Assembly: GCF_000195755.1 (NCBI RefSeq)
Contig: NC_002937.3
Span: 1,500,001 to 1,532,000 of the forward strand
Source of the DNA: Nitratidesulfovibrio vulgaris str. Hildenborough
GTDB lineage: Bacteria; Desulfobacterota; Desulfovibrionia; Desulfovibrionales; Desulfovibrionaceae
Direction: 5' to 3'
Length of the DNA: 32,000 nucleotides
The notes below the pieces were generated by a model. It was not told the origin of the DNA. It saw nothing but the letters and a program-made list of their open reading frames with translations, and did no database searches. The translations under genes were made by a program, and so were the position numbers. Of this stretch, positions 1-32,000 are shown one piece after another (the stretch's first letter is position 1; each line of letters opens with the position of its first letter).

Positions 1-690
1 TGCCTTGTGGGCACGTGCATGGGTGAACAGGTCGGTGAAGTCGGTGATGGCACCGAAGAAGTTGGGGTTCTGCACCACCACGGCGGCGCAGGTGTCATCG
101 ACGGAGGCCTTCAGGGCATCCATGTCGGACAGACCGTCACGATGCGGCACCGTCACCAGTTCGAGTTGCAGATTCGAGGTGTAGGAGGCCAGCATCGTCC
201 GGTAGATGGGCGACAGGGCCTCGTCGATGACCAGCTTGCGCCTTCTGGTGGCGCGCACCGCCATCATCATGGCCTCGAAGAGGGCCGAACCGCCATCGTA
301 GACGGATGCGTTGGCGCAGTCCATGTCCAGCAGACGGCACACCGCTGTCTGGAATTCGAATATGGCCTGTAGCGTGCCCTGCGCGGCTTCGGGCTGGTAG
401 GGGGTGTAGGCGGTGTAGAACTCCCCGCGAGAGGAGAGGGCGTCCACTGCTTTGGGGATGTGGTGGTCGTAGAAGCCGGCACCGAGGAAGCTCACCACGT
501 CGGTGCGGTTTCTGGCGGAAAGGGCTTCAAGACGCGAGCATACGTCCATCTCGCTCAACCCCTTGGGCAGGGCGAAGCTCTTGGGGCGCATCTCTGCGGG
601 GATGTCTGCGAAGAGGTCTTCAATGGTGTTCACGCCGATGGCGTCGAGCATCACGCTGACGTCTTCGGGCGAATGCGGGACGAAGGGCAT
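1..690 (-). CDS. gcvPA: Glycine dehydrogenase (decarboxylating) subunit 1 (GcvPA), N-terminal 230 codons; gene runs off the left edge
   Basis: Absent from the ORF track because there is no stop in the window. Hand translation of the minus strand from ATG (cat at 688-690) gives MPFVPHSPEDVSVMLDAIGVNTIEDLFADIPAEMRPKSFALPKGLSEMDV... The frame stays open to nt 1 (...FFGAITDFTDLFTHARAHKA). GGAGGAG RBS at 696-702. Lies 14 nt downstream of gcvH. Confidence 0.85.
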   Translation of the reverse strand, partial: MPFVPHSPEDVSVMLDAIGVNTIEDLFADIPAEMRPKSFALPKGLSEMDVCSRLEALSARNRTDVVSFLGAGFYDHHIPKAVDALSSRGEFYTAYTPYQPEAAQGTLQAIFEFQTAVCRLLDMDCANASVYDGGSALFEAMMMAVRATRRRKLVIDEALSPIYRTMLASYTSNLQLELVTVPHRDGLSDMDALKASVDDTCAAVVVQNPNFFGAITDFTDLFTHARAHKA

Positions 691-704
691 GACGGCTCCT
701 CCGC

Positions 705-1088
705 CTAGTGGGCTTCGCTGGCGACGAGTTCACCGTAGGCGGTGGCGTCGAGCAGGTCTTCAGGGGTTGCGGCAAGCTTCACACGCAGCATCCAGCCTTC
801 GGTGTAGGGCGACTGGTTGACCAGTTCGGGAGCCGATGCGAGGGCGTCATTGACGGCGATGACCTCTCCGGCGACAGGTGCGTAGAGCTCGCTGGCAGCC
901 TTGACGGATTCGACGGAGCCCATCTCCTGTTCCACGTCGAGGGTGTCGCCCACACCGGGAAGGTCGACGAAGGTCAGGTCGCCAAGCTGTTCCTGTGCGA
1001 AATGGGTGATGCCGATGACGGCTTCGTCGCCTTCGATGCGAATCCATTCGTGGGTCTTGCTGTACTTGAGTTCGGCGGGGATGCTCAT
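705..1088 (-). CDS. gcvH: Glycine cleavage system H protein (lipoyl carrier)
   Basis: ORF 705..1169 trimmed to ATG at 1088, with AGGAGA RBS just upstream. [20 protein letters not shown]...[20 protein letters not shown] contains the lipoyl-lysine motif (ESVKA). 127 aa is the typical length. Confidence 0.95.
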
Positions 1089-1187
1089 GGGTTGTCTCCT
1101 GTTGTGCGGCCCGTGGTCGTGGACGCTTGGTTTTGGTTGGTAGATACCCGCTCGCCCCTGCGGGGGCAAGTGCTAGATGCGTAAAGC

Positions 1188-1214
1188 AAAAGGCCGGATG
1201 GTTCCGGCCTTTTG
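1188..1214 (-). terminator. Rho-independent terminator after the response-regulator gene (A/T-flanked, could act in both directions)
   Basis: Stem GGCCGGA (1192-1198) / TCCGGCC (1203-1209), 4-nt loop, flanked by AAAA and TTTT. Lies about 65 nt downstream of the stop at 1280. Confidence 0.75.
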
Positions 1215-1279
1215 TCGCATCTTGTGATGGCTGCGCGCTCCCCCCGCAGGAGGGCTGGAGAGGACGCGTCGTGAGGGTA

Positions 1280-1693
1280 TCACGCTTCGTTCTTGGACAG
1301 ATGCACGCCGAGTTTCTCTATCTCGTCCAGCAGAATCTGTCTGCGTATGGGCTTGACGATGTAGCTTGTGGCTTCGCCGAGAAAGAATGCATCATGCACT
1401 TCGCTGGAGTCGTCGAGACCGGTGAGCATGATGATCTTGGCAGCTTTCTCGGGTGCGATGCCATGCTCCTTCTCTATCTCGCGTATCTCGCGCAGTGCCT
1501 GCTGCCCGTCGGCATTGGGCATGAGAATGTCGAGCGTGATGACATCATAGGGTTCGCCGTCGCCGAGTGCGGCTCGAAAGGCCTCGACGCCCTCCTCACC
1601 GTCGGTGGCGACGTCCACATAGCCGTATGGGTGCAATAGCTTCTGGACGAGCCTGCGGCTGTCGAAGTCGTCGTCTACGACAAGAAACTTCAT
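1280..1693 (-). CDS. Single-domain CheY-like response regulator (receiver only)
   Basis: MKFLVVDDDFDSRRLV...YDVITLDILMPNADG...IIMLTG...YIVKP carries all canonical receiver residues (DD pair, phospho-Asp, T, K). 137 aa with no output domain. Confidence 0.9.
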   Translation of the reverse strand: MKFLVVDDDFDSRRLVQKLLHPYGYVDVATDGEEGVEAFRAALGDGEPYDVITLDILMPNADGQQALREIREIEKEHGIAPEKAAKIIMLTGLDDSSEVHDAFFLGEATSYIVKPIRRQILLDEIEKLGVHLSKNEA

Positions 1694-1800
1694 TGCAGTG
1701 TTTCCCCCGATGTTGTCTTGGATACGTGTTTTATACGCATTGAGCCATAGCCCAGACAGTCCCCACTGTCCAGCCGTGAGCCTTCAACCATCAATGATTA

Positions 1801-3456
1801 TCAGGAACTAGCATCAGCGTCAGCGAAGATAGACGCCACGATATCCACAGCATCTTTCTGGATGCGTTGCAGATGTTCGGGGCTCACGAAGCTTTCTGTA
1901 TATATTTTGTACATGTCTTCCGTGCCGGAAGGCCGCGCGGCGAACCAGCCGTCATCGGTCACGACCTTGAGGCCGCCGATGGCTGCACCGTTGCCGGGGG
2001 CATGGGTGAGCATGGCGGTGATAGGTGCGCCCGCAAGTGATGTGGCCTTGACCCGTTCCGGGGTAAGCCCCGCGAAGACGGCCCGCTGCGCCGCCGTCGC
2101 CGGAGACTGCAGCCGTTCATAATACGGCGTGCCGCAACGTTCGGTGAGTTCTGCATAGATTTCGGATGGCGAGCGTTCCTCAACCGCCATCATCTCGGCG
2201 GCGAGAAGATTCATGATGATGCCGTCCTTGTCCGTCGACCACGGTGTGCCGTCGCTACGCAGGAACGACGCCCCGGCGCTCTCTTCACCGCCGAAGCCGC
2301 ATGAGCCATCAAGCAGCAGTGGCACGAACCATTTGAAGCCGACGGGCACCTCGACGACCTTGCGTCCCAGAAGCTTCGCCACGCGGTCGACCATGCTGCT
2401 GGTCACAAGGGTCTTGCCTATCCCGCACGTCGTATTCCAGCCGGGACGATGGCGGTAGAGGTACCACACTGCCGCCGCGATGTAATGGTTGGGATTGAGC
2501 AGACCTTGTGCGGTGACTATGCCGTGCCTGTCGGCATCGGGGTCGTTCCCGAATGCGATGTCGTAGGACTGGCGCAGGTCGATGAGCCCGCGCATGGCCC
2601 AGGGCGAGGAACAGTCCATGCGCACCTTGCCGTCCTTGTCCTGCGGCATGAAGCGGAAGGTGGGGTCGGCTTCGCGGTTCACCACGGTGATGTCCAGCCC
2701 GTACTTTTCGGCGATGGGGTCCCAGTAGGCGAGGGATGAACCGCCCAGCGGGTCCGCTGCGATGCGAAGGCCTGCGCCACGGATGGCGTCCATGTCCAGT
2801 ACCGAGGCGAGGTCGTTCACATAGGCGCTGACAAGGTCAACAGCTTCGATTCCGGGAGTGCGCAGGGCCTTGTGCAGGACGACGCGCCTCACTCCGGCGA
2901 GGCCGTTGTCGAGAAGTTCGTTGGCGCGGCGTTCGATGCGTCGTGTGACCGTCGTGTCCGCAGGGCCGCCGTGGGGCGGATTGTATTTGAAGCCGCCGTC
3001 TTCTGGAGGGTTGTGGGACGGGGTGATGACGACGCCATCGGCACGGGGCCGGTCGCGGTGGGCATTCCAGCAAAGGATGGCATGGCTGATGACGGGGGTG
3101 GGGGTGAATCCGCCGCCAGTCTGAAGCCGGACGTTCACTCCATTGGCTGCGAGTACCTCAAGCGCGGTGCGATGGGCGCATTCGGAGAGGGCATGTGTGT
3201 CCATGCCGAGGAACAGCGGGCCCGCTATGCCGTCTTCGCGGCGGATGTCGCAGACCGCCTGTGTCACGGCGAGGATGTGTTCCTCGTTGAACGTGCCGTG
3301 CAGTGAAGACCCCCGATGCCCCGATGTGCCGAAAGCCACCCTCCGTTCGACTGCGGTGGTGTCAGGGTGTCCGGTATAGTATTCGCCCATGAGGGCGGGG
3401 ATGTTCACGAGCCTGTCGTGGCTGGGACGTTCTCCGGCGAGAGGATGGACTGACAT
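1801..3456 (-). CDS. pgm: Phosphoglucomutase, alpha-D-glucose-phosphate specific
   Basis: 551 aa. Motifs FGTSGHRG and active-site loop TPSHNPPEDGGFKYN. Length and motifs resemble enterobacterial Pgm. Confidence 0.93.
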   Translation of the reverse strand: MSVHPLAGERPSHDRLVNIPALMGEYYTGHPDTTAVERRVAFGTSGHRGSSLHGTFNEEHILAVTQAVCDIRREDGIAGPLFLGMDTHALSECAHRTALEVLAANGVNVRLQTGGGFTPTPVISHAILCWNAHRDRPRADGVVITPSHNPPEDGGFKYNPPHGGPADTTVTRRIERRANELLDNGLAGVRRVVLHKALRTPGIEAVDLVSAYVNDLASVLDMDAIRGAGLRIAADPLGGSSLAYWDPIAEKYGLDITVVNREADPTFRFMPQDKDGKVRMDCSSPWAMRGLIDLRQSYDIAFGNDPDADRHGIVTAQGLLNPNHYIAAAVWYLYRHRPGWNTTCGIGKTLVTSSMVDRVAKLLGRKVVEVPVGFKWFVPLLLDGSCGFGGEESAGASFLRSDGTPWSTDKDGIIMNLLAAEMMAVEERSPSEIYAELTERCGTPYYERLQSPATAAQRAVFAGLTPERVKATSLAGAPITAMLTHAPGNGAAIGGLKVVTDDGWFAARPSGTEDMYKIYTESFVSPEHLQRIQKDAVDIVASIFADADASS

Positions 3457-3644
3457 GCGGGGCTCTCTGTTGCGTGGTTTGCAATTTCGATCATTCCGTG
3501 CAGCAGTCTACCCGCCTGTGGTGTGAAGCACAACCCGTGCCGGATTCTTATCATGCCCCGCGGATTGTCGTCACCATCGTAGAAGTTGCGTCCATGACTC
3601 GCTCATGGCGATGCAAGGCGAATTGCAGTGGACGGCATGTGAAA

Positions 3645-3670
3645 GGGGGACGCATCGCGATGCGTCCCCC
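3645..3670 (-). terminator. Hairpin terminator downstream of ychF
   Basis: Perfect palindrome GGGGGACGCAT-cgcg-ATGCGTCCCCC (3645-3670), 65 nt after the ychF stop. On the minus strand it is followed by TTTC, a weak U tract. Confidence 0.6.
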
Positions 3671-3734
3671 CGTTCCTGTCACGTCATGCGATGGCCGACC
3701 TTGAAGGTGTGGCCTCGCGAGAAGCGGATCGAAT

Positions 3735-4835
3735 CTACACGTTGAAAAGGAAGTGGACGACGTCGCCGTCCTGCATGACGTATTCCTTGCCCTCTACGCG
3801 CAGAACCCCGGCTGAACGGCATGCCGCCTCGCTACGGTGCTTCACGTAGTCGTCGTAGGCGATGACCTCGGCACGGATGAAGCCACGCTCGAAGTCGGTG
3901 TGGATGACGCCTGCGCCTTGCGGGGCCTTCCAGCCCTGCTTGATGGTCCATGCCCGCACTTCCTTCTCCCCGGCAGTGAAGTAGCTGGCAAGGCCGAGGG
4001 TGTGGTAGCCGGTGCGGATGATGGATACGAGGCCGCTTTCGTCGATGCCGTACGAGCCCAGCATCTCGGCCTGTTCCTCATCGGAGAGGCCTTGCAGTTC
4101 CTCTTCGATCTTGGCGCAGATCTTGACCACGTCGGCTCCGCGCGAGGCGGCGAGCTCACGCACCCGCAGTACGTGGGCGTTCTCTTCGCCGATGCCGGTC
4201 TCGTCGACATTGGCGCAGTAGATGATCTTCTTGGCGGTCAGCAGCCCCATCTCACGCCATGCAAGCTGGAAGGCGTCGCTTTCGCGGGCCTCGAAGGTGG
4301 AGGCGGGGTTGCCCGCGTTCATGTGCTCAAGCAGGCGTGCGACCTCTTCGGCTGCTGCCTTGGCGTCCTTGTCGCCCTTGGCCATCTTCTGGAGACGTTC
4401 GAAGCGCTTCTCTGCGCTCTGGATGTCGGCCAGAAGAAGCTCGGTCTCGATGGTCTCGATGTCGCGCAGCGGGTCGATGGCCCCATCCACGTGCGTGATG
4501 TTCTCGTCATCGAAACAGCGCACCACTTCAAGGATGGCCGCGCATTCACGGATGTTGGCGAGGAACTGGTTGCCAAGCCCTTCACCCTTGCTGGCCCCGC
4601 GGACGAGCCCGGCGATGTCGATGAAGTCGACCGTGGCATGAAGCACACGCTGGGGCTTCACGATCTCAGCGAGGGCGTCGAGACGCTTGTCGGGCACGGC
4701 GACCGTGGCCTTGTTCGGTTCGATGGTGCAGAAGGGGTAGTTTGCCGCTTCCGCGTTCTGTGCCTTGGTCAGCGCGTTGAAGAGGGTGGACTTGCCTACG
4801 TTGGGCAGCCCGACGATACCTATGCTGAGAGCCAT
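3735..4835 (-). CDS. ychF: Ribosome-binding ATPase YchF (Obg-family GTPase/ATPase)
   Basis: MALSIGIVGLPNVGKSTLFNALT (P-loop) and C-terminal ...VMQDGDVVHFLFNV. 366 aa. GGAGAA RBS upstream of the ATG at 4835. Confidence 0.95.
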   Translation of the reverse strand: MALSIGIVGLPNVGKSTLFNALTKAQNAEAANYPFCTIEPNKATVAVPDKRLDALAEIVKPQRVLHATVDFIDIAGLVRGASKGEGLGNQFLANIRECAAILEVVRCFDDENITHVDGAIDPLRDIETIETELLLADIQSAEKRFERLQKMAKGDKDAKAAAEEVARLLEHMNAGNPASTFEARESDAFQLAWREMGLLTAKKIIYCANVDETGIGEENAHVLRVRELAASRGADVVKICAKIEEELQGLSDEEQAEMLGSYGIDESGLVSIIRTGYHTLGLASYFTAGEKEVRAWTIKQGWKAPQGAGVIHTDFERGFIRAEVIAYDDYVKHRSEAACRSAGVLRVEGKEYVMQDGDVVHFLFNV

Positions 4836-5159
4836 GTGCTGTTCTCCGGGAGACTAGTGGTGGGCGGCTGTGCCGCGCGAGGCTTCATAGCCGTTTTTCG
4901 CGGGACTGCCTAGCCCCGGTTTTGTGGCCGGGGGGGCAGGGGGCGGTGGATGCCCCAGAAAGGCGTGCAACGTGGAGGGATAGGGGCTCTCCCGCCCGAG
5001 CCCTGACGCTGGTGTTCGGCTGTCGTGGGAGGGCTGTGCGGCGAGAAAGGATTCCGCCTGCGTGATGGCCTCGTGCGGCTCCGGATGGCAGGTGCAGGCC
5101 CGGGGCGGCAACGGCACAGCGGGCATGGCACAGCGGGCATGGAGTGGAGCGCCAGTATG

Positions 5160-5191
5160 AAGGGCGGAAGGCTTCATCGCCTCCCGCCCTT
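5160..5191 (-). terminator. Strong hairpin downstream of the M16 peptidase gene (candidate terminator)
   Basis: Minus-strand read AAGGGCGGGAGGC-gatgaa-GCCTTCCGCCCTT forms a 13-bp stem with one G.U pair. It lies about 60 nt after the stop at 5249. The U tract is poor (TTCAT). Confidence 0.5.
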
Positions 5192-5248
5192 GTCGTGCTT
5201 GTCTGTCCATGTGCGGGGTCTCTGCCTCGCACCTTCGGGCTTCAGAGC

Positions 5249-7855
5249 CTACGGGAGCACCTTCACCACGCGTACCTTGTTCATGTCGAGGTAGGTGCGG
5301 GCGACCCGCTCGAGGTCGGAAGGCGCGAGCTTTTCGGCCTTGTCGATGACCTCGCGATTGAACAGTAGCGGATAGCCTTGCGAGGTGAGCATGGCCGCTT
5401 CGGAACTGCGGCTGCCAAGACGCTGATGCTCGCGGTAGTAGTCGCCGCGCATCTGGTTCTTGCCGCGTCGCAGTTCTTCGTCGGGGAGGGCCGTCGCGTG
5501 CAGTTGGTCGATGACCTTGCGGAACCCAGCCTCGGCCTGTTCGAGCTTGCCGGGTTCTGTGCCGATGTACAGCACCATGAAGCCTGCGAGGTCTGACTGC
5601 CAGTTCATGGCAGTCACCGTGTAGCCGAGTCCCTGCTTGTCACGCATGTCACGGAAGAGCAGACCACTCTGTCCTGCCAGCACGGATTGCAGCAGTTCCA
5701 GTGCGGGCGTGTCCTTGTGTGCGAGGCCCACTGTGGGGAAGACCAGCAGCAGGTGCGCCTGATTGCGTTCGGGCAGGCGCAGGTCGAGCGCCTTCTCCGG
5801 CGTCCATGCGGGGGCGTCGAGGCTGACAGGCTTGCCTGAGGGTGCAGGCAGCGACTTTGCGAAGCGCAGAACGGCCTCGCGGTCGAACGAACCTGCCACC
5901 GACATGACCCACGGCTGTGCAGCCTGCCTGGCCCAGAAAGCCTTCACATCGTCACGCGTGAAGCCTTCGACCGTCTCGGGCTGGCCGAGATGATAGAAGC
6001 CGTAGCTGTGGCCGGGGAACAGGAAGGGCGTGAGATGCCTGAACGCAAGTCCCAGCGGCTGGTCTTCACGGGCGCGGATGCTGGCGACCTGATTGCGCTT
6101 CTCGCGGGCCACCTCGTCCGGTGCGAGGGCGGGGGTGGTGAGCACTTCGTGCAGCAGCCCGAACATGTCACCGTCGAAGCGCGAGGGTTCACGCAGGCTC
6201 AGGGTGAATGTGCGCCGACCGGCACTGGCGCCGAGTGACGCGGCGCGGTCGGACTGGAAGGCTTCCAGTGTGGGGGCATCATGCTTGAGCGTGCCCTTGG
6301 TCAGAACCGATGCGGTGAGTGCCGCAAGCCCCTGCCTGTTCTGGTCGAGAAGGGCATTGCCGCCGGAGAAGACCATGTCGAGGGCCGTGTAGGGCAGCGT
6401 GGTGTCGGGAATGAGCACCACCTTGCGTCCGCCGCCGAGGTCGACGGTCTCGGTCTTGCCCACCGCAGCGGCGTTGCCTTCTTCGGCGGCCTTGCCCTTG
6501 GAGGGCCATGTGGACTTGAGCGTGGCGGCAAGGGCAGGGGCCTTCGTGCCTTCCGGCAGCAGCACCGACACGGTCAGGCGCTCGGGGCGCAGCCAGTCCC
6601 TGATGAGGGCCTCGAGTTGCGGGCGTTCGACATCCCGGACGGCTTGCAGGTAGTTGGCCTCGCCCTGTGGCCCGTCGCTGAAGAACTGGAAATAGCCCTC
6701 CTTCGATGCGAGGCCTGCCACTGTCTCCTTGGAGCGGTAGAGTCCGTCCTCGATGTTGAGGCGGGCGCGTTCGAACTCCTGTTCGGTGAAGGCATCGGCC
6801 TTGAGGCCTGCCAGCATGGTCGTGAGTTCCTTCCAGAACGTCTCGACCTTGTCCGCATCCAGTTCAGCGGTGATGTAGAGCATCCCCACCCGCTCGAAAC
6901 TGTAGTTGGCCACGGAGATGTCATCGACAAGCTGCTTCTCGTACTTGAAGGTGCGGTACAGCAGGGCGGTGGGGTCGCCGCCAAGAAGCTGGGAGAGCAT
7001 GTCGAGTTGTGCGGCCTGAAGCGCCTTGAGGCCGGGCACCGGAAGCGCGACGCCGAGGTACACCTTCTTCCACGGGCCGTGTTCCACGTTCACGACGGGC
7101 CCGTGGGCGAATGCGCGGGCGTCGATCGCAGCCGGAGGCGTGATGTTCTGGTCGTTGGTCAGGCCGCCGAAGAGCCGTTCCGCTTCGGCACGCACCTCGG
7201 CGGGGTCGACGTTGCCCACCACTGTCAGCAGCATCGACTGGGGCTGGTAGTGCTTGCGGATGTACGCGCGCATGGTGTCCGCGGTGGTGGCGCGGATGGT
7301 CTCGCGATAGCCGATGATGGGGCGTTCGTAGGTCGTGCCCTTGAGCGTGCCCGCCTGCAACGACTGGAAGATGCGGCTGTCGGGCGAGTCTTCACCGCGT
7401 TGCAGTTCGGCGATGACGACATCCTTCTCCGATTCGAGTTCGGCAGGGTCCAAGGCGGGCTCGAATGCCATGTCGCGCAGGACGTCCATGCCCAGCTTCC
7501 ATTGCGTCGAGGGCATGTCCGTGAGGTATACCGTATAGTCGAAGCTGGTGGCGGCGTTGAGATAGCCGCCCACGCTCTCGACATCTCGTGCGACCTGTCC
7601 CTTGGGGCGTTTCACCGTCCCCTTGAAGACCATGTGCTCGAGCAGGTGGCTTATGCCCGCCTCCTCAGGTGTTTCAAAGGCCGAACCGGCGTGGACGTAG
7701 AGGCGAAGCGAGGCGAGGGGGAAACGGTCGTCCTTGAGGACGAGTACAGTCAGGCCGTTGGAAAGCCGCGTTATGTCGGCGGGCTGCGCAGCCTGGACGG
7801 ACGTGGCGAGCATGAATACTCCGATGATGCAGGTGAAGAGAGCGGCTATGCGCAT
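5249..7855 (-). CDS. Secreted M16-family (pitrilysin/insulinase-like) zinc peptidase, double-length (two M16 halves)
   Basis: ORF 5249..7900 trimmed to ATG 7855 (AAGGAG plus 6 nt; ATG 7861 abuts the RBS). Signal peptide MRIAALFTCIIGVFMLATSVQA/AQ. Inverted zincin motif HLLEH followed by FKGT. About 868 aa, consistent with fused active and inactive M16 units. Confidence 0.88.
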   Translation of the reverse strand: MRIAALFTCIIGVFMLATSVQAAQPADITRLSNGLTVLVLKDDRFPLASLRLYVHAGSAFETPEEAGISHLLEHMVFKGTVKRPKGQVARDVESVGGYLNAATSFDYTVYLTDMPSTQWKLGMDVLRDMAFEPALDPAELESEKDVVIAELQRGEDSPDSRIFQSLQAGTLKGTTYERPIIGYRETIRATTADTMRAYIRKHYQPQSMLLTVVGNVDPAEVRAEAERLFGGLTNDQNITPPAAIDARAFAHGPVVNVEHGPWKKVYLGVALPVPGLKALQAAQLDMLSQLLGGDPTALLYRTFKYEKQLVDDISVANYSFERVGMLYITAELDADKVETFWKELTTMLAGLKADAFTEQEFERARLNIEDGLYRSKETVAGLASKEGYFQFFSDGPQGEANYLQAVRDVERPQLEALIRDWLRPERLTVSVLLPEGTKAPALAATLKSTWPSKGKAAEEGNAAAVGKTETVDLGGGRKVVLIPDTTLPYTALDMVFSGGNALLDQNRQGLAALTASVLTKGTLKHDAPTLEAFQSDRAASLGASAGRRTFTLSLREPSRFDGDMFGLLHEVLTTPALAPDEVAREKRNQVASIRAREDQPLGLAFRHLTPFLFPGHSYGFYHLGQPETVEGFTRDDVKAFWARQAAQPWVMSVAGSFDREAVLRFAKSLPAPSGKPVSLDAPAWTPEKALDLRLPERNQAHLLLVFPTVGLAHKDTPALELLQSVLAGQSGLLFRDMRDKQGLGYTVTAMNWQSDLAGFMVLYIGTEPGKLEQAEAGFRKVIDQLHATALPDEELRRGKNQMRGDYYREHQRLGSRSSEAAMLTSQGYPLLFNREVIDKAEKLAPSDLERVARTYLDMNKVRVVKVLP

Positions 7856-7982
7856 GGGCATCTCCTTGTTTGTGGAAGCACGGTCATGCCGGGTGGGCAT
7901 GACATGTCACGACGTTGCAGGCCGTGCGAGGCATCCTGTAACGTTAAGACTCCGGCCCCGCAAGGCAAGGGGCGATGCAGAC

Positions 7983-8020
7983 AAGCGCCTTCATCTCGGC
8001 TATGATGGCCGAAGGCGCTT
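7983..8020 (+). promoter_or_regulatory. Perfect 10-bp inverted repeat (leader hairpin or operator) just upstream of the HPt/STAS gene RBS
   Basis: AAGCGCCTTC (7983-7992) and GAAGGCGCTT (8011-8020) are exact reverse complements separated by an 18-nt loop. The RBS GGGGAGG is at 8034-8040. Confidence 0.4.
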
Positions 8021-8048
8021 CGCGCCGGATTCCGGGGAGGTTGCAGCG

Positions 8049-10244
8049 GTGACGGATCAGGAAAAGCGGACCCAGCTCGAGCGGGAGTTTCTCGGCGAGG
8101 CGTTGCGTGTGCTCGCTGACGCGGGAGTCGACCTGCTCGAACTCGAAGTGGGCGGCGATGGTGTCGAACACGCCGTCCTTGGTCGCCTTTCGCGTATCAC
8201 GCAGACAATGCGCGGCGGTGCGGGGCTTCTGGGGCTCAACGCCATGCACGAGTTGGCCCTCGTGCTTGAAGCCGTGCTCGACCTCGCCCGGCATGAGAAG
8301 CTTCCCCTCGATACCGTGGTCATCACGGCCATCGAGCGGGGGATGGATGCCTTCGCCGCGCGCTTCAAGGGAATGCGCGACAGTCAGGATGCCGGGGGGA
8401 CGGCGGGCCGGGCCGAGGTGACGCAGGCCGTGCAGCTTTTGCAGGGTGTGGTGCGGCAACCAGCGGATGCGCGCTGCATCTCCGAACGGCATGTGGTCAG
8501 GGGGCCGGATGTCGACGCCGTATTCACCATGGGCGGGCACGACCTGCGCCGGGCGTCGCGAGAAGGGTTGCGTTTCTATGTACTCGCCTTCGATGTTGAG
8601 CACGACCTGCGCCAGAAGGACGTCAGCCCGCTGGGGCTTCTCGTGTTCCTGCAGAAGAGCGGCGATGTGGTGGACGCCCGCTTCACCGGCGTACGTGGTG
8701 GAGGCGGGGGGAATGTGGGCGTGCTCTTCTCGTCCATTCTCGACGCAGATTTGCTGGGGGCGGTGTTCCAGATAGACGCCTCCCGCGTCTTTGCCGTGGA
8801 TACGGACGCAGTGGCGAGGGGGGAGGCCGCTTGGCGCGAACGTGACTTGCCAGCACCGGACGCGGGCAAGTCGGCGATGCCGGATGAACCGGACAGCCGA
8901 AGTATCGAACTGTTGCTGCTGCAGTATGACGAGGCCATGAAGCGCCTACGGGAGCAGAGTATGCAGGATGATTTCGAGCCCTACGACATGAACAGCGATA
9001 CGGATGAGAAGCCTGCTTCGCAGAATGCCGGAGGGGAATTCGACGAGGTCGTGGGGATGCCCGATACGTCGTTCGACGGGCAGGAGGCCATGCCTCTATC
9101 CGGCACCCTCTCCGATACGGTGGCAGACCCTGTGTATCAGGCAGCCGGGGCAGAAGCCGAAGAGTACGCTACGGACGCCCCGTCGTCCGGCATGGCTGGT
9201 GATGCCATGCCCCCGCTTGATGCACCGGGTAGTTACGGTTTTTTCGATGACGCTCCCGGTGTGGGCATTCTGACCGATACCCCGCATCCTGTGGCGGATA
9301 CCCTGGAAACCGGAGAGGCCTCAGGCAGTCTGGCGGGGGATGACGCAGTAGACGATGATGCCGCCGCAAGTCTGCTTCTCGACCTCGAAGCCGAGTTCGA
9401 TGCACCGTTACTCGATGAGGCCGATGCCTATGCCGTTGAGCCGCATCGCATCGGGCTGGCGGAGGGGGGTACGCTTGACGGGGCGGCATCGCACCTTTCC
9501 GACGGGCTTTCCATCGCCGATTCCGATCTTGATTTCTTTCGCGACGACGCCCCACCGCCAGACCAGAGTCACCTCGACCTTCCACTTTCGGAACGTGGTG
9601 AGAAGCCGGGCGGTGATGGCATCATGCTCGACCTCGGCTTCGATGATGCTGCCGGGGACGAGGCACCTGCCGTCGATACCTTTCCGGAAGCGCCAGCCAT
9701 GCCAGCTGCTGCAGGCATGGGCCTCGACGCTTCGCTGGTCGACCCTGACGTCATGGCTGCGGTGGGGGCGGCGGGAGGCTTGCCGCCCCATGACGAAGCC
9801 ATTGCGGAGGCTGTCGCCTTCCCGGCAGGCACGCCCTCTGCCACCGCGTCCGTTCCGTCTTCACCTCGCCCGGTATCCGGCACGGGGGTGGCGGCTGAAC
9901 CCACCAGTGGCGGTTTCGATGTGCGTGAATCCGGGGGGAGTGGCATCCTTATCCTGTCGGGCGAGTTGACTATCGAGCGGAGTCTCGCCTTTCGGGATGC
10001 CCTGCTTGAGATGTTCGACCGGTATCAGAATGTGCGCCTCGACCTTTCCGGGGTGACCGAAGTCGACCTCACTTTCTTCCAGCTTCTGCGGGCTGCCGTC
10101 GTGACGGCGCAGCGCAGGGGCGGGACGCTTGCAGGCTGCGGCGTCGTTCCTGCCCCCGTGAGCGAGACGGCCCATAGGGCGGGTCTGGACGCGCAGGCCG
10201 TGAAGCGTGCCGGTTTCGAGGCTGTCCTCGGCGGCATGGCCTGA
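8049..10244 (+). CDS. Multidomain protein: N-terminal HPt-like (CheA-P1-like) domain with Gln at the phospho-His position, long acidic disordered linker, C-terminal STAS domain
   Basis: ORF 7734..10244. The upstream part has poor third-position GC and overlaps the divergent peptidase start, so the start is set at GTG 8049 (RBS GGGGAGG, 8-nt spacer). N-terminus ...FLGEALRVLADAGVDLLELE...LSRITQTMRGGAGLLGLNAMHELALVLE aligns by eye to the CheA P1 / Hpt motif (E. coli CheA IFRAAHSIKGGAG). C-terminus ILILSGELTIERSLAFRDALLEMF...VRLDLSGVTEVDLTFFQLL is STAS-like. The middle ~320 aa are rich in D/E/A/P/G. Confidence 0.7.
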   Translation: MTDQEKRTQLEREFLGEALRVLADAGVDLLELEVGGDGVEHAVLGRLSRITQTMRGGAGLLGLNAMHELALVLEAVLDLARHEKLPLDTVVITAIERGMDAFAARFKGMRDSQDAGGTAGRAEVTQAVQLLQGVVRQPADARCISERHVVRGPDVDAVFTMGGHDLRRASREGLRFYVLAFDVEHDLRQKDVSPLGLLVFLQKSGDVVDARFTGVRGGGGGNVGVLFSSILDADLLGAVFQIDASRVFAVDTDAVARGEAAWRERDLPAPDAGKSAMPDEPDSRSIELLLLQYDEAMKRLREQSMQDDFEPYDMNSDTDEKPASQNAGGEFDEVVGMPDTSFDGQEAMPLSGTLSDTVADPVYQAAGAEAEEYATDAPSSGMAGDAMPPLDAPGSYGFFDDAPGVGILTDTPHPVADTLETGEASGSLAGDDAVDDDAAASLLLDLEAEFDAPLLDEADAYAVEPHRIGLAEGGTLDGAASHLSDGLSIADSDLDFFRDDAPPPDQSHLDLPLSERGEKPGGDGIMLDLGFDDAAGDEAPAVDTFPEAPAMPAAAGMGLDASLVDPDVMAAVGAAGGLPPHDEAIAEAVAFPAGTPSATASVPSSPRPVSGTGVAAEPTSGGFDVRESGGSGILILSGELTIERSLAFRDALLEMFDRYQNVRLDLSGVTEVDLTFFQLLRAAVVTAQRRGGTLAGCGVVPAPVSETAHRAGLDAQAVKRAGFEAVLGGMA

Positions 10245-10415
10245 TGTGCGTGACGGCGTGACCGCCACGACAGATTCTCCGATGCCGCCCGCCTTGCGTC
10301 TTGGGCTGTGCAGAGACCGCGAGGCGTGCTGTCCGGTCAGGCGGTCGTTAACCCTGTCTGTCGCCTGCTGGCATACAATCCGTGAGTCCTGTCTCCTTGC
10401 TTCTGCTATTGCCTG

Positions 10416-10450
10416 AAAAAGGCCCGCCTCCTGTTGGAGACGGGCCTTTT
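10416..10450. terminator. Bidirectional rho-independent terminator between convergent genes
   Basis: AAAAA-GGCCCGCCTCC-tgtt-GGAGACGGGCC-TTTT forms a 10 bp stem with one mismatch. It lies between the + gene ending at 10244 and the - gene ending at 10471. Confidence 0.8.
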
Positions 10451-10470
10451 GTCTTCGGGTGACAGGGCGA

Positions 10471-13065
10471 TTAGGCCGGTTCGAAGTGCTGTTCCAGCTT
10501 GGTCATGGCGAGTTCGTTGATGGCGGCCTCGGGGAAGACGGCGCGTGCAAGGGCGAGGGGCGACATGTAGAAGTCCGTCCAGTCCAGACGCAATGTCAAC
10601 GAACCGTCGTCTTCGAACGTGATATCCCTGAACAGCGGGCGGATGTCTCCGGTGCGCTGTCCCTTCTTGGTGTCTCGGGTCCACTCGAAGGCTTCGCATG
10701 CAGCGAAGGTTCGCCATGCGTCGATGAACGTCGGCTGCATCTCTTCGGGGGCCAGATAGCGAAGCGTGAAGACCTCGACCACCGGCTGGGGATGGCGTTT
10801 GCTGGGAAGCTGTTCCTCGACGAAGGTCACGCGCATCCCCTTGGGCAGACGCCCTTCAAGACGCTGCCGCACTTCGTCAGCCGTGAAGCGTTCACGCAGG
10901 ATGATGGTGAACCACTCCGCGCGGCTGGCCACGCCTACGGGCAGCGCGCGGCCGAACGAGAGCAGTGGCAGGGGGTGGAAGCCTTGCGAGAAGGCCGGGG
11001 GAAGTCCCGCACGCCGCAGCGCCCTTTCGAAGATGGTCTGAAGTTCCAGCTGGCTGAGGAACACGGCCATGTCTTCCTTGGTGTACCAGATGCGGTACTG
11101 GGACGCCTTGTGGACAAGGTCTCCTGACAGCTTCGGCGGGCGGTTGGGGGCCTCGTGGCGCACGACCTGTCCGTTATCGTCCAGTGTCGGCTCATGCGAT
11201 TGCTGGTCGCGCTGTTCGAAATTGAGGCGATTGGCGTAGGCCTCCACACCCGGCAGCCTGTCGAGGCGCGAGGGGCCGGCCTTGGTGTCGCAAACCCCGC
11301 ACACGCGGCATCCGGAATAGCGGCAGTCGGGCGTTGTCTTGAGCGACAGGGCGCGTTCACGTTCACGCAGCAGGAATTCGCGCGAGACCCCCGAGTCGAG
11401 ATGAGCCCACGCAAGCGGGGCGTCGATGTCGCGGGCGCAGGTGTATTCGTCAGGTGAAAGACCGTGTTCGTTCATGGCCTCCAGCCACGGGGCAAGGTCG
11501 AAGCCCTCCATCCAGCTGCTGAAGATGGCCCCCTTGCGGAAGGCGCTCTCCACGACGGGGGCGAGTCGCCTGTCGCCGCGTGAGAAGATGCCTTCCAGAA
11601 AGCTCATCTCGGGTTCATGCCAGCGAAGCTTGAGCCCCTTCTCGCGGCGGAAGGCATCGCGCAGGTAGCCGACGCGCGCCCGAATCTCTTCAAGCGAAAT
11701 CTGGGCCTCCCACTGGAAGGGGGTGTGCGGCTTGGGCACGAAGGGCGAGACGGCTGCGGTGACCTGAAGCCTGCGAACACCCCGTCCCGCTGCGTCACGC
11801 ACCTTGCGGCACAGGTCGACGATGGCGTCGAGGTCTTCATAGGTCTCGGTGGGCAGGCCCAGCATGAAGTACAGCTTCACCTGCTGCCAGCCGTGTTCGA
11901 AGAGCTTGCGGACATGCAGCATCAGCCCTTCTTCGGTGACGCCCTTGTTGATGACGTCGCGCAGCCGCTGGCTTCCGGCTTCCGGGGCCAGTGTCGCCCC
12001 CGTACGACGGATGCCCGCCATGCGGCGCATGATGTCGTCGTCGATGGAACCGACGCGCAACGAAGGCAGGGAGACCGAGACCTGCTCCTCTGCGCAGCGG
12101 TCGACGGTCTGCATGAACAGGGTCTTCAGCGCGGAGAAGTCACCGGTGCTGAGGGAGAGGAAGGAGACGTCGTCGTACCCGGTGCGGGCCAGACAGTCTT
12201 CAAGTAACGCTTGAAGGTTCGGGACGCTCCGTTCACGCGCCGGACGGTAGGTCATGCCCGCCTGACAGAAGCGGCAGCCGCGTGTGCAGCCGCGTCCTAT
12301 CTCCAGTGCGAGACGGTTGTGCACGGCCCCGAAGGGGACGAGTTGCGCCGCCGGGTATCTGGCATTGTCCATATCGGCGATGATGCGTCGCACGACCTTG
12401 TCATAGCCCTGTCGCAACGGGGCAGGCGTGGCGCCCTGTGCGTCATCGGCGAAGAAGGCGGGCACGTAGACACCCGGAATGGATGAGGCCGCCTCGAGAT
12501 AGCGTGTGCGAGACCAGCCCTCGCTACGGGCCTTGGCAAGCAGGTCGATGATTTCGACCTGAACCTCTTCGCCTTCACCGAGTACCATGAGGTCGAGAAA
12601 GGGTGCCATGGGTTCGGCAGCGAGGGTGCAGCCGCCGCCCGCCATGATGATGGGCCATGCAGCAAGGTCGTCGCCCCGGTCTGCGCTACGCAACGGAATA
12701 CCCGCAAGGTCGAGCATGTACAGGATGTTGGTGTAGCAAAGCTCGTGCGTGATGCTGAAGCCGACAAGATGCAGGGCCGCAAGCGGTGTATCCGATTCGA
12801 GCGTGGACAGCGGCGCGTTGTGGCTGCGGAGTATGGCGCCAGCTTCGCGGCAGGGGGTGAATACCCGTTCGGCCCAGATGTCCTCGCGGTCGTTGAGAAT
12901 GCCGTAGAGAATCTTCTGGCCGAGGTAGGACATGCCTACTTCATACATGTCGGGGAAGGCGAGCGCACAGTGGATGGCCACATCTTCACGCCGTTTATGG
13001 ACCGAGCCCTCTTCGATGCCGGTATAACGGCTGGGCTTCGGCAGCAGGGAAAGCAGTTCGCGCAT
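10471..13065 (-). CDS. Large fused radical-SAM protein (TIGR03960-type radical SAM domain plus TIGR03936/DUF2344-type 'radical SAM-linked' C-terminal domain), function unknown
   Basis: GRGCTRGCRFCQAG is a CxxxCxxC 4Fe-4S/SAM motif. About 864 aa. N-terminus MRELLSLLPKPSRYTGIEEGS. The track start at 13095 is GTG, and ATG 13065 is preferred. The C-terminal ~230 aa (YRIWYTKEDMAVFLSQLELQTIFERALRRAGLP...) look like the DUF2344 family. Confidence 0.85.
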   Translation of the reverse strand: MRELLSLLPKPSRYTGIEEGSVHKRREDVAIHCALAFPDMYEVGMSYLGQKILYGILNDREDIWAERVFTPCREAGAILRSHNAPLSTLESDTPLAALHLVGFSITHELCYTNILYMLDLAGIPLRSADRGDDLAAWPIIMAGGGCTLAAEPMAPFLDLMVLGEGEEVQVEIIDLLAKARSEGWSRTRYLEAASSIPGVYVPAFFADDAQGATPAPLRQGYDKVVRRIIADMDNARYPAAQLVPFGAVHNRLALEIGRGCTRGCRFCQAGMTYRPARERSVPNLQALLEDCLARTGYDDVSFLSLSTGDFSALKTLFMQTVDRCAEEQVSVSLPSLRVGSIDDDIMRRMAGIRRTGATLAPEAGSQRLRDVINKGVTEEGLMLHVRKLFEHGWQQVKLYFMLGLPTETYEDLDAIVDLCRKVRDAAGRGVRRLQVTAAVSPFVPKPHTPFQWEAQISLEEIRARVGYLRDAFRREKGLKLRWHEPEMSFLEGIFSRGDRRLAPVVESAFRKGAIFSSWMEGFDLAPWLEAMNEHGLSPDEYTCARDIDAPLAWAHLDSGVSREFLLRERERALSLKTTPDCRYSGCRVCGVCDTKAGPSRLDRLPGVEAYANRLNFEQRDQQSHEPTLDDNGQVVRHEAPNRPPKLSGDLVHKASQYRIWYTKEDMAVFLSQLELQTIFERALRRAGLPPAFSQGFHPLPLLSFGRALPVGVASRAEWFTIILRERFTADEVRQRLEGRLPKGMRVTFVEEQLPSKRHPQPVVEVFTLRYLAPEEMQPTFIDAWRTFAACEAFEWTRDTKKGQRTGDIRPLFRDITFEDDGSLTLRLDWTDFYMSPLALARAVFPEAAINELAMTKLEQHFEPA

Positions 13066-13095
13066 GTCCGTCCTGCAAGTGGTTGCGGTGGGCAC

Positions 13096-13119
13096 AAAAA
13101 GGGTGGCCTCAGGCCACCC
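13096..13119 (-). terminator. Rho-independent terminator (or attenuator) 30 nt upstream of the radical-SAM start codon
   Basis: Stem GGGTGGCC (13101-13108) / GGCCACCC (13112-13119), 3-nt loop. On the minus strand it is followed by TTTTT (13096-13100). It lies about 180 nt downstream of the small-protein stop at 13301. Confidence 0.7.
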
Positions 13120-13300
13120 CGGACAAAAGGCAAACCCCGTCAGCGGCGGCTTGCGTCACCAGCGGCGTCAGCGCCACCGGGTGGGAGCAGGCATCGGCGC
13201 GACAGGCGGGTCGCTGTCGGTCTCCGGTGCCGCAGGTCGTCAGATATGGTTGTAACCGGGGGAGACGAGGCCCCCCCGGATTCACTGCGACAGTCGCCGT

Positions 13301-13666
13301 CTACTTCTTCAGCAGGCTCGAAAGGTCGCTGACCTTGCCGCCCATGCCGGGTTTTCCGAGGCCGAGTCCACCAACGCCACCGAGTCCGCCCGTGGAAAGC
13401 GTGAGGTTCGAGCAGGCTTCCATGTACTTGGTCTTGAGGTCGTCGGGAAAGCTCTTGTATTCGTATATGACGTGCTTGCGTTCGATGACGCCGTCAAAAC
13501 CCTGTTCGAAGGGGTAACCGTAAGGCATCAGCATCATTTGCACGCCCTGCTGGGTGGGAATGGTCTGAAGCGCGGCGACATCCTTGTAGGCGTCAGCTTC
13601 TGCGTCGAACTTGCCGATGACGAGTTCGCCGTTGACCAGTTTCACAAGGCGGATATCGTAGGCCAT
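13301..13666 (-). CDS. Small hypothetical protein (121 aa): globular N-terminal part plus Gly-rich C-terminal tail
   Basis: ORF 13301..13699 trimmed to ATG 13666 (AAGGAG RBS 8 nt upstream). Good third-position GC. MAYDIRLVKLVNGELVIGKFD...STGGLGGVGGLGLGKPGMGGKVSDLSSLLKK. I recognise no family. Confidence 0.6.
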   Translation of the reverse strand: MAYDIRLVKLVNGELVIGKFDAEADAYKDVAALQTIPTQQGVQMMLMPYGYPFEQGFDGVIERKHVIYEYKSFPDDLKTKYMEACSNLTLSTGGLGGVGGLGLGKPGMGGKVSDLSSLLKK

Positions 13667-13728
13667 TCGGGATGCTCCTTGGGTTAAGCGTTCCGGCATA
13701 GGTAGGGGTTACGCATGGGGCTGTCAAG

Positions 13729-14913
13729 TCAGCCTCTGCCAAGGGCGGCATGGGGCAGCGCCCGAAGGGTTAAGAGCGTGAGAACCGAAATCCCGCCCAG
13801 TGCCATGAACCCCGCGCCAAAGCTGGCGTGCTGCCCGCACAGCCCCAGAAACGCCGGGGCTGCGCCCGTGCCGATGAGACATGCCACCGGCATGGTCAGC
13901 GAGAGGAGAAGCGGCTGGCGTGCAGCCGGAAAGCTCTGTGCGAAAGCCTTGAACAGCGCAGGAAACGAGAAGGCCGTCACGAAGGCCTGGGCGCTCATGC
14001 CGATGAAGACCCATACCGGCTCAGACAGGGCCATGAGTGACAGCGCAGCGCCGTGCAGGAGCAGATAGCCCTTGATGATGCCACCCGCCCCCGCCCTGTC
14101 GGCGAACCATCCTCCGGCGACTGCCGCAAACGGGCATAGCAGCCGTGACAACGAGACAAGCTGGTTGGCCGTCGTCTCGGTGAAGTGCAATTCGGTCACA
14201 AGATGAACTGGCAGTACGCTGAAGGTGGCGAATTCGCCCGCAACACAGACGCTGAACAGCACGATGAACACCCACGTGGCAGGTGTGCGCAGGGCTTCGC
14301 GGCACCCCGCGTAGGAAGGCGGTGCCGCCAGTGTGCGGCCTCCGCGTCCGAAGAGGGCGAAGGCGAGTCCGAGCAGTGCGAGGCAGCTTCCCAGAACGGA
14401 GAAGACCCCTCGCCAGTCCATGTGCCGCAGGGCCGCTTCGGCGAACAGCGGCAACAGGATGAAGCTGGTGTTGGGTGCCAGTTCATGGACTGCGACGGCC
14501 TTGCCCCAGTCGCGAGGGCTGACAAGGCTGGACAGGGTAGCCATTCCCGCCGGAAAGTACAGTCCCGCCATGAAGCCGAAGAGACCGAAGACCAGCCGCG
14601 CCGTTCCGAGAGTCTCCACCAGTGACATGCCAAGCAGGCATAGCCCTGAAAGGGTGAGGGACAGTGCGACCATGCGACCGGGGCTGATGCGTGCGAGAAG
14701 GAAACCGCATACGAACTGGCTGGCGCTGAAGCCAGCCGCCTGCACGAGAAGCAGTCCGGTGGCCTGTGCATGTCCCACGGCAAGGTCGCGTTCAAGGTCG
14801 ACCAGCAGGGGAGAAAGGGCCGAACGCGCGGTGTAGTTGAGCATGAACAGCAGTGCGACGAAAGCCGTCCATGGAAGAGCCTTGCGGAAAGAGGTCTCGG
14901 TGCTGGTGGACAT
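13729..14913 (-). CDS. MFS (major facilitator superfamily) transporter
   Basis: ORF 13729..15036 trimmed to ATG 14913 (MSTSTETSFRKALPWTAFVALLFMLNY...). About 12 hydrophobic segments. The Arg-rich N-terminal extension in the track is unlikely to be coding. Confidence 0.82.
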   Translation of the reverse strand: MSTSTETSFRKALPWTAFVALLFMLNYTARSALSPLLVDLERDLAVGHAQATGLLLVQAAGFSASQFVCGFLLARISPGRMVALSLTLSGLCLLGMSLVETLGTARLVFGLFGFMAGLYFPAGMATLSSLVSPRDWGKAVAVHELAPNTSFILLPLFAEAALRHMDWRGVFSVLGSCLALLGLAFALFGRGGRTLAAPPSYAGCREALRTPATWVFIVLFSVCVAGEFATFSVLPVHLVTELHFTETTANQLVSLSRLLCPFAAVAGGWFADRAGAGGIIKGYLLLHGAALSLMALSEPVWVFIGMSAQAFVTAFSFPALFKAFAQSFPAARQPLLLSLTMPVACLIGTGAAPAFLGLCGQHASFGAGFMALGGISVLTLLTLRALPHAALGRG

Positions 14914-14928
14914 GGGGTGGGCGACTCC

Positions 14929-14958
14929 AAGAGAAGAGGGAGACCCGATGGGTCTCCC
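14929..14958 (-). terminator. Perfect 9-bp GC hairpin plus U-rich tract 25 nt upstream of the MFS start (terminator of upstream unit or leader attenuator)
   Basis: GGGAGACCC (14938-14946) / GGGTCTCCC (14950-14958), 3-nt loop. On the minus strand it is followed by TCTTCTCTT (14929-14937). Confidence 0.5.
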
Positions 14959-15068
14959 CGTGAATTGTCGGCGGTGTGGTGCGTGTTGCGGTAGCGTTCG
15001 GCCGACCGGTCTTCGTGAGAGGGCACCTCGGCCCATATCGACGCCGCTGTCAGGTCGTGTCGATGACC

Positions 15069-15116
15069 ATGTCAGCCGGGATGCCTGCGGTCATGCCAGC
15101 AGCCATGCCGGGAGCC
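15069..15116. repeat. Four imperfect tandem 12-nt units (ATGYCNGCNGNC) in the MFS/DRTGG spacer
   Basis: ATGTCAGCCGGG / ATGCCTGCGGTC / ATGCCAGCAGCC / ATGCCGGGAGCC, read directly from the sequence. The region is non-coding by context. Confidence 0.5.
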
Positions 15117-15409
15117 TTGGCGCGGGGTCTGCCCTCTGCTGTCACTCTTCCTGAATCGGCAGAAGCCGTCTCGGGAGACGGAAGCCGCTTCGTATTGCCG
15201 CGTCAAGGGGGCGACATGTTGCTCGTTGCCAGCCCCGTGGCGTTGCGATGCTTCCGGGCGACAGGGAACATGCTGACAATGCCGCGTCTGACGGTGGCGG
15301 GGCGACGCCTCACTCCCCGGGAAGCAGCAGGGCGTGACCTTTCAGTGCAGTGCCATCCCTCAAGGGCATCCCGTGGCGACAGGTGCCCTCGCCCGGTCGC
15401 GGGTGCGCA

Positions 15410-16474
15410 TCAAAGTCCGGCTGCTTCCTTGATATATTCGAAATCGATGGAGGAACTGACCAGTTGTGCTCCCTGCCGTATCTTGATCACGTCGCGCAGT
15501 TTGTGCCGTGAGAGGATGGCTTCCATCTTCTTGGCGACGGTATACGTATCGTCCCGGACGACCACGATGGGCGTGTTGAGGATTTCGGAGCGCGTGAGGA
15601 TGATGTCGTTGGGGTACAGGTTGCCCGTGAGCACAAGGCAGGGGCAGTTGCCCTCAAGCGCCACCAGTTGCACGTCCGACCTGTCGCCCCCGACGATGAC
15701 CGCCGAGTTCTTGTTCTTGCGGAAGTGCGTCATGAAGTTCTCGACCTGCATGGTTCCGATGAGGAAGTTCTCGACGACCTTGTCGGACTTGTTCTGCGCG
15801 GAGATGACCTTGCCGCCGAGTCGTTCGGCGAGGTCTCCCACCTTGATGGCTCCCATCAGCGGGTCTTTGGGGATGACGCCGACCACGCGCACACCGTTGC
15901 GTTCGAGGAACGGCTTGATGAGTCCGTCGACCTCGTTCATGAAGTTGCCGGGGATGTCGTTGAGAATGACACCTGCGAGGTTGTCCCCCAGCGTGTCCTT
16001 GAGAACGACGAGGTAGTCGTAGTTGAGTTCCTTGTGCAGGCGGTCGATGATGATGGCTTTGATGCCAAGTTCCTTCACCACCCGGATGCCGTCCACATTG
16101 CAGTAGCGGCCCGAGTACATGCTTCCCGAACCTGCGACGACCATCACGTCATGGCGCGAGGAAAGGTCGCGGTAGGCGGAGGTGATGGCTGGCATGTAGT
16201 CTTCGCACTGCCCGCTGAACGCCTTGACCTTGAAGTCCTGCGTGACGAGTACGGGTGTCACCTTTTCGGCGGGTTCGTCGAGTCCCAGCACGTCCTGCAC
16301 GAAGAAGGCGTCTTCATCGCCCAGCACACCGCCGCGCTCATGCGGCATGGCCCCTACGGGCTTCATGTAGCCGACGTCGTAGCCGTCCTTCTGGAGGCGG
16401 AGGCCAAGGCCCATGATGACCATGTTCTTGCCCGAGTAGCCAGAGGTCGACCCTACATAGATGCCAGCGGCCAT
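15410..16474 (-). CDS. DRTGG-domain protein resembling the N-terminal regulatory part of phosphotransacetylase (P-loop-like plus DRTGG), no PTA catalytic domain
   Basis: 354 aa. N-terminus IYVGSTSGYSGKNMVIMGLGLRL (BioD/CobQ-like nucleotide loop). C-terminal half has AVIVGGDRSDVQLVALEG (DRTGG-type motif). GAGGAG RBS upstream of the ATG at 16474. Confidence 0.72.
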   Translation of the reverse strand: MAAGIYVGSTSGYSGKNMVIMGLGLRLQKDGYDVGYMKPVGAMPHERGGVLGDEDAFFVQDVLGLDEPAEKVTPVLVTQDFKVKAFSGQCEDYMPAITSAYRDLSSRHDVMVVAGSGSMYSGRYCNVDGIRVVKELGIKAIIIDRLHKELNYDYLVVLKDTLGDNLAGVILNDIPGNFMNEVDGLIKPFLERNGVRVVGVIPKDPLMGAIKVGDLAERLGGKVISAQNKSDKVVENFLIGTMQVENFMTHFRKNKNSAVIVGGDRSDVQLVALEGNCPCLVLTGNLYPNDIILTRSEILNTPIVVVRDDTYTVAKKMEAILSRHKLRDVIKIRQGAQLVSSSIDFEYIKEAAGL

Positions 16475-17027
16475 GGCGTTCTCCTCGTTGTGTGCTGTGA
16501 CGTGCGGCGAGGTTCGTCGTGCGTCATGTGGCGGTCAGGGGCGCACCCTTTCTCATAGTGCTGCCAAGCCCTGCGATTTTGACCTGAAATACCACCTGAA
16601 AGCAAGGGAGAACTGATGGTTGTCCATGATGTCGTCATACGGCATCGGCAGAAGGTTTGCCACGTATCTTCTGGCCGTATGTGGGGCATTGCCGCAACAG
16701 GTCATGGACGACCGTCACTGGCAGTGGTTTGCTGCCCGCAGCGCGCACAGGCAGGGGAAGCAGGCGGCGATCCCGGTTGTGATACATGGAGCGGGTGGGG
16801 CGCGGACATGCGGCAGCCAGCCATGCAGGGGACGTGCGGCAGCGTAAGGCTATGCGACTTGCGGAGAAGTTTCGCCAGAAAATTGACAAGACAAGCGTCC
16901 GGACATGTTCTTCCGGCTTGCGGGGCGGCGGGCACCCCGGTATCCTTTATGGATGTGGGCAAGAACTGCCGCATGGGTCTTTGGCCTTCCAGAGACCCTC
17001 AGGGAAATCTGTTACCGGAGAGACAAT

Positions 17028-17714
17028 GTGAAACCTGTCGACGAGCTTCAGAAAACCATAGGCCACCGATTCGGTGACATGGAACTTCTACTGACTGCCA
17101 TGACGCACAGCTCATGGGCCAATGAACAGGCCGTTCCCGTGGAACACAATGAACGTCTGGAGTTTCTCGGTGACGCGGTGCTGGAGCTCTGCGTTTCCGA
17201 GGAGCTGTTCAGGCGTTTTCCGTCAGCCCGCGAAGGCGACCTGACGAGAATGCGGTCGCGGCTCGTCAGCAAGCCTTCTCTGGAAGGCGTAGCCCGCGAG
17301 CTTCGTCTTGATATGTCACTGCGTCTGGGGAAAGGGGAAGAGAGTCAGGGGGGGCGCGAGCGTGGTTCTCTGCTCAGCGATGCACTCGAGGCCATGCTTG
17401 GCGCGGTGTTTCTGGATGCCGGCTACATCGCCGCGAAAGGTGTGGTCATGCGGATTCTCGGCCCGCACTTTCCGGAAGCCCTCGTGCCCGTTCGCACCAA
17501 GGACTACAAGAGCCAGTTGCAGGAACTGACGCAGAAGCTCTTTCGCGACCGCCCGGTGTACACGCTTCTTGGAAGCAGTGGGCCTGAACATGACAAGCAG
17601 TTCGATGTGCGGGTCGTGTTGCCCGACGGAACGGTCTTCGAGGCCACAGGTCCGAGCATGAAGCGTGCGGAACAGATGGCCGCGGCACGAGCTGTTGCCA
17701 CCCTCGACAAGTGA
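17028..17714 (+). CDS. rnc: Ribonuclease III
   Basis: ORF 16905..17714 trimmed to GTG 17028 (GGAG RBS, 7-nt spacer), giving a 228-aa protein. HSSWANE...[17 protein letters not shown] is the RNase III signature. C-terminal dsRBD ([12 protein letters not shown]...[10 protein letters not shown]...[11 protein letters not shown]). Confidence 0.92.
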
Positions 17715-17746
17715 CAGGTCGAGAGCGCTGACGTGGTGTCATCGGC

Positions 17747-17771
17747 ACCGGGGAGGCCGCTCCTCCCCGGT
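17747..17771. terminator. GC-rich hairpin between convergent rnc and flagellin genes (candidate terminator)
   Basis: CCGGGGAGG (17748-17756) / CCTCCCCGG (17762-17770), 5-nt loop. T tracts are weak on both sides. Confidence 0.4.
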
Positions 17772-17814
17772 ACGGATGTCTTTGGTCTGCCTTCACCACA
17801 AGAAGGTTCCCGCC

Positions 17815-18711
17815 TTAGCCGCCGATGAGCTTCATCGCCATCTGCGGCAGCGAGTTGGCCTGCGAGAGCATGGCCACGGCCGACTGGGTGAGAATCTGGT
17901 TTCGGACGAACTCCGTCATTTCCGTGGCGACGTCCACGTCGGAGATGCGTGATTCCGAGGACTGGAGGTTTTCGGCCTGGATGGAGAGGTTGCTGATGGT
18001 GTTCTCCAGACGGTTCTGGAGGGCACCGAGCGAGGCACGAATCTTGTCCTTGGAGATGATCGCCTGGTCGATGGCGGCAAGGGCCGCCTGCGCCGCAGAC
18101 TGCGTGGAGATGGTGTAGCCCCCGGCTTCGGTCCCCAGTGCAGATGCATTGCCGAGACCGAGCATGGAGGCCGTGGCTCCGCCGATTTCGATGTAGTAGT
18201 AGTCTTCGGCAGAGTCGTTGCCGGTGCCGAAGTGGATCTTCAGCGCCCCGCTCTGCTGCAGGACGGAGCCGTTATGCACCCCCGACAGCGATCCGTTGAG
18301 CAGGTGGATGCCGTTGAAGTCCGTCGCGTTGGCGATTCGGGTGATTTCCGAGGCCATCGCCTGGTATTCCGATTCGATCATCAGGCGCTGGTCGGAGTTG
18401 TAGGTACCGGTTGCCGCCTGTTCCGCAAGTTCTTTCATGCGGATGAGCTTTTCGTCGATGATCTGGAGCGCACCGTCGGCGGTCTGGATCATCGAGATGG
18501 CGTCGTTGGCGTTACGGATGCCCTGGCGCAGGGTGGAAATGTCAGCCCGCATGAGTTCGCGGATTGCGAGACCGGCAGCGTCGTCGGCGGCGGTGTTGAC
18601 GCGCAGGCCCGAGGACAGGCGGCGGGTCGAGGTGGCGAGCCTGCCGTAGCTGTCTGTCAGGTTGCGGGCGGCGTTCATCGCCATCATGTTATGATTGATG
18701 ACCAAAGACAT
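17815..18711 (-). CDS. fliC: Flagellin (short, 298 aa)
   Basis: ORF 17815..18756 trimmed to ATG 18711 (AAGGAGG RBS). MSLVINHNMMAMNAARNL...LSSGLRVNTAADDAAGLAI at the N-terminus and ...TQSAVAMLSQANSLPQMAMKLIGG at the C-terminus. Confidence 0.95.
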   Translation of the reverse strand: MSLVINHNMMAMNAARNLTDSYGRLATSTRRLSSGLRVNTAADDAAGLAIRELMRADISTLRQGIRNANDAISMIQTADGALQIIDEKLIRMKELAEQAATGTYNSDQRLMIESEYQAMASEITRIANATDFNGIHLLNGSLSGVHNGSVLQQSGALKIHFGTGNDSAEDYYYIEIGGATASMLGLGNASALGTEAGGYTISTQSAAQAALAAIDQAIISKDKIRASLGALQNRLENTISNLSIQAENLQSSESRISDVDVATEMTEFVRNQILTQSAVAMLSQANSLPQMAMKLIGG

Positions 18712-18730
18712 GGGGTAAACCTCCTTGTGG

Positions 18731-18753
18731 TTTGCTGAACACTCATCAGCAAA
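18731..18753 (-). promoter_or_regulatory. Perfect 8-bp stem-loop in the flagellin 5' leader, immediately upstream of the RBS
   Basis: TTTGCTGA (18731-18738) / TCAGCAAA (18746-18753), 7-nt loop. The SD AAGGAGG lies a few nt downstream on the minus strand. Confidence 0.5.
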
Positions 18754-18779
18754 CACGATGCCAATCGCAAATAATCAAT

Positions 18780-18806
18780 TGAAATCGTAGTGTTCGATAA
18801 AGTCTA
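18780..18806 (-). promoter_or_regulatory. Sigma-28 (FliA)-like promoter candidate for flagellin
   Basis: Minus strand reads TAGA-N15-CGATTTCA, compared with the consensus TAAA-N15-GCCGATAA. The CGAT core and spacing are conserved, the rest is weak. Confidence 0.3.
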
Positions 18807-18982
18807 GACACGGACGGGGCACCACTTGCCCGTGCTCTGTCACTTTTTTCCGCTGCTTGCGTCGGCCAGCCGACATGCGGCGAAGCCATGGGGAAATTTT
18901 TGCACACCCTAATCCCGTGGCGTTTTCCGCCGATGAGAAGAATGAATCCCAGTATGTGGGGGCACCCCCGAAGGAGGTCGTC

Positions 18983-19357
18983 ATGCAGGAAGAATCGCCC
19001 GTTGCCGTACAGGGCACCTTCGTGACCAATCCGGTGCGCCCCCCGGCTGAAGTCGCCACCTCCGACAGCGCCATCTCCTTGCGACAGCCGCGACCCCAGA
19101 CCGGTGAAGAGCGCGCCGAAACGAAGGACACCTCGCCCGAGAAGCTTCAGGAGCGTCTTGAGGCGTTGCAGAAGCATCTTGAAGAGCAGGGAGCACCGTT
19201 GCACTTCAGCATTGTCCATGATGCCGGAAGAGTGCTCGTGGAGGTGACACAGCGTGACAGCCAAAAGGTTCTCATGCGTATTCCACCCGAAGGGGTTCTT
19301 CAGGTGGGTGCCGATGGTCTGCCATCGCTCGGCAAGCTTCTGGACAGGCGCTACTGA
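18983..19357 (+). CDS. flaG: FlaG-family flagellar protein
   Basis: ORF 18857..19357 trimmed to ATG 18983 (AAGGAGG, 5-nt spacer). The upstream part has poor codon bias. C-terminus LHFSIVHDAGRVLVEVTQRDSQKVLMRIPPEGVLQV matches the FlaG family pattern. 124 aa. Confidence 0.75.
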   Translation: MQEESPVAVQGTFVTNPVRPPAEVATSDSAISLRQPRPQTGEERAETKDTSPEKLQERLEALQKHLEEQGAPLHFSIVHDAGRVLVEVTQRDSQKVLMRIPPEGVLQVGADGLPSLGKLLDRRY

Positions 19358-19560
19358 GCCCGCCGCATCCTTTTTTCATCGTGCGGCTGTAGTCGCACCA
19401 TGCTTGCGGTGTTCCCTCGTAGACGCGTGGCAGACGCCGTTCGCGTGAACCTGTCGCAGCCCTGGGCGTTCGCGCGCCTTGTGGCAGACGTTGCAAGGAC
19501 GCACCGGTGAAGTTGCCGGACCTGGCAGGTGAAGACGAAAGGACGTCATCGCGGTCGTGC

Positions 19561-19576
19561 TGGCGCGAGGTTTGCC
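19561..19576 (+). promoter_or_regulatory. Sigma-54 -24/-12-like element with no downstream gene
   Basis: TGGCGC-gaggt-TTGCC, compared with the consensus TGGCAC-N5-TTGCW. The GG and GC dinucleotides are present with correct spacing. Confidence 0.4.
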
Positions 19577-19586
19577 ATCGCATTCC

Positions 19587-19637
19587 ATGATTCTCTGTGC
19601 TGATGCTCGCCGCTGTCCGTGCCGGACGGCGGCTTTT
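19587..19637 (+). ncRNA. Hypothetical ~50-nt sigma-54-dependent small RNA (promoter-to-terminator interval)
   Basis: The interval is bounded by the predicted TSS, about 12 nt after the -12 element, and by the terminator at 19609-19637. There is no direct evidence of transcription. Confidence 0.25.
19609..19637 (+). terminator. Strong plus-strand rho-independent terminator inside the flaG/flgE spacer
   Basis: GCCGCTGTCCG (19609-19619) / CGGACGGCGGC (19623-19633): 11 bp with one G.U pair and a 3-nt loop, then TTTT (19634-19637). There is no U tract in the opposite orientation. Confidence 0.7.
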
Positions 19638-19747
19638 CCATCGTTCCGTCTGTATGCCGAGGTCTCACGGTGATGCGCATGGTGCCCTTTCGGGGGCCGT
19701 GCCCATCATTGCGGTTTACCGACGTCCCTGTCGTGTCCTTTGCAACG

Positions 19748-19784
19748 AAAAGCCGCCGTGTCCCTGAAGACCGGCGGCTTTGTT
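19748..19784. terminator. A/T-flanked hairpin, probable flgE terminator (bidirectional geometry)
   Basis: AAAGCCGCCG (19749-19758) / CGGCGGCTTT (19772-19781), 13-nt loop. On the minus strand it is followed by TTTTCGTT. It lies 44 nt after the flgE stop. Confidence 0.5.
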
Positions 19785-19824
19785 CGGTGCGTCCTGCCAT
19801 ATGCGGGGCGCAAGGTCTGCCTGC

Positions 19825-21519
19825 TTAACGCTTCATGTTCACGACCACTTCAAGCATGGTGTCAGTGGTTGTGATGACCTTGCTGTTGGACTGGAAACCT
19901 CGTTGCGTGGTGATCATCTCCACGAATTCGCGGGCGAGGTCGACGTTGGACTGCTCGAGTGAATTCGAGCTGATGGCCCCGAGGCCGTTGCTGTTGGCAG
20001 GGCCGGGCAGAGGGTCGCCGGAATCTCGTGTGCCGCTGAAGAGGTTGCCGCCCTCTCGGCGCAGGTTCTGCTTGCTGGTGAAGTCCACGAGGGTGACCTG
20101 ATAGAGGTCGAGAGTCACACCGTTGGAGTACTTCCCCTGCATGATGCCGTCACGGTCGACAGTGATGTTCTGCAAGAAGCCGAACGTGTAGCCGTCCTGC
20201 TTCTGGAACTGTGTCGATGACGAACCGGCGTAGCTTGTCGTTGCACTGGGCTGGCGCTGCGAAGAGGTCAGACCCGGCAGCAGCGAGGCGTCCGTACCGA
20301 TGGCGGCGGCGTTGGGGGTGGATGTCCACGGCGTGGTCGCGTTGGTCGAGCGCAAGCCGAGGTCGAGTTCCATGAGGAAGTTCTGTGCCGTGGGAGAACC
20401 TACCACGCTCGAGTCGGTAAGGCCCGAGAAGTTCGCCACCATCATGGGAAGTCCGTTGGAGGACATCTGCGTAGGCTGCCAGTTGACGAGGTCGGCAGGC
20501 GTGGTGACAGGCGGGCCGGGGTTGGGCGTAGGTTCGTTCCACGGGGGGGTGGTGTCCGTGTACTGACCGAAGGGGGTGAAGGCGGTCTGGTCGACAAGCT
20601 GCCCCGTTGTGTCGAACGTGAGTGTACCCGTCATTAGCAGGCCCGCCGCCCGAGTGGTGTTCATGGCCGTACCGGCGATGACGCGCTTGTCCTCGGCCGG
20701 GTCCATGGTGACGATGTATTCCCATTGTTTGCGACCATTGGGTTCGTTGGTCACGCTATCGGGGTCGACCTGGTCGAAGTAGACGGTGAGGGTGTGGGCG
20801 GTACCGGCTTCGTCATAGACCTTGATGGTGGACTGATAGGCGAACGCCGACTGGGCGAGGGCAGGCTGTGTGCCCGTGAGGGGGTTCTGGCCGTTCCATG
20901 TCTCGAAGAGCGAGAAATACGGGTTCGTGGTGCTGCTGCTCTTGTCGTTACCCGGATTGGAGTCGAGGTTGACATTGAGCGTGATGTTCTGGGTGTGCTG
21001 CGGTTCGGCGGTGAAACCGTCGAGCTTGATGTCCACAGGCACACCGGAACCCTTGATTTTGGACGTGGTGCTGGTGGCGGTGACAGCGGACGAGGTGAGC
21101 GAATTCTGGCTGCGCTCGATGGCCCACCCCTGCAGGACGTAGCCATGCGGGTCTACGAGGTAGCCGTCGGCATCGAACCTGAAGTTGCCCGCGCGGGTGT
21201 AGTAGGTGTCTTCCGTTCCCTTGGGCTTCACCGAGAAGAAGCCCCGTCCCTGAATGGCAAGGTCGGTGGATTCGTTGGTGGTCTGGAAGGCCCCCTGGCT
21301 GTAGTCCCCGAAGATGGCACCGATGCTCACGCCGCGACCGACCTGCGTCACGCCCGCTGCGCTGTAGGTGTCCTGATTGAGGAAGTCTTCGAAGTCCATA
21401 CGGCTGCCTTTGAAGCCGACGGTGTTGACGTTGGCGATGTTGTTGCCGAGGACGTTCATCCTCTCGCCGTGGGCGAGCAGTCCTGAAACGCCCGTCCACA
21501 TGCTTGCGGTAAGGCTCAT
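19825..21519 (-). CDS. flgE: Flagellar hook protein FlgE
   Basis: 564 aa. N-terminus MSLTASMWTGVSGLLAHGERMNVLGNNIANVNTVGFK. C-terminus LEQSNVDLAREFVEMITTQRGFQSNSKVITTTDTMLEVVVNMKR. AAGGAGG RBS. Confidence 0.95.
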   Translation of the reverse strand: MSLTASMWTGVSGLLAHGERMNVLGNNIANVNTVGFKGSRMDFEDFLNQDTYSAAGVTQVGRGVSIGAIFGDYSQGAFQTTNESTDLAIQGRGFFSVKPKGTEDTYYTRAGNFRFDADGYLVDPHGYVLQGWAIERSQNSLTSSAVTATSTTSKIKGSGVPVDIKLDGFTAEPQHTQNITLNVNLDSNPGNDKSSSTTNPYFSLFETWNGQNPLTGTQPALAQSAFAYQSTIKVYDEAGTAHTLTVYFDQVDPDSVTNEPNGRKQWEYIVTMDPAEDKRVIAGTAMNTTRAAGLLMTGTLTFDTTGQLVDQTAFTPFGQYTDTTPPWNEPTPNPGPPVTTPADLVNWQPTQMSSNGLPMMVANFSGLTDSSVVGSPTAQNFLMELDLGLRSTNATTPWTSTPNAAAIGTDASLLPGLTSSQRQPSATTSYAGSSSTQFQKQDGYTFGFLQNITVDRDGIMQGKYSNGVTLDLYQVTLVDFTSKQNLRREGGNLFSGTRDSGDPLPGPANSNGLGAISSNSLEQSNVDLAREFVEMITTQRGFQSNSKVITTTDTMLEVVVNMKR

Positions 21520-21576
21520 GTCTTACCTCCTTCGAGGGGTTCGCCCGCATGGGCGTTTTCTTTGATATCGATCTGC

Positions 21577-22374
21577 CTATGTTCCGCTGCCGGAATCCGA
21601 GCCGCTGCCGGAGTCGCTTCCGGAGCCAGAGTCCGAACCGGAACCGGAATCCGAGCCGCCTCCGGAGCCAGAGTCCGAACCGGACCCGCTCCCTGTCGAG
21701 GGGGCGACCACCACCGAGACGTTCATGAACTGGACGGAGCGTCCGTCCTGCATCCGCAGGTACTGGGTTCCGTTGATGGTCTCCACGCCGATGACGTGGC
21801 CGCTGACTTCGGTGCTCACAAGGACGGCCTTGCCCTTGTCGTTTTCCGCAGCCATGGCCACCTTGTAGAGGCCATCGGCCATGGCGTTGCCCTGATAGTC
21901 CTTGCCGTCCCAGACGTACTCGTAGTCTCCGGCCTGCTTCGCACTGATGAATTCCGAGCGCACAAGCTCGTTGCTCGCGTTGAAGATGTTGATGACCCCC
22001 TGCGTGATCGGCTCGTCGATGGAGAAGTAGAGCTTGCTCACTCCGTCCTTGATCTTGCTGATCTGGTCGCCGGAGGCGAGGACATCCTTGCCGATGTAGC
22101 TCACGGCGTTCATCATCTGCTGCTGCTTGAAGGCTTCGTTCATCGAGGTGACGCCAGTGTTGATGCCCATGAGTTGCTCAAGGCTGGTGAACTGGGCCAA
22201 CTGCGCCACGAACTCCTTGTCGTCCATGGGGTTCAGGGGGTCCTGATGCTTGAGCTGCGTCACGAGCAGTTGAAGAAAGGCGTCCTTGCCGAGGTCGGCG
22301 TTGCCGCTCTTCTTCACGGCGGACTGGAATTCGTTCTCCGCCTGACCGAGTATGTTGTTGACGCTGGTACCCAT
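21577..22374 (-). CDS. flgD: Flagellar hook assembly/capping protein FlgD, with an unusual C-terminal (SGSGSD)n tail
   Basis: LGKDAFLQLLVTQLKHQDPLNPMDDKEFVAQLAQFTSLEQL is the FlgD N-terminal motif. The central FlgD beta domain follows. The last 40 aa are STGSGSGSDSGSGGGSDSGSGSDSGSGSDSGSGSDSGSGT. Confidence 0.9.
   Translation of the reverse strand: MGTSVNNILGQAENEFQSAVKKSGNADLGKDAFLQLLVTQLKHQDPLNPMDDKEFVAQLAQFTSLEQLMGINTGVTSMNEAFKQQQMMNAVSYIGKDVLASGDQISKIKDGVSKLYFSIDEPITQGVINIFNASNELVRSEFISAKQAGDYEYVWDGKDYQGNAMADGLYKVAMAAENDKGKAVLVSTEVSGHVIGVETINGTQYLRMQDGRSVQFMNVSVVVAPSTGSGSGSDSGSGGGSDSGSGSDSGSGSDSGSGSDSGSGT
21580..21699 (-). repeat. In-frame tandem repeat DNA encoding the Ser/Gly/Asp tail of FlgD
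   Basis: The 24-mer TCCGGAGCCAGAGTCCGAACCGGA occurs exactly twice (21619-21642, 21661-21684). CCGGAATCCGAGCCGC occurs twice (21590-21605, 21644-21659). The underlying periodicity is 18 nt. Confidence 0.85.
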
Positions 22375-22386
22375 GGTGCCGTTCCT

Positions 22387-23982
22387 TTACGCGATGATGT
22401 GGAGTCCTGCGGCAGAATCTGCCGTACGTCCCGTAAATTGCATTTCCCGCGCCATAACCCCCTCGCCGCCGCCAAGCTTTGCCATGCGGCGCATGCGTTC
22501 GATGGTCTCTGAGCGTTCCTGCTGCTCACGGTTCTGGTTGTGCTGATCAAGACCCTGCCATGTGCTTCCGTTCTGGTTGTTGGAAAGCTGGGTCTGCACT
22601 TCCAGCCGTTCGACCTTGACCCCCTGCTGTTCAAGCTGCTGCCGCAGCTGGTGCAGATGGTCGTTGACGAGTTGGGCGGTCTCGGTGCGTTCGGGGCGGA
22701 TGACGGCGCTCACCTCGCCATTGCGGACGGTGAGCACAACGCTGAGGGCACCGAGCTCCGCCGGGTCGAGGCGGAGTTCCATGCGGCGCGTGCCGTCCTG
22801 CAGGCTGGAAAGAAAGCCCTTTTCGATTTGCGAAAGCACCTGCTGCGGTGCGGCGGGAAGTCCTGCGGCTTCGCTCTTTGCCGCCTGGGTCGCGGTGTTC
22901 TGCTGCATGTTGCCATCGACCACGTGGATACGGCGCAGCATGGTGTCCCACGCGTCGCCCTGTGACGAGCGTGACGTCTTGTCCGCATCACGGTTGCTGC
23001 TACGGGAAAGGAGCTCTTCGAGGTAGGTCTTGCCGTGTGCTCCCTTGTCCTTCTTGCCGGAGAGTCCGTCCTGCGGTTCCTCGGGGTTGTCCTGCGGGCC
23101 GGGGACTCCGCCGGTCTTGCGCTGGAAGGTGTCGTGCATGAGGGCTTCGCTGTGATCGGCATTGCGCGACCCCAGGCGGTTGGCACTGTCGGCACTCTCC
23201 TGTCTTGCGCGAAGGCGTTGCAGGATGGGGTTGAGCGACTCGCCGAGAGCGGCTTCGAGCTTCTTGTCCTGCTGCTCGCGCCGCGTCAGTTCCTGTTCGA
23301 CGCCAGCGAACAGTTGTTGCAAGCCGTTGGCATCGAGACTGGCTCCCGTCGCGCCGCCAAAGCTCTTGCGCAGGGCGTCCAGGGTATTGCCGGAAACGCC
23401 CAGCGCGCGGGCGAGGGCGTCAGCTTCGCTCGCTTCGAGCGTGATGCCGTCGCCACCGGCTGCACGCATCTTGCGGCGCAGTGCGTTCCAGACGTTGACG
23501 CTGTTCCCTGCTTCGAGTTCGCTGATGAGCGTTTCGGATTGCTTGTCGTCAAGGCCCAGCTTCTGGAACAGAGACTGAAGCTGCAGCTTGTCGGCATTGC
23601 CGATGGCTCCTCCATCTGAAGTTCCACGAAGGGCATTGAGCACCTTGCCGAGGGTCATGCGCTCACCGGAAGACGCAAGGCGGGTGAGTTCGTCCAGTCG
23701 TTCCTGTCTCACGCCGCGGCGGGCAAGTTCTTCCCGCAGGGCAGCGACGTCTTCGATGGTCATCTCGGCTGAAGCGGTGACGTTGCCGACCGACATACTG
23801 TCGTGCGCGTCTTGCGTCGAGGAGTTGCGGCTTGATGCGGGGCGAACGCTGTCGGTCTGGACGGTGTTCACCATGTCCCTCATCACCCCGGAGAACATGT
23901 CTTCACGGGCACGCTCGTTCTGCGGGCTTGAGCCGAGAAGCGCGTCGGCATCAGGGCGGGACTCGAATGGAAGAATTTTCAT
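22387..23982 (-). CDS. fliK: Flagellar hook-length control protein FliK
   Basis: ORF 22387..24024 (TTG) trimmed to ATG 23982 (AAGGAG, 7-nt spacer). C-terminal Flg_hook-type domain RMELRLDPAELGALSVVLTVRNGEVSAVIRPERTETAQLVNDHLHQLRQQLEQQGVKVERLEVQ. Low-complexity N-terminal two thirds. The stop overlaps the flgD RBS. Confidence 0.85.
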   Translation of the reverse strand: MKILPFESRPDADALLGSSPQNERAREDMFSGVMRDMVNTVQTDSVRPASSRNSSTQDAHDSMSVGNVTASAEMTIEDVAALREELARRGVRQERLDELTRLASSGERMTLGKVLNALRGTSDGGAIGNADKLQLQSLFQKLGLDDKQSETLISELEAGNSVNVWNALRRKMRAAGGDGITLEASEADALARALGVSGNTLDALRKSFGGATGASLDANGLQQLFAGVEQELTRREQQDKKLEAALGESLNPILQRLRARQESADSANRLGSRNADHSEALMHDTFQRKTGGVPGPQDNPEEPQDGLSGKKDKGAHGKTYLEELLSRSSNRDADKTSRSSQGDAWDTMLRRIHVVDGNMQQNTATQAAKSEAAGLPAAPQQVLSQIEKGFLSSLQDGTRRMELRLDPAELGALSVVLTVRNGEVSAVIRPERTETAQLVNDHLHQLRQQLEQQGVKVERLEVQTQLSNNQNGSTWQGLDQHNQNREQQERSETIERMRRMAKLGGGEGVMAREMQFTGRTADSAAGLHIIA

Positions 23983-24007
23983 GGAGCAACTCCTTGGCCG
24001 GGTTGAA

Positions 24008-24023
24008 TACAAGGAGTGTTCCA
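24008..24023 (-). promoter_or_regulatory. Weak sigma-54-like element upstream of fliK
   Basis: Minus strand TGGAAC-actcc-TTGTA, compared with TGGCAC-N5-TTGCA. The -12 GC is GT, and the implied leader would be only about 16 nt. Confidence 0.2.
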
Positions 24024-24026
24024 ATG

Positions 24027-24054
24027 TGGTATCATGCTGAATTGATTGATACCA
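24027..24054. promoter_or_regulatory. Perfect 8-bp inverted repeat TGGTATCA-N12-TGATACCA (candidate operator) upstream of fliK-flgD-flgE
   Basis: 24027-24034 and 24047-24054 are exact reverse complements. An ATGTGG direct repeat flanks both arms. The repeat sits in the only sizeable gap (142 nt) of the long minus-strand gene string. Confidence 0.4.
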
Positions 24055-24124
24055 TGTGGCCGTTATGGATGGCGGGGGGCAAGTGTTGCCCGGCAGGAGG
24101 CAATGAGGAGGGGGAAGAGGTGGG

Positions 24125-28367
<4,243 letters not shown>

Positions 28368-28387
28368 CCCTCGAACTCCTCGTGTGG

Positions 28388-28732
28388 CTAGTCGGGCAGC
28401 AGTGTGAGCAGGTCATCCTCGTCTTCGAGCAGGGGGAAAAGGCCGGAAAGCTGGGCGGCGTCGAGAAGTTTGTGAACCTCCTTCGAGGGACGGTACAGCA
28501 GAATGCGACAGCCGGAAGCGCGGGCGCGGGTACTTACGGCGATAAGGCTTCCAAGCCCGGAACTGTCGAGATAGGTGACGCCTGCAAGGTCGAGGGCCAC
28601 ATCGGTGACCCCTTGCGTCGACAGTGCCTCTTCAAGCTCACCGCGCAGGTGCTGCGCATTGGCGAGTGTCAACTCGCCGGAAAGGACGGCTACGATGACG
28701 TTGCCGTGGTGTTGCAGGTCGATGGCTGCCAT
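28388..28732 (-). CDS. STAS-domain anti-sigma-factor antagonist (RsbV/SpoIIAA-like)
   Basis: 114 aa. VAVLSGELTLANAQHLRGELEEAL...VALDLAGVTYLDSSGLGSLIAV carries the canonical phosphorylatable Ser (DSSGLG). Confidence 0.9.
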   Translation of the reverse strand: MAAIDLQHHGNVIVAVLSGELTLANAQHLRGELEEALSTQGVTDVALDLAGVTYLDSSGLGSLIAVSTRARASGCRILLYRPSKEVHKLLDAAQLSGLFPLLEDEDDLLTLLPD

Positions 28733-29133
28733 GCTGCCTCCGGGATATGTATCGTTGCGCGCAGTACTGTCTTGCCGTCACGACGTTCAAGTACGCAGTC
28801 TTCTGAAAGTTTCCCGATGATCCTGAGCCCGTGGCCCGATTCGCCGAAATGCGGAGGCTGCTTGCCGCCCACAGGGCCGACGCCCCAGTCCGTGACATGA
28901 ATGGTCACGGATGTACGAGGTTGAACATCTACTTCAACGAGCATATCACCTTCGGCCCCGCCGGGATAGGCGTGGCGGATGACGTTCGCACAGGCCTCTC
29001 CAAGAATGATCTCCAGAGTCTTGAGCGTGTCGCAATCGCACAACCATGGCGAAAGTACCTCGAGCACCTGACATACGAGGGGGCGATAGCTTTCCAGCGT
29101 GGCGGGGGCTTTGAACGCGCAGACCCTCATCAT
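28690..29133 (-). CDS. RsbW/SpoIIAB-like anti-sigma factor serine kinase (HATPase_c_2)
   Basis: 147 aa. N-box LGEACANVIRHAY and G-box GESGHGLRIIGKL. AAGGAGGAG RBS. The 3' end overlaps the STAS gene by 43 nt in another frame. The start overlaps the stop of the phosphatase gene (ATGATGA). Confidence 0.85.
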   Translation of the reverse strand: MMRVCAFKAPATLESYRPLVCQVLEVLSPWLCDCDTLKTLEIILGEACANVIRHAYPGGAEGDMLVEVDVQPRTSVTIHVTDWGVGPVGGKQPPHFGESGHGLRIIGKLSEDCVLERRDGKTVLRATIHIPEAAWQPSTCNTTATSS

Positions 29134-30299
29134 GCCTCCTCCTTGCGTTCGATATAGAGGGCGGTGACGTCATCGGGCCATGTCGGGGGTTCGCCAAAGG
29201 TGGTGGAGATGTCCTCGCGTAACGATGAAAGCACATCACCGCCACGCCGCATCGTGGCTTCTGCCAGCGACAGGAAGCGGTCGATGCCAAGTCGGCGTCC
29301 ACTCGCGGTGGCGCAATCGTGAAAACCGTCGGTATACAGCAACAGGCGTGTACCCGGTGTGAAGGGCACAAGCCGTTCCGTTTCCCGCACGCCGAAGAAA
29401 CCGAGCCGCGGAGTCGTTCCGGAAAGCCGCATGGTCGTCCCGTCAGGGTGGCGAAGAAGGGCGGGGCAGTGTCCGGCGTTGACGTACCGGAGTGTGTTGC
29501 CCCTGAGGTCGAGGTCAGCTGCGAAGAGCGTGACGAAGTCCGGCTCGTTGCCGACCACATCCAGCAGGTTGGTGTTGATCTCGAGCAGCATGTCCGTGAG
29601 CGGCGTATTCGCGGCATGGCTGGCGTGGAACAGCGTGCGCACCATGGTCATGAGAACGGCGGAACGGGCGCCATGCCCGGAGGCGTCGGCGATGACGACC
29701 CGTAGTCTGTCTTCTCCGGGCAACAGGAAATGGTCGAAGTAGTCGCCGCTGGCTTCTGTGGAGGGCTGGTAGAAACTGTCGATGCGCAGCGACGCAAGGT
29801 AGGGTGTGTAGGCTGGCAGCAGCCTCATCTGCAGGTCTGCCACGAGCCGCATCTCCTCTTCGATGCGGCGTGTGTAGGCCCGAAGGCGTCGTGAAAGACG
29901 CGCCTGCCGCAAGGCGACGGCGACACGGGCGGTCAGTTCCGCCTGGTCCACAGGAAGCCGGAGAAAGTCGTCTGCGCCGGCACGGCTTGCCTCCAGACGT
30001 TCCAGCACAGCGGCTTCGTCGCTCAGCACGAGGATGAACGTATCGTCAAGATGCGGTTCGGAACGGAAGGCCCGAAGCAGGGCAAGGGCTTCGCCGTCGG
30101 TGGACGAGGCATCGAGCAGGATGAGAGCGGGGCGGAAGGAGAGGGCCAACTCCATACCGACGTCGTGACTGTCGGCGATGAGCAGGCGACGCGTTTCGGA
30201 GATGTGCGTCACCAGCGCATCACGCACCAGTGCCGAGTCGGTGATGATCAGGAGCGGGCTTTCATCCTGCAACGCTGGCCTCCGGGAAGAGTTCGGCAT
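29130..30299 (-). CDS. Response-regulator receiver (atypical) fused to PP2C/SpoIIE-type serine phosphatase (RsbU-like)
   Basis: Receiver-like N-terminus (LLIITDSALV...ALILLDASSTDGEAL...ILVLSDEA...DFLRLP). The C-terminal half has SGDYFDHF...VVIADASGHGARSAVLM...YVNAGHCPALL...LLLYTDG (SpoIIE/PP2C). Start is uncertain: ATG 30299 has no RBS, TTG 30305 is the track start, and TTG 30272 has GGAGG 6 nt upstream and is a good alternative. Confidence 0.85.
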   Translation of the reverse strand: MPNSSRRPALQDESPLLIITDSALVRDALVTHISETRRLLIADSHDVGMELALSFRPALILLDASSTDGEALALLRAFRSEPHLDDTFILVLSDEAAVLERLEASRAGADDFLRLPVDQAELTARVAVALRQARLSRRLRAYTRRIEEEMRLVADLQMRLLPAYTPYLASLRIDSFYQPSTEASGDYFDHFLLPGEDRLRVVIADASGHGARSAVLMTMVRTLFHASHAANTPLTDMLLEINTNLLDVVGNEPDFVTLFAADLDLRGNTLRYVNAGHCPALLRHPDGTTMRLSGTTPRLGFFGVRETERLVPFTPGTRLLLYTDGFHDCATASGRRLGIDRFLSLAEATMRRGGDVLSSLREDISTTFGEPPTWPDDVTALYIERKEEA

Positions 30300-30750
30300 C
30301 GTCAAGGCAAAGGGTCACAGGGCCCCAGTTGATGAGGCTCACATGCATCAAGGCCCCGAAGATGCCTGAAGATACCCGTCCGGGCAGCCTCGCGTCAATG
30401 TCGTGGACGAGTCGTTCGTAGAGATTCCGGGCCGTGTCCGGAGGGGCCGCTGTCTGGAATGATGGGCGGCGGCCCCGGCGCAGGTCGGCATAGAGCGTGA
30501 ACTGCGAGACAAGCAGCACCTCTCCGCCGTGTTCGCGCAGACTGCGGTTCATGCGCCCCTCTGCATCGGGGAAGATGCGCAGGTCGATGAGCTTGTCGCA
30601 CATGGCGTTCCAGCGGCGGCTGTCTGGCAGGGTCTCGTCGTCGTCCTTGCCGAACCCGGCGAGGACCAGCAGCCCTGTTCCGATGGTGGCTACCGGGGTG
30701 TCGTCCACCCGCACCCCGGCCTCCAGAACGCGCTGGACGACAAGCCTCAC
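30262..30750 (-). CDS. dtd: D-aminoacyl-tRNA deacylase
   Basis: ORF 30262..30810 trimmed to GTG 30750 (GGGAGG RBS, 9-nt spacer), giving (V/M)RLVVQRV... Motifs SQFTLYAD and WGPVTL are typical of Dtd. The upstream stop is at 30755. Confidence 0.88.
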   Translation of the reverse strand: MRLVVQRVLEAGVRVDDTPVATIGTGLLVLAGFGKDDDETLPDSRRWNAMCDKLIDLRIFPDAEGRMNRSLREHGGEVLLVSQFTLYADLRRGRRPSFQTAAPPDTARNLYERLVHDIDARLPGRVSSGIFGALMHVSLINWGPVTLCLDDAELFPEASVAG

Positions 30751-30754
30751 GGGG

Positions 30755-32000
30755 CTAGTCCTCCCCGTTTCCGGCAGGAGCGTTCTTGAGACGCTCTTCT
30801 TCTTCGGCACGCAGGATGCGACGCAACACCTTGCCCACGATGGTCTTGGGCAACTCGTTACGGAATTCGACCTGCTTGGGCACCTTGTAATTGGCCAGTT
30901 GTTCTCGGCAGTGGGCCACTATCTCGGCCTTGGTGAGCTTCACACCCTCGCGCGGCACGATGTAGGCCTTGATGATCTCGCCCCGGGTGGCGTGCGGAAC
31001 GCCCACCGTGACCGCTTCCTTCACCTTTGGGTGCTCGTGAAGGACTTCATCGATTTCACGCGGGTAGACGTTGTAGCCACCCACGATGATCATGTCCTTC
31101 TTGCGGTCGACGATGAAGAAGTAGCCGTCTTCATCCATGGTGGCGATGTCGCCGGTGTACAACCAGCCGTTGCGCAGGGTGTTGGCCGTCTCGTCAGGGC
31201 GGTTGAGGTAGCCCTGCATGACCTGCGGGCCGCGAATGATGAGTTCGCCTATCTTGCCGGGGGGCAGGGGCACGAGACCCACCTCCATGTCGACGACCCG
31301 TGCCTCCGTGTCCGGAAAGGGCACGCCGATGGAACCGGGTTTCTGGACGCCGTGGATGGGGTTGAGGTGCGTGACCGGAGAAGCCTCTGTGAGGCCGAAG
31401 CCTTCGATGACCTGTGCGCCCGTCAGTTCATGGAAGCGGCGGATGTGCTCCAGCGGCATGGGGGCGGAACCGGAGATGCAGTACTTGATGGATTTGAGGT
31501 CGAATTCTCCGACGTCCTTCTGCTGCATGAGCGAGATGTAGATGGAGGGCGCACCCGGAAAGATCGTGGGCTTGTGCTTGTCGATACCAACCAGCACGTC
31601 GCGCGGCACATAGCGCGGGAAGGGGATGATGGTCGCGCCGAGTGCGGTTGGCAGCGTCAGGCAGGTGGTCAGCCCGTAGACATGGAAGTAGGGCATGAGG
31701 CCAAGGAAGGTGTGGCGCATCCGGGTGCTTTCACCAAGGATGGCCTTGATCTGCTGTACGTTCACCGAAAGGTTGTAGTGCGTGAGCATGACACCTTTCG
31801 ATATGCCCGTGGTGCCCCCGGTGTACTGGAGCAGGGCGAGGGCTTCACGCGGGTTCTCCACCTTGGCGGAGTAGCCTTCCTTCTTCTTGAACAGGGTCTT
31901 CCACGGGATGACGGTCTCCCCGTCGAAGGGTACGTCACGCCATGTCCCCTCCCGTTTGGCCTTGAAACGGTAGAGCAGGTTCAGCGGGAACCCGAGGGCG
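30755..32000 (-). CDS. Long-chain/medium-chain acyl-CoA ligase (AMP-dependent synthetase), C-terminal ~415 codons; gene runs off the right edge
   Basis: LLQYTGGTTGISKGVMLTH is the AMP-binding motif. Also YGLTE..., GWLYTGDIA, and the C-terminal PKTIVGKVLRR. The reading frame stays open from 31861 to 32000 (...KTLFKKKEGYSAKVENPREAL...). Confidence 0.9.
   Translation of the reverse strand, partial: ALGFPLNLLYRFKAKREGTWRDVPFDGETVIPWKTLFKKKEGYSAKVENPREALALLQYTGGTTGISKGVMLTHYNLSVNVQQIKAILGESTRMRHTFLGLMPYFHVYGLTTCLTLPTALGATIIPFPRYVPRDVLVGIDKHKPTIFPGAPSIYISLMQQKDVGEFDLKSIKYCISGSAPMPLEHIRRFHELTGAQVIEGFGLTEASPVTHLNPIHGVQKPGSIGVPFPDTEARVVDMEVGLVPLPPGKIGELIIRGPQVMQGYLNRPDETANTLRNGWLYTGDIATMDEDGYFFIVDRKKDMIIVGGYNVYPREIDEVLHEHPKVKEAVTVGVPHATRGEIIKAYIVPREGVKLTKAEIVAHCREQLANYKVPKQVEFRNELPKTIVGKVLRRILRAEEEERLKNAPAGNGED

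Follow-up and report, generated by a model that had tools for sequence, protein, structure and literature searches.

In Rhodobacter sphaeroides, CheA3 consists of a P1 domain joined by a long linker to P5 and is phosphorylated in trans by CheA4 (PDB 3kyi/3kyj). Replacement of the phospho-accepting histidine of CheA by glutamine (H48Q) gives the classical non-phosphorylatable mutant. Plant pseudo-HPt proteins (a term used in the plant literature), such as Arabidopsis AHP6, share the Hpt fold but carry another residue in place of the phospho-His, are under selection and probably act as competitors; our literature searches returned no bacterial equivalent. In Pseudomonas aeruginosa, HptB feeds a REC-PP2C/STAS partner switch that controls flagellar genes. 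Che clusters carrying anti-sigma antagonists together with a serine phosphatase have also been described (PMC7184735).

Here, we describe X, a 731-aa protein with the layout P1-MID-linker-STAS, encoded by the open reading frame at 8049-10244; all positions are those of the window, the whole 32-kb stretch of DNA that was analysed. X is identical to AAS95909.1 of Nitratidesulfovibrio vulgaris Hildenborough (D. vulgaris below), a record named "Hpt domain protein/STAS domain protein". The architecture has been on record since 2004-era entries, and it appears to be uncharacterised so far: literature searches on Hpt with STAS, on chemosensory and partner-switch signalling, and on the DVU1430-1435 locus tags returned no mention of the gene. 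A previous reading of these letters (the sequence-only reading) had described an Hpt-like domain with Gln for His and a STAS domain with Leu for Ser, separated by an acidic linker. Domain searches, alignments and an AF2 model confirmed this observation. Its interpretation was borne out in part: the loss of canonical phosphorylation held up and a binding-type role remained probable, while the switch 18 kb away turned out not to be the ancestral partner. Of the checks it had suggested, HMM searches with column inspection, structure prediction, and a survey of the architecture and of the His-column state were carried out. The gene and its parts are as follows.

8034..8040, + strand: Shine-Dalgarno-like GGGGAGG, 8 nt 5' of the GTG start
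8049..10244, + strand: coding sequence of X, 731 aa (open reading frame; identity to AAS95909.1 / WP_010938724.1 / UniProt Q72C53)
8055..8450, + strand: CheA-type P1/Hpt bundle, aa 3-134, modelled with five helices (Pfam, NCBIfam, phmmer, AF2, Foldseek)
8202..8204, + strand: codon CAG for Gln52, in the column of the phospho-accepting His, CheA His48 (alignments to CheA P1)
8487..8819, + strand: conserved alpha/beta 'MID' domain, aa 147-257 (HMM, AF2), with no Pfam model or significant solved-structure match
8895..8960, + strand: conserved helix after MID, aa 283-304, ...LLLLQYDEAMKRLREQS... (alignment, AF2)
8961..9899, + strand: acidic linker, predicted to be disordered, aa 305-617 (AF2, composition)
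9354..9434, + strand: conserved acidic amphipathic helix in the linker, aa 436-462, SLLLDLEAEFDAPLLDEA (alignment, AF2)
9525..9584, + strand: conserved short motif in the linker, aa 493-512, DLDFFRDDAPPPDQSHLDLP (orthologue alignment)
9900..10241, + strand: C-terminal STAS_2 domain, aa 618-731 (Pfam, AF2, Foldseek, profile alignment)
10068..10070, + strand: codon CTC for Leu674, in the SpoIIAA Ser58 / RsbV Ser56 column (family profile alignment)

The start codon, GTG 8049, lies 8 nt past GGGGAGG, and the N-termini of orthologues align from this codon onward. In a scan of 7900-8049 no sigma-54 promoter was detected, and a weak resemblance to sigma-70 promoters at 7978-8006 was the lone promoter-like element. 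Scanning the window for Rfam families and tRNA genes gave no matches.

The assignment of the N-terminus to CheA P1/Hpt was upheld by several methods. Pfam Hpt (PF01627) matched aa 13-103 with E 1.8e-4 and 22.1 bits, slightly short of the gathering score (24.6 bits), and the NCBIfam model of the CheA N-terminus matched with E 2.7e-5. Despite the Pfam score, membership in the Hpt family follows from phmmer matches to P1 domains in the PDB (8c5v_C, 2.5e-5; 1i5n, 1.1e-4; 1tqg, 1.6e-4) and from a family profile that reaches CheAs at E<=1e-30; a His-bearing relative, P0010, passes the Pfam gathering score at 36.6 bits. The AF2 model places helices across aa 3-134 in the fold of a four-helix bundle, and Foldseek aligned it with the CheA P1 structures 1i5n, 8c5v and 3kyi at target-normalised TM scores of 0.76-0.79. 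In the phmmer alignments, the His48 column of CheA is occupied by Q52 and the Lys51 column by R55, both substitutions as previously reported, and the Glu70 column retains its Glu as E74. Helix B therefore carries Gln52 in place of the phospho-His, and its CAG codon is a single base from a His codon. Pfam and NCBIfam found no match in X to P3 (dimerisation), P4 (HATPase) or P5 (CheW-like), and X has no match to a CheA core. X lacks these domains and is therefore not a kinase, and databases that call members of its family 'histidine kinase' or 'putative CheA' are wrong.

The segment that follows P1 had been noted as only weakly CheA-like. The link to CheA stands, while the qualifier 'weak' does not: the segment is a folded domain, modelled with a pLDDT of about 80 over aa 147-257 (79.5 for the Foldseek query), and in 56 CheA representatives an HMM built from it found the same domain between P1 and the kinase core, that is, in the P2 position, with a best E of 1e-17 and a median of 7e-10. 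MID is nevertheless 'P2-like' by position alone. A Pfam scan of 41 members gave no match, a PDB profile search gave nothing below E 0.2, and Foldseek returned only weak ferredoxin-like/RRM/ACT-type matches (best E 0.56). No significant likeness to known CheY-binding P2 domains was detected by Foldseek, PDB and Pfam profiles, or hhalign. The P2-position region of the CheAs that adjoin relatives of X had no meaningful PDB match itself and aligned with MID at an hhalign probability of 3.9%. The MID HMM did not match the CheAs encoded beside X relatives, and MID therefore comes from another CheA class.

At the C-terminus, Pfam STAS_2 (PF13466) matched with E 1.1e-12 (48.4 bits; gathering score, 29.2) and Pfam STAS (PF01740) with E 2.2e-7, and Foldseek aligned the modelled fold with SpoIIAA, RsbV and TM1442 at target-normalised TM scores of 0.64-0.79. 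A profile of the family's STAS domains, aligned with PDB chains, placed D673-L674-T675 opposite D-S56-T of RsbV and D-S58-S of SpoIIAA; Leu674 is therefore the Ser-equivalent residue, in agreement with the sequence-only reading, and no phosphorylatable Ser/Thr occupies this position. The reading had treated Ser-to-Leu as a change in X, which it is not: the column holds L, V or I in 44 of the 52 STAS domains of the family and S in only 2 of 52. Since a hydrophobic residue is the family-wide state, Leu674 does not represent degeneration of X itself.

The layout of an N-terminal module followed by a C-terminal STAS domain mimics RsbR, and Foldseek also returned RsbS and stressosome chains. X might thus be pictured as an RsbR-like co-antagonist or polar hub, in which an oligomerising STAS core displays a helical 'sensor' and an acidic disordered region, as in a stressosome or in HubP/FimV; a long acidic linker is a typical feature of polar landmark proteins. 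We consider this improbable. The STAS profile matched RsbV, SpoIIAA and TM1442 in the PDB at E 3e-8 to 1e-5 and neither RsbS nor RsbR at E<=1, which disfavours a stressosome reading, and no RsbS- or RsbT-like genes adjoin X in the window. MlaB chains were weak matches (profile E about 0.5; also found by Foldseek).

With Gln52 and Leu674 in the two acceptor columns, the alignments support the earlier claim that neither of the canonical sites, His or Ser, could accept phosphate in X. Phosphotransfer through another acceptor, either a different P1 His or Thr675, seems quite improbable. In most STAS domains of the family a Thr or Ser does follow the hydrophobic residue (D-[LVI]-[TS]), and RsbV also has Thr at the Thr675 position. 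Against this, the orthologue alignment contains no alternative invariant His in the Q and T clades described below, the canonical Ser column is hydrophobic throughout the family, and H48Q abolishes phosphorylation in CheA.

The two folded regions are joined by a linker of ~310 aa, close to the ~320 aa originally estimated, that is predicted to be disordered. Residues 313-617 include 64 D+E against 6 K+R, a net charge of about -58. The linker is the fastest-evolving part of X, and the aa 436-462 helix within it resembles the helix motif at aa 283-304. Three motifs (aa 283-304, 436-462 and 493-512) were kept across the long-linker clade in the orthologue alignment.

X belongs to a sizeable family. 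A profile search found 47 family representatives at E<=1e-30. Among the best 150 profile matches and earlier matches, from which the family counts were drawn, the P1-MID-STAS architecture had at least 50 cluster representatives and P1-MID-CheA core had 56; all 10 P1-MID-STAS representatives with an organism name were Desulfovibrionales. The earlier remark that no characterised protein has this architecture holds insofar as the family appears to be uncharacterised, although with 50 cluster representatives X is not unique. Other searches were less productive: no relative was confirmed when genome contigs were searched with a protein alignment, a degenerate DNA pattern made by hand recovered two true loci (L036 and L047) among 47 stretches, and a word-indexed protein search with an N-terminal alignment returned two CheAs only and missed the family.

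The phospho-accepting His was kept in 65 of 67 kinase-bearing proteins and in 36 of 50 P1-MID-STAS proteins, comprising 29 of 33 short-linker members versus 7 of 17 with long linkers. The UniRef protein B8DPA7, which has a P1-MID module, carries His. In a simple neighbour-joining tree without support values, the long-linker clade was monophyletic and contained two separate His losses. The tree indicates that His was lost twice independently, to Q in the X lineage and to T in another clade, and that only the His loss is lineage-specific.

Loss of the operon partners and of the catalytic His, together with a long, fast-evolving, low-complexity insert, would also be expected of a non-functional relic of a dismantled operon drifting towards a pseudogene. 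This is very improbable given the state of the gene. Within a 41-member cluster, every member read had an intact open reading frame, with 1-6 substitutions; the frame was also intact in orthologues down to about 25-30% identity, and the three linker motifs persist across the clade. Identity to P0003 was 73% in the His-less P1, 80% in MID and 70% in STAS, compared to 35-46% in the linker. Judged from these comparisons, X is under purifying selection, with a P1 that is as conserved as the other folded domains despite lacking His, and the role that this most naturally suggests is that of a binding protein, scaffold or decoy.

The surroundings of the gene were compared with those of its relatives using two flanking genes as synteny anchors.

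5249..7900, - strand: divergent M16 peptidase gene, left anchor of the site where the ancestral operon lay (identity to the copy in O. indonesiensis, 49%)
10471..13095, - strand: convergent radical-SAM gene (Radical_SAM_N2 / DUF2344), right anchor (50-55% identical to the L057, L063 and L064 copies)

The M16 and radical-SAM genes that flank relatives of X are 49-55% identical to the copies in the window. An orthologue of X adjoins the same radical-SAM gene in O. indonesiensis, M. paquesii and a MAG, and the O. indonesiensis orthologue also adjoins the same M16 peptidase. The operon comprises four genes in M. paquesii and in D. reitneri, and three, with CheA missing, in O. indonesiensis. Genes for a PP2C phosphatase, a GHKL Ser kinase and a phosphorylatable STAS were absent beside X in the window and present beside its relatives in L053, L057, L059, L063 and L064. 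These loci encode His-bearing members, in the order REC-PP2C / RsbW-STAS / X / CheA in L053, L059 and L063, RsbW / STAS / X / CheA / radical SAM in L057, and M16 / REC-PP2C / RsbW-STAS / X / radical SAM in L064, where the REC-PP2C lies at 7031-8206 and the RsbW-STAS fusion at 8208-8936 of that locus. Long-linker orthologues stand alone between the same M16 and radical-SAM flanks. X is therefore all that is left at this site of a small signalling operon that related bacteria still have intact. Absence of the cognate REC-PP2C and RsbW-STAS from the whole D. vulgaris genome is weakly suggested, by a word-indexed search for the kinase-STAS fusion only and by 32 kb of genome sequence.

The window does contain another switch beside flagellar genes, at 28388-30305, in which an RsbW-like kinase (28690-29133) and a REC-PP2C (29130-30305) accompany a canonical STAS (YLDSSGLG); the window also encodes FapA. 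The fusion of Hpt-like and STAS modules had been taken as a Rosetta-stone hint of a connection to this switch. The general tie between Hpt, STAS and partner switching is strongly backed by the operons of the relatives, whereas the ancestral partner was not this switch, which lies 18 kb from X. The REC-PP2C of the switch shares 25-27% identity with the operon-type REC-PP2Cs, which share about 52% with one another, and is no closer to them than to an unrelated GAF-PP2C (28%); the RsbW-like kinase of the switch barely matches the operon-type kinases. On these identities the switch is a paralogue, and the idea of a relocated ancestral module was rejected on the values of ~26% versus ~52%. The 18-kb spacing is part of a region-wide synteny common to relatives rather than a specific linkage. 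X could still work with this flagellar-cluster switch and tune flagellar gene expression, with its STAS domain as a non-consumable antagonist acting on the RsbW-like kinase and P1/MID acting on the REC-PP2C. Ancestors of X shared an operon with proteins of these three types, and a paralogous switch would be the obvious new partner if the cognate one was lost. Given the sequence divergence and the shared synteny, both this partnership and its proposed division of labour are unlikely.

Collectively, these findings favour, with a probability of roughly 55%, the reading that X is a binding-only adaptor or competitor built from the P1 and P2-position domains of CheA fused to a Ser-less STAS_2 domain. 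X would be the D. vulgaris Hildenborough orthologue in a Desulfovibrionales adaptor family whose short-linker relatives keep His and occupy the same chromosomal site, in an operon of REC-PP2C / RsbW-like kinase-phosphorylatable STAS / X / (CheA). The ancestral protein most plausibly coupled Che-type His-Asp phosphotransfer to a Ser/Thr partner switch, with P1 receiving phosphate from a CheA core, MID docking a receiver domain and STAS docking on the GHKL kinase. In the lineage leading to the window, comparison with relatives shows that the partner genes disappeared from the site, that the protein gained an acidic disordered linker in which three motifs are conserved, and that His was replaced by Gln, and independently by Thr in the separate clade. 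X is therefore most likely phosphorylation-independent now, serving as a tether, competitor or sink. P1(Q) with MID may form non-productive complexes with a receiver protein or with the kinase core of a CheA, and other partners may bind to the STAS domain and the linker motifs. The scaffold, decoy or binding-partner role proposed from sequence is consistent with the absence of both phospho-acceptors and with the conservation of the folded domains.

A bolder version, which we regard as rather unlikely, holds that the P1-MID-STAS family is an unrecognised coupler of His-Asp and partner-switch signalling, a 'split CheA', re-purposed in D. vulgaris as a phosphorylation-independent hub. STAS would dock the P1-P2 arm onto the GHKL (RsbW-like) kinase-STAS protein and the REC-PP2C phosphatase, and after the loss of operon and His, the conserved motifs of the acidic linker would recruit new partners.

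The X family thus comprises uncharacterised adaptors, with at least 50 sequence clusters in Desulfovibrionales, in which the phosphotransfer arm of CheA is fused to STAS, and its ancestral operon partners are now shown to be a REC-PP2C, an RsbW-like kinase-STAS fusion and CheA. Fusion and partners together tie chemosensory signalling to partner switching in a way that is concrete and can be tested. The natural series from a His-bearing operon form, through a His-bearing orphan with an acidic linker, to a His-less orphan is useful for studying the change from phosphotransfer to pseudo-phosphotransfer, and because D. vulgaris Hildenborough is genetically tractable, predictions about X are directly testable.

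Among known systems, the P1-P2 module of CheA (E. coli, Salmonella and T. maritima; 1i5n, 8c5v, 1tqg, 2lp4) has a bundle homologous to that of X, which keeps the GGAG loop and the Glu70 equivalent and has a small alpha/beta domain in the P2 position, common to 56 real CheAs. Unlike CheA, X lacks P3, P4 and P5, has Gln for His48, and its P2-position domain has no detectable likeness to solved P2 domains. Similar to R. sphaeroides CheA3, X is kinase-less and carries a CheA P1 (target-normalised TM 0.77 to 3kyi) on a very long linker to a docking domain; here, however, that domain is STAS rather than CheW-like P5, and since His is missing, trans-phosphorylation as in CheA3 is impossible. AHP6 likewise has an Hpt fold in which the phospho-His is replaced, and is retained under selection, although it is single-domain, eukaryotic and of unrelated origin. 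The STAS domain of X resembles MlaB in being of STAS_2 type without a phospho-serine, and MlaB works by binding, yet X is closer to RsbV/SpoIIAA (E 3e-8 to 1e-6) than to MlaB. An Hpt/CheA input, a REC-PP2C(-kinase) and a STAS antagonist are combined in P. aeruginosa HptB-HsbR-HsbA, in Shewanella CrsR-CrsA and in the F7 'stage 1' Che clusters that include STAS and Ser-phosphatase genes, and relatives of X are encoded within just such sets of genes. Those systems have Hpt and STAS on separate proteins and use a phosphorylatable STAS, whereas in X the two are fused, the STAS is Ser-less, and the partner genes are gone from the D. vulgaris locus.

Gene X occupies one long ORF on the plus strand of the window. 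A mechanical ORF call opens at TTG 7734; GTG 8049, the start proposed in the sequence-only reading, lies 8 nt 3' of GGGGAGG, and orthologue N-termini line up from this position. The 731-aa product is identical to Nitratidesulfovibrio vulgaris (Desulfovibrio vulgaris) Hildenborough AAS95909.1 / WP_010938724.1 / UniProt Q72C53, named "Hpt domain protein/STAS domain protein" in UniProt and "STAS domain-containing protein" at NCBI. The gene is monocistronic, with these neighbours:

5249-7900, minus: M16 peptidase gene, divergent from X
10471-13095, minus: radical-SAM gene, convergent with X

Pfam searches placed STAS_2 on aa 636-714 (E 1.1e-12, 48.4 bits, over the gathering score), STAS at E 2.2e-7, and Hpt on aa 13-103 (E 1.8e-4; 22.1 bits, slightly below the gathering score of 24.6), while NCBIfam matched the CheA N-terminus at E 2.7e-5. 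Pairwise phmmer against PDB sequences matched CheA P1 domains (8c5v_C, E 2.5e-5; 1i5n; 1tqg), with Gln52 of X falling on the CheA phospho-His (fraaHsiKGGAG vs lsritQtmRGGAG), Arg55 on Lys51, and Glu74 on Glu70. The Gln52 codon, CAG, is a single base from a His codon. A profile built from 28 STAS domains of the family matched RsbV (E 3.3e-8) and SpoIIAA (E 1.6e-7), aligning D673-L674-T675 with D-S56-T and D-S58-S, respectively, so Leu674 is the equivalent of the phospho-Ser. An AlphaFold2 model built from a six-sequence alignment showed the following parts:

Residues 3-134: helical bundle (P1)
Residues 147-257: alpha/beta domain (MID)
Residues 283-304: helix after MID
About 310 residues: disordered stretch with one weak helix, 436-462
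Residues 618-731: STAS fold

Using Foldseek, the N-terminal part of the model matched CheA P1 structures (target-normalised TM 0.76-0.79), with one match covering the E. coli P1-P2 construct 2lp4, and the STAS part matched SpoIIAA, RsbV, RsbS, and TM1442. Residues 313-617 contain 64 Asp+Glu vs 6 Lys+Arg. Every element of the original observation was confirmed: an Hpt-like N-terminus with His->Gln and Lys->Arg, a STAS-like C-terminus with Ser->Leu, and an acidic linker between them. The segment following P1, previously graded a weak resemblance, proved to be a real conserved domain, MID.

A word-indexed search with X recovered only six close clusters; an exhaustive profile search, covering 1.84 billion representatives, returned 47 proteins with E<=1e-30 and 562 with E<=1e-10. 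Architectures were read with separate-domain HMMs from the best 150 profile matches plus earlier hits. Among these, 50 proteins of 350-790 aa were P1-MID-STAS, 56 joined P1-MID to the kinase core of a CheA (usually ~1000 aa long and ending in a receiver, e.g. the representative P0044), 36 were P1-MID only, many of them probably fragments, and 11 had P1 and a kinase core. The 56 P1-MID proteins with a kinase core place MID, by its HMM, in the P2 position of one class of genuine CheAs. Pfam has no model for MID, and PDB sequences gave no match; a confident structure model of the domain (pLDDT 79.5) found nothing significant with Foldseek (best E 0.56), and comparing its profile with that of the P2-position region in other CheAs likewise fell short of significance (probability 3.9%); "P2-like" is therefore a label of position, without demonstrated homology to CheY-binding P2 domains. 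STAS proteins seem recurrently tied to this CheA class. One MID-bearing CheA, P0080, sits within a classical chemotaxis cluster (CheX, CheY, STAS, CheA, CheW, MCP, CheB, CheR). At L061:1666-5226, a stand-alone STAS gene with Thr at the phospho-site (EMDTPGL) lies immediately 5' of a MID-bearing CheA in a classical chemotaxis cluster of this gene content; at another locus, L062, a family-type STAS (P0110) is directly followed by a gene beginning with an Hpt domain.

All P1-MID-STAS members with an organism name belong to Desulfovibrionales: Nitratidesulfovibrio (N. vulgaris, strain SRB-5), "Desulfovibrio desulfuricans", an unnamed Desulfovibrio MAG, Oleidesulfovibrio, Halodesulfovibrio, Desulfovibrio mangrovi, Desulfohalovibrio reitneri, Megalodesulfovibrio paquesii, and Oceanidesulfovibrio indonesiensis. 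Databases list several of these proteins as "histidine kinase", as "putative CheA signal transduction histidine kinase", or as "chemotaxis family sensor kinase CheA"; they contain no dimerisation, ATPase, or CheW-like domain, and the names are misannotations spread from the P1 match. A second, more degenerate P1-MID-STAS form, seen in P0038 and P0039 (Halodesulfovibrio marinisediminis WP_074215293.1 and a relative), carries Pro where the His would be, has lost the surrounding conserved signature, is annotated as hypothetical, and has no Pfam hit at all.

The two missing phospho-sites differ in origin. Of 52 family STAS domains, 44 have L/V/I directly after the conserved Asp and only 2 have Ser, so that the Ser->Leu substitution noted in X is real but not peculiar to it: lack of the phospho-Ser characterises the family at large and is no sign of decay in X. 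The His column varied with architecture.

Proteins with His at the phospho-acceptor column
Kinase-bearing proteins: 65/67
All P1-MID-STAS proteins: 36/50
Short-linker members: 29/33
Long-linker members: 7/17

Long-linker proteins with His are those of Oleidesulfovibrio (RSAHALKCAAG), UniRef B8DPA7 (a second lineage labelled N. vulgaris, which we take to be strain Miyazaki F), P0010, P0011, P0012, P0014, and P0017. The Hildenborough clade (X, P0002, P0003, P0004, P0015) has Gln, and a D. mangrovi / P0005 / P0006 clade, closely matching a Halodesulfovibrio MAG protein in L047, has Thr. In a neighbour-joining tree of the three folded domains, a distance-based tree without support values, the long-linker clade was monophyletic, the Gln clade was sister to His-bearing B8DPA7, and the Thr clade was nested among His-bearing proteins, indicating that His was lost at least twice. 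Of the two absences, that of His alone is derived, and it is recurrent. The orthologue alignment contained no alternative invariant His. X and P0003 are 73% (P1), 80% (MID), and 70% (STAS) identical vs 35-46% in linker segments; for P0004, the values are 46/50/43% vs 20-30%. In the 41-member 90%-identity cluster of X, the ORF was intact in all members read, with 1-6 substitutions. The His-less P1 is thus not in decay.

The genomic history of the locus is the most informative result of the analysis. Gene order in three short-linker relatives was as follows:

L064 (O. indonesiensis): M16 peptidase (minus), REC-PP2C, RsbW-like kinase fused to a Ser-bearing STAS, X (416 aa, His), radical SAM (minus)
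L063 (M. paquesii): REC-PP2C, kinase-STAS, X (420 aa, His), CheA, GAF-PP2C (minus), radical SAM (minus)
L057 (MAG): RsbW, STAS, X (413 aa, His), CheA, radical SAM (minus)

M16 and radical-SAM proteins encoded at the flanks share 49-55% identity with their window counterparts, which marks these operons as the same chromosomal site. The four-gene set of REC-PP2C, kinase-STAS, X, and CheA also occurs at another genome site in D. reitneri (L059), and likewise in L053. X stands alone between the same flanks in every long-linker species examined, namely Hildenborough, P0004 (L001), B8DPA7 (L060), Oleidesulfovibrio (L036), P0006 (L003), and P0010 (L056); in L047, the contig begins just upstream of X and so shows no more than the radical-SAM flank. 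Operon and orphan loci at one site, together with the His states, give an order of events: the starting state was an operon-embedded, His-bearing, short-linker protein; partner genes were then lost from the site and an acidic linker (~230-400 residues) was gained between MID and STAS; last, His was lost in two sublineages. The linker has three conserved motifs, at X aa 283-304, 436-462, and 493-512.

The helix after MID (window 8895-8960, LLLLQYDEAMKRLRE) and that inside the acidic linker (window 9354-9434, LLLDLEAEFDAPLLDE) have a common pattern, L..L..(E/Y)(F/D).A(M/L), which recurs in the Thr clade (LDELMEEFDRAMAEM, LAALEAEFEAALLEE) and in P0018, a short-linker member (MEREFDAALERLE). The two helices of X may represent an internal duplication of a putative docking helix.

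Other features of these loci were also recorded. The fusions at L064:8208-8936, L063:8187-8972, L059:7254-7997, and L053:930-1610 combine an RsbW-like Ser kinase and its presumptive substrate STAS (MDSIGIG or VDSIGIG) in one polypeptide; in L057, the halves are separate genes. In L003/L004 (P0006; L003:1136-4639) and L056 (P0010; L056:1292-4813), a large PAS-HisKA-HATPase-REC-Hpt hybrid kinase lies with a periplasmic binding protein between phosphoglucomutase and YchF genes. The counterpart gap in the window, 3457-3734, is only ~280 bp, so both genes are absent there; the other phosphoglucomutase flank (~700-1640) holds just ORFs without a Pfam match. A 132-aa ORF (13301-13699, minus) lies between the radical-SAM and MFS genes; the same slot in L001, L003, L056, and L060 holds an unannotated 114-122 aa gene of no Pfam family, which likewise follows the radical-SAM gene in L057, L063, and L064 and is a positional counterpart of the window ORF.

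The sequence-only reading had linked X to a partner switch 18 kb away, which is indeed present, near flagellar genes:

27231-30305, minus: FapA, canonical STAS (YLDSSGLG), RsbW-like kinase, and REC-PP2C, adjoining flagellar hook and filament genes

This set appears to form a complete partner switch that can be phosphorylated. Its REC-PP2C is only 25-27% identical to the operon-type REC-PP2Cs encoded beside short-linker X, vs ~52% among the latter; it is no nearer to these than to an unrelated GAF-PP2C (28%), and its kinase barely matches operon-type kinases. The switch is a paralogue and not the displaced former partner of X. The kinase-STAS fusion family is rare: a word-indexed search with the operon-type fusion, among 5.8 billion proteins, gave only 14 clusters (90% identity) of that architecture, none with an N. 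vulgaris name or large membership; this is weak evidence that Hildenborough lacks a cognate kinase. Between fliK and fapA (24125-27234, minus) lie two glycosyltransferase-like genes, one GT9 heptosyltransferase-like and the other DUF3880 + Glyco_trans_1_2, possibly flagellin-glycosylation genes.

We propose that P1 of the ancestral protein was phosphorylated in trans by a CheA core, that MID docked a receiver domain, e.g. of REC-PP2C, and that the Ser-less STAS docked on the GHKL kinase without being consumed; jointly, these steps would couple Che-type input to a Ser/Thr partner switch. X would instead act through binding alone, as a tether, competitor, or sink, engaging either a receiver protein or the core of a CheA at one end and a kinase or STAS partner at the other. 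We give this slightly better than even odds (roughly 55%), and any specific partner a much lower probability. The scaffold, decoy, or binding-partner role suggested earlier thus stands as the most likely reading, by inference, because X lacks His, Ser, and operon partners, yet its folded domains and linker motifs are constrained.

The bare Hpt + STAS architecture is not new, since the domain pair has long been visible in database annotation. Hpt -> REC-PP2C -> STAS cascades are known, e.g. HptB-HsbR-HsbA. Chemosensory clusters containing STAS and Ser-phosphatase genes are also known, e.g. F7 stage-1 systems (PMC7184735). Literature searches returned no account of a P1-P2-STAS fusion, its operon, or gene X, and no expression, interaction, or phenotype data for X were found. 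New here are the recognition of MID as a CheA P2-position domain, the P1-MID-STAS family and its operon, the finding that His loss alone is derived and recurrent, and the reconstructed locus history. The proposed trans phosphorylation of the ancestral P1 resembles R. sphaeroides CheA3/CheA4, in which P1 of CheA3, itself a Foldseek match of X, takes phosphate in trans. His-less X can be likened, as analogy and not as test, to CheA H48Q, a classical non-phosphorylatable laboratory mutant, and to plant pseudo-HPt proteins such as AHP6, which are competitive inhibitors.
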